A stretch of 62,366 nucleotides of DNA, filler included, from Basidiobolus ranarum (GCA_040143965.1; 12 parts of 12 records of this genome joined end to end with filler, not necessarily neighbours in it), one strand, 5' to 3'; counted from the whole stretch's first letter, positions 1-62,366 are shown. Program-made: numbers and translations. The notes: a model not told the origin generated them from the letters alone.

Positions 1-233
1 ATTTTTACCAACTTAGAAGTTCTTTGATATATAGATTTTTCAAACTTGTGCTAGAAGCCCCAAACTTTGCACACATGTTCCTGGGACCTTCCTTAACATA
101 TTCTACATGTTTGTTTGTTTACATCTTGACAAAACTATAAATGTCAACTATCTACTCAATAAATCAATATGTGAAAACCACCAATTCCTCAATTCTCCAA
201 ACCACTTCCAACAGGCTCCCAAATACTTTAACA
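1..233 (+). repeat. Copia family A LTR, 3' part
   Basis: Matches the ~350-bp repeat seen at 1349-1607, 4135-4529, 11307-11653 and elsewhere; ends ...CTCCCAAATACTTTAACA. Confidence 0.85.
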
Positions 234-239
234 CATTTA

Positions 240-624
240 TCCCATTTTAGAGCAAGAGTAGCACATAGCTTTGATTTCCAAAAGAGGTATAGCATTATAG
301 CAGGAAAGTATAAAAGAAAATCATTTTGTGGGCCTCAATCAAAATTCGGCAAAGAAGTCAAAATCTTGAGTAATTTTGAATACATTCATATGCAAAGATA
401 ACCAATAAGAGCACTGGACCTCAGACACTTTCAATAGAGCTTTCATCATCTTTTGAATGTGCAATAATGTCCAATAGCACTTCTTTTAAATATACCACAT
501 AAGCAATACATCTATTTCTAGAATGGAAAAAAAATAATGTGCCAGATAGTGCCCAATTGTGCCAATTTGTGCTGGCATACTTTTTAGCTGGTCTGGTCTG
601 GCTCAATAAAATAGAACAAATCTA
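240..624 (-). mobile_element. Putative DNA-transposon end (possibly hAT-like), copy 1
   Basis: Inverted, diverged homolog of 4712-5116; similarity stops sharply at TAG(G/A)(C/T)TTGTTCTATTTTATTGAGCCAGA...GCTAAAAAGTATGCCAGCAC. Confidence 0.5.
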
Positions 625-629
625 CTGAA

Positions 630-878
630 TATTGGCATAGGTTCAGTATATCCTCTATATGCCTGTAATAAAGAGTCTCATATCCAATTACAAAATCTTT
701 GCACAGTTGCTGTATCTATCTGAGATCTGCAAATGTGAGTTGATGCCATAAGAATAGATTAATAATATCCACAAACAACTCCCCATGTGGCCAATACCTA
801 TCAGGTACAAATCTTGCCAAGATTTCACTAGAATATATACTAATCCAAATCATTTACTCTATGAATTTGAATAACACC
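630..878 (-). pseudogene. CACTA/EnSpm (Tnp2-type) transposase C-terminal remnant
   Basis: Translates FKFIE*MIWISIYSSEILARFVPDRYWPHGELFVDIINLFLWHQLTFADLR*IQQLCKDFVIGYETLYYRH, matching the FKAxEWxxWxxxYS...FVxxYExLYY pattern of fungal Tnp2; homologous to 22880-22980. Confidence 0.65.
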
Positions 879-879
879 T

Positions 880-1105
880 TGTTGAGATTCTGATCTTGGC
901 CTACTCATACTCGAATTTGTTTGTTGTTAGATTTCAATGTCATATCAACTGAGCCATCTGTTTTTAGCTATCATGTATTAGTTCATCCAGGTTATAATGT
1001 ATGGAAGGTATGTCCTTTAGAATATTCCTTGAAATCTCACCAAGGACATCATTTGATGAATAGTATTTTTCCGCCAAGACCTTCCATGGAAGATAATCAT
1101 TTACT
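880..1105 (+). repeat. LTR family B, old partial copy
   Basis: Diverged match to the first ~230 bp of 35772-36301 (GATTCTGATCTTGGC...GCCAAGACCTTCCATGGAAG). Confidence 0.6.
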
Positions 1106-1348
1106 AACTCTCTGCCATCACTGAATCTATTGCCTCAGAATTGTCAGGAGGTTCTCATAGAACAAACAATAATACATTTATCAAACTGCTACAACAGCCT
1201 GCAAAAAGATAGGCAAACAAAAGCTTATCATCATTTGAAAAGCCATTGAAGCAAACAATACTGAAAAGCAGGGATAGGGTTGAAGTTTCTGATGATGAGT
1301 GAGCAGATACCAAGGCAGCTGTCAGCAATCTAGCCAGTTTTATTCATT

Positions 1349-2006
1349 ATTCTGAATTGAAATTTCTATAAAATATTTTTACAAACTTGGAAGTTCTCAG
1401 ATATTTAAATTTTTCAAAGTTGTGCTGGAAGCCCCATACTTTGCACACATGGTCCTGAAACCTTATTTTAAACATTGTATATGTTTTTTGTCTACATCTT
1501 GACAGAACTACAAATGTCAAATTTCTACTCAATAAACCAATGAGTGAAAATGATCAATTTCTCAAATTTTCCAAACCACTTCTAAAAGACTCCCAAATAC
1601 TTAAACAGGTTATGAGCCTGAAAGTTCCACTCTCTGTAATATTTACTTCTCAAATTTATGGAACTTTTCCCTCTTCTGAAAAATTGGATGGAATCAATCA
1701 TTAAGTTTGGAAAATTAAAATGAAAATTCTGCTGCAAGAAGGAGGACTTTGGGACACTGTATTAGGAGAAAAAACAATGCAAAGCTATCTGAAACCAAAG
1801 TTTTACCCCAGATTAAAAATGAATACAGGACCTTAACACAATTTGTCTCAACATTAAATACAAAATGCAAATTCAATATTCAAGAGCTAAAATTACTAAG
1901 AGGGTATGAAAAGCATTGAAAGACACCTACCAATCAAGTTTTGCTGCCAAAAAGATATTTCTCACAAGACAATTCTTAAACTTAAAGAAGAAGAACAGAG
2001 AAGACA
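1349..2006 (+). mobile_element. Ty1/copia family A: 5' LTR, PBS (1608-1619) and decayed gag start
   Basis: LTR ends TTAAACA, then GGTTATGAGCCT, then a decayed FPSSEKLDGINH*VWKIKMKILLQEGGLWDTV (copia gag N-terminus). Confidence 0.85.
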
Positions 2007-4130
2007 TACTCTAACAGAAATTTGAAGAGTGTTATTGTAGAAAAATCACACAATTTTAAACCATTTTGAATTGACTATGTACTTACCATTATGAAATCAT
2101 CAAGTTAGATTAGATTTTAATCAAATTTTTAAGTTTCAGGAGTGAAATTTGGATATCTTGCAAATAGTTGCACATGCTTGGCTACAATATCAGAGAACTA
2201 AGGATCAATACATATGCAAAAAATGTAACTCAAATTTTACACATTTACAACTTGAATGCTAATTTGTAACATTCAAAATCCCTTGTTTCTTTGATATATT
2301 CTCCTGAATATTTTTATAGAGTTCTTCATACCCAAGTTTAGCTCATATCTAACATGAGTTTGTATCAATATCTCCATCAAAGGCCACCATTGTATCAAAG
2401 TTGCTGAATCAACATTCTTCCAATTTTCTGGTGAATATCCTTGAATATTGTGCCACTCTGTATTACAATCTTCCCAGATTGCTGCATGGTCAACACCAGA
2501 CTGAATGTCAAGTTGAATGTTCTTCTTCTGAAGCCACTTTTGCATACTTGCACTGTGTGGTTCCCTTCATACTTTTGAGAAAATACCTCTAAAGCACTTT
2601 GACTATTATACACATCCTTGTAGTGTGACACTACTGAGGGTGCTTTGCGGTGTTTGTGCAGCTTTTTGCTTGCTTTTAAGTTTGGGGCTATTTTCAACAC
2701 TTTGAAAAGTACCAGTTGAGTTTGGAGAGCCATGAGCTTCATTTGCTGGTGTGTCAGCTTACTGAGTGGTGCCACGTATTGGATAAACTTACAAATTTAG
2801 CCCTCCTCCAACTGGTGTACCTGGTTCCATGGTGAAGTTAAGCTATTTAGCAAGTGTATCTGACTCTGAAAATACAGATCTTTGTCATGGTGCAAGGAAT
2901 TGCGTAATTGGGACAGTAGAGCTTAAACTCACTGGCTCCTTTGCTTTTCACTTGGTTTACTAACTACCTGATCCTTGAGTACTTCTTTAGCTGCTTTTCT
3001 TTGTTTTCCTAGTTGATAATTGTGCACCTTTTTGAGATGTTTCATCAATACACCTATGCTAGCCCAGGTGTTCATTGGTTTTCTTACACTTTTGCCACAG
3101 TTGATTGGCAACTGTTGCTGGCCACAGACCTGGCATAAGTGGAAAACACTTGTCAATTGCATGACTTATAATCTTTGAGTAATTAAACTACCTTCATGTC
3201 CAAATGGTAGTTTGGCTTTCACCAGTGATCCAACAAACCTGAAGTTATGTATTGTTTGCACACAATTAGCAATCACTGACTCAGGTAAGTATTATCCAAA
3301 ATGCTTCCAAATCCCCTAATAATATATACCAAATATTGAGCATTGATCCAGTTCCCAAGTACTCATTGTACTACTGAAGCTTTTGCCTATATACAGGATG
3401 GATTTCACTACTAGATTCCAAAAAGTCAGTTTTTCTTTCAAACACATTTAATCATGCATTTGCATTGACTCTGGAAGGTTTCTAACTGATCAAATATGCC
3501 ATTGGAAAGGCTTACAGGCCAATAATCTAATTTTCATAAGACTCCCTCCTTCTGAATGATAAAAGAGTTGAAATATTTTGATACTATCCATCTTTATGGA
3601 CCTGAATCATCAGAGATTATAAAAACCTCTTTGGAGCCTTTAATTTCAGAATTTAAATCAATATCCAATTGGGTTCAGAGGGGAGAGTATTCTTTCATTG
3701 CAAATATCATTGTACACACTAGTAACACATCTGTTATTATTTAGCTTGGAGGTTTTTGTGGGCACAATGTACTATTTTGCTGTAGATTCTGTAATATTGT
3801 TTGAATTAGCTCTATCAAGCATACACATACTACTAACCAAATATTAAACTAAACTTATTGAGTTTACTGTTGAGAGCCTTGTCAGATCTCAACATGCTCA
3901 TTGATATCTATTCACTAAATAGTCAGTCTAACATCAAACTTGGGATTTGTCATATGGCCAAGATTACATTGTAAGGGGATAAGCTAGATCCAGAGACTCC
4001 CTTTAAAAACTGCACACCTACTCTTTAACAACATTCCACTTCTACTTATTTAACTACATTGGGGAAAATTCAATCTGAATGAGCCATACACAATATGATC
4101 AATGTTTGAATCAATTGAGAAAGTGCCTGA
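2007..4130. mobile_element. Decayed CACTA/EnSpm-like element: terminus, accessory ORF remnant (minus, ~2273-3162) and Tnp2 remnant (plus, ~3330-4040)
   Basis: Interrupts copia gag at TACTCTAACAGAAATTT; 2015-2575 is homologous to 23750-24310; 3330-4040 is homologous to the Tnp2 remnant at 22990-23730 (GP..S...SLEPLISEFKSI, LGGFCGHN..FCCRFC). Confidence 0.6.
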
Positions 4131-4134
4131 GAAT

Positions 4135-4705
4135 TGATCAAGTATTTGAGAGCCTGTTAGAAGTGGTTTGAACAAAAGAGATATTGATGTTTTTTGCTGG
4201 TTGCCTTATTGAGTAGAAAGTGGACACATAAATTGATTCCTTTCACTTAATATTTCCTTAAGTTCAAAGTGGCAATACATACTTTTGTCAACATCTAAGC
4301 AAGCAATTGTGTGGAATTTGTTAAGGAAGGTCCCAGCAACATGTGGGCCAAGTTTGGGGCTTTTAGCTCAAATTTGAAAACTCTAGGTATCTGAGAACTT
4401 CCAGGTTAGTAAAAATACTGGAAGTAAATCCCATTGAGAATAATGGATAGTATCTTAGTGAAATATAAGAAAACTAAGTACTGAGCTATATATTACTATT
4501 TAGAAGTTCAGGAAATGCTAATTTCAACACTTTCCCTCAACTAAATGACATATGATTGAATTGTAAGGAAGGTCTAAATTTCTCAAATTTCTGTCTAGCC
4601 AAGAGTTTGGTTACTATATTGGAAATCATATCTTTGTTAGAAAAGCAAGTCATGTCAATACATTCATTTACTATAGTCTCTCTAATAAAACAATGCCTAA
4701 GGTCT
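4135..4705 (-). mobile_element. Copia family A 3' end: RNase H tail, PPT and 3' LTR (4135-4529)
   Basis: Minus strand reads RHCFIRETIVNECIDMTCFSNKDMISNIVTKLLARQKFEKFR, then purine tract AGTTGAGGGAAAG, then TGTTGAAATTAGCATT (LTR start). Confidence 0.8.
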
Positions 4706-4711
4706 ATATAT

Positions 4712-5116
4712 TAGGCTTGTTCTATTTTATTGAGCCAGATCAGGCCAGCTAAAAAGTATGCCAGCACAAATTTGCTTGAATGGGTACTATCCAGCACAGT
4801 ATATGGAACTATTAGGTATAATGCTATTTACCATTTGAGACACAATAGTTTTACTTATATGTATAATTAGGAAGAGTACTTTTAGAGATTATTGGAAATT
4901 CAAAAGATGATGAAAGCTTTATTCATAGTGTCTTAAGTCTAGAGCTCTCAATGGACATCTTGGAGTACAAATGTATTGAGAATTAATCAAAATTTTGACT
5001 ACTTTGCCTAACTTTGATTGAGCACCACAAAGTGATTTTCCTCTAAACTTCCCTGCTACAATGCTATATCTCTTTAGGAATCTAAAGCTATGTTCTACTC
5101 TTGCTCTAAAATAGGA
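4712..5116 (+). mobile_element. Putative DNA-transposon end (possibly hAT-like), copy 2
   Basis: Starts TAGGCTTGTTCTATTTTATTGAGCCAGATCAGGCCAGC; homologous to the reverse complement of 240-624; interrupts the copia RNase H remnant. Confidence 0.5.
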
Positions 5117-5216
5117 NNNNNNNNNNNNNNNNNNNNNNNNNNNNNNNNNNNNNNNNNNNNTTAATTAATTAANNNNNNNNNNNNNNNNNNNNNNNNNNNN
5201 NNNNNNNNNNNNNNNN
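5117..5216. other. Artificial contig-joining linker (first of 11)
   Basis: N44-TTAATTAATTAA-N44 (stops in all six frames) recurs at 5117, 10333, 15547, 20759, 25969, 31177, 36383, 41586, 46787, 51983 and 57178; the intervening segments never increase in length (5116, 5116, 5114, 5112, 5110, 5108, 5106, 5103, 5101, 5096, 5095, 5089). Confidence 0.98.
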
Positions 5217-5573
5217 GACGATGGTGAGATTTTTGAAGGTCACACCCATATGATGTCTACGAATGCCATTCTGGTCAGCAGCACGTACACCAGATTCCAA
5301 ATAGTCTTGGAAACTGAATTCTTCTTCCTGTTGAGGGCCCTTTTCAGGATCATTAGGATACATTGATTGTTTTGATTGAATTTCCTTCAGAGAATGCTTC
5401 GTGGAAGCTCTCGATATCCGCCGCTCAAGGTCGCGAAACATCTCAGTATTGCGCTCTACGTCAATACTTTCATCAGATGTGTTTATGTATGTACTATTAT
5501 CATCTTCACCTAAAGCGTAAGATTCTACATTTTCGGGACTTGTGTTAGGCAACTCATCATATTGTTGTGCCAT
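5217..5573 (-). CDS. PDR/ABCG transporter N-terminus (cut by contig end)
   Basis: EEEFSFQDYL...NGIRRHHMGVTFKNLTIV is the ABC_trans_N motif of fungal PDR transporters; a TATA-like element lies upstream near 5665. Confidence 0.85.
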
Positions 5574-6779
5574 GTCTCTCGGATAGCTCTATTATTGTTT
5601 GAGTTCTTTAGACTCAGTCTTTAGAGGCAATGGAATGTCTCCCACAATTTCATTGGGTCTTTTATATAAGATAAAAAAAGAAAAATCAATAGATATTACT
5701 GACGATCTCCGCAATAGGTAAGAAATCTCACACTGTACCAATCGGCTGCCAGTGTCTAATCTATCCACTTAACCAGGAAGGAGTATTAACATATATGGGA
5801 TAATTCCCGGGATTCATTACTACTATGGAGCTTCATAAATACATACCCCTAACCCTAGCATGTAGTTCTCATCAGCATGCAAGATGCTTCTCGCCAAGTC
5901 AACGCTAATTGTATCCTACTAGTCAACGCTAGCCTAATCCCACTGGTGTTCCCTCATCGCTTGTTTGTTGTTTGTTATGTTGATCATCATTTGGTGTCGT
6001 TCAGGTGTAACCCAGAAATTCATTTAGGCGCGAAAGTTCCTCGAAAGTGCTACAAACAAGTTGTAGGCTACTTTAAGTCAGGTCCGCAGCTCTTATTAGC
6101 AACGACCGATAAGCATTGATCTGTGATTAGATTTATGCTATGACCGCTCTCAAGTATGTTCCATTTAGAGTAGTTTTACTAGCATATTGACGCTATCGAT
6201 ACTATGCTCAGGTATCATATTCTGTTATCATGACCTAAATAGTACAATAAGCCATCAAGTTAGAGAGACACCCGCTATGTAGGACTAATTTCATCAGTTA
6301 TCGGGCCTTTGGGTTAAATTGGTATTGATCGATGTTAAAGAGGGTTGGCTAAGTTGATTTTTTTCACTAGCATGTGAAAATTCATATGCCCAAGTTTACT
6401 CTGACTACGGATTCACTTTTACGATTTGTAATAGGGGCTGCGGATTCGTTTTTCGCCATAGTCTTGCTGACTGCTTATTGAAGTAAACTGGTAGCTAATA
6501 TAGTACGTGGATATAAATAACTGAAGGAACTTTTAACGCATGAGGTTTGAGTTAATTGTCTTTTAGGATATAGGCTTTCTTCATAATACATTTGACCCTG
6601 ATTTTATCTTTCAAATATCACCATCTATCATTGGATGCAAAGTTTAGCAAATAGTCTAAAGCTCCACTATTAAATGTAGATCAGAAGCTATAATCATTGT
6701 TTCTGAATGCGCGAGTCTAGAATAGGTGTAAGCAGCAATTACCATCCCATATTATGGAGCAGTATCTCATGCAATTTTG

Positions 6780-7200
6780 ACTATTGGGACAAATAAAGAT
6801 AAAATAGAAACTAAAGAGATGCTTAAGAAAGAAGCAGATCATAATATCTTAGTTATGGTAAATATTGAAAAAGACTTTGAGGAGTCAAAATATACCAGAT
6901 GGTGTTATCTTTATTTAGATAATAACAGACTTAAACAAAGAAGCCATTACAAGCTAGCTAAACTCCTCCTTAAGATATCTAATTCTTTGTTTTGTTCTGA
7001 TATAAGCAATAATTCATTTGCATATAGCTGCTGAAAACTAAGCCCTATGCCCAGAGGGGCGGCAGTAAGGATAAATACATCAAGGGATGGTTTCATACAA
7101 TGGGTTATAGGAAGTGACATGAGGCAAATTTTTGAGAAAAGATAGGTTAATACTACAAAAGCTATCCATTGATCCACGAGATGCTCAGGATTAGATTTTT
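6780..7200 (-). pseudogene. Degenerate Ty3/gypsy pol (RNase H region) remnant
   Basis: QWIAFVVLTYLFSKI...PSLDVFILTAAPLGIGLSFQQ...KSFSIFT resembles QxAFxxLK...PDxxxxFILxTDASxxGIGAVLxQ...FxIxTDH; region is CpG-poor. Confidence 0.45.
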
Positions 7201-8455
7201 AGATACTTTATTGAGCATTCTAAAATAATTGTGCCACAGGAAAGGATATTTGGGAGAGGGTGCAAGGGTTAGGGTTAGGTTTTTAGTAACTTTATTGAGC
7301 ATCACTGATATAAAGTGTGCTACCACATGTGCTAGGCTGCTCCCTTGGTAAGAGTGCAAAATCATTGTGATTTGATGAGTCAAGATGCCTTAGTGGCATT
7401 CTGGTGAGAGTGCCAATGATAAGAACATACTTAGGATTAAGGTTTGATAGTTTACCCAAACATTCATCTAAAAAAACTTATTCATGCTGACATGACTAGC
7501 TAGAATATCACTTTGGGTAAATATGCAAAGATGCGGCCCCGTGGATTTCCGTTATATTGCTGTAACACTTTTATTGTTTATTTATGTTGTCAATTAATTT
7601 GATTCTATTTCTATACTTTAAAACCAACTCTATTTTGAATGCAGCAGCAATGCCACTTTCTCTAGAATCAGATGCAGCGTTGAAATATCCACTGAGTAGT
7701 CTGGCAACTGCTTGGACAGCACACTGTGTGGTAGCCAATCTGATAACGTTGTGTCCTCGTGCTTCCAAAGATTTAATGTAATGTTCAGCGTATAGTGGCT
7801 CTAGAATCACTTCATCTGGCATTATTTAATGATGAGCATGAGGAGCCGCACTATACTATAAGCCTGTATTATAGAAAACATTTAAATTCATCACACTTTA
7901 TTATGTTTGAAAGAATAAATCGTAGTCCTCTCGGGTATAATAGTATTCAGTTCAGGAATATGACTGTTTGTGGCCTTGAATTCAACACCCTTCGATCGCA
8001 TGGTGAAACATAGTGAGTTGATATGTATACTAAAATATAAATTGGGTGAAACAGAAGCAGTAAGCAATACGTTGTAGCAAAGTTGAAGAGCTGGCGCTGG
8101 GGAAAATTGCTCTAACTTAATAGTAGTTGAAATTGGATTAGCAGGAATAAACACGCATTATCTAACATTGGTGTTCAATTGCTGACTGAGCGACTTTGGC
8201 CAAGAATGAAAAATTGATCAGATATTTCTATGGAACTCACAAAGTACCAATCGTGCTGATTGATGACATAAACTCAGTGGCTATGTCACTGGAATATACG
8301 TAACGTTTGAAGTGATGGTCACTTTGCATGAAATCTTGAGGGCTTCTTAGATGGCTATAAATTTGGAAAGAAGTTGTTGAAGAAAAAGTATTAATCTGGA
8401 ATATCAAACGATATCACGTAATCCAACTTCTTTAAATTAAATCATAAACATAACC

Positions 8456-8977
8456 ATGAGATTCACTCTTGTAACTGTCGCTTTAGTTACCTGTATGGCT
8501 CCAGTTTACCAAGCTTCCATCAGTTTAGATGGGAGATGTGGCAATGGGGTTGATTGCCCAACTGGAACATGTTGCTCCACCTGGGGCTTCTGTGGTACTG
8601 GATCTTCTTACTGCGGTGGTAGCGGAAATACCGGAGCTAACGGCAATAACAACAACAATAGTGGTGGAAGCAGTGACAATGACACTGGTAATGGTGGTGG
8701 TAGCAGTGATGGCAACGGAAGTAATGATAGCCAAACACCACATAGCGAGCCCAACCCCAATAATTCTCAACCAAATCCAGTACCAACCCAACAAGGTGGT
8801 GATGGGAATAACGCTGGAAGTACACCACAGCAACCGATGGCAACGACTCCAGTAGTTGCCAATCCGGAACCAACTCCAAGCAATAACAACAAACCAAATG
8901 GAGGGGAATCACTTTTCAATTCGCTCACACTACTGAGTGGAGTAGCAATTGTCTATACCGGATATTGGAATTATTAA
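8456..8977 (+). CDS. Secreted hevein-like chitin-binding (CBM18) protein, probably GPI-anchored
   Basis: Signal peptide; GRCGNGVDCPTGTCCSTWGFCGTGSSYC; G/N/S- and P/T-rich stalk; hydrophobic C-terminus. Confidence 0.88.
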   Translation: MRFTLVTVALVTCMAPVYQASISLDGRCGNGVDCPTGTCCSTWGFCGTGSSYCGGSGNTGANGNNNNNSGGSSDNDTGNGGGSSDGNGSNDSQTPHSEPNPNNSQPNPVPTQQGGDGNNAGSTPQQPMATTPVVANPEPTPSNNNKPNGGESLFNSLTLLSGVAIVYTGYWNY

Positions 8978-9539
8978 CTCGAAATGACACTAAGCCTATA
9001 ATCGAACATCATCAAAGTGACACTTTTAAGGAAATTAATAAATCGCTCACTTTATCTACATAGTTTCTACTCCTTTGAGAATCATTTCATTGGTAGGTAA
9101 ATTTTATACAATTGCAGATTTACCTCTCTATAATGCATAATGCAAATTATTCAGTTTGTCTTTATTATTTATTGCATGCCAAAAATAACTTAGCATTGAC
9201 TAGGCTATTTGATTAACGCGTAGTGCAAAACAAGTCATCAGAATAACCATACACTGTGCAAGAGCCTTAGTAGAATGTAACTAACTGATCGAATAACTGT
9301 CAGGAAACAATCCGGACAGTCGTTGAATGATTAAATCCGGAGTAAACACGATTGTTTCATGCATAGCCTACTACTATAATGGAGAATACACATATGACCT
9401 CGTTGATAATATTACCTGATTGAATAGTGTACTTCCATTGCTAGAGTCCGCTTTGCTACATTTATCGAGATTAATTAAGCACTGCTGCTAAATAATAGAA
9501 GGTTGGGTGTTTTAGCTCAGTCAAAACATCTTTAGTAGC

Positions 9540-10332
9540 AGCTGAAGTTAAAGTGGTGTAAACTTGTTGTGGAGTGGACACCTGTCCCTCAGCCAAAAGT
9601 TATGCTGCAAATCAGCAACATGAGGACTAGCCATACTAGTTCTAGAGAGCTTTTTGCTAGCATAGGGTTAGGGGGAGACAGTCACCAACAGGTAAAATCT
9701 TTATTTCAAACAAAACAAAGAAGCCATAACTACTTTTGTAGTTTCTTAATAAAAGTGTGAAGTTCTAGAGTATTGGTGTGAATATTGCAAAGCAGAAAAG
9801 TTAAGTCAGTTGAGTCTAAGACACTATTGAGTGGAGTGAGAGGGAGTAATAAAGGTAAAAATGGTTTGTTAACAATATAAATTAGTGGGATGAGGCTAGT
9901 ATTAACATAAAGCATAAAGGGAGTGTGTTTCTGAAGATATTGCAGCCAAAGGTCCACCAAGTATTCCTTGTTGGCAATGGAGGGCTTCTCAGCCTGTTCT
10001 ATGAAGGAAGCAAATTTCCTGACTTCAGGATCTCCTAGCAGTATTCTCCAGCAGGAAGAAAGATCAAAGAAGTGGGAACCTCTTCAGGATATAATCAGAG
10101 GATTCTGACTCTTGCAAATCCTGAAGAACAATCTAGTCTGCAGGTACAATATTCTAAGCCTATATAGAAGTAATCCAAAGGCACCAAGAATGGCATGTCT
10201 GTAAGGGCACTCAGGCAAATGAGGGTTAGGGGGATGAAAAGCACCAGATGGTGTGGACTTTATTTAGCTTAAATACTAATCTAACCAAAGTGACAATCAA
10301 GACATCAATCTTTTAAGATATTGTGACAATAC
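9540..10332. repeat. Unclassified CpG-free segment, probably a decayed mobile element
   Basis: CpG is abruptly lost relative to 9000-9480; no recognisable protein; TTGTGACA near the contig end. Confidence 0.35.
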
Positions 10333-10432
10333 NNNNNNNNNNNNNNNNNNNNNNNNNNNNNNNNNNNNNNNNNNNNTTAATTAATTAANNNNNNNNNNNN
10401 NNNNNNNNNNNNNNNNNNNNNNNNNNNNNNNN

Positions 10433-11653
10433 AATCAAGATATCTCATGTGAGAATCCTTGTTGGTAGTCATAGATAGAGCAGATATGAACAAGTGATCT
10501 TCTGTTGTAACCACATTTCCAGATTCAGTATGTTTTTCTTCTTTTACAATTCTTTTGAAGCAATCTTTGCTTAAATGGCCAGTTCTTTTATAGTAATCAC
10601 AGAATGTGTTACTTTTCCTCTTAAAGTGCTTTTGACCACTATAGGAAGGTCTCCCATAGCCTATTAAAGCATTTTCTTCATTCTTTTGGTTGGATCCTGA
10701 TTTGCATAATTATTCATCCAGAAGTCTGCCAAATATATAATCCAAGGTCAAATTTTCAGTTCATATTTCTAGAGCCATTACTAGGCTCTGAAACTCATGT
10801 GGCAGGCTATTCAGGATTGTAACTATGATATCTTGATCAGTAATAGATACACCAATGCATTCCATTTCATCCACTAAAATAATGACTCTAATAATTAGTG
10901 ATTTAATGTCTTCTCCTGGCTTCATCTATAAGTTAAAGAATTGTTTTCTTAGAAACATCTTGTTGGCAGCAGAACTTGTTTGGTAGGTATCTTCCAAGGC
11001 TTTCCATACCTTCTTAGCAGTTTTAGCTCATGAACATTGAATTAGCAATTTGTCTTTAACATTAAGACAAATTGTGTTAAAGGCACTTTGTTCTTTTTAA
11101 CTTGGAGTAAAATTTTGGTTTCAGATAGTTTTGCATTGTTTTCTTCTTCTACAACAGTGTCCCAAAGTCCTTTTTCTTGCAGCTGCACTTTCATTTTAAT
11201 TTTCCAAACTTGATAATTAGTTCCATCCAATTTTTCAGAAGAGGGAAAAGTTCTATAGATTTGAGAAGTAGACATTACAGAGAGTGCAAGCTTGGGGCTC
11301 ATAACCTGTTCAAGCATTTGGGAGCCTGTTGGAAGTGGTTTGGAGAATTAGAGGAATTGGTGGTTTTTGCTTCTTGATTTATTGAGTAGAAAGTTGACAT
11401 TTATAGTTTTATCAAGATGTAAGCAAACTACAATGTAGAGTGTGTTAAGGAAGGTTCCAGGAACATGTGTGCACAGTTTGGGGCTTCTAGCACAAGCTTG
11501 AAAAATCTATATATATGAGAACTTCTAAGTTGGTTAAATATTCTAAGTAAATTCCGATTGAGAACAGTGGATTATATCTTAGTGAAATATAAGATAACTA
11601 AGTACTAAGCTATATATGACTATATAGGTGTTTAGGCAATGCTAATTTCAACC
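10433..11653 (-). mobile_element. Copia family A: 5' LTR (11307-11653), PBS (11295-11306), decayed gag (ATG 11275) to protease start
   Basis: LTR...TGAACA, then GGTTATGAGCCC, then MSTSQIYRTFPSSEKLDGTNYQVWKIKMKVQLQEKGLWDTVV; later CDYYKRTGHLSKDC zinc-knuckle remnant; frameshifts and stops. Confidence 0.9.
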
Positions 11654-11654
11654 G

Positions 11655-12520
11655 TTATAAAGATATAGAGATATTCCTAATTAGAATATAGAGGCTCTAT
11701 ATACATTTCTTTGTGTTTCTCTTATATATAATAAAACTAAAATTAACTAATATGTGGAATAAAGAACAGTTATGCAACAAGAACTACTGGTTTTCACTTA
11801 ATGATTTATGGAGCTGAGAGTTAATATCTGTAGTTTTGTCACGTGGTAAACAAGGTCTCAGGAACAGGTGTGCCAAGATTGGGGCTTCTAGGCCAAGTCT
11901 TGAAAAGCTATATATCTCAGAACTTTTAAGTAAATTCCTTTTCAGAGGAGGGAGTTATATCTTTCTGAAATACAAAATGACTAAATACTTAGCTATATGT
12001 GACTATGTAGAAGCTAAGGCTATGTTAATTTCAACAGTATCTAGGTGCTCAATGCTAATATCTTTACAATATCAAGGCCTAACACTGATCTTTATGGCTT
12101 TATGCCACTCACCCGTATTCTCTCCCAGGTGCAGCCAAATTCTTAAGTTTTATCAGATAGCTTCGAATATTCTCAATAGGGCTGATATGTGCTGATGATT
12201 ATAGACTCAAAGGCAGTCATCAATCCTGAAATGTTAAGCTTAGTGACTATAAATAGCTTCTCATGTTGAAATTCTCATAGCCAAAACATCCATATAGGCA
12301 TATATTGTTAAAGTATTTTGGGAGCCTGTTGGCAGTGGTTTAAGGAACTGTTGAAATTAATAGTCTTCACTTATTGATTTATGGAGTAGAATGTTGACAT
12401 TTATAGTTTTGTGAAGATATCAGCAAACAAACGTGTACAATGTGCTAAGGAAGGTCCCAGAAGCATATGTACAAAGTTTGGGGCTGATAACTCCAGTTTG
12501 AAAAATCTATATATCTGATA
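11655..12520. repeat. Cluster of LTR fragments (family C ~11655-11745; family A ~11840-12036 and ~12306-12520)
   Basis: Direct similarity to the family A and family C consensus sequences seen elsewhere in the window. Confidence 0.7.
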
Positions 12521-14732
12521 AATCTGATGCCAGCCACCTCTCACATCAATAAGCATTGTTATAAAAGATATCTAGCTTGTTGAAATATCAAAAATAAGCG
12601 CCTGGCTATTCATATATCATATCCAAGATACTAAGCATTTCTGAGCTTTATAAGTTGAAATCATGAAATCCATCTTCATATATTCGGCAAAAGTTGGTAG
12701 TGTACAAGAGAGATATATACCTGGATACTTATCCCGAATTCCATGTATTTATTAAACAAGATAGTAACTACTTGCTTACCAAACATGCAAGCCCAAATTG
12801 GAGTATATGAATTAAATAAACTGAGCAAATAGTTATTCCATTATATAGTTCAGGAAGTTGAAGACTTCAATTCAGCTAAAAAAGTCATTGTGGAGATGTT
12901 TTTACTAATTTACCAACAAACAGGAATTTAACCAAACTCAGCCCAAGAAATGTATGATATTCAGTCGGTTAGAGATGAACAGTGAACTGCGGGAAGTTTG
13001 AATCCACCCAGCCTGGTGATTGTTGAGTTATCTCATTTCCTGGATGAGTAACACAGCCATTGAATCAATTTTGACTCTCTATTGCCAACATTCTATCGTG
13101 GGATATATCTTGAGCGGTATTTCTTTGAAAACTCATGACTTGGAATATAGAGGAACATCACTTTAATAGCAAAGATCAAAGGGCAGAAAAATCTTTACTC
13201 TGATCTAATAATTCATTGACTTCTGTGAATCCTACGATAAGATAGATATCCAGGGACCGAGCTATGGCAGTTTCAAAAATAATCTAGGAACATATGGAGC
13301 TCATAGGTTTCAATGGAATAGAGTATTTGGTACTCAAGCCAAGGAATCTAGCTCACTCCTAACCATCAGGAGATTAACATGTAGCTCTAAGCAAAAGTTA
13401 CTTCAGTGAGCGCTGCAGTTGGGTCGAGTGATGATACCCCTTAGCTTAATCCATTCTCAGTGAATCTTGAATATCTAAAACCCACTTGCGCTGATTAATG
13501 AAGTGAGCTAACGCATCTATAATCCCATTTTTCCTGATGCAACCACTAATTTTATATCAAATCAAGATATGCAGAGTCACTGTATTTGTAATTGGGTGTA
13601 ATGCTGATCAGCATGGCGTTTATGGTGAGTGGTAGATGGTGAGATACTACAACGTCTATATCCCATAGTATCTTCACGAGCATGTGATCCATGAAACTTG
13701 GTCCAATAATGCGCATCTACACTTCAGATCGGTAAGATAGTATCCAACGTTTAGATCATTTATTGTGGAGTTTTGGAGCTTACCAAGAGACCAAAGTAAG
13801 GATTTATCGGGTTCTCACTTCGGCTACATATAGATCGATGAATTATGAGGAAACCCCCTCAAGTGGCTCATATCGAACGCAGGTGTAAGCGCTCGACTCT
13901 CACTCTGTCCAAATAAACCAGATGTTTGTCATCCTTTTACGCCTTCAAAAGGGCTATTGAATCATATCATGGATACACGTTACAACAACCAATACTATAT
14001 CTACCAGGTCCTCTGTGCCAACACACCATATATGGATACAGCTTAAGCTCGTTTCAGCTCCCACCTCCATCATACGCACACAAAAGACGCTTATGGAAAT
14101 TCACAAGACTAATTGCTATAGACAGTGAAGAATGAAAAGAGAATCACTAAGCCTATATTAACCTCATCATTGAGAACGTTCCTTTTATGGCCAGACACAT
14201 TCGTGAAGGCCTCCCACGCTATAGAACTGCCAGTAGACTATTAACTACACATGAAACACCCTACAAAATCAATTTTCTTCAGCTCTAAATCAATCTTTCT
14301 TTAATATTATAGAAGTGTGAAGATGGATTCTTCTTTTTTTATATTCGTATACATCTAAGAGTTCCCATTGGAATTGAATTTTTTGTGTAAAGCAGTAGTA
14401 TATTCACATTTGTAAGTCTGGGTCATTCACACAAAAATGGGACGTCTATAAATATAAAAGGTTTTGGCGATGTAGTTTGGGGAGAGGGTACAGGATATAT
14501 TTACAAGGAGATTAGGATACTGAACGAAATGGAGAATCATTAAGCCTTGAGAGAGCATTAATAAACCCCGAGAGATATCGCGATCTTCAACCGAAAGCAG
14601 GGAAGTAATAAAGAAATAGACAGAAGTGGTAGAGAATACTGGTTCATTATTGAAACTTTGAGTTGCTAAAACTTCCAATAACTATTGTGACCTGCACACA
14701 ATGAATGCAACAATGGCCCTGGTGTCTTAGTT

Positions 14733-15302
14733 TCATAAATGGGTTTTGTAATGTCTTCTAAGATTAGAGAGAACTGAGAATCGTCGTTGACAGTTGGAAA
14801 ACTCACAAACATACGGCTTCTCCCCAGTATGAGTGTGAAGATGAACTCGTAGAGAGCTTGGGCGGGGAAACCGCTTATGGCAGAGGTGACAGACGTGGCG
14901 CTTAGCAATGTAGTTGGGTTGGTTTCGCTGGAATTCGTCAGTTAAATCATTCAAATAACCATCTCCTTGCGAGTAAACTCCAATCTCTTCGTCGGTATCA
15001 GGTGTGGCGGGAGGGGAGGTTGTACCACTGCTATTGGCTGTATGTACGTCAGAACAGAGGCTTGAGTTCGAGTCCGAAAGCGAAGGAAGTAACTCTGGTA
15101 AGGTGGACCGGCTATGAAATTGTTCATTATGTTCTAATTTGGTTTTTTTATAAGAGAAATAGTCTTGATTTTTGGCATTAACACATGGCTTAAACCAGGA
15201 CTCTTGAGAGAAGAGGTCCTTGATGCTAGGGAGCTGGCTGGCTGGTGGAGTCCAGAGACCATGGGAATTGCTGGTAGAGTCCAGAGACTCTGTTTGATGC
15301 AT
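14733..15302 (-). CDS. C2H2 zinc-finger transcription factor (two C-terminal fingers)
   Basis: HVCHLCHKRFPRPSSLRVHLHTHTGEKPYVCEFSNCQRRFSVLSNLRRHYKTH with a TGEKP linker; first ATG at 15302. Confidence 0.9.
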   Translation of the reverse strand: MHQTESLDSTSNSHGLWTPPASQLPSIKDLFSQESWFKPCVNAKNQDYFSYKKTKLEHNEQFHSRSTLPELLPSLSDSNSSLCSDVHTANSSGTTSPPATPDTDEEIGVYSQGDGYLNDLTDEFQRNQPNYIAKRHVCHLCHKRFPRPSSLRVHLHTHTGEKPYVCEFSNCQRRFSVLSNLRRHYKTHL

Positions 15303-15646
15303 GGTTTGAGCGATGATAAAATGAGAATTTGTAATAAAGTTGGTTGTGGAAATAGGCTTAAAACTCACGGGAGGGTTGATTCTAAAGGCGAACTAGACCG
15401 AACGAAGGGAAAGAGCGAAGAAGAAAACTAAGATCGTTGTACCAAGAAAGTGGCAAATCGGGGTGGTTTTATACTCGCGAGGGAGCTGATCTGAAACTAA
15501 GTAGTAGCTAGCTTGATGGAGATTTGTAGGTTGAATTTTAACCGCTNNNNNNNNNNNNNNNNNNNNNNNNNNNNNNNNNNNNNNNNNNNNTTAATTAATT
15601 AANNNNNNNNNNNNNNNNNNNNNNNNNNNNNNNNNNNNNNNNNNNN

Positions 15647-16215
15647 ACGAAATAGTCGTTTTGATTTTACTGCATTGCTCGACGATAGATTTTACTGCAG
15701 CCAACACTTCTTCCTCCGAGTTACCCTTCTTCTTCATTTCATCTTTTGCTATCTTTATTCGTTCATTCTTCTTTAAGAGTATGTTTAAGAACATACGTAG
15801 CTTGTTTCCGAATTGTAAGGAGATGCCATTCAAGTACGCTGTGTTTATTTTCATTACGTCATATGAGGCTATTTGATGTGCATACTTTAAGTTAATTGGC
15901 TCATATAAACTATGTTGAAAGTATAAGTCACGATGGTTGTTGATAAGCTCTCGGTAGGTTCTTGACTTTGACAATGCTGTTTGTTTATTTGGTTTGTAAT
16001 TCTGGAGAAGCGACAAGAAGACTTCTCTGTAAAAGTCAACGTTGGAAAAATTTTCCAGGGCAAAGACAGGGCCATTTTCCAATTCTTGAATAAAAATGTA
16101 CTTCAAAAAGGTGAATGGTAGCTACGAGCGATTTGAGAAGCGGAACGTACCGTGGCTTCCACCCAATACCAGCGATTGAGATTTTGACTGCTATAATCTT
16201 TAATGGTGGTTCCAT
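15647..16215 (-). pseudogene. Probable Fanzor1 (TnpB-like) N-terminal fragment, one frameshift near 16110, cut by contig end
   Basis: MEPPLKIIAVKISIAGIGWKPRYVPLLKSLVATI / FTFLKYIFIQEL...FYREVFLSLL...YRELINNH...LKYAHQIASYDVMKINTAYLNGISLQFGNKLRMFLNILL resembles the N-terminal region of Mucorales Fanzor1 proteins as I recall them; the RuvC domain is not in the window. Confidence 0.65.
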
Positions 16216-16564
16216 AAAGAGAAGAAGAGAAAAAGCAAATTGACCTCCTTTTTAGTTTACAGATAGAAAAGTTTGTCAAGCATATAATCTCAAAAAAACC
16301 TGATGAGTTACAGCAATGAATTGCACAATTTGTCTACAATTGTTTTGTTCATTTATCTCATAGTCATCTTATTATGTTTGCTTAGGTAGTGGCTTAGTTC
16401 AGCTGGATTTGGTGAATTTGACTGATTCATTTGTGACAAGGTGCAAGATTGGTAGCTTAGGCACAAGAATGAATGCCAACATGAGAGTGTGATGGGTACA
16501 TAATTAATGATCATAAATGACAGCGTTCTGTCTATATGCATATGATTAACAAACAAAAGTGCCC

Positions 16565-16820
16565 ACTGCTCTATAATCTTTAGAGGTGGTTCCATAAAGA
16601 AAAGAGAAAAATTTATTATAACTTTTTCTTAAATACTGATTATTTTTGCTTAATGATGCCAACAATAATGTCTGAGAAAGAACCGGGTTTTGTCTCAAAA
16701 ATAAGAGCAAATCATCTCATTTTTTGTGTTGTACACGTCCCAGAAGAAAAGGTGAATCGTCTAATTTGAATTTTCAGATCATCTCAAATTGGATTTTTAA
16801 TCGTCTCATTTTAGAGTATA
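16565..16820 (-). mobile_element. Candidate transposon terminus with subterminal repeats and a second copy of the Fanzor start
   Basis: Motif ATC(G/A)TCT(C/A)A at ~16711, 16756, 16778 and 16800; minus-strand end TATACTCTAAAATGAGACG; 16570-16610 duplicates 16186-16235 (MEPPLKII start). Confidence 0.5.
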
Positions 16821-17045
16821 AAAAACCCAACGATATATATAAGAATGCGAATAGCATGAAGAAGCCAGAGAATACAGAAATTAACCTCGCCATGATAGAC
16901 AGGATCATTGAGCAAAATGAATACAGAGAAATTATGGTTCAGTTAAGATAACAGTGCAAATAATAGAGGAGGGAGGGTACATTCAGGCAGGTTGTTGTTT
17001 GTAATACAAAATCAGGCGCATCATCATAAATGAAGTGAATTCTAA

Positions 17046-19419
17046 TTAACTACGATGCGATTTTTTCATGATTTTCTCTTTTATGTTTGAGATTCGTTCT
17101 CTAAACGCTTTCCTCATCTCTACGACTTTGGATACAAATGGTTCTGCATATTGGTCCACTTTCTTGATGTATTCCTTTCCCAAGTAAACCTTTACAGTGG
17201 ATATTTTTTGCCGAATGCTCGCACGGTAATGGATGGCCTTTTCTATGTACCAATTCAGATGAGGCTGCGCAAAATCCGTATACAATTCAACAAGATCTCC
17301 CAAGGCAGAGAACGCTGTAGATCTGACTTTGGAACGTATATGGAGTATATAACTAGTGGAGTCTTTCAGAGGCATGCTTATACTTCTTCGGGCTTTGAGA
17401 AGTATGCACTGGATCGGAGTGTCTGAACATTCCTCAACATTGGGGACCTGCAGAGTCTCAGTAGGTGTATTGATCTTGCTAGGCTCAGGACTACGTTGGG
17501 AATCGAATGAAATGGTGAGATGCTTTGTAGGGATCTGGCATGTAGGCCCTATTGAGTGTACAGAGAGCTCCTTTGGTGTCTTAACTTCGATCAGTCCTCG
17601 ATCTTCGACCTTTGATAATTCTCTCGACTGAGTTTGGTCAGTTGTATTGAGTATCGGAACTGAAGTGGTGGTTTTGGGATCTGAGGGTTTGTGAACCTTT
17701 GTGGAAGCCTTTTGGAGATTCGAGTTGAGCTTTGGAGGAGTGTGAACTGTTAAATCAGTAGAGGGTTTACTAATGATGGATATAGAGTTTGAATTGGATG
17801 GTTGAGGCGATAAAGATTTTGCTGATATACTAGTGGTTTGATTTAATAGCTCTACTATCTCTGGACGCTCTCCTGCAGAATTATCCGCTGGTTCGTCGGG
17901 TATATCTATATCGAGTCCCGGAATAGGAAGCAGTATCCATAAGATCAAAGAAAAAGCAACCATGAGCGTAGTAAACCATCGAAGGGATCGTCTTTTCTTT
18001 CTCTTCAATTCAAATGCAACTTGTTTGGTTGCAGATTTGATTGCATCTACATGGAATTCAAGAACTCGATTGTATACACATTGGCTGTCCAGTAAAGTAA
18101 ACTCAGTAGTGGTTAAGATGGTTTCACCGCAGATATCACCTTTGTTCTTGAGCCAGCCATGTGTGAGTAGGATATTCGAGTCCGTAAACGACTTGATGTT
18201 CACTTCATTCTTTTCAAGCATTTCCAAGATGGATTTCCGGCATTCAACGATTTCATCCACATTTAGAGCCTCAGTCCCAACGATTATTGGAACCACATTC
18301 ACCCGTTGAGAAATAAGCACCATATCACTTACATCATCGTTGTTGGGAAATGGAGAGATGAAGTAAAAGCAAACATCCACCACATTCTTTCTCGTATGCG
18401 GCGAATTTGGAAGAAAAGAGGATTCTAACGACTGAATATACTGGAGAGTATCAGAGGCGCTGCGACCAATGAAATCTCCAACCTGAATATATACACCGCT
18501 ATCCTCATATCGCACTACAGAGTTTCGTAAATCATCACGGCCAAGAAGAACGGACATTGGTAACACTACATAGTTAATCCCAAATTCTCGTCTAGATCCA
18601 AGCATTGTCGAAGAACCAGATAAGGTCTGACTGTTGGTAGGTGACGGCTCGAACAACCGGGCAAGGGAATGGCTGATTTTCTCGAGAATAGGCTCTTTAT
18701 CGTCGCCATTTGCTCCAGATCCTATAAAGATAATTCGTAAAGTAAGCGGCAACTCAAAAGTTATCGTGTCGAAAGCTGAGTTTTCCAGGGTAAATCGAAG
18801 ATTTTCCTCAAAGGCCGATGCGTGAAGCCCATGTGAATCCGCTGAAGTTAAACGTGCTTGCGTTGAATCAAAGGCACCGTCCCTGAAGCACAATTACAAA
18901 TTAGTTAAAGTGATATGAAGTCACAATGGTCTATTCAAACTCACTTCTTAGGTTCATGGTCAGGCAAATCGACCTCTGTCTTTTCCTCAACAATCGGATC
19001 TTTTACTTCCTCCGGTTTATTCTCTTCAGAAATTACCTTGTCTACATGGAAATTCTCCGAGGTGTGTACTTCGGTTTCATTCGAATGTAGATCGGTGTTG
19101 ACGGTATATGGTTTCTCGTCACTACTAACCAAAATTTATAAAATTTAATATCTCAAGCCATCCTCGCCAAGATAATAACCCTTTCTTACTTTTTCTCGGG
19201 TGAAGCCAAGTACGGACCGGGGAGTTCAACTGAGTCCAAAAATGAAATAGCACTTTGCTCAGAAGTCGAATTTCTGGAAGAAGTTTCAGAACCCAGTGAC
19301 TCCCACAGAAAAGCTTCCTCCACCACCTCAAAATCAGAGTCATCTGATTCTGATAAAAATGAGACTTCTTCTATCACCGCTTCGGATGGAGGAAACTGTT
19401 GGGTGGATTGTATTACCAT
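17046..19419 (-). CDS. Three-exon, ~748-aa protein: acidic N-terminus, degenerate septin-like domain, one TM helix, S/T/P-rich C-terminal region
   Basis: Exons 19419-19190, 19124-18945 and 18882-17046 splice in frame with GT-AG; VDVCFYFISP...SQRVNVVPIIV...E..ECRKSILEMLEKNEVNI is septin-like; TM segment WFTTLMVAFSLILWILLPI follows KRKKRR. Confidence 0.75.
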
Positions 19420-20858
19420 GCTATTTGGAGCTCTTAACGCAAGCTACTGAAAAAGAAATAAAGATTAAAAACATCTGTTAAGCAAGTAAATAATGCATTG
19501 CTTTGCCCCTAACATTCAAGATTAGACCAAAAAGTTGGAAACTGAGTTACGAAGATTATTCTTGAACAAAGAAGCGTTACGCTTTTTGCTATGGACAAAC
19601 CGTGGAAGGAGGTAAATAGACTTAGAAACACAAAACAAAATACACACAAAAGGCAAATATTTGGTTATTGCAACTTGAACGAGAAGCCTGAGTACTGCAA
19701 CGAGAGAGGAGGTCAAGAGGCTACAGTGAAAACGTTTTCACCTACTTTACTGGTAGACTGGGTTGATCTTACTAAGAGCTATTACTGAGTGAGTATTATG
19801 AGCTTGAAGAGATGCTGATGCCCAGTAACGATGCAGATAAAAATATGAGACTAGCTGATTGTGACTGCTGCTTTATATAAGGATTTTACAACATTAAGCA
19901 CAATGTGTATCGCTAGCATTCCCATCGTCGAATAGGGAGATAGGCAATGAATATATCGCAACATATAGGAACACTCATTTGGCATCAGATAATTACCACA
20001 TTTGCACATGTTTAGAAGGTTAACAATGGTGCCAATCTTCTCGAATGATGGGAGAATAATGCTATCATTGACCGAAATAAGATAGGTTTCAGCTTTATTT
20101 ATCAGTTTTCCAGCGAGCAAGGAATATATATTACTTCCCACCACAAAGTTACTTAAGTTGCTCTGAGAATTGCACACACAAACTCAGAGTGCGCAACAAA
20201 CTGATTCCCAACGTTTGTGAGATGGCGAGCGCTAAGGTGTGTAAGAAATATAAGCGCAAACAGTGGTTGCTATAGTGATTTGTTTGACCAGTTGAAGGAT
20301 AGCCAATGGAGGTGTCTTGGGGCTCGTGATCTGAAATACGTACATTAAAACACCGCAGACGGTGTATTGAGATGTACAAGGTTTTAGTCACCAACCAACC
20401 AAACATTCTTTTTGGAGATCAATTTGTGACTGGGAGGGTCAATGGATGCCAATCCTATATTATGAAGCAGCTAAATGGCCAGTCCTAGGGCTGCCCATTG
20501 TCACACATACCTTCAGCCCCTATAATGCTACCTCGTGAGTCCAAGTTTGATCCAGGAGCGTCAGGATATTTTATGCGCAAGTTAGGGGATATGGCTTAGC
20601 CATCCCAGGTGACCGGTTTGTGAATATTTGTCTTGTACCATTCTTTTGTGGATTGAGATCTTGATTTACTAAGCTTAATCAATGGCGGGCTGCTCCAATC
20701 AAATCAGGCACTCGAGGGTTCCTCCTCGCCGTTTCTCCTAACAATGCCAACTGGACCGNNNNNNNNNNNNNNNNNNNNNNNNNNNNNNNNNNNNNNNNNN
20801 NNTTAATTAATTAANNNNNNNNNNNNNNNNNNNNNNNNNNNNNNNNNNNNNNNNNNNN

Positions 20859-22860
20859 AAATTGGATGAAATTTTAATCAATTTCACATTGGGATCCATT
20901 GGTGTTGATACAGGTTTGCTATTCTCCATGTTGAAGCATTTTAAGATGTCTAGAATGTATCTAGACTGATTCAGCATGATTTCCTGATTGGGTTTATCTC
21001 TCTTGATTTGGATTAAAGAAAATAACTTAATTCACCCATATCAGTCATCTGAAAATGGATTGATAAGCTGCTTAGTGTCTGACTAAGTGCTTGTAGATCA
21101 TTTGTGGCTATGATCATCTCATCCACATATAGTGCCAAGATAAGGATCCTATTTCCAGTAGTTTTTGATGTAAATAATGTGATCTACTGTGCATTTTTGG
21201 AATTCCAGAGATTCCAAGTTGATTTTTGGTATCAAACAGTCTGTAGGCTTTGGATCCATCACAGTAACCAAGAAATACGCATTTTCTGCTTTTGGGTTCC
21301 AATTTTGAGCATTTTTGAACTGGAATTAGGCAATATGCTGTGAAACCAAAGATCCTGAGGTGATCCACACTTGGTTTTGTTCCTGCAGGGCTTCAAATGG
21401 AGTAGAATTTTGTAGCAATCTTGTTAGGCATCTGTTTTTGCTATAGACTGCAGTGGAGACAGATCCAGCCCGCTATTAGTAATCTAACTTTTGATCATGT
21501 AACATTGATCTTGCCATCTCGGCTATGGTCCTATTAGCATATTCTGCAACTCCGTTTTGCTGTGGAGTTTAAGGTATAGTAGTTTGTTGCTTAATTTCAT
21601 GTTTAGGGCAAAAACTAGTAAAGTCTTTAGAGCAGTATTCTCTACCATTATCACTCCTCAGTACCCTTATTTTGTGCTGAATCATTCTCTACCATTGCCT
21701 TGTAGTACTTAAACATAGCTAAGACTTCAGATTTTGATTTGAGAAAGAATACCCAAGTATATCTTGTTTTGTCATCAATAAAAGTCATAAAGAACCTTTT
21801 CTCACCCAGTAAGAGGTTTTTCATGGGCCCACATGGATACTCAGAATGCAATTTGTTGATTTTTAGCTTGTATAAGTTTTGAGTTTTGATACCAGTAGCT
21901 AATTTGGTTTTATTCCAATCTGTGGTAGTGCATTCCACTTTACTGAACACGAAATTGAATCCTTTAGTTGTTGCTTGGCTTACTGAGAGTAGAAACTTGG
22001 CTATATATGGTACATAGAGTACATCATCTAATTTTGCAGATGGTGTAGATGAATTTTGGTCTAAATTGAGTACAACTGTGCCCTTACCAACTGCATCTGG
22101 TGCAAAGTCATCACCTAAGTAGACTTTCCTTGTTTGGCTTGGTTTTAGGCTGGAAAACTGATCTTTCCTGTTTGACATATTCTGGCAAGCGCCTGAATCA
22201 ATGAACCACATTTCTGAGTCTTCTTTAGTGGTTACTGATAGGGCAGACACAAATAGATTATCTCTATCAGTGCTTACTTAATTTTCTTGTTCCACTTTTA
22301 GCTTTTTGGCAAAAATCCTTTTTCTGCAATCATCAATTATATGGCATCGTTTCTTGCAATACTTGCAGATGATTAATTTCCTAATAGGGGCACCATTATT
22401 GAAGCCTGTTGGATGTTTTACAGCTCCAAAAAAAGGCTGTTCCTCATTATTTTGCTGAGAATTAGATCTCCTTAATTCTTCATTCAAAAGCCTAGCACCA
22501 ACATATTCCATTGTTAATGGCTCTGATCTTGATTCTAGGGCAATTATGAGGTTCCCAAACTCATCTGGCAGGCTCCCAAGTAGTGTCATGACTAAGTCAT
22601 CTTTATTTAGAGGTGCTCCAATGGATGAGAGCTGATCTGCCATAGTTTTTATCCAATATATATAATTAAGCATAGAATCATCAGGATTCTGCTGAATTGA
22701 GAACAATTTTCTCCTAAGATATAGCCAATTAGCCAGACCTTTAGTCTCATATAGTGCCTCAAATGTTTTCCAAGCATTTTAGCGGTTTTTTGGCTGATTG
22801 TATGTGCCTCAATTGAGAATCTCTGAGATGTAGACAAAGTGTAGAGAGTGCTTTCCTCTG
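20859..22860 (-). mobile_element. Copia family B internal region: gag, protease, integrase and RT fragment, with internal deletions
   Basis: LLGSLPDEFGNLIIALESR, CKYCKKRCHIIDDC, WFIDSGA, FIDDKTRYTWVFFLKSKSE, HLRIFG, KCVFLGY, LALYVD; homologous to 31277-33330. Confidence 0.92.
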
Positions 22861-22879
22861 TAATAAAGTTTTTCATATC

Positions 22880-23730
22880 CAACTATAAAGTCTTTGCACT
22901 GTTGCTTTATCTGCATGAGAACTGCCAATGTGAGTTGATGTAACAGGAATATAGCAACAATATTTACAAACAACTCCTAATGTTGCCAATACTTATCATT
23001 ATTGGAATGCTGTTAACTAGTAAGTGCATAGTGCCTAATTGGAAGCTTTGGCTCCAGCTGATCCTCTTGAGCAATATGATCACAGGCTTACTGCTAATAC
23101 TAAGTTTGATGTTAGATTGACTATTTGGTGAATTGACATCAGTGAGCATGTTGATATCTGATGGGCTCTTGATGGTAAAATCATGGAGTTTAGTATTGTA
23201 TTTGAATAGTAGTAATGTGCATGCCTGATTGAGTAAACACCATTGATTTGACAAAATATACAGCAAGATAGTGCATTGTTCCCACAAAAACCTCCAAGTT
23301 TACTGATGGCAGGTGTGTCATCAATACATACAATTATATTAGCTTAAATAGAATATTCACGCATCTGAACCCAATGAGATAAGGATTCAAATACCTCAAT
23401 CAAAGGCTCCAAGTTGCTATCTATAAGCACTGGTGATTTAGGTCCAGCTATAATGGGTAGTATCAAAATATTATGACTCTTAAACCATTCAGAAGGAGAA
23501 AGATTTAAGTTGATAAAAATTATTGGCTGGCAAGCCTTTATAGCACTATATTTGTTCAGTAAGAAACTATCCAGAGCCAATGCTAATGCATGATCATATG
23601 TGTTCTCAAAGAAGCCTTGAATTTTCAAATTCTGGTAGTGATATCCATTGAGTATATTGGTAATACCATCAGCTTTACCCTGAGTACTTTGGTATTGGAT
23701 CAATGATCTATATTTGGGTGATTTCAACAA
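22880..23730 (-). pseudogene. CACTA/EnSpm Transposase_21 (Tnp2) remnant
   Basis: ALALALDSF...QPIIFINLNLSPSEWFKSHNILILPIIAGPKSP..IDSNLEPLIEVF...DTPAISKLGGFCGNNA..CC.FC...GTMHLL follows the Tnp2 consensus (LSLDGF, WP..NLPP..R....GP..P..D..L.PL..E, D.PA..K, D.MH). Confidence 0.75.
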
Positions 23731-23744
23731 AACTTATCAATGTT

Positions 23745-25640
23745 ATCCCTTACAGAAATTTGAGGTTTGTTATTGTAGGAAAATTGTCATAATTTTAATC
23801 CATTTGGGATTGCCCATTTACTTACTGTGTTAAAATCATCAACTTAAATTTGATTTTAACCGATTTTTTCAGTTTCAGGAGTGAAATTTCAAGATCTTTT
23901 CAAATAGTTCACATGATTGGCTACAATCTCAGAGAACTATGGATCAACATATGTGCAAAAAATGTAACTCAAATTTGACACATTTACCATATGAACCCTG
24001 ATTTGTCACCTTAAAATTCATAGTTTCTTTGATATATTCTCCAGAATATTTTTATAGAGTTCTTCATACCCAAGGTTTAGCTGTTATCCAATAAATGTTT
24101 GTATCAATATCTCCATCAAAGCCCACCATTGTATTAACAATGCTAAATCAACACTCTTCCAGCTATCTGGCAGATACCTTGCAATATTGTGCCACTCTAT
24201 ATTAAGTTCTTCCCAGACATCCACTTGGTCAATACCAAACTGAATGTCAAGTTGAATTTTCTTCTTTGGAAGCCACTTTCTGCATACTTGCACTGAGTTT
24301 CCCCTTCATACTGCTTCTCTTTCTTTTCCAAGTCAATAATTGCATACATCTTTGGGATTTTACATGAATAGGCCTATACTAGCCCAATTGCTATTTGCTC
24401 CCAAAAACCCGGCATAAGAAATATGAAATAAGTCAAGAACCTTAAGAGTAATGCCTTGTTTTTGGTTTTCCCACAATTGGCTCAAATCTGGGGGTTTTTG
24501 GGCCACATTCCACACAGTTCCCAAAATGTTTAGCCACTCATCATCAGAGCCAGTGATGGCAGCTCTGATAATCAGAGTCTTTTGGTTTGACTGTTTTCCT
24601 ATGAGATCTCTACATTCATGTGTCCAAGCAATTTTGGGTTGTTGTGTAGGTTTAATGGTCCAACACATATTCTGCTCTGCTAGATTGTCATGGTAATGTT
24701 CATACACATGGTGTGGCATTGATTGAAATCCCATATGAGAATGGACAGTGGGACAGCATGGTGCTATAGCTCAAGTACAGCATTCTCAATGTCTTGTATC
24801 ATTGTTGAGTGACTCTCTAACTGCTGACTAGTTGGTTCCAAATACTACATTAATTGCTACATTGTGGCTTTATTGCTTGTCATGGCCTGTGTAGCAACTT
24901 TGTAGCTTTTACTTACAATTGCATAAAATCATTATGGAGTTCTGCGCATGATTCCCTGGTTGTAATAATTCTATCCAATTTCTACAAAGAGTTGTTCAAT
25001 AGTGGGCAAAGTAGCCATTATGGAAGTTGACACTCTTGATGGTGTTTTGGTTGAACTTTGATCAACTATTGATTTACTACATAATTGGGGTATTGCAATC
25101 TCTTCACTTGCACTATTGCTGGAGAGAATAAATCTGGTAAATTGATAAATGCTTCCTCATTACTTTAGTTAGTATTGAGCATGTTAATCCCTTCCAAAGT
25201 TGGTAGTGGATAGCTAGACTTTTCATCAATTAAGTCCTCTTTTCTTGCAGGTTTTTTCCTTTCAAGCCCCCAGGCTTTGGCTTGCAAGCCAATTTTGTTA
25301 AGATTTTGAATGCTTTTTGAATAGCATTGAAATTTTCAGATGGTAAACTTGGTGTAATGAAACTGCATATAAACATCTTGTAAACAACTAAAGCTGCCTT
25401 CCAATACCAGATATATCTTATGAATTGCCTGATAACTCATCTGTGACACCATCTCAGAATCAGCTGATTATTTTGATGTGCTTTACCAAGAATAACACCC
25501 TTATGTAGGAGGTGTTCTTTTTTCTACAATATCCTTGTCATGCCGTAACACAAATGTTGAAAGGAGCCTGCTATTATTGTCACAACTCTTTGTGCTATGA
25601 AGGCCACAGGCTATATAGAAAAAATCATCACAAGCACAGA
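23745..25640 (-). mobile_element. Second CACTA-like end with long decayed accessory ORF
   Basis: 23750-24310 is homologous to 2015-2575 and 25020-25605 to 57280-57846; the broken minus-strand frame includes PCCPTVHSHMGFQSMPHHVYEHYH and EWHNIARYLPDSWKSVDLALLIQWWALMEILIQT. Confidence 0.5.
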
Positions 25641-26068
25641 CACTGTACAAAGCCACTAGCTGCTCAAAGCCTGGTGAATATTAATAGTAATAAGTGCACA
25701 AAATTAACTTTAGTTTTGCCCACTGAGTACAGTGGCTGTGCTTTGCCTCAAACCTTTGGTAACACTGCCAAAAGTTAAGATACTGTGGAGTTACCACAGT
25801 TATATGACCAGAATGATATAGGTCAAAATGCAACTTTAGTCAAACCAGTAAGTCCAAGCACCTTTGAGGACTTGCTGCTAGATGTTGACCTTGGTTGTTC
25901 AATTAACAATTGGAGTATATCATTGGTTGAATTAGGATTCAATGGTTTTTTTACAGACTCTTTGTTATNNNNNNNNNNNNNNNNNNNNNNNNNNNNNNNN
26001 NNNNNNNNNNNNTTAATTAATTAANNNNNNNNNNNNNNNNNNNNNNNNNNNNNNNNNNNNNNNNNNNN

Positions 26069-26875
26069 GGCCGAGCAAAAATCAACATCAAAGCTCCTAA
26101 ACTGAAATTCAAACCTCACTTTTTTTTCTCTTTGGGCAGTCCAATTGCAGCTGTTATGGTGATGAGGAATCAAACCTATGACCAATATAGAATCCCTGAT
26201 AGTTGCATTCATCATAACATTTACCATCCATTTGACCCCATGGCTTACCTTATGGAACCAATGGTGGGCCAAATGTACCGGGAATTAGATCCTGTGACTA
26301 TTCCAATGTTTTCAAGTTCACGTTTCAATATCCACTTGAACCATAGACTGCGCTTTAGACCTTTTTGCCGTCGTACCAAAGACAAATCTCAAGCGCTCCC
26401 TTCATCTCATCTCAATGTAGCCGCCACTATTGGCACCTTTTTATCTAGAATTGGTGGGCAAAATAAGGAACTCAACCAAGTTTGTAACAATGTGAATGAC
26501 GAACATCCGTATTCGAGACAATCCGGAGAAAATGTCGCTATAGCTAACCGAGAAAGTATTTCGGAGCTTCCTGCAAGAGAATCTTCTGAATCATATGAGG
26601 GGGCTATCAATGCACCGGCAAATATGGCTGATGGTGATAGCATGGACTTAGCTACGCTAAATGAAGAAGCATTGAATTCTCCTGTATTGACATATCGCAT
26701 GGATTATGCTCTACAAGAAAAGGTTCGAATTGATATTGTTGCTCATCGATATATGATTACTTTGAAGGCTCATTTTAGCTATTGGGAGCACCGTGATGTT
26801 GCTCATCATATCTTAAAGACCTTACATCAGAACTTGGACGAGAGGCCTTCTTTGTTCCCTGAAACTGAAAAATAG
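26069..26875 (+). CDS. DDHD-domain phospholipase A1 family protein, C-terminal part (5' cut by contig end)
   Basis: FFSLGSPIA, NIYHPFDPMAYLMEP, RMDYALQ and AHFSYWEHRDVAHHIL are DDHD-domain signatures. Confidence 0.9.
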   Translation, partial: GRAKINIKAPKLKFKPHFFFSLGSPIAAVMVMRNQTYDQYRIPDSCIHHNIYHPFDPMAYLMEPMVGQMYRELDPVTIPMFSSSRFNIHLNHRLRFRPFCRRTKDKSQALPSSHLNVAATIGTFLSRIGGQNKELNQVCNNVNDEHPYSRQSGENVAIANRESISELPARESSESYEGAINAPANMADGDSMDLATLNEEALNSPVLTYRMDYALQEKVRIDIVAHRYMITLKAHFSYWEHRDVAHHILKTLHQNLDERPSLFPETEK

Positions 26876-28494
26876 GTACATCCTCTCCACCATGAATTTT
26901 ACTACTCTACTGCCATATACTCCTCCATATTATCTGTATATATATACATATATATTTCTCATCAAGACCGTGTGGCATCATAGCCACTCAAACTATCTCT
27001 GTGCCATCAATCTGGTCACATTTGTATTAGAACATTGTTGTAACCTGTGAAATAAGTATTTCGATTTCTCTAATGTAACTTTACTAGACTTACATTAAAA
27101 TCCATGTATATCACTTGTCAATAAACCTTTCTTTTCTTATTCATCAGTTCATTTCCAAGCGAGGATGTAAAGTGGTCATATTGCGATAATAGGCCTCCAA
27201 GTTACCAATTTACCTCACTCCATCCTTCTCCTCCAACCTGTAAGTTCAATATCTTGGTATGTAAGGCTGAATTGCTTTTCCGAGTGTTTATCGTTATCAT
27301 ATCATCAATATATCACTATTACGAATAATATCCATTTGCTGTCTGTGAGTGAAGTGTTTGAAATGTTTCTCCTGAAAAAGGTGATAGGTAGGTCACATTT
27401 GATATTAGACTAAACATGGGGTAATCATGGAGACATCTTATGTGTGTGAAGAGCAATACTGGCCAAGTTTTGGTATCTGAGGTCAAAATTAATGAAGTAT
27501 GTATTAAGACATACTCTAGATATATTATATATTCGAGCAAAGCGGGGCACAAAGAGATGGATGCTGAATTCTCATTGATTTGCTTTCTCTCAATCTGAAT
27601 ATTTCGAATTTTAGAGTGTAGGGATGAGTAATGTTGCAAAACTCGAAGTTGTAGGGGCACATCGGAAAATATCTGATTGATCTATTACTTGCTGAGGAAT
27701 TCAGTAATTTCTATATTTTAATGTATGCAATTTGAAGTTGTACTGTTTTGGTTCCATTGAGATAGAGGTTAATTTGTATTGTACTGTATAGTTGCCAGTA
27801 TTTTTTACGAAACTGGCAGTATTAATGATAATTAGATGATATACACTAGCGCTCATGACTGGTACATTTTTTGCATACATTTCAAATTTCTCAGGATTAA
27901 TCAAAATATCAAAATTTCAATAGAGTTGATTTATCTATGTTGACAACTATTATGTACTTTACATATATAAAGAAGAGGATGTTTGTTAGTATCCATACAA
28001 ATTGGCTCCTTAAGTAACTTCTTTCACAATAATTCCCATAGTGTAAGGTGAATAGAAAATGGATTAATAGGAAATAGAACTTTTATCGAACTTGTTTTGT
28101 TTCTGTCATAGTAACAAATATGTATATCAAAGTGAGATTAACTCTAGAGAATATATCCGCTATATATGTATATAATATCACACAGTAGCATGAGTCTACA
28201 TCAAAAGCATTGAAATTGGGATCAAAAATTAGCAAAACCACCTTGTGCAACTCACATATCTGAGATCATTGGCCCAGTACCTTACTAATCTTCCTAAGAC
28301 TCAAAAAGCTACAGATAGCACCTAGCTACCCAGAATGTGATATGAGTGGGCTATATGAAAGTTTATTTAGAATATCTTTGAGTGGGCCATAGGATGGATA
28401 TCAAGTTGAATCATGAAGCTAATGTATATATATTATTATTATTTGAAAAATGTATGTAAAAAAATGCATCAGTTATGCGCGCTAGTGTATATTT

Positions 28495-28737
28495 TGTTAA
28501 GGTTAGGAGAATTAGAGAAATTGGTGGTTTTCACTTATTGAGTATTCAGTTGACATTTATAAGATTCCAGAAACATGTGTGCAAAGTTTGGGGCTTCTAG
28601 CACAAGTTATCAAAATCTATATATCTTCGAACTTCTAAGTAAATTCCTCTTGAGGTGATATCTTAGTTCAATATAGGATAACTAAATACTAAGCTATATA
28701 TGACTATATAGGTGTTTAGGCAATGCTAATTTCAACA
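28495..28737 (-). repeat. Solo LTR, family A, internally deleted, with 5-bp TSD TATTT
   Basis: TGTTAA...TTCAACA flanked by TATTT on both sides (28490-28494, 28738-28742). Confidence 0.75.
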
Positions 28738-29157
28738 TATTTTCTAATTATATGTGATTATCGGTCATAATCCGAGTATACTGAAATCTGAAGTATATAT
28801 TCTTGCAATAAATAGTGTAATAACAGCGTTGGATAACCTCTGAAGTAAGATCAGGGTTAAGATTTGAAATTGTCCTTTCCCAGAGATACCTCTAAAATGC
28901 ATGTGCCGATCCCAGATGAAATATCCAGAAAATATGATTAACAAGATTTAGATGTATGAATATTTTTGTGGTAAAATTTCAACAAACATCAGGTCAATAA
29001 GATCAGAACAACATACACAAGAACATAAAGCATTCTCACTGGAATTCCTCATGATCGTAACGCAATGCTATCCTTCAGTATTGCATTCAGAAGTTGATTT
29101 CCCTCAAAGCCTCTTGTTTGATATCAAAATCCCACAACAGTGGTTAGTAGTGGTTTT

Positions 29158-29240
29158 TGTTAAAGTATTTTGGGAGCCTGTTCGAAGTGGTTTGGAGAAC
29201 TAGAGAAATTGGTGGTTTTCACTTATTGATTTATTGAGTT
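29158..29240 (-). repeat. Family A LTR fragment
   Basis: TGTTAAAGTATTTTGGGAGCCTGTT.GAAGTGGTTTGGAGAA matches the family A end. Confidence 0.75.
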
Positions 29241-29565
29241 ACCGACATCGATCTCTTGCTCGTTTACCTTATCTTAATCTGAGGTACTCGTTTTCTTTAT
29301 ACAAAATACAATCAACTAACTATACCACGGTTGTTCATTAGGTGCCAATATGATCAACACGAGGTTTAATGACAGTAAAACGCGAGATTTACGAGTGATC
29401 GATCTACCAATCATATGAATTTGATATTATGTTTTTATCCCGAAAATGGTATCGATTGTTGTGGTCTTCAGATTCAAATTTCGAACTTATTTACTTTGCA
29501 ATCTCTCACAATATATTATCAAGTGGACTCAAAAGCCGTCTCCTGCGTGTACACATAGCCTTGCC

Positions 29566-31091
29566 ATGAGTCAGGCACAAACCCTAAAAAACTTCCTTTC
29601 CGTGCAAAAGAAAGGAAGCATAAATACAAAGGACTCGGTTACCAAGGTTGGTGTTGACACAATTTTCTATTTACCCGTACCATTCTAATCCACCTTTATG
29701 TAACTTAGAAAAGAGCCCTTACTATTCTTGACGCCGCGCTTTTGGAAGCGCCACCCGTTAAAAAAACTCGTACAAGCTTACGACTAAGTTCAAAGTTAGA
29801 AACTAAGGTTTATATCAACCTATTTATAAGGAGTTTTGTTTTCGGAATGTTTTCTCATCCACTCTCAAAAATAAGGAACTACCTTCTACTGAGTTTGCTG
29901 AACCAGAAGCCAAAGATACTTCATCTGTCTTATCTGGTCCTACTCAGAATATTATTGATAGAATTCTCACTCGTTCACGACGTAAACTTGTTCAACCCAA
30001 ATTGGCAGGTTTTATAAACTCACCTGAACCAAGGTATAGTGAAATTGTGATAGAAATCATTATCACTCGATAAACTAAAAAGTATCTCAATTCAGTTCCG
30101 ACAAAGTGAAAGAAATCCAAAATGTCACTAAAGATGTGGCAAAGTTAATCGAATCCAATTTTTCCTTTGACAATGTTCTCGATACAGAGGCCATCAATCG
30201 TTCAGAAAATGACGTGAAATTGTTGGTAAATTAGTTGAGCCATGGTCTTCGAATCCTCTAGCTGAATTTTATTGTGTTTAGGCCTGCAGATAATTGTCTT
30301 GAATCGAAAGCTGAGATATCTGCAGCGAACAAATCCACGGATTCTGATACCGTGGAGGCATTAGAACCGATCAAAAAAGTTCCTGGATACATCAAATATC
30401 GGCACCTATTGCAGTCAACGCCGAGTAACGACAGCCATTCTAAGGCTCAAGAGTAAGTTCATTTTATATGTAATTATCGCCGTGATGATAACGTTAGGTT
30501 AACCTTTAAGATGATAGGGCGCCCAAGGAGACCACTCTGGTTTCTGCAAATACTACTCCAAAAACCACTGTGCCTGGATTCAAGAAGCATGGACATTTGT
30601 TGGCAGGAAAGATTGAATTGCCACTCCCTGAAAAATTCGAAACATTAGAAAAGATCTTTCATGCCCTTCATCATACCATTGTGTTCTTCAAGAGTCAAAA
30701 CCTGAATTGTGTCTATCACCGTATGAAGAAGCCCGTCGAGAATATGTGTAATAGGTACATCTCTGGATATTACACATAAGCTATAAATTATCTATACAAA
30801 CTAAATCCTATTAGAACATTTACTCTTGACCATTTGGCCCAGATTAAGACTGTATATCCTGAAGCCTTCAGGTACGAGGCCTTGAAATACATGCACCAAG
30901 GCCAACGTATCGAGTCAGTTCTATTAGAAGTCGATGATGCTGAAGAAAAATTGTATGACAACCAAACCAACATTTACGAGACGTTGAAGCTTGCGGGATC
31001 CAAACTTGAGCTACGTCTGAAGGAATTCCGTCGTAGACTCATTAACATAGTGAAGGCCGAACATGAGGATCGGGACCCAGGGCGCATTTAA
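29566..31091 (+). CDS. CDT1: DNA replication licensing factor Cdt1, multi-exon, apparently C-terminally truncated
   Basis: N-terminal PIP-degron-like QTLKNFLSVQKK; LPLPEKFETLEKIFHALHHTIVF...HRMKKPVENMCNR/TFTLDHLAQIKTVYPEAF...R..EFRRRLINIVKAEHE is the CDT1 geminin-binding domain. Internal exon boundaries were not all resolved. Confidence 0.82.
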
Positions 31092-31276
31092 TTTTGTTGA
31101 TGCCATATTCGGTAATAATGGTTCCGTCCATGCGCAGTTCTAATTCGGCACATTTTCCGAGTGATTTTCCGAATATNNNNNNNNNNNNNNNNNNNNNNNN
31201 NNNNNNNNNNNNNNNNNNNNTTAATTAATTAANNNNNNNNNNNNNNNNNNNNNNNNNNNNNNNNNNNNNNNNNNNN

Positions 31277-34017
31277 GATCAAAACACAAAATTTATACAA
31301 GCTAGAAATCAACAAATTGCATTCTGAGCATGCAAACTGGGCCAAAACCGGTGAAATAAGCTGTCAAACATTGCATAGAAGATTTGGCCACATTGGGGAA
31401 CAAAAACTGACCCATATGATCTGAAATCAGCTTGTTTCATGTTTAGAAATTGAAAATATCACTTAATTGGATCTACGTGAAGGTTGGATATATACAAAAC
31501 ATTGCAGAAAGCCAATTTCAAGCTCTGGAGTGATCAAATCCAGTCAGAGTCTTGCCCTGTTTCATTCTGACCTTTGTGGGCACATGAAAAGCATCTCACT
31601 GGGTGGGAAAAGGTACTTGATGACCATTATTGATGACAAATCAAGATACACTTGGGTAATCTTTCTCAAATCAAAATCTGAAGCCTTAGCTACATTCAAG
31701 CACTACAAAGCAATGGTAGAGAAAGAATCAGCAAAAAAAATAATGGAACTAAGGAGTGATAATGGTGGAGAATACCGCTCAAAAGACTTTATTAGTTTTT
31801 GTTATAAACATGGTATTAAGCAACAAACTACTGTACCTTTTACTCCACTGCAAAAAGGAGTTGTAGAACATGCTAATAGGACCATAGTGGAGATGGTAAG
31901 ATCAATGTTACATGATCAAAAGTTAGATTACCAATATTGGGCTGAATCTGTCTCCACTGCAGTGTATATAAAAAACAGATGTCCTACAAGATTACTGCAA
32001 ATTTCTACTCCATTTGAAGCCCTATATGGATCAAAACCTAGTGTGGAACATCTCAGGATCTTTGGTTGCATAGCATATTGTCAGTTCCAACTCAAAAATG
32101 CTCTACATTGAAACCCAATAGCACAAAATGCATATTTTTGGTTACTGTGATGGATCTAAGGCCTACAGATTTTTTGATACCAAGAATCAGAAGTTGATCA
32201 AGTACAGAGATGTGATTTTTGATGAAAAAGCAAATTTTTCACCTCAAATCATAGTTCTTGATCCAGAAAACACAATCAGCAGTATGCAGGAAGTGTCTGA
32301 CAAGATTCCAGCTGTATCGGAGCCCTGTTCAACCAAGATTCCAGTCCCAATTACATCAGAGGATGATTCAGGACCCACAAGATCATCCAGAAGGTGAGTT
32401 GTGCCAGGAAACTGGTGGAACACTTTTGATGATGATGCATATGCTTATGCAGCATTCTGTTATGAGCCACAGAGTCAAGCTCAAGCTCAGGAGCTATGGG
32501 AAAAAGCAATGTCAGATGAGCTTTCTTCACTTCAGGACAATAAAAAAGAGTTTTAAGTCGTCTTCCATCAGGGAGAAAGCCAATAGGTTGCAAATGGGTC
32601 CACAAAGTAAAAAAACAAGATGATTGAACCATAGAAAGGTACAAAGCTATATTAGCTGTAAAAGCTATTCCCAGACTTCAGGAGTTGATCTTAATGAAAC
32701 ATTTGCTCCAGTAGACAAGTTTAGCTCCATTAGATCAATCCTGGCACTCTCAGCCGTCCATAACCTTGATCTACATCAAGAGGATGTAACAATAGCCTTT
32801 CAAATGGAAATCTAGAAGAAGAGGTCTATATGGGCAACCAGATGGATTGTTGGCCCAAAACATCCTTATATGGTATGTAAGCAGCAAAAATAGCTATATG
32901 GACTCAAGCACACACCCAGGCCCTGGTACAGCAATATAGATAACTATTTGGAATCACCAGCAATTCAAAAATGCACAGCATAACACAGTATTTACATCAA
33001 AACAACTGGAAATAGGATCCTTATCTTTGCACTATATGTGGACACCTTAATCATAGCCACAAATGATCTAGAAGGACTTGATCACAAGGAAAGCAGCTTA
33101 TCTAACCAATTTCAAATGACTGATATGGGTGAAATAAGTTATAACCTTGGAATCAAAATCAGGACAGATAAACCCAGTCAGAAAGCATGCTGAATCTGTC
33201 TATATGCATCCTAGACATCATCAAACACTTCAACATGAAGAAAAGCAAGCCTGTATCAACACCAATGGATCACAATGTGAAATTAGTCAAAATTTCATTC
33301 AATTTTGCACCAAAATGACTAAAATTGAAGCCAGGAGTTCCCTTATCAATCAATGGTGGGTAGTTTAATGTATACAATGGTTAGAACATGTCCAGACATT
33401 GCTGTGGCAGTGGGAACTGTCAGCCAATATCTCAAAAATCCTGGATCTGAGCACAAAACTGTGTTAAAACAAATATTCAGGTATTTGACTGGAACTGTAG
33501 ATCTGGTTCTGGAATACTTGGCCACTGCTGATGCACAAAATTTGGAAGGCTACAGTGATGTGGACTGGGGAAGAAATCTTGATGATAGAGGATCAACAAC
33601 TGGGTACACTTTTCTCTATAGTATTGGATCCATAACTTGGAATAGTAAGAAGCAACCAATCATAGCACTTTCCACTACAGGAGCAGAGTATATGGCTGCC
33701 TCTGCTACTACACAAAAAGTTATGTGGTTAAGGAAGTTATTTACAGACTTGGGATACATGCAAAATATGCTATTACTGTATTTGAAGATAAACAAAGTTA
33801 TATTTCATTAGCTAAAAACCCTCCATTTCATGTTAGAACAAAACACATAGATACTAGGCATCATTTTGTGAAAGAAGCAATAGAGAATGATATAATAGAA
33901 CTTGACTATTGCCCTACTGAAGAAATGATTGCTGATGTCTTAATCCAACCTTTAGTTAAAGCAAAATTTGAGTTATTAACATATAAGTTAGGTTCAAGAG
34001 AAATACAAAATAATTAG
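31277..34017 (+). mobile_element. Copia family B pol (integrase, RT, RNase H), frameshifted
   Basis: HSDLCG, IDDKSRYTWV, LRSDNGGEY, ETFAPV, LYGLK, ALYVD, VGSLMY, GYSDVDW, ALSTTGAEY and RTKHIDTRHHFVKE in copia order. Confidence 0.95.
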
Positions 34018-34028
34018 TCAAGGAGAAA

Positions 34029-34229
34029 CATTGAAATTTGATAAATAGCAACTCATTGTTTAGTAGTTAGCTTATTCATATTCTGATTATGTAGCACTCA
34101 TTTCAGTAATTGAAAAATGTGTGTTTATTGCTCTAATTAAAAGATATATCAATTAGATCACTATTATCAATTTTCACTATTTTCTCAAAACTTCTCAAAA
34201 TCACCTCAAATTTTCACCTATGCTTAACA
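34029..34229 (+). repeat. Probable 3' LTR of copia family B
   Basis: Follows the pol stop and a purine tract (TCAAGGAGAAA); begins (CA)TTGAAA and ends CTTAACA. Confidence 0.55.
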
Positions 34230-34699
34230 GGCATGTTTATTATGGTCTAAGCACATCCAATAGTCCCATTTCATAGTGAACCATAAATAGGACAAATTCA
34301 ATTCAATAAAACATAAGTGTCTAGATCACAGAACAAATCTTGTCCAAAACACTTCCAATCCCTTAAACACTTTTATTACATAATGTACTCGTATTGGTTA
34401 TCATGTGACCGGTGATCTGCTTGTCTGATTGGAGAGCTTTTTTATATATAGAGCAACCCCAATTCTTTGAAGTAAGTAGTGCTAGACATAGAAACTTAAT
34501 ATTCCTATGCTGCCTTTCTTATATCACTATTCATATATCCTATGTGTGTACATGAGGAGGAATTTATGGATAGTATTGCTCTAATGACCTTGCTAGTTGT
34601 TGCACTAAATATTGAGTAATACAGTATGGTATCTTATACTCCAGAGCACATAAAGTGACAGAGCATATCAAAGATTCATAGTAGAGATTGCAGGATATA

Positions 34700-35771
34700 T
34701 GTTTTACAATTTAATCTAGATTACCAGTATTGGGGTGAATCTGTCTCCACTGCAGTCTATATCCAAAACAGATGCTCACAAAATTGCTCCCAAATTCTAC
34801 TCCATTTGAAGCCCTATATGGATAAAAATCAAGTGTCAATCATCTCCAGATCATCAGTAGCACTATATATGGCCTGATTCCAGCCTATAAATCCTTAATT
34901 AGAACCATAAGCAGTATGTGCATGTTTTGTAGCTATTGTAAGTGTTGTATCCTCTTTATCAAGATAAAGAAATAGAGCCAGAGAGCTATTGGAACATCTC
35001 CAACAATGTTGTATATTGTTTTGCAGTGCTTTAAGACCAGCCACAGAACCAGTATGAAGCTCCAGAGTGTCCAGAACTACCACAATAAGGAGCAGGACAA
35101 GGACTGAAAACAACCATAAGAGGCTAGAAGGCAGGAAGTACTTGGGTGTAGACCATAAGACAAGACAAGACTGAACAGGGAAGACACTTTGGCAAAGATC
35201 TTTGTTGATCACTGTCATTGATCAGACTGAGGTCTGATCAAGGAAAACATGGAACTTATATAGATATTGCATAATGAAACACAATATACTGAAAAGGGAA
35301 TGTACTGTGGCAATTTCTGGTGTCAGGATGTTGGGCATCAAAAGGACAAATTAAAATAGGGATGATGTAAGGATGATCATGTGACCATCCAAGGAAGGTC
35401 TTGGCAAAAATATGCTAGATGTGGGTTGACATGATTGGTTAAGTTTCACAGAATGCTCCAAAAAACATAACTTCATAGATGGCTACCTGAATGAACTAAC
35501 ACAAGATTGCCAAGAAAGGATGGCACAGCTGATGTGATCTCATAATCTAATAATAGAAGAGTTCTATTTGCAGTGGATGAGTGTGCCAAGATCATGACAA
35601 GAACTTTTATCATGGGAACAAACAATGTTGGCTGAATTTCCTGCACTCCAGGACAACAAAGATGTGTGATAAGACCTCTATTATTGGCAAAAAAGCTAAT
35701 AGACTGGCAACAGATCTATAGGGTGAAAAATCCAGGCAATGTATTCATAGTAAGATTCAAAGCAAGACTAC
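34700..35771 (+). mobile_element. Older copia pol fragments (integrase ~34700-34890; RT start ~35610-35771) hosting nested LTRs
   Basis: LDYQYWGESVSTAVYIQNRC and MLAEFPALQDNK...RFKARL remnants. Confidence 0.65.
35078..35599 (-). repeat. Solo LTR, family B, with 5-bp TSD AGAAC
   Basis: Inverted homolog of 35772-36301; AGAAC at 35073-35077 and 35600-35604. Confidence 0.8.
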
Positions 35772-36301
35772 TGTCATGATGCTGAACTTGACATACTGAT
35801 CCACTGCAAATAGAACTCTTGTATTATTAGATTATGACACCATATCTGCTGTGCCATATCTTCTTGGCAATCTTGTGTTAGTTCATCCAGATTACCTTTT
35901 AAGGAAGTCATGAACTTTGGAACATTCCATGAAACCTAATCAATCATGTCATCCCACACATAGTGTATTTCTGCCAAGACCTTCCATGGAAGGTCATCTG
36001 ATCATCCTTACATCATCCCTCATTGTATTGGTCTTTGTAGTCCCAAACACCCCAACTCTTGAACTTGCTACAGTATAGTCCCTATTCAGTATATTATGTT
36101 TAACCTTGCAATATCTATATTAGCCTCATGTATTCCTTAATCAGACCTCAGGCTGATTAACTCCAGTTGTCAATAAAAATATTTGCCAAAGTATCTTCCT
36201 TGTCCAGTCTTGTCTTGTCTTGTGGTCTACCCCCAAGTACTCTCCTGCCTTCTAGCATCTTGTTGTTGTTTCCAGTCCTTGTCAAGTCCCTTATTGTGAC
36301 A
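35772..36301 (+). repeat. Full-length LTR, family B (TGTCA...TGACA, 530 bp)
   Basis: Terminal inverted TGTCA/TGACA; copies at 35599, 41796, 52547 and 57847 share the same boundary. Confidence 0.8.
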
Positions 36302-36482
36302 GTTTGATCAGACTACTTATATTTGCCTGTAGACTTCCCTCCATCCCTGTTCTCCAGCCATGAAACCCCAAGGGTTGGCTTCNNNNNNNNNNNNNNNNNN
36401 NNNNNNNNNNNNNNNNNNNNNNNNNNTTAATTAATTAANNNNNNNNNNNNNNNNNNNNNNNNNNNNNNNNNNNNNNNNNNNN

Positions 36483-36928
36483 GACACTTCCATGCCAGTG
36501 TACCAAGGTCAGCGGTGAATTTTGGAGACCTTGATCCCAACCATCCAACTGTGAAGAAAATCCTTGATAACCCAGAAGTCCTCGAATCTCTTCAATCCCT
36601 TGTCACCCTTCTTTCAAGTAAAGGTGTTAACGTGGCCAGTGGTAGTCCTCCTAACTTTATGCAAATCATGCGTGTGATGAGTGACCCTCAAGTTCGTACT
36701 CAAGCTCAACAGCTAACCAAACTCTTGCAAGATAGTGGAATCAAACTTGATATGACCGAAGTCATGGGTATGATGAAAAAACCTACCTCCACTGTTAACA
36801 AAACTGGTGCTCGTGAAGAAGAGTGTGTAGTTGAGGAAAAACCTCAAATAGAACAGAAGCAGAAAACTGAGAATCCTGATGGCATGATGTCCAAGATTAA
36901 AAGTTTATTTGGTAGAAGAAATGAATAA
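36483..36928 (+). CDS. Small protein with STI1/DP-like helical motifs, probably mitochondrial (5' cut)
   Basis: Frame opens RHFHASVPRS (presequence-cleavage-like); KILDNPEVLE and MRVMSDPQVR motifs; clean stop. Confidence 0.65.
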
Positions 36929-37233
36929 CCAGTCTATTCAATCTATCTATTGTCAAGTGCATATAGCATATATTGACCATGATTATAAACAATGTATTAT
37001 ATATAAATCTTGATTTTAAGTCTACTGCTCTACCAATTTCTTCAATTATCTATCTATATCTAACACTATAATGGTAATATTTGAAATTGATGGGAATTTG
37101 CCAATTTCATCAAGTATTATGGTTCGGTCTTCATTAAGCCTATGAGATGATCACGTGTTTCGTAGTTGGAGAAATATTCCTGATAACATCATGGCTTGAT
37201 ATTACTTGAAACTAAAGCACGAAGATTCTGAAG

Positions 37234-37803
37234 ATGTCGGATCCATTTAGTGAAGCAAGTTCTTCTAGAAGTAAGAACGAAAATGATCGTTTCATAGGTT
37301 CTGAACAGGCCGAACAACGGGTACAAACAGAGCATATTATTGTCACTATATATATATATTATTCTAACGATATTAATCCATACAGCTATTAATGGATGAA
37401 CAAGACCAACAATTAGACTCTGTTCTCAATACTGTTCACAATCTCCGTGAAATAGCAGTTACCATGGGTGGAGAGCTAGATGATCATCATATGTAAATAC
37501 ATCTACATTGATTTTCAGGAGAAACTTTCCAACGTCTTTTAACACCATCCACTCTCTATAGGTTATTAGAAGATCTTGATAATCAGTTAGATAGTACTGA
37601 TGGTAAATTGAAGATGGCACGTAAACGAGTCGATCGTTTCTTGGAGAAAAGCTCAGGTATATAGTTTGCCTTTTCAATATTTTTATTTGCACACTTCCTT
37701 TGTTAACAATATTTACCTTGAAAACCCAACAGAATCAACGTGTTGTATTACAGTGTTGATAGTCGTTCTATTTGTTCTTTTACTTCTGGTTCTTCTGATC
37801 TAA
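37234..37803 (+). CDS. Qc-SNARE, Tlg1/syntaxin-6-like, ~119 aa, four exons, no Habc domain
   Basis: Exons 37234-37320, 37386-37492, 37562-37656 and 37733-37803 give MSDPF...NDRFIGSEQAEQRLLMDEQDQQLDSVLNTVHNLREIAVTMGGELDDHHMLLEDLDNQLDSTDGKL...CCITVLIVVLFVLLLLVLLI*. Absent from the ORF track. Confidence 0.85.
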
Positions 37804-38424
37804 AATATTCGCATGTAACTCCATATATGTATATACTAATTCCCATGACCCCAAGTACTTTTTGATATATTCATTATTGGAAACCCTTCTCGAAGTAGTC
37901 AATATTTGTGTTTAGAAGTAGCATTTATATCGTTATTCCACACTACAAAAAAAACCATTCACTCACATCTACCTTTAACCATCATATTGGAATGAAATAA
38001 AAAAAAATTCCCCATTAAAACCTGATGTTGGGATCCTACCGTATGAGGCCATGTTTCCATGCAAATAGCGCCATTCCAATCTAAAAATAATTAAGATTTA
38101 GAATTCTTCAGTGAAAATAGTGTAATCAGTACATTAATATATATATTATAGGCTTGTGATGCATGTACTATACATCCAACCAATTTGAATTGAGGTACCT
38201 ACAAAGGCTTATAACGGATATAAAGTTACTTAACGTAAAGTCTAGCTTTAGCAGAATTATTTGAAGTAACACAAGAAGATAGATTAGAACCATAAATAGT
38301 TCACTATTGGTCGGGCGTTAGCACATGGAATTCAGCATCTCTTGTATAAATATACATTATTCGGGTATCCTTGCATTTTTATCTCTTTCGATACCCTTCT
38401 TTACGACAATCAGCAACATATCCA

Positions 38425-39656
38425 ATGAAAGGTTCCTTAACCAAGAGAACCAAAATCATAATTGCTGTGGTGACAGTTATTGTTATAGCTGCAATTGCTG
38501 GTGGTCTCGGTTACCACTTTACCCATAAGAAGGACACCAACCAAGGAACTCAAAATAACGGTTCAATTCCAAATGGTTCCAAAGGAGCCTACACTAACCC
38601 AGATATCCCTATCAATGTAGACCTTAAGATACAATCAAACTCCAGTTATACACGGTCCTTTTGGGGTCTGGCTTACACCCCTTTGAATGTTCAATTTCCT
38701 TGGTGTGGAGATACTCAAGACGAAGTAATTGAAGACCTTAAAATTCTTTACCAACTTACTCCCAGAATTCGAATTTATGGCGTGTAAGTATACTTTATAT
38801 TGAATATACCGAGGTCAGCTTGTTTTATAACTTTTCCTTCGATTTACCAGAGACTGTCGCCAGTTTGAATACATCATGAATGGAATAAACGCTCTGAATA
38901 TCCGCATGGGCGTTATCCCAACCATATGGGTAGACAATAATCAGACCACTTACGATCGACAACATGATACATTCTTTCAAGTTACTGAGCGTTATGGTTG
39001 GGATAATATTATTGGTGTCAGCGTTGGTAATGAGGCTATATACCGCAAAGAAAGTAAGTAATGAAGAGCTAGTACTTATTCCTTCATGTATTGATAGTTG
39101 TTTTCAAATCCTAGTCACAGCTGAAGAGCTTCAACGACGTGTTAAAGAAGTTCGTGATCGCATCACCAAAGCGGGCCACCCAGAGATTCCTGTATTCAGT
39201 ACAGACATCGAACAGTTAGATAAAATCCTTGATATGTCGGACATTCTATTCGATAATGTTCATCCTTTCTTTGCTGGAACCAGAGTGGAGGACGCCTCTA
39301 GCTGGACATTCAAATATTTCCAAGAAAACGATGTCGCTGTTGCAGCTAAAGTCGGGAAAAAGGCGGTTATTTCAGAGGTGGGCTGGCCCACTGGTGGTGC
39401 ACCGGACAGAGGAGCTATCGCTAGTGTTGGGAATCTTCAGATATTGCTTGATAACTTTGTATGTGAGGCAAACAAACGGAAAGTTCCTAATTTCTTCTTT
39501 GAAATCTTCGATGAACCTTGGAAAATCATCTTTAATGAACCACGTGAGACTATGTGGGGAGTTTTCAGCGATAAAAAGCAATTGAAAGCTGGGCTAACGC
39601 TGCCGAATTGTCCACTTCCTGCCTTTGGTCAGGGAAGTACTAGTTTGTTTGAATGA
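38425..39656 (+). CDS. GH17 beta-1,3-glucanase/glucanosyltransferase with N-terminal membrane anchor, three exons
   Basis: SFWGLAYTP, TPRIRIYG/DC, GVSVGNEA, NVHPFF, ISEVGWPT and FEIFDEPWK; introns at 38784-38850 and ~39054-39113. Confidence 0.92.
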
Positions 39657-41039
39657 TCTCTGTCAATAATTTTGCCTTGAAACAACTAAAAATGAATTTT
39701 GGATAAAGAATTGAATTTTCCCTCAATAGTCTATTTGATTGTTTAAAGAGTCAAGCCAACTGTCAAACACAGTTATGCATCTGAAAAAGGCAATTCATCA
39801 ACCTTAAATGCCATAGACAGCAAATAAGCCTCAGAGATCATCTAATAGGCTGATTAGATTGAACCGATTAGATAAAGCCGATTGTTTATTGTACCAAATG
39901 ACTGCCATTCAAATTGTATCTAATATATACTAGCACTCTGTGTGTGAACCGTGTGGTGTTGTGGAAGTAAAATGTAAGAGTTTGCTCAACTTGATTGAGT
40001 GTGCTGTTACTTTAGCCCCTCATCTCCTTAGGTATCCCTCGTGGAAATATATTAGTCAGCCTACCTATTAATGCATTAGTAATGGAGATTTAAGTAGAGA
40101 GCCTCGTACTAACCACCAATGTATATAATAGCCCTAGACCTAGCCCAAAAATGGGTCCAACATAACTATCGGAAAGTAGATTGTGCATTAATCCTGGTTG
40201 ATTTCGATCAATATATGATCGAATGGAGTTTTTCCGCGCAGCTAGTCCACTATCTATTACTAATCTGTTATCCTCTCGACAATCCTCTTTTGGTTGACAC
40301 GATTCACTATTAGAAGGAATAATACACGATTCACTATTAGAAGGAAGGGAGGGTTTATCATTTTGATACCTTACAACCTTCATTATTGAAGGCGAGAGAC
40401 TCTTGGATTTGTAATATCACCGATCAATGGTAGTCAGGATACCATGACAGGAACGGTGTTGCGTTGCAGGAAATGTATCACATTGCTCTCTTTAGTGTCG
40501 AATGATGACTACCAATTCCCGAGTCACAGATTCAGACGCCTCTAGTCCTGCATTCACCAACGATATGCTAAGAAATAACTAGGAATAAGCTCTCGAGTGT
40601 TGTATAATTCTTGGCTATATTTAGTGAATCTGAGGTGAAAGTTTTTCAAAGGGTACAAGGTCTTCCCAGATGATCCATTGGCTAATATGGTTTAATATGA
40701 ATCGATTTTGATATTTTATTTTCCCGATATAAAACTGAATGAATGCATATATCATTTAATGGACAGGTTTCCCATCAAAACAATTGATTCTGTTGGCTAA
40801 AGGGTAGAGGGTGAAGAATATGTGACCGTCATCATTATACGTGACTACTTTCTAAATTGGTAATTTGAGTCTAAATCAATTGTATATAAAGGTAAGATCA
40901 GTACAGACTCCTTTTGTTGTACAAAATCCTACTTTCTATTTTACACCATCAAGGTGGTCAACACAGGACCTGTATATAGTTCCAATTACAAAAGCCACTT
41001 CCATTAACATTTGAACCCACATAATCGGAAAGTTTGGTA

Positions 41040-41585
41040 ATGTCTGAAGCATTACACAGACCTATCGAAGATCCTAATAGTGTGTGGTCCTCTGGAGACC
41101 CCGGCCCCATCAGTTTTAGAAATATAATTGATGAAGATCAGCAACCTTTAGGAGGAACATATTTCGGCGAAAACACGGATGTTTCAATAGACAGAGCTGA
41201 AGAAACTTTCGCTGGGGTCACTCGTACTTTATCTCGAACACCACAAGATGTCGTCAGCGCTGAGGCTGGTGAAGGAGAGTTTGATCTAGAGAAACATCTT
41301 AACGCCGTTGTGCAAAACAGAGAACAAAGAGGTGTCCCGCAAAAAAAGTTGGGTTTGACTTTTCAAAATTTGAGCGTATTTGGAGAGAGCAACGATTTTC
41401 AACGTATTAGTACGGTCGGAAATATGCTACTGGGCACGTTGAACTTTGTGCCTCTAATACGTAATCTGTTTGGTACATCCGATAAAGAACATAGAGAGAT
41501 ACTGCACGATATTACCGGTTATTGCAAGACTGGCGAGATGTTGTTAGTTTTGGGCAGACCTGGTAGCGGTTGCTCCACTTTACTG
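41040..41585 (+). CDS. PDR/ABCG transporter N-terminus (cut by contig end)
   Basis: KKLGLTFQNLSVFG, then ILHDITGYCKTGEMLLVLGRPGSGCSTLL (PDR-type Walker A). Confidence 0.93.
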
Positions 41586-41685
41586 NNNNNNNNNNNNNNN
41601 NNNNNNNNNNNNNNNNNNNNNNNNNNNNNTTAATTAATTAANNNNNNNNNNNNNNNNNNNNNNNNNNNNNNNNNNNNNNNNNNNN

Positions 41686-41955
41686 ACTAACACAAGATTG
41701 CCAAGAAGAGATGGCACAGCAGATATGATGTCATAATCTAATAATAGAGGAGTTCTATTTGTAGTGGATCAGTATGCCAAGATCAGAATCATGACACAGA
41801 GAAGTAAATCAATTGTTTGAGATATTCAGGAGTTTGTGTAATAAGATATTTGTAACTAGAATATGGAGGTTATAGATTTGTTGTTTTCTTGTTTCTGATA
41901 TATGTATCATAACTAAAGTTAACTAAGATGTTGAATAAAGATTAATTATCCAACA
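41686..41955. repeat. LTR family B end (41686-41796) plus LTR family C 3' part (~41800-41955)
   Basis: ...CAGAATCATGACA boundary; second part ends AATAAAGATTAATTATCCAACA and matches 51830-51982 and the reverse complement of 53131-53340. Confidence 0.7.
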
Positions 41956-44063
41956 TTTTCTAAAAGAATTTGAGAGTTAAGGACTAAAATGCATGATAGA
42001 GGATCTTCCATTACACTTTTTATGTTGTACCAAGCTCAAAGATTATTACAGCTGGTGACTATGACTATAGCGTAAAATATGGCAGGAAGGCAAAGGATAT
42101 ATTTATCAATGGAAATACAACATTCTTACAAAGAATTTGTGACATGAAAGTCAGCAAAATATTAGCGGGATAAGCTGTAACCCATCACAAAAAAGCAACT
42201 GAAACCTGTAAGTACACCCACTAGAATCCAAGTCTAGATATTTCCTTCAGAACACAAAGGTACTCTAAAGAATGGTCTGCGATGGTTTTGCTGTGCAGAT
42301 TTACACCAAATATTAAGAAACAGCTATACTTCTTGAGTGCAATATTCTATCTTTTCCACACTATCAATGACGCTCACGTTCGAAATCTCTATATAATTGG
42401 AGATTTTCTAGTAGGAATCTAATAGGTTGCATATCTATCCCACAATTGATCTTCTGCACATAATTGTGTAGTGTGACACTACATAGGCAAGATCGAAGGA
42501 TGTTTGGAAGTAATGATTCGTTGAAATAATGGTCACCAAACTTGTGCGGAAGATTCAACATAAAAGCGGTATCTTGCAAATCAGTAGTGATATAGACTGT
42601 GTCTAAGCGAAGATTGATCACCAATGATGAATAGAAATATCAAATCAGAGCCAACCTTAACTACAAGAGAGGAAGTAAATATAACAAAGTAGTTTCGCTT
42701 ATGACAAGCCAACCCGCAAGAGCAGTATGGTGACAAATGGATATACCAGGCTTGGGATTTCAAAACCTATCTAGCTTTGAACTTTTCAACTCCGATACGA
42801 TCGTGCAGATCAAAGCTGGATTGACATTCTACTGAATCGTCGACATCCGTTTAATGTCCATGAATTCAAAACTCAGTGATCCACATGGTTGGTTCACCTG
42901 TAGCGAATGGCAGAGTTGTGGCTTATTTTAATGACTCAACAATCGCTTTGGAAGAAACAAACTAGGCATTGCATCAATTTTTTGTTATCATTTCCAACTA
43001 GGTTTGCTCCCAGCAGATTATTGCAATGATAAACCCATCACTGACGCTTTACAACCTTATATCGGAATATGGATTGTATCTTAATCGGAATATAGGTTCT
43101 CTCTTATGGCCAGAAGGATTTTCTGTTTGGGCAATGTTCATCGCTATAATCAGGCTCCATCATCTCTCATTGTAATATTGCATGCTATATCCGTGTAACA
43201 AACGAAAAAATTGAAATAAACTGGTTTCTTTGTCGTAGATATCGAGTCTTTGTCTGCAATAATCAATTGCCATATCAGCGTGAGGCGGGCTGGCGCACAA
43301 CCATTGAAGGGTATTCAATCTATATACAAAATAAGTACTGGTGTAAAGAAGCAACTCCAATAGACATTTCAATATTTAACTACTGATTGGGCATCGACTC
43401 TATAATGCAATAAAGATTAAGTGAAATACCCATCATTGCTTTGGTGTACTTATGGCCCTTCGCGGTCCAAATGACTAGCTCCTTATGATGTACACTTCTA
43501 ACGATAATCGGATGGGATATTCACTCGAAATGATATATTAAATTGCAAGGGATTTGATTTTTGACCACTCCACTCTCTACTCTGAAATCTCTCATAGCCA
43601 ATCTTCCGAATCCAAGATACTTGTAAAGGTAAGAATTTTACATGTAGGTTACCGAACTTTGTTCATGTTAAAGTGAGTGACTTTGAATCATATTACAACT
43701 ACGTAGCTCCTCAACCCTCTCAAACTTCCATAGAGATCTAGATCCTTCTCCTGCCTCACAGCCCAATGAGCTCAACCAAGTATAAATAAACTCTTAAATA
43801 TATACGAGCTACAAATTAAAAACAGATATCGAATTTATACTGGAGGAGCGAAGGTTTCTTTGGTTGGACTGCATGAGAGGAGAAAATTCCATTTCCATCA
43901 TCAGCTAATCGTCTAGAGTGGTTTATTTATTATGCAGTTATGTGGGATGTTTGTTGTAAGGGCAATATTTACAATCCATTGGTCTTCCAATAGATGACTG
44001 AGGCTAGAAAAAAGTGTCTGCACTACAGCTGGTGTCACCATAGTCAGCATTTCTCAACTGCAA

Positions 44064-44702
44064 TCAGATTTGAATGAATATGGTTGGCGCATCTGGCTGG
44101 GAAGATTGACAATCATTAATCCTATAATGACGCTTTCTAGCATCAACTCGGGCAAACCTCATGTTACAGAATGCACATTTATAGGGCTTCTCCCCAGTAT
44201 GTAATCTTGAATGCCTATCAAGATCATATTTCCGAGCGAAGGCTTTACTACAATTGGTGCATTTGTATGGCTTCTCCATCACATGTGTCTCCTTTCTGTT
44301 ATCCATGTGAGTATTGGAGCGCGAACGCTTGTGTGTCGGCACAGAATCTGAAGCCTCGAACATCGACCGAGTCATGACAGGTTGAACTGAAAAGCCACGC
44401 TTCATTCTACGCGTAGTGGTTAGCACATGATCATCAATGTTAGTTGAGTCACAGTTCACAAACTCAAACTTGGGAGTCCTCTGTACAGTCACTAATGGAT
44501 CATTCGGGTGACTGACCTCCGTGGGTGGGATAGTGCTTGCAGTGAATAGGGATAGTATTAGAGAGTTGACTTCATATTCACTCAGACTTGGCTCTGAAAG
44601 TGGACAATTTGAGGCCAGATAGGTATGCTCGACAGTATTCTTATGGAACATCGCAAGATAATCCCAAGTGTTGCTTGTAGCAGTAAGATCCTCGAAAAGC
44701 AT
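44064..44702 (-). CDS. C2H2 zinc-finger transcription factor
   Basis: KPYKCTNCSKAFARKYDLDRHSRLHTGEKPYKCAFCNMRFARVDARKRH. Confidence 0.9.
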   Translation of the reverse strand: MLFEDLTATSNTWDYLAMFHKNTVEHTYLASNCPLSEPSLSEYEVNSLILSLFTASTIPPTEVSHPNDPLVTVQRTPKFEFVNCDSTNIDDHVLTTTRRMKRGFSVQPVMTRSMFEASDSVPTHKRSRSNTHMDNRKETHVMEKPYKCTNCSKAFARKYDLDRHSRLHTGEKPYKCAFCNMRFARVDARKRHYRINDCQSSQPDAPTIFIQI

Positions 44703-46886
44703 GATATTGAGGTGATTATTAGTATGTATTGTACACTGACCAGGTCCTAGGTCTTATATATCTAGCATTTAACTTTTTTTCGTAACAAAGCTGCAGTAAC
44801 TTGACTTCTTCAGGAATGCCACCATCCAAATCTGGAGAATCGGAAATGATGTACCTTTTAGAGTGGCAGATTGGATTAAAGAATACAAGAATACTCAAAA
44901 ATAGCACCATTTTCAGAGACTTTATAGATTATTTGTTGAAAATAAGGCACTTCCGCCCACCAAATCATGGATGTCCAACAAATAGATAATTCCAGTCAGT
45001 CGGACAATTATTCTAATATTGATTCAAAGCTTAATGTAGATTCACTTGGATTCCTGATAATTACAGATTTCAGGAATTCTCAGAAATCATCGGTGTAACA
45101 GAGCACAAGCTCTACTGAAAATCCCTCTCTTCTAACTTATTAGGGGGTAACTACAGTTAGCAGTTTGGGTGTGTATAGAATAGGCCGAGCATGTATAGGT
45201 GAAATAAACTAAAGCAACTCGTGGGCAGATATGTAATATATCTTAGCACATTGTTACTGGGTTTCTAATTCTCTGTTGGGGCGATTAGTTCTCTACTCAC
45301 GATAACAATCTCTGTAACCAGTGGTCAGATCCAATCAGTGTTCACAAGCGCTAAGGTGTTTGTATTTGAAGCAAGTAGGGGTTTCCAAATCCTACATACA
45401 TTAGCTTCTCTTAGTTAGCACTAGTGGCGAGCATGTCTACGGGTCTGCTATTTAGTTTGATTTGCATGCTGTAGCAGAATAAGGATAGTAACCATTGATC
45501 GAGACTATCAATAGATTTGGCATGTAGGTGTGATTCTTTTCTAGAAATCTATTTTGTTGGTTTAGTCGATCAAAGCTCTTTATCGACGACACTTAGCGAT
45601 GACATCACAATGCTTTAAATAGATGTGCATCGAATGGGGCTGTCCGCCTATACGCACTCTGTGAAGAAAATGGAATCAGGGTAAGATTGATGATCATTCA
45701 GTTGCAATATCCCCTAGGCCGAGTGGTGAAGGATTTGCATGCACACATATACCAATCACGTAGCAGGCAAATCGATCTCTTCCCACTAGGCTGCACCTAC
45801 CTTTTCAGGTGACGGGGTACGATCCTAAAGAACGCTCTCCATTGGGGTTTGAGCTGATTGCTTTTCAAAAGGGAACGTAGTCTTGCTCGTCAAATAGTCG
45901 TAGCAAGGCCACGAAGATCCTGCTCATCTGCGATTCTTCATTTAGCAAACTGACTTTGTTACATCATTTTTCGTAAATCCAACACCAACATGGATTATTT
46001 CCTAATTCAGCGTGAGAACTAATTGGTGAATTGAGTTGATTCTCCCCACAAACCTGATGTTGCCGCCGCTGCAAATTGAATTCCTGATAGATAGATTAAA
46101 CTCATTATCTCAATATGGATGCATTCAAGATTATAGAATTTCACCTGCATAACAACAAACATGGTGATTGTTTATAATCATCTGGTGTTGCTTCTAGAAA
46201 CAAATATATTGGCCTATTTTGACCAGAATAGCAATCCACCGCTTAGATGCTTAATTTCCCCAACTTCAGAACTGCATTTTACCCGCAGTTCTATTTTAGT
46301 TTAAGCTCTGCACGCTACCGATTCTGACATAGTTATTTTGAACTCCTGCCGAATGGGTAGAAAGCTTTGTGATGGCGTACTTTGCTTCGGACTTAGAAAG
46401 GATCTACACCTGTGATCAGACACTATTACTGCTTTTACTGAAAAGTATTATGATGCAATGCTTGGAACCTTAAGAGGGTTAACTTTTGGCTAACAGCGAG
46501 CCTCAGGATGGAAGTAACTGATAAAACTAAGCTTCAAAAAGAATCTCTTAAATCAGCGGACAAGCATATTTTCTATGGAAGTCGAGTTTTTTGAGGGTTT
46601 TTGCTTCCACTTACCTTTTGCGAACGGGAAAACTATGGATGGCTATCTCTATACAAATAAAGATTGCTTTGCCAAGTTTTACGCTGGAATTAGTATCTGA
46701 GCTAACGTACAGGGAAATAATCTTCACCTCCAGCGATTAGAGTTGCAATCAAAATGCTATTTGATTTAAAGGTTTAGCTCAAATTCNNNNNNNNNNNNNN
46801 NNNNNNNNNNNNNNNNNNNNNNNNNNNNNNTTAATTAATTAANNNNNNNNNNNNNNNNNNNNNNNNNNNNNNNNNNNNNNNNNNNN

Positions 46887-47220
46887 TGTTGAATAAGAGA
46901 GTCCACTTGCGACCGATTTTGTTGGCAGCGGGTCCAGCACTGAGGCCACCAACCAAACCACCGATGGCGAGGATACCGACAGCCAGACCCCAAGTACTAG
47001 AAGACATAGGGAGACAAGCTGGAAGGCCACTGTCGTTGTACTGGCTCATATCGCAGTTTCTGATCACTGATTCTGGTGCATTGGGAGCAGCACTGTTGAA
47101 ACCAGCAGCGAATGCAGCTAAGGCAGCGGTAGCACCACAAAGCCAGATGTAAGGAGTGAACTTGACGTTCTTGGAATCGCAAGTAGATATATCCGAGTTA
47201 TGAGTTTTTTTGTCTGTCAT
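46887..47220 (-). CDS. MFS sugar porter (GLUT-like) N-terminus, cut by contig end
   Basis: Paralog of 48517-49994: FTPYIWLCG..AALA.F.AG.NS.APN.PESVIRNC...WGLAVGILAIGGL.GG...GRK. Confidence 0.9.
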
Positions 47221-47748
47221 ATGGAACTTTGTAAGATTATTAGATTTATTCGATTTAGGTATTGTTAGAATGATTATGGGCCTATTTATAATAGTTAGGA
47301 TTGATTATTTATGGAATGTAAAATATGCCAGTACCTATATTACCCAATTAAGCAATTAATGCTAAGAATACCGGAAACAAACGTATTTTACCTAACATTA
47401 ACGATCTATAGGGTACTCGAAAGTATTGGTAACAAAATACTGCTAATATGAATATTTATGGAGTCATTAATTTGTTTTGAGCATCATGGAAAATACGATG
47501 AATTTAGGTTTGTAGAAATTACCGCAATTAGTTAGATAAGTTAGTATTCTATGTCACTTTCATATTGTGAATTAATCTAAGTTCGGCTTCACTGTTCTGT
47601 TTATCCTCAGTATTTCTTGTGAAGAAGCAATTTTCCAATCTAGGATTTGTTGTTGAGCTAATACAAATGATTGGTAATTGTGGTAAAGTTTTGATTTATT
47701 ATGTTTTATCGAACAATGTTTAATTTTACAGGTAGTTATAACGAATTA

Positions 47749-47809
47749 ACTAAGATTATGCTAATAAAAGCTAAAAGGTACTAAGATTATGCTAATAAAA
47801 GCTAAAAGG
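47749..47809 (+). repeat. Tandem duplication with 31-bp period
   Basis: ACTAAGATTATGCTAATAAAAGCTAAAAGG twice, separated by one T. Confidence 0.9.
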
Positions 47810-48516
47810 CAGATTGCGCGTGCTTATTCAAGTCTGTCGTTTTCACAAATACCCATCTCCAATTTATCCTGTTCAGCATTCTGCCTATGCTACGAGAATG
47901 TCCTACATCATAATTTATGGTCATAGTTTAATTCACTCCAAATTCTGCAAAGCGTGCATGGCACTCTCCTCGATCTGGTATGGTTAGCCAATGGCCACAT
48001 GTGACGGCAAACAGAGAGATCGATGGATAAAATTGTCACTTATATTGTGTTTCAGGTTAGCTTACCTAAGGCTGATCTTCATGAAAGATTAGATTCTTTC
48101 TTTTTTGACTGGCTTGCTTGCTAATATGGCGCTGATGTCCCAAAAGCTCCTTGATTATGAAACAGAGTCAATGTTTATATAGCCCAACTGTTACAGGGTA
48201 AAGCTATGCTAATGTAACGTCAAACCCTATGACTAGCATAATTTCGAAACTACATGACAGATTGCCGCCATTGGCTCGAGCGACGGCAAGCCACTCCTTG
48301 TAAACGGAATAGCTAGTGAGATGGCGGGGAAGTTCTTTCCAAAACAATGTTAGATAAATCATTCCAGCATGGCATCATTCCCAATCGCAAAGTTGCTGAC
48401 TGTGTACATCTCAAAGCGAGCTGTCGAAAACAAATTCCCGTAAATCTATATAAGCTAGCTTATTTCAAAAAGGGAGATTTATTCTAACCTTTCCTAACCA
48501 CTTGGCCTTTCCTTCA

Positions 48517-49994
48517 ATGCTGGACAAAAAAGATCAAGGTGTCCACGATGTGTCTACTCGCGACTCAAAAAACATTACCTTCACCCCTTATATCTGGCTT
48601 TGTGGCGTGACTGCTGCGTTAGCTTCATTTACTGCTGGTTATAATAGTGGTGCCCCAAATACTCCGGAATCTGTCATTAGAAATTGTAACTCGGTGAGCA
48701 GTGGCGGCCTTCCCCCCTGTATCTCCATGGGTTCAGGAACTTGGTAAAGTAGTAGCTATACAATCAAAAATGCTTTTGGTCAGCTCTTTATTCATACCAC
48801 TTCAATTACAGGGGTTTGGCTGTTGGTATTCTGGCAATAGGTGGACTAATTGGAGGCCTCTGCGCCGGAACCGCCGCTGATAAACTAGGCCGCCGACTAA
48901 CATTGTTGCTGAACAATTTTTTCTATATCATTGGAGCTGTCTTGGTAGCTACTGCAACGACAACAGCCCAATTTGTAATTGGACGTGTTATTATTGGTAT
49001 TGGTTGCGGTGTAGGCTCTGTAGTAGCCCCTATGTACGTAGCAGAGATAGCCACCGATGGAGCCCGTGGAGTACTTGGTACAATGTATCAGCTCTTTATG
49101 GTAATTGGTATATTGGTAGCTAATTGTATTGGTCTTGGACTGTCTAATATACCTGGATGGAGATATCTCTTCGGGATTGCCATAGTCCCACCCATCCTAC
49201 AGATCGCTTTATTGACTCTTTGTACGGAGACACCCAGTTATCTTCTATCCAAAAATAAAACTGATGAGGCTAGAATGGCATTGCAGAAGCTGCGAAAAGG
49301 ATGTAGCATTGACGCCGAATTTGACGAGTTGAACTCTGCGGTTCGTAGTGAAAATGAAAGTGACAATGAAAATCTCAATATCTTTCAGGTTATCAAAAAT
49401 TCTCACCTTCGTGGCTTATTCATTGTCGCTCTGATCATGCATGCCTATCAACAACTTTCTGGTATTAACAGTGTGATTTATTACTCTACCTCAATATTCA
49501 ACGACATATTCGGAGTTAGCAACTCCCAATATGTTACAGTTGGTGTAGCGGGGATCAACCTAGTTATGACTTTAGTGTCGGTGGCATTGATAGATCGTGC
49601 TGGAAGAAAGCCGTTACTGTACGCTAGTGGTATTGGCATGTGCATCTGTTCAGTATTGATCGTCATTTCTTCGGTGCTGCATATTGACATACTGATGGTT
49701 ATTGCTGTCATGTTATTCGTGGCGTCCTTTGCCGTTGGATTGGGACCTATTCCTTGGATGTTGGTCCCAGAGTTGGTACCCACGTACGCAGTCGCTGCCA
49801 CAAGTTCCACAGCAACCGCAGTAAATTGGTTATTCAATTTCGTCATTGGCCAAGTTTTCCCTCCTATGAAGGATGGTTTGAAAAACTATTCCTTTTTACC
49901 CTTTGCTGTGGTCTGTGTTTGTGGTACATTATTTGTCCTATTCTTTGTACCTGAAACTAAAGGACGTAAACCAGGTGATATTAAGGAACGCTAA
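48517..49994 (+). CDS. MFS sugar porter (GLUT/SLC2A-like), two exons
   Basis: Intron 48744-48811; DKLGRR, PMYVAEIA, RGVLGT, QQLSGINSVIYYST, DRAGRK, GLGPIPW and VPETKGR motifs. Confidence 0.95.
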
Positions 49995-50130
49995 ATATTG
50001 CTAATTATTCTTCACTTTGATTCTTTAGCTTGCATGATAAAAATCTAATTTTCTCTTTCACATACCTTAGAACCCAATTGTTTCAAATTACTTCTATAAT
50101 AAACTTTCATTGTAATAAATAAATACACGG

Positions 50131-50192
50131 ACGTCCCTCCTTCGATTGATCACAACTTGCAACGTCCCTCCTTCGATTGATCACAACTTGCA
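50131..50192 (+). repeat. 31-bp perfect tandem duplication
   Basis: ACGTCCCTCCTTCGATTGATCACAACTTGCA twice. Confidence 0.9.
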
Positions 50193-50514
50193 TACTGATT
50201 CTAAGCAATTTCTCTTTAACTCAGCTGTTTGTTTATTGAATAGCTTTTATCCATATTAATGAACTACATCTGAGTAATTGGACGACCTTATCCATCGGTT
50301 TCAGGTACAATGATCTTCATTTTACTGTGACGCCATAAAGGCAATTTGATTCATAAATAGTGTTGATGTGTCTTGAATTTCTCTCACCTTGGACTGGATA
50401 ATTTTATTAATGCAAAGGATTTGCACATTTCATAGGCGGGCAACTCTATCTCCATATTCTGATTATCCTACGTTACCCAACACCTCTCCACTATAAAAGC
50501 CACTAATAATCAAA

Positions 50515-51716
50515 CTGTGAAACCACCAATTTCTCTAATTCTCCAAACCACTTCCAACAGGTTCCCAAAATACTATAACAGGCTATGAGCCCCAAGCCTG
50601 TACTCTCTGTAATGTCTACTTCCCAAATATCTGGAACTTTTCCTCTTGAGGAAAACTGAATCAAACAAATTACCAAGTTTGAAAAACTATAATGAAATGA
50701 TGCTGTAAGAAAAAGGACTTTGGGACACTGGTGTAGGAGAGCAAAGCAATGCAAAGTTATCTGAAATCAAAGTTTTACTCAAGGTTAAAAAAACAAAGTG
50801 TTTTAAAACAATATATTTCAATGCTAAGGACATACTGATAGTTCAACATTCAAGAGCCAAAACTGCCAAGAAGGTATGGAAAGCCTTGGAAGACACCAAT
50901 CAAACATGTTCTGCTGTCAACAAGATGTTTCTAAGAAGACAATCCTTTAACTTAAAGATGAAGCCAGGAGAAGACATTGATTCACTAATTAACAGAGTCA
51001 CTATTCTGATGGATGACATGGAATGTATTGGAGTACCTACTACTGATAAGGATATCATAGTTACAGTCTTGAATAGCCTGCCACACAAGTTTCAGAGCCT
51101 AGTAATGGCTCTAGAATCAAGAACTGAGAATTTGATCTTAAATTATGTATTTGGCAGACTCCTGGGTGAAGATTTATGCAAACTAGGTTCCAACCAAAAG
51201 AAAGAAAAAATGCTTTAATACATCATGAGAAATCTGCCTGTAAAGGTCAAAAGCACTTTAAGAAGAAAAGTTACATATTCTATGATTACTGTAAAAGAAC
51301 CAGCTATATAAGCAAAGATTGCATTGAACAAATTGCAAAAGAAGAAAAACAGACCTAATTGGGAAATGTGCTTACTTTTAAAGTATTTGGGAGCCTGTTG
51401 GAAGTGGTTTGGAGAATTAGGGAATTGGTGGTTATCACTTATTGATCTATTGAGTAGAAAGTTGACATTTATAGTTTTGTCAAGATGTAAACAAACTAAC
51501 ATGTAGAATGTGTTAAGGAAGGTCCCAGAAACATGTGTGCAAAGTTTGGGGCTTCTAGCACAAGTTTGAAAAATATATAACACTTACAACAGAAGATCCT
51601 TTGTTCATATCTGCTCTATCTATAACTACCAACAAGGATTCTCAGATGTGATATATTGATTCTGGAGCCTCCCTACATTTCACAAAAAGAAATACATTGT
51701 TTTACAGATTACAAAG
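50515..51716 (+). mobile_element. Copia family A: LTR end, PBS (50581-50592), decayed gag (ATG 50612) to protease, with an inverted family A LTR fragment nested at ~51378-51580
   Basis: ...TATAACA GGCTATGAGCCC; VLNSLPHKFQSLVMALESR; YIDSGAS; collinear with 10433-11300. Confidence 0.88.
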
Positions 51717-51982
51717 TGTTGGAGGATCTTGACATAATGGGGGTAGACTTTGAGTATTAGAAGCAACTTATGATAGTGTGTTTTAGTTAGTTTATTCTTG
51801 AGAGTATATGGAGACTTATATAGTAGAAAAGTAAATCATTTGTTTGCGATATTCAGGAGTTTGTGTAGTATGATATAATAGATAAGTGGGGGTAATAAGA
51901 CATACTTGTTATATAGATATAGAGATATTCCTATTTAGAATATAGGGGCTATAGATATGTTGCTTTCTGTTTCTGATATATG
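51717..51982 (+). repeat. LTR family C, 5' part (TGTTGG...), inserted in copia protease region
   Basis: Starts TGTTGGAGGATCTTGACAT; homologous to the reverse complement of 53190-53445. Confidence 0.7.
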
Positions 51983-52315
51983 NNNNNNNNNNNNNNNNNN
52001 NNNNNNNNNNNNNNNNNNNNNNNNNNTTAATTAATTAANNNNNNNNNNNNNNNNNNNNNNNNNNNNNNNNNNNNNNNNNNNNGTGAGAATTAGCAATTCC
52101 ATATTGGAAATTTCAAACTTGTCCAAATTGCCCCAAATATAGCTCATTTTACTCCCACAGATGTTCTGAACACAACCCCAGTGTTAGTTTTCTATATTTC
52201 CACCAAAATGTATAAATGCTCTATTTCTGGACAATAAATAATTATCTCACAAAGCTATTCAAAACTCCACTTTTCTAAAGTTCCTCCAAGCAGCCCATAT
52301 TTTCCCAATAAGGAT

Positions 52316-52853
52316 GATCAGGTGACCTTCCATGGAAGCTCTTGGCAGAAATATACTATTTGTGGGATGATATGTTTGGCAAAGTTTCAAGGAATATTGA
52401 AAAGAACATGACTTCCATATAAGGTAACCTGGATGGACTAGCTCAAGATTACCAAGAAATAATGGCATAACAGATATGATGTCATAATCTAATAATAGAA
52501 GAATTCCATCTGCAGTGGATAAGTATTCCAGGATCAGACTTATGACAGTTTTGGGCTGAATTGGTTTCAACCACAGTATATATATAAGGCCAAGATGTCC
52601 TTCTGCATCTTTATTAGATATTACACCTTAGCAAGCTTGCTTTGGTAGTAAACTGGGTGTGGGTAATCAAAGAGTTTTTGAGAGTATTGCATACATAATG
52701 ATTCCAGAACAGAAGAGGTCAAAATTAGACCAGAAAACCAAGAAAAATCTTTTTATGAGATATTATGATGGAACAAAAGGGTACTTGCTATATGACACTG
52801 AAAATATGAGCCACAGCAAGTTAAGGGATGTGGCTATTGCCAAAGAAGAATGA
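52316..52853. mobile_element. LTR family B fragment (52316-52547, minus) followed by copia integrase/SH3 remnant (plus)
   Basis: TATGACA boundary; RVFESIAYIMIPEQKRSKLDQKTKKNLFMRYYDGTKGYLLYD. Confidence 0.7.
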
Positions 52854-53130
52854 TTATCAATCAAAGCAATCCAGGATCAGGAAAACACACAAAAGTTGTT
52901 GAAATTCTACTTTTTCTCACCAGCTCTTGATTTGTGAGAAAAATTTTGAAAATTCTTAAAGACATCATTTATTTGAGAAAGTTTAAGACAAGGAACTGAA
53001 CTTTATTTATACTGCAAACATGCTTGCAGATATACTAGCAAAAGCATTCAAAACTTCAAGTTTTGAAAGGTTAAGGGCAGGCATAGGCACTGGTGAATAT
53101 ACACACAATGCTGAATAAGAAATAAAGGAA

Positions 53131-53445
53131 TGTATTGGATAATTATTTTTATTTAACATCTTAGTTATCTTTAGTTGTTATAAGTATATCAGAAGTAGGA
53201 AGCAACATACTTCTAGCCCCTATATTCTAAATAGGAATATCTCTATATCTATATAATCAGTATGTCTTATTACCCCTGCTTATCTAATATATCTTATTAC
53301 ACAAACTCTTGAATATCTTAAACAATTCATTTACTTCTCTACTATATAAGTCAGCATATCCTCTTAAGAATAAAGCAACTAAAACATTATCACAAGATGC
53401 CTGTAATATGCAAAGTCTATCCCTACTATGTCAAGATCCTGTACA
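53131..53445 (-). repeat. LTR family C, near full length
   Basis: Minus strand TGTACAGGATCTTGACAT...AATAAAAATAATTATCCAATACA. Confidence 0.65.
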
Positions 53446-53475
53446 AATTTGCTACAAACAAACAAGACTGGATAT

Positions 53476-53785
53476 TATTAAGGTGCTTTGGGAGTTTGTT
53501 GGAAGTGATTGGAGAACTAGAAGAATTGGTGGTTGTCACTAAGCTGTTGATTATGTATGAACTGGATATTTATAGTTTTGTCAAGATATAAACAAACAAA
53601 CATGTAGAACATGCTAAGAAAGGTCCTAGGAATATATGTGCAGAGTCTGGGGCTTCTTTGAAAAATCTATATAAGAGAACTTCTAAGTAAATTTCTCTTG
53701 AGGTGAGATCTTAGTTCAATATGCGATAAGTAAATACTAAGCTATATATGACTATATAGGTGTTTAGGCTGTGCTTATTTCAACA
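53476..53785 (-). repeat. Solo LTR, family A, with 5-bp TSD GATAT
   Basis: GATAT at 53471-53475 and 53786-53790 flanks a family A copy ending TTTCAACA. Confidence 0.8.
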
Positions 53786-54709
53786 GATATATGTTAGAAG
53801 ATGCAAAATACTACGTGATCTTTATAGTCTTGGCATTTCTGAAATTCTACTTGGGGTTAGGCTAACCCTAAGATCCAGTAGACAATAGCTGGATGGAAGT
53901 ATATATGGTTTCAAGTAATACAATGCTCATAAATATCCTAAGCACTTAGAACAACATCACTTAATAAATGAGCCACCGATTTTGATCAACTTATTAGTTA
54001 TAGCTGAGATTCAATGGCAGTGTAAATAGATCACAATAACAGTAGTATTTAAGAATTGCTCTAAACTAACGCCATCTACTTGTATATGGGATATATAAAC
54101 TAACATGCACACTTAGCAGGAAACTTGAACTGGGGGCTAAGTTCCCTCGTATTGTACAACGCTATCACTTCATATCACTAGTTCTCTGGCCATTTAACCA
54201 TGTTAGTGCACCATGGTACCCCAGAGGTAAAGTCACAACAACGCAGCTAGCAGACAGAATCAATACAAATCAACATACATAACCAAACAAACATAGCCGG
54301 CTACAACCATATTCCAACTAATCCTTATATGGCTACGATTCCAATATGTTTAGCAAGAACTCAAATGAGATGAAAGTTCCCAACCCAATTGGCTCATTCG
54401 AAAGAAGATACAATTTATACAGTTAAATGACAAGAAATATGACCATCAAATCCATTGAAAATCAACCCATAAGATAATCATATAGAGTGGTGAGAAGGGT
54501 ACTAACTAGCGCAGAAGAAAACTTAATGTGCGGAGGGGGTTGGGAGATGGACGATGGGTGTGATATGTTCTAAATGGTTGCAAAAGTCGAGGATGGATTA
54601 GGTATAGGGCATTTGTATCTCATCTTACATTATAGCGATATTATATAAACCAAGAATCATAGATTTCGATGTATTGATTCGAGAACAATGATCGTGAATC
54701 AGATATGCT

Positions 54710-55919
54710 CTAGAATAGATTCAAGGTTCCACTAAACTCATTGAACATCATTCCCTTACGCTGTTGCTGGGCGGATTGGTAAAGTGGAGGGAGAGTATGT
54801 GCTGCAGAAGGCAAGGAAGATGCAGTATATCCATACATTGGCCGAGACGCATAGAGCTGAGGAGCTATGTTTGCCTGACTGATGTTTGATACTGGTAAGC
54901 TTGAAGCAGGATAAGACTGACTTTGAATAGAAGGATCGTGTGAGTGACGAGAGGCGTGATTGGAAGATTGATAAACTTGGGATGGATTGTGTGTTTGGCT
55001 TTGCTGATAAGATATAGGTTGTGGTGTGTGTAGTGGCCGAGAGTGTAGTACAGAATGTTGAGCGTTTGCGAGTTGGCCCTGATGCGAGGGTTGCGAAACT
55101 ATGTAGCTCCCAACAGCCTCGCCTGAAGGCGTACCGTTGCCAATTTGATATGCAGAAATTGATTCTCTATGTTCGGATGACCTATAGTGTGAACTTTCAT
55201 GGCTAGGTCTTGTTGGAGGGTGAGCAGGATAATTAGGTTGGTCGTGTAATAGCTGAGCGTAGGGTCTCATGGGATACCCAACTCGCTCCTCGCTGGGCTG
55301 GGTACGACCATCAGTCTTGCACCGCTCTAGATCAGCAGTTAATCGTCTATTTTCAGCTTGGACTTCCTATGGTTTGAGTAAAGTTAACAAACCTAGTAGA
55401 GAAAATATGTTGTTCTGATTGTAGAATAGAAACCTTGATGTAATCGGCGGCAAGACGGAGTATACTTCCTTTATTCAATTTGGTGCTCGTTGTCGTCTCG
55501 TGAGGTATGAGTTGAGAGATTTCAAAAATAGTGTGGTTGATATTATCACGACGTTTACGTTCTACGTAGTTATGATTCTCCCTACGTCTCTTCAAGCGCT
55601 CCATAACTGTCTTACTGTCTAAACTCTTTCTATTTAGGATATTAACTCCGTTGACTTTGTAAGTAGTGGCCTTTTTAGGTTTGGGTTTTTTGGTTGTATT
55701 CTGAGGGTTGAGGTCAGCGTTGAAGTTAAGGAACAGTGAACGGTCAGGTTTCTTGTCCCCGGAGGAATCCTCTAGCTCATCTTTGATGTCCTCCTCCAAT
55801 TCATCGTCAAGGAAGTCGTCCTCATCCTCGTCGTCGAAAGGGGAATTGAGACGAGAGACTGGAGCTGAGGGAGAATAATAAGAGTCTGCCTGTTCTTCGC
55901 AAGTGTTAAGTGGAGGCAT
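54710..55919 (-). CDS. bHLH-ZIP transcription factor, two exons
   Basis: RRENHNYVERKRRDNINHTIFEISQLIP...KLNKGSILRLAADYIK / EVQAENRRL; an intron of roughly 55433-55368 joins the two listed ORFs; Q/S/H/P-rich tail. Confidence 0.88.
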
Positions 55920-57277
55920 TACAAGCAAAGGAAAACGAATCGATTGCACAAATTATCTGAGAAGACAGGAGGGACCGTCTTTAGCAAATGAAGCGGCAAA
56001 AAACGAATAATTGAATATGTGAAAATGGAAGTTAACCAGCTAGATATTTGGAACTCTACAAGTTTTAAAGGAGGCAGGTGTTTCAATGGTAAGAACCAAT
56101 GATCAAGATGCTTCTATATGGTAATTCTTTTTTTTGTCGTGAGTGGAGAAAGCGAACGTCAAACGAGCAAATCATTGGCTAGAGCTGATGAGCGTGGATT
56201 ATCACTTAATTTAACTTCTACTGAATGCAAACTACACCGTCTCATTGCACATTCCATATTTGGAATAATGACCCGTGAAGTGCAACCCGTGCTAATATTC
56301 TGTCAAGTGCTCTCACAATCACATGAATAATTTCCAGAATGCACACCATTGGGTAGAGTCCAAGCTTATTAAAGGATCCAAATGACCCTTAACTACGGAA
56401 GCCAAGTGCCAGAACATAACACCTTATGATGTGAGTTAAAGAGTTATGATATAAGCAACTTGAGAAAAGTCAGGCCTTGAGGCTCACTTTGCAGAAGCCG
56501 CAAGTAAACATCAAAGAGGATTGTAGTCGTCATCTTCCCAATCATAGTGCTATTCGAAACCTGAATAGAACGAAACTTTCTTTCCCGGTTAGTATCCATG
56601 TAACACATGAACAACCTTGACACATGCGAGGGCGACTAGCAATAGCACCTTGAAAGTAATAGATGAACAGAGCCATCGTACCTCATTAGAGCGGCAAGTA
56701 AATATTCAGAACAGCCACTAATGTTCACAGATGATGTGTAACGTTTCATCGCATAGAAATCTATTCTTGTAGGATTTTTGGAATCAAGCGAGAATTCTGG
56801 GAATCCACTTTAATCTCGAGCGTCTCAACGGACCGACCCCAAGCCCATCTCGCAACCCCGACACCGAACACATCAGTGGTTGCACATGAAGCTTGCTTTG
56901 GATCCACGTTAGCTCAATAAGCGAGATATGAGGAATGGAAATGACCAAAGCAGCATTGAATATGGAAGACAGTAGACATCGAAGCAGTATCGAATAAGGT
57001 GGGCATACCGGTGCTGGTGTCTATCAGCCAGTAATACTAGTAGAGACCATTCGAAGGCATATCCTAGTAAGAGCAGTACGACAGACAGGCCTAGGGTGCA
57101 TTGATTTAAGTTTGCTGCAATTGACAGCGATTCCAAATACGTCTAAAGTGATATTGAATTCCTCATTCTCCCCAAAGNNNNNNNNNNNNNNNNNNNNNNN
57201 NNNNNNNNNNNNNNNNNNNNNTTAATTAATTAANNNNNNNNNNNNNNNNNNNNNNNNNNNNNNNNNNNNNNNNNNNN

Positions 57278-57950
57278 TTTGGAAGTTGATGGTCTTGATG
57301 GTGTTTTGGTTGAACTTTGCTCAACTATTGATTTACTATGTAATTGGGGGATTACAATCTCTTCACTTGCACTATTGCTGGAAAGGAATACATCTGGTAA
57401 GATGATCAATGCTTCATCATTACTTGAGTTAGTTTCCAGCATGTCAACGCCTTCCAAAGTGAATAGTGGATTGCTAAGTCCTCTGTTCTTGCTGCTTTTT
57501 TTCCTTTTGTGCCAGCAGGCTTTGGTGTGAAAGCCAATTTTGATATAGATTTTGAATGCTTTTTAAATGGCATTGAAATTTACAAATGGTAAACTTGGTG
57601 GAATAGAATTGCTTAGAAACAGCTTATAATAAACCAAAACTGCCATCCATTACCAGAAATATCTTGTAAATCACCTGATGACTCATCTGTGACACCATCT
57701 CAGAAACAGCTGATGAAAATGATGGGCTTTACCTAAAATACCACCCTTACATAGGAGTTGTTCATTTTCCACAATTTCCTTCTCATGCCACACTCAAACA
57801 TTTAAAGAAGCCTTGCTATGATTGTCACAAATTCTTGTGCCATGAATGTCATGATTCTGATCACAGCATACTGATCCACTACAAATAGAACTTCTCTATT
57901 ATTAGATTATGACATCATATCTGCTGTGCCATCCCTTCTTGGCAATCTGG
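57278..57950. mobile_element. CACTA-associated internal fragment (57278-57846) plus LTR family B start (57847-~57950)
   Basis: Collinear with 25020-25605, then TGTCATGATTCTGATC. Confidence 0.65.
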
Positions 57951-57954
57951 TGAT

Positions 57955-58209
57955 CTCGTCACGGCTGCCTCAGTAAAATTAGATAAGAGCACCTTGGTTC
58001 AACAACTCAAAGAGAAATTGACCTCAGAACAGGTTGAAATTGTTGAGAACAAAGCGCAAATACTACGTAGCTCTTTAGAGAAGACGAATACTAACCGCAA
58101 CAAAATAACCAGACAACAGATTCAGGATCGTGTAGATGAATACATAATTACGCTAATGAAGGATGTGCTACAAGAAGAACCGGACGAAGTCGAAGATATA
58201 TTTGCTTAG
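57955..58209 (+). pseudogene. 3' fragment of an unidentified protein-coding gene abutting an LTR
   Basis: CpG-normal helical frame ...LVQQLKEKLTSEQVEIVENKAQILR...EEPDEVEDIFA* with no start codon or evident upstream exon. Confidence 0.4.
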
Positions 58210-58742
58210 ACGCGTCACAAACACTCATTCGTCCTGTCCTATAGAGATTTTTTACCTCTGCGCTAATCGATAATAAATTTAGAAATCGTAGCCTATGGGC
58301 GCTTTGTTATAAATTTTGTATACAGTGTATTAAAGACTTTAGACTGTTCCTTGATTCTTACCCTCGAGTTAGGGAATGATCGCTTGGTACTTCAGATCAT
58401 CAACATGTTACCGATTTCAAGAAAGAGTCTACTAGTGTATCTCTATTTGCATATCTATAACGTAGTCTATTGTTTGGTAAGCTGAACAATGTCATCTTGC
58501 TCATCTATCAAGAACCTTGCAGTCAGTTAGTACTCCAGATGTACATGTAATCTTGGAATCATCGACCATGGGTATTGATATCCTGAAAATCATAACAAAC
58601 AACTGCTCACTTTCTCATTGTAGTGCAGTGATTACATAAGGGCTAATGGATATACATATATATATATGTACTGAATGATATTTGCATCCGAAACAATAGA
58701 TACTTTATTTACACATTTCCAACATAGCTGACTGCTCTTCGT

Positions 58743-60536
58743 TTACTGCCAGAAGAGTGCTGTAACTAGTTCGCGAAGCTTACGTACATCGTAAGAATAG
58801 CTCTAAAATTGATTGTTTAAAAGATTAAATAAAACCAAATCGTTAAAAAGAGCACACAGTTCTTTACCTCCATAGTATGAATAAAAGTAAGAAGCAACTG
58901 CTTGAGTTGGCCAATTGCTTCGGGCTCCTCGCAATTTTGGACACTTTGAACCATAACAGTAACGATCTTGTTCGTAACCATTTCCCATAGACTGTCGATC
59001 TAAAGCAGAATGGATATTAGATACGATGGTGGCAATAAACAGTGCTGAAAGTAATAATTACTTCAGAGTTTGAGCGGAAATTCTGAGTCGAAGTAAGGAC
59101 CACATGCTCAATGATGAAAAACCCGGTGATGTCATACATGAATGTTTGAATGTTGTTGATACTACCTCCCTTTACTGAAAAGGAGTTTGTAAGCGCAAGA
59201 TTGGCTTGTGCCTAAGTTGCAAAACGCCATTTGAGTTCCATGTGATTAGCACACACTCCTACTTGAAAGTGTCTTACCTTACGATCTTCATGATAATTGT
59301 GTTTGAATTCTTCCTTCTTCCCCAGTTTTTCGTAGATATGAATGCATTGATATAGTGGCTTGAAATCGATTTTAATCGTATCGTTGTCGATGGCGTTGGC
59401 TATTTGAAGAATACGATTAGTATATATAGAAGAGCACGATAACTTCTCTATATATGCTCACAGTCGGCGTTATCTTCATCCAAAACAAGTTCAATAACAG
59501 GACTTGGATTGTCGGAGCCCAATGAGGCAGCCTGAACCTTCTCACTCCATTGTTTCTCACGATTGTTGATCTCAGTCATCGCGTATTTGCCCGCTTCTCT
59601 AGAATTTTCGCGAAGACTACCTCGAAAATGATTAAAAAACAACACCCCATGTTACCACGAAAATTGAAAATACCCCACTTGAATAACCATTCTTTCATCT
59701 CGGTAGTAACCGCATCCTTGATTTTATTTTGGATAACCGGCGTACATTCAGCTACATATTAGATAAAGTGTCAGACGAGTCTTGAGAGTGGGTTCACGAT
59801 TTGAAGAATATACTAACCGATATATTTAGCGAAGTCATAATGGCTAACTTCCTGCAAGTGTACATTTTGTAGTTCCTCAAGAGTCTATACGAATTCAGTG
59901 AGAATATAATTCGAGAAAACAGCCAAGTGTTAATACTGAAAATCACTTACTCTCAGAGCAGGATAGTACTTATGCTCATCAATTTGAACGTTAACTCTAT
60001 TAGCCAGATTTAATATATGAAGGCAGGTTTGGAGAGTCTCAATTGCGGTGTCGATGTTTTGTAACACTTTACGTGATTCAATAAGTTCCTTTTTCTAAAG
60101 AAAATATTCAATATTTGACTCTGTTATCATCAAGTAAGGTGGCAAATACCTGCTCTATGATGCTACTGCCAGCTTGTTGTAGCTCATCATTAAAACCAAC
60201 GATTTTGTTTTTTAAGCTTACAGTTCCTTGACGCACTTTCAAAAGTTGGTCCACAGATTGAACGAATTCCTATAGAATCAACTGTTTAGTTAACCAAAAG
60301 AAGTGTAGTCGATAGAGAAGCAAACAAACTACCTGGTAGTGAGAATTGCACATCTGCTCAATCTCCTTTTCCTTTTTTTGAATGAAAGTGGTTAATTGTT
60401 CTAAGAAGGCCTCTTGTTTCCCAGTACGATAAATGGTTTGGATGGTTGGGCCTAGCTGGTCCAGGTTTTCAACCTCAGTAGCTCCCTCGGAAAGAAGGTT
60501 TATCTGTTGTAAAGGAAGTCGCTCATTCTCGGTCAT
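58743..60536 (-). CDS. SEC15: Exocyst subunit Sec15, ten exons, ~410 aa, apparently missing the C-terminal half
   Basis: ENLDQLGPTI...EIEQMCNSHYQ/EFVQSVDQLLKVR, KYYPALR/TLEELQNVHL, MKEWLF, IDFKPLYQCIHIY and ITGFFIIE; last exon SYSYDVRKLRELVTALFWQ*. Confidence 0.88.
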
Positions 60537-61225
60537 GTTTAGATTAAGTGTTAGTATTTGTGGAAGAGTCAGCTATTAGTTATATAATTCCCACTCTTCT
60601 TTAAGTAAGATACATTGGTAATTTAATGAAATGATGTTTATATATCATCTTGGAATACTTGGCATTGACGAATCAATTTCTGATAAGAGTAGATTGATTT
60701 TTTATATTTCTTAATACAACTTGCATAGCATCAATTTCACAGCATTTGACGCCTCTAAGGGAAATGGTAAAGCTATTATGACTTTTGATTGAAATCTCGC
60801 CCATGCTGAAACACACTGAAGTTTGCCAAGATAGTACTAGAGCGTTACAGTAACGAAGGTATATTGCTAGCAATTAGAGGTTTTAATGATCCATGCAAAC
60901 ATAGTCGGACAATTCCCGGCGAAGAACACAACCTAACTTAAACATAGAAATCCATTATCTTATTTAACTATCGAGGTTGTTACGGGAAATCACTTCTCTA
61001 TTAGCGTCGAAAGAACTGATCAAGTTTGGAGCGAGATCATTAGATAATTTTTAACCACCTGTATCACAGTCACAAGCTAGTCTTTTAAATCATGATTATT
61101 TGGATCATTAGCCAGTATTGAAAATCTTTCACAAATCTATTGATTATATCTCTCTTTTCTCTTCGCTCTCACCTTGATAAACCTACTTTACAGGAAAACT
61201 TTACAAAACATACAACCGAACTCAT

Positions 61226-62146
61226 ATGCCAAGATTCGTGTTGATGCTAAAGTTGGGAAATTTATTTTCTCTGTCTGCATTAATGAGCTTATCTTTTTAC
61301 CTCATAGTCTGGGACAAAGAAGTTGTAGACGAGTGGTTCAGACATCCAAACTATTTTATGCCAGCCAGCTTTACAAATATGATTATTCCGTTTGCCTTCT
61401 TCTTCTTCATCCTTTTTATTTTGGCACAGTTTCGGCCGGAATTTGATAAACTGGTTGACAATGGCATTGATATTTGGTTTACTCTTTCGAATCTATTTGC
61501 TATTAGTTGGTTAGTCTGCTTAGTATGTTGAGTGTTGCTAAAATAAGGACTATTTGATATGGATAAGGCTCTAACTCCGTCTTGTGTAGAAATTCCGCTG
61601 GTTTTACTTTTTCGAAATTTCTATGTTTGGCATCTTAATAAGTGGTTCCAAACTTCACCAAAATCTAGGGTTTTATCGCTTTCAAGATTGGTTGAGCTAT
61701 TCCACTGTTTATCTTCCATTTACTATGCTTTCCGCTTGGTCCGCGGTTAACATTGTAGTGACAACCTTTGTTGTATTCTTTGATTTGAATCATGGCGAAT
61801 ATGAGTATAGTAAGCAACTATCCACAGGAGCCATGCTAATTTTCACGTTACTTGGACTTTATCAGTCGGAACACAAAGGGCATATCGTTTACGGTTTAGT
61901 TATAGGATGGTTAGTATAATGAATGCTCATGCTGTTTTAACTCACCCAAACCACATATCTAAATGGACATTGAAATTTAGGTCACTATTTGGTATCGCTA
62001 TCGAGCAATCATCAACTCCTCATCTAAACATTCTCGGATTAATTTGCTGTGGAGTGGTATTGAGCTCCGTCGGGCGCATTTATTTCCACCGAATCATTAC
62101 ACATCTGGGAATTGGAAGTGTCGAGGAGCATCAACGACTTCTCTGA
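61226..62146 (+). CDS. Fungal multipass membrane protein (DUF1774-like), three exons
   Basis: ORFs at 61226, 61623 and 61907 splice via GT-AG introns (~61523-61589, ~61911-61980); several hydrophobic helices; LPFTMLSAW, GLVIGW/SLFGIA and EHQRLL C-terminus. Confidence 0.7.
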
Positions 62147-62366
62147 GAACCCCTCTCCCCCAAATTATACCTTTTCCTAATTCATCATAATATGGATAAT
62201 ATATATTACGTTTGTATATCAGAATTTAATCGTTGTTTCATTGATGCATCGAACCTAATCCCGAATCTAACTCACAAAATCATGTCAATAAATCACAACA
62301 CACATCCTAGCCACAGGTCGATATTCGATGGGATGTTTTAGATACAACTCGTGCTTTTCAAGACAT

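Follow-up and report, generated by a model that had tools for sequence, protein, structure and literature searches.

A probable 5' third of a Fanzor1 gene, broken as assembled, at a contig end in the genome labelled Basidiobolus ranarum

The window, by which we mean the whole stretch of DNA that was analysed (62,366 nucleotides, filler included, from assembly GCA_040143965.1), is made of 12 unrelated contigs of about 5.1 kb each, arranged in descending length from 5116 to 5089 bp and joined by N44-TTAATTAATTAA-N44 linkers, as the N-run table shows. As the contigs are concatenated, neighbourhood arguments across the N runs are meaningless. One contig (15647-20758) carries a Fanzor1 fragment at its low end and a divergent septin-like gene upstream of it (Table 1). 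Nothing recognisable was found in the other ORFs of this contig (19420-20758), and Rfam gave no match on it. A C2H2 gene at 14733-15368 lies on another contig and is no neighbour of the fragment.

Table 1. Features at and around the Fanzor1 fragment, in window coordinates.
Feature	Position	Strand	Basis and remarks
Artificial linker, N44-TTAATTAATTAA-N44	15547..15646	.	Contig end marker; N-run table, contig bounds
Frame B, most of the helical REC domain	15647..16115	-	156 aligned codons (153 in P0001), no stop before the contig end
Premature stop in frame A after the shift	16036..16038	-	ORF 16036..16215; product would be 59 aa
Frameshift junction	16110..16115	-	Three-frame translation; two tblastn HSPs in different frames
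Fanzor1 codons 1-35, frame A (MEPPLKII...SLVATIH)	16111..16215	-	tblastn; N-terminal WED strands by homology
Leader and CDS start	16187..16234	-	19-nt pyrimidine-rich leader plus first ~29 nt of CDS; direct-repeat search
Second leader copy	16565..16611	-	Truncated; leader plus first ~9 codons (ATG 16595, MEPPLKII), then unrelated sequence
Divergent septin-type GTPase gene, three exons (context only)	17049..19419	-	100% match to P0162

The Fanzor1 fragment opens on the minus strand at ATG 16215 with MEPPLKIIAVKISIAGIGWKPRYVPLLKSLVATIH and continues for 34-35 codons before the frame shifts. Frame B is then open from 16121 to 15647 (158 codons), a run whose chance of being stop-free is about 5e-5 given the base composition of this contig; its 153 codons from TTG 16106 were analysed as protein P0001. 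A start at this ATG and a later frame open to the contig end had both been proposed in an earlier, sequence-only reading of this DNA, and the sequence, the ORF list and the linker at 15547..15646 bear them out. That reading had also placed a single frameshift near 16110. The shift is indeed found at 16115-16110, but it is more than a single-base slip. In all five relatives that keep the start Met, 132 nt (44 codons) separate it from the L of the conserved LKY motif. In the window this distance is 109 nt, so that a net 23 nt have been lost: about 8 codons are gone (the HxxVTHTFx stretch) and one base is left over. It is because of this 23-nt shortening that the frame shifts and runs into the stop at 16036. 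Neither frame has a stop apart from the lesion. With the net deletion and the stop at 16036, the locus does not hold an intact Fanzor1 reading frame: the copy is a pseudogene as assembled, and from its sequence it is predicted to code for a peptide of at most 59 aa.

At its other side, the fragment breaks off at the equivalent of residue ~197 (in the numbering of P0003, a longer relative), where the contig ends at 15647. When the four longer relatives were compared with the whole window by tblastn, no C-terminal Fanzor piece was found on any of the 12 contigs. The second part of the WED domain, the RuvC domain, the C4 zinc finger of the TNB domain and any omega-RNA would sit past the contig end.

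Fanzor1 proteins are eukaryotic, transposon-borne homologues of bacterial TnpB. The identity of the fragment follows from sequence and fold together. A phmmer search of P0001 against the PDB matched the Parasitella parasitica Fanzor1 9cf0 with E=2e-28 over residues 2-152 (151/153). By tblastn, frame A is 56% identical to residues 1-43 of P0003 and frame B 63% identical to residues 42-197, while the identity of frame A to seven relatives is 60-71% over 26-35 residues. An exhaustive search of 1.84 billion representatives returned 151 relatives at E<=1e-3, of which 63 had E<=1e-10 and four E<=1e-30. The AlphaFold2 model of P0001, built from a 57-sequence alignment, is a six-helix domain with a pLDDT of 94.4. 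When this model was compared with the PDB by Foldseek, the Parasitella protein (PpFz) came first (9cf1, TMq 0.78, E 5e-8) and the Spizellomyces punctatus protein (SpuFz) third (9cez, TMq 0.58, probability 0.99); all other matches had E>0.5 and poor TM-scores. Homology to the N-terminal WED/REC part of solved Fanzor1 proteins was thus found both by phmmer and by AlphaFold2 with Foldseek. In the consensus of the 57-sequence alignment we recognise the motifs that the sequence-only reading had associated with the N-terminal region of Fanzor1 (K..W..L..V, YIF..EL, F.EVFLSL and AQQIA.YE..KI.TAY.N.I...FGN.LR...N).

Profile searches were less informative. Pfam gave no significant family for either piece, only matches at chance level, and the ESM Atlas gave no usable match for the fragment. 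A prokaryotic TnpB or a Fanzor2 identity was considered and rejected: the fragment has no Pfam match to TnpB or to an N-terminal HTH_OrfB_IS605 domain, its PDB matches are to Fanzor1 only, and all 26 relatives with a named organism are fungal. In SpuFz1, residues 21-25 belong to the WED domain, 96-269 to REC and 291-345 again to WED (PMC10432273). From these positions, frame A would correspond to the first WED strands and frame B to most of REC. We conclude, with a probability of roughly 85%, that what lies here is the first third of a Fanzor1 gene, its 5' end only, and that it is defective as assembled.

The nuclease itself can be followed only in relatives of the fragment. A search for longer proteins returned four relatives of 497-593 aa with E-values from 6e-55 to 4e-22, namely three from Rhizopus microsporus and the JGI protein P0003, which at 593 aa is the closest long relative; all four carry the precomputed label PF26935.1. 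P0003 matches PpFz1 with E=6e-144 and SpuFz1 (8gkh) with 2e-43, and its alignment runs through LIDPGRRD (DPGRRD) and DEFKTSSLCPSC. These values, with the 9cf0 match of P0001 and its fold match to PpFz and SpuFz, uphold the proposal that the fragment is a Fanzor1 of the Mucorales-type lineage. One of the R. microsporus proteins, P0005, matches PpFz1 with E=3e-104 and aligns to both structures through the C-terminal WNRD..A..NF (NRD). Full-length relatives that lack RuvC would have spoken against a Fanzor1, as the sequence-only reading had itself pointed out; because P0005 aligns through NRD, such an absence is not what we see. Together, the alignments of P0005 and P0003 to PpFz1 span DPGRRD, DE.KTSS.CPSC and NRD.

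The Fanzor/TnpB signature has been given as D-X(125,275)-[TS][TS]-X-X-C4-X(5,50)-RD (Bao & Jurka 2013, PMC3627910). A DPG-like motif occurs where it is expected in 26 of 27 relatives of at least 550 aa, and [TS][TS]xxCxxC in 16 of the 27. Just five pass the strict regular expression through RD because many gene models are cut short; our reading of the nuclease motifs is therefore based on the HMMER alignments rather than on the strict pattern. In Pfam, P0003 had only a sub-threshold match to the Cas12f1-like TNB domain (E=0.042). Pattern searches of DNA yielded no confirmed related locus among 218 matches in metagenome_contigs and 110 in viral_contigs. In their alignments to PpFz1, P0005 and two JGI proteins (P0003 and P0158) skip about 100 RuvC residues (about residues 988-1092 of the fusion protein), and by their sequences they appear to be without the cyclophilin-binding FRI insertion. 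This insertion lies in the RuvC domain of PpFz1 and is reported only for Parasitella and Rhizopus (PMC11423790, Cell 2024).

Of the characterised systems, PpFz1 (PDB 9cf0-9cf3; PMC11423790) is the closest. Its structural alignment to the fragment has 39% identity and a TMq of 0.76-0.78, and the N-terminal MEPPLKII... strand region of P0003 can be aligned to it as well. It differs in having about 100 extra residues ahead of the start of this gene, an offset estimated from the alignment of the fusion protein; the window copy, for its part, is shortened by the contig end, frameshifted, and found in a host labelled as another phylum. SpuFz1 (S. punctatus, PDB 8gkh; PMC10432273), the member for which omega-RNA-guided DNA cleavage has been demonstrated (Saito et al. 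2023, PMC10432273), shares the REC fold with a TMq of 0.50-0.58 over 129 columns. Identity in this structural alignment is 12-15%, and in the search against the PDB no match by sequence was detected between SpuFz1 and the fragment on its own. The chytrid element of SpuFz1 has 30-nt inverted repeats and 'ghost' omega-RNA loci, whereas nothing comparable is visible in the window. The Fanzor1 families described from Mucorales (four, three and ten in the species ROr, PBl and MCi, respectively; Bao & Jurka 2013, PMC3627910), with which we compared the fragment by description, belong to the same family and to the same order as its nearest named relatives. Their D...[TS][TS]xxC4...RD signature is also present in those relatives. 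Some of these Mucorales elements are described as having MuDR-like TIRs and 9-bp TSDs, whereas the window copy is a fragment only.

On the 5' side of the gene, a piece of about 48 nt is repeated 380 bp upstream in the same orientation, with unrelated sequence on either side (Table 1). The two copies align without gaps over 35 nt at 91% and with gaps over 48/47 nt (blastn E=8e-8), and the two substitutions that fall in shared codons are synonymous (CCA/CCT and TTA/CTA). The 345 bp between the copies have no other match in the window, and the 80-aa ORF that follows ATG 16595 has no Pfam match. An intron that would link the upstream MEPPLKII start at 16595 to the gene was considered and rejected, as the phases do not fit. 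The second leader copy may, though with low confidence, be the remnant 5' end of another Fanzor1 copy, a solo 5' end. With similarly low confidence, the point at which similarity begins, 16 to 19 nt before the ATG, may be where the element has its left boundary. No convincing inverted repeat was found.

Next to the gene pieces themselves, CpG content bears on their age. The Fanzor1 fragment has 20 CpG in 569 nt, with an observed/expected ratio (o/e) of 1.01 and a TpG/CpA value of 1.04; its CpG o/e ranks at the 97th percentile among 552 segments of that length. Contigs 1, 5 and 7 (1-5116, 20859-25968 and 31277-36382) have a CpG o/e of 0.04-0.08 with TpG/CpA at 1.28-1.43, and the other nine contigs lie at 0.45-0.76. 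Two of the three CpG-poor contigs carry retroelement Pol (beta-barrel) or integrase domains, and the third has neither a recognisable domain nor a recognisable ORF. The abundance of CpG that the sequence-only reading had noted is thus confirmed against the retroelement contigs. Low CpG with an excess of TpG/CpA is the signature of deaminated methyl-CpG, and methylation-driven CpG decay looks like being confined to retroelements here. The flanking septin-like gene has a near-normal CpG o/e of 0.85. The spacer at 16216-17045 is partly CpG-depleted (o/e 0.41, CpA 1.45; its neighbours have 1.01 and 0.85) and may be older transposon-derived DNA.

In Phycomyces, CpG methylation of repeats is reported to be strong, with RNA transposons more methylated than DNA transposons (PMC11258239), so that the normal CpG of the fragment need not mean youth: undecayed CpG fits a young element and also simple non-methylation. 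The nearest copy from the same species, P0042, is 94% identical over 48-49 residues with a one-residue indel, and in it the ORF runs on for another 17 codons. Three further B. ranarum fragments, P0008, P0065 and P0054, bring the identities of the four to the window copy to 94, 63, 52 and 42%; all four lie on contigs of 1.2-3.4 kb. The proposal that the gene 'looks recently active' is at most partly supported, by its undecayed CpG; the copy is broken and its nearest same-species copy is at 94%. That multi-copy relatives explain the contig break within the gene is plausible in view of the four other fragments on their short contigs. The copy is most readily understood as belonging to a repeated family and as having been either disabled recently or mis-assembled.

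Whether it was disabled or mis-assembled depends on the nature of the lesion. The gene could be intact in the organism, with the 23-nt loss an artefact of collapsed near-identical copies and a live, possibly active element continuing past the contig end. This would agree with a contig that ends inside the gene, with known same-species copies that all lie on very short contigs, as is typical of badly assembled repeats, with two frames that are free of stops outside the lesion, with the undecayed CpG and with the ORF that runs on in the 94%-identical P0042. However, a 23-nt deletion is atypical as a base-calling error, and the search for longer proteins returned no full-length B. ranarum protein. 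In addition, P0123, a partial protein from R. microsporus, shows a gap here too, though one that keeps the frame, so that the site looks deletion-prone, which favours a real lesion. We infer that the lesion is biological rather than an assembly error, and regard an intact gene as unlikely.

An origin as a host gene also has to be weighed, as the fragment could be a domesticated or exapted REC-only piece instead of transposon debris. Its frame of 153 codons is open, its GC3 of 0.44 is host-like and its CpG is normal. Yet frame B has no start codon of its own, the natural ATG being out of frame with it, and it ends at the assembly break without a stop codon. All long relatives run on into RuvC/TNB, and the copies from the same species differ widely and are mere fragments, which is what a transposon family would show. 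We give this explanation very little credence, and retain the reading of a broken transposon-borne Fanzor1 gene.

To place the window copy among its relatives, 33 representatives were sampled, 26 of which have a named organism: 22 from Mucorales and four from B. ranarum, all of them fungal. The Mucorales relatives come from Rhizopus microsporus, R. arrhizus, R. stolonifer, Spinellus, Phycomyces, Mucor hiemalis, Thamnidium, Pilaira, Cokeromyces, Gilbertella and Helicostylum; Rhizopus, Mucor and Phycomyces are members of this order. Lineages were looked up for six species, and NCBI assigns B. ranarum to Basidiobolomycota and the others to Mucoromycota. A maximum-likelihood tree was built from 54 rows and 155 columns, the rows being the clade of the window copy in a quick tree of 117 rows (83 of them without a taxon label) plus three outgroup rows. 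In this tree the window copy groups with P0042 (support 100/97), then with Spinellus (99/87) and then with R. microsporus (96/83). P0008 groups with Phycomyces (98/94), while P0054 and P0065 form a pair (100/99) inside a group with R. stolonifer (94/89). The suggestion that the fragment might represent a new family has to be dropped, as it falls inside a clade with Fanzor1 copies of Rhizopus, Spinellus and Phycomyces.

As the B. ranarum copies are found in three places among the Mucorales ones, the genome has two Fanzor1 lineages at the least, and probably three, interleaved with those of Mucorales. In AU tests on this short alignment, with groups chosen after the quick tree had been seen and Spinellus rows that fill 32-46% of the columns, a single clade of the five B. 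ranarum rows was rejected (p=1.2e-11), and a clade of Spinellus and R. microsporus that excludes B. ranarum was not (p=0.073). A horizontal arrival in this host, as the sequence-only reading had raised, is possible for a copy with Mucorales relatives in a host labelled Basidiobolomycota, but it is not demonstrated, given the p=0.073 of this one AU test and the chance of contamination. On the tree topology, horizontal transfer of Fanzor1 into the Basidiobolus lineage is possible; alternatively, several ancient Fanzor1 lineages may have been inherited vertically in Basidiobolus. A fuller scenario, in which Mucorales-type Fanzor1 was transferred horizontally into Basidiobolus, a different phylum, at least twice, the window's own lineage arrived or amplified recently enough to escape the CpG decay seen in retroelements, and intact, possibly active copies with their omega-RNAs sit in unassembled repeats past the contig ends, is one that we put forward tentatively and consider doubtful as a whole. 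Saito et al. 2023 (PMC10432273) put forward the spread of Fanzor between eukaryotes as a proposal only. A literature search, with survey supplementary tables outside its scope, found no paper that pairs 'Fanzor' with 'Basidiobolus'.

The pattern across phyla would be an artefact if the contig were a Mucorales contaminant or the assembly mislabelled, in which case the fragment would be an ordinary, vertically inherited Mucorales Fanzor1. The predominance of Mucorales among the named relatives (22 of 26) would be expected from this, and so would the pairing of two of the three B. ranarum lineages with Phycomycetaceae (Spinellus and Phycomyces). Coding sequence in the window has a GC of 0.41-0.43, whereas 0.49 is the mean gene GC reported for B. 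meristosporus (PMC7466969), the heavier repeat methylation of RNA than of DNA transposons in Phycomyces resembles the CpG pattern of the window (PMC11258239), and a low-coverage contaminant could yield short contigs.

The gene that shares the contig with the fragment argues against this. Its match to P0162, 'septin 2 [Basidiobolus ranarum]', which is recorded on a contig of 5112 bp, has 100% identity, and it encodes a very divergent septin-type GTPase of 748 aa with long low-complexity tails (Pfam Septin, 36 bits, E=4e-9). Among 5.8 billion proteins, including the proteomes of Phycomyces, Spinellus and many Rhizopus, it has just one other match, to a paralog from B. ranarum that lies on a 24.8-kb contig (54% identity overall and 71% in the core), and no Mucorales protein was matched. 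The gene may belong to a lineage-specific septin-like family; in the ESM Atlas it matched only generic septin clusters with no useful taxa. The identity of the window copy to the Spinellus fragments, moreover, is only 72-75%. We hold contamination or mislabelling to be improbable, with some doubt left by coding GC and the CpG pattern. Within the window, the GC3 of the fragment, 0.44, is near the 0.36-0.43 of five host-like ORFs, so that its composition does not point to a foreign origin.

Taken at its most probable, the locus would have the following history. What the window covers of the gene would encode the initial strands of WED and the greater part of the helical REC domain. In the solved Fanzor1 structures, WED and REC hold the guide/target duplex and read the TAM (PMC10432273, PMC11423790); an omega-RNA from the right end of the transposon is bound, the TAM is recognised through REC and WED together, and the heteroduplex is held by REC and RuvC, of which RuvC makes the cut (PMC10432273, PMC11423790). 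Between the WED strands and the helix with which REC begins, a deletion of net 23 nt would have shifted the frame and left a product of 59 codons. The assembly breaks at the equivalent of residue ~197, and the probable cause is that the genome contains the element in several copies. The copy would belong to a Fanzor1 population of several lineages in the genome labelled Basidiobolus ranarum, whose intact members presumably act as RNA-guided nucleases here.

Fanzor1 has been known in Mucorales since 2013 (Bao & Jurka, PMC3627910), and the fragment is a new, broken member of this known family, and the structure of its nearest characterised member has been solved before. Interest in Fanzor1 comes from its being a compact eukaryotic RNA-guided nuclease and a passenger of many transposon types, and to this a partial, broken fragment adds little. 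What sets it apart is only that its nearest relatives are found in another fungal phylum. It does provide a data point on distribution, namely a genome labelled Basidiobolomycota with Fanzor1 lineages that interleave with Mucorales ones. The combination of CpG-free retroelements with a CpG-normal DNA-transposon fragment gives a modest hint at the way in which transposons of different classes are dealt with in this genome. If contamination were excluded and a host-gene yardstick agreed, the locus would become a concrete case of the spread of Fanzor from eukaryote to eukaryote.
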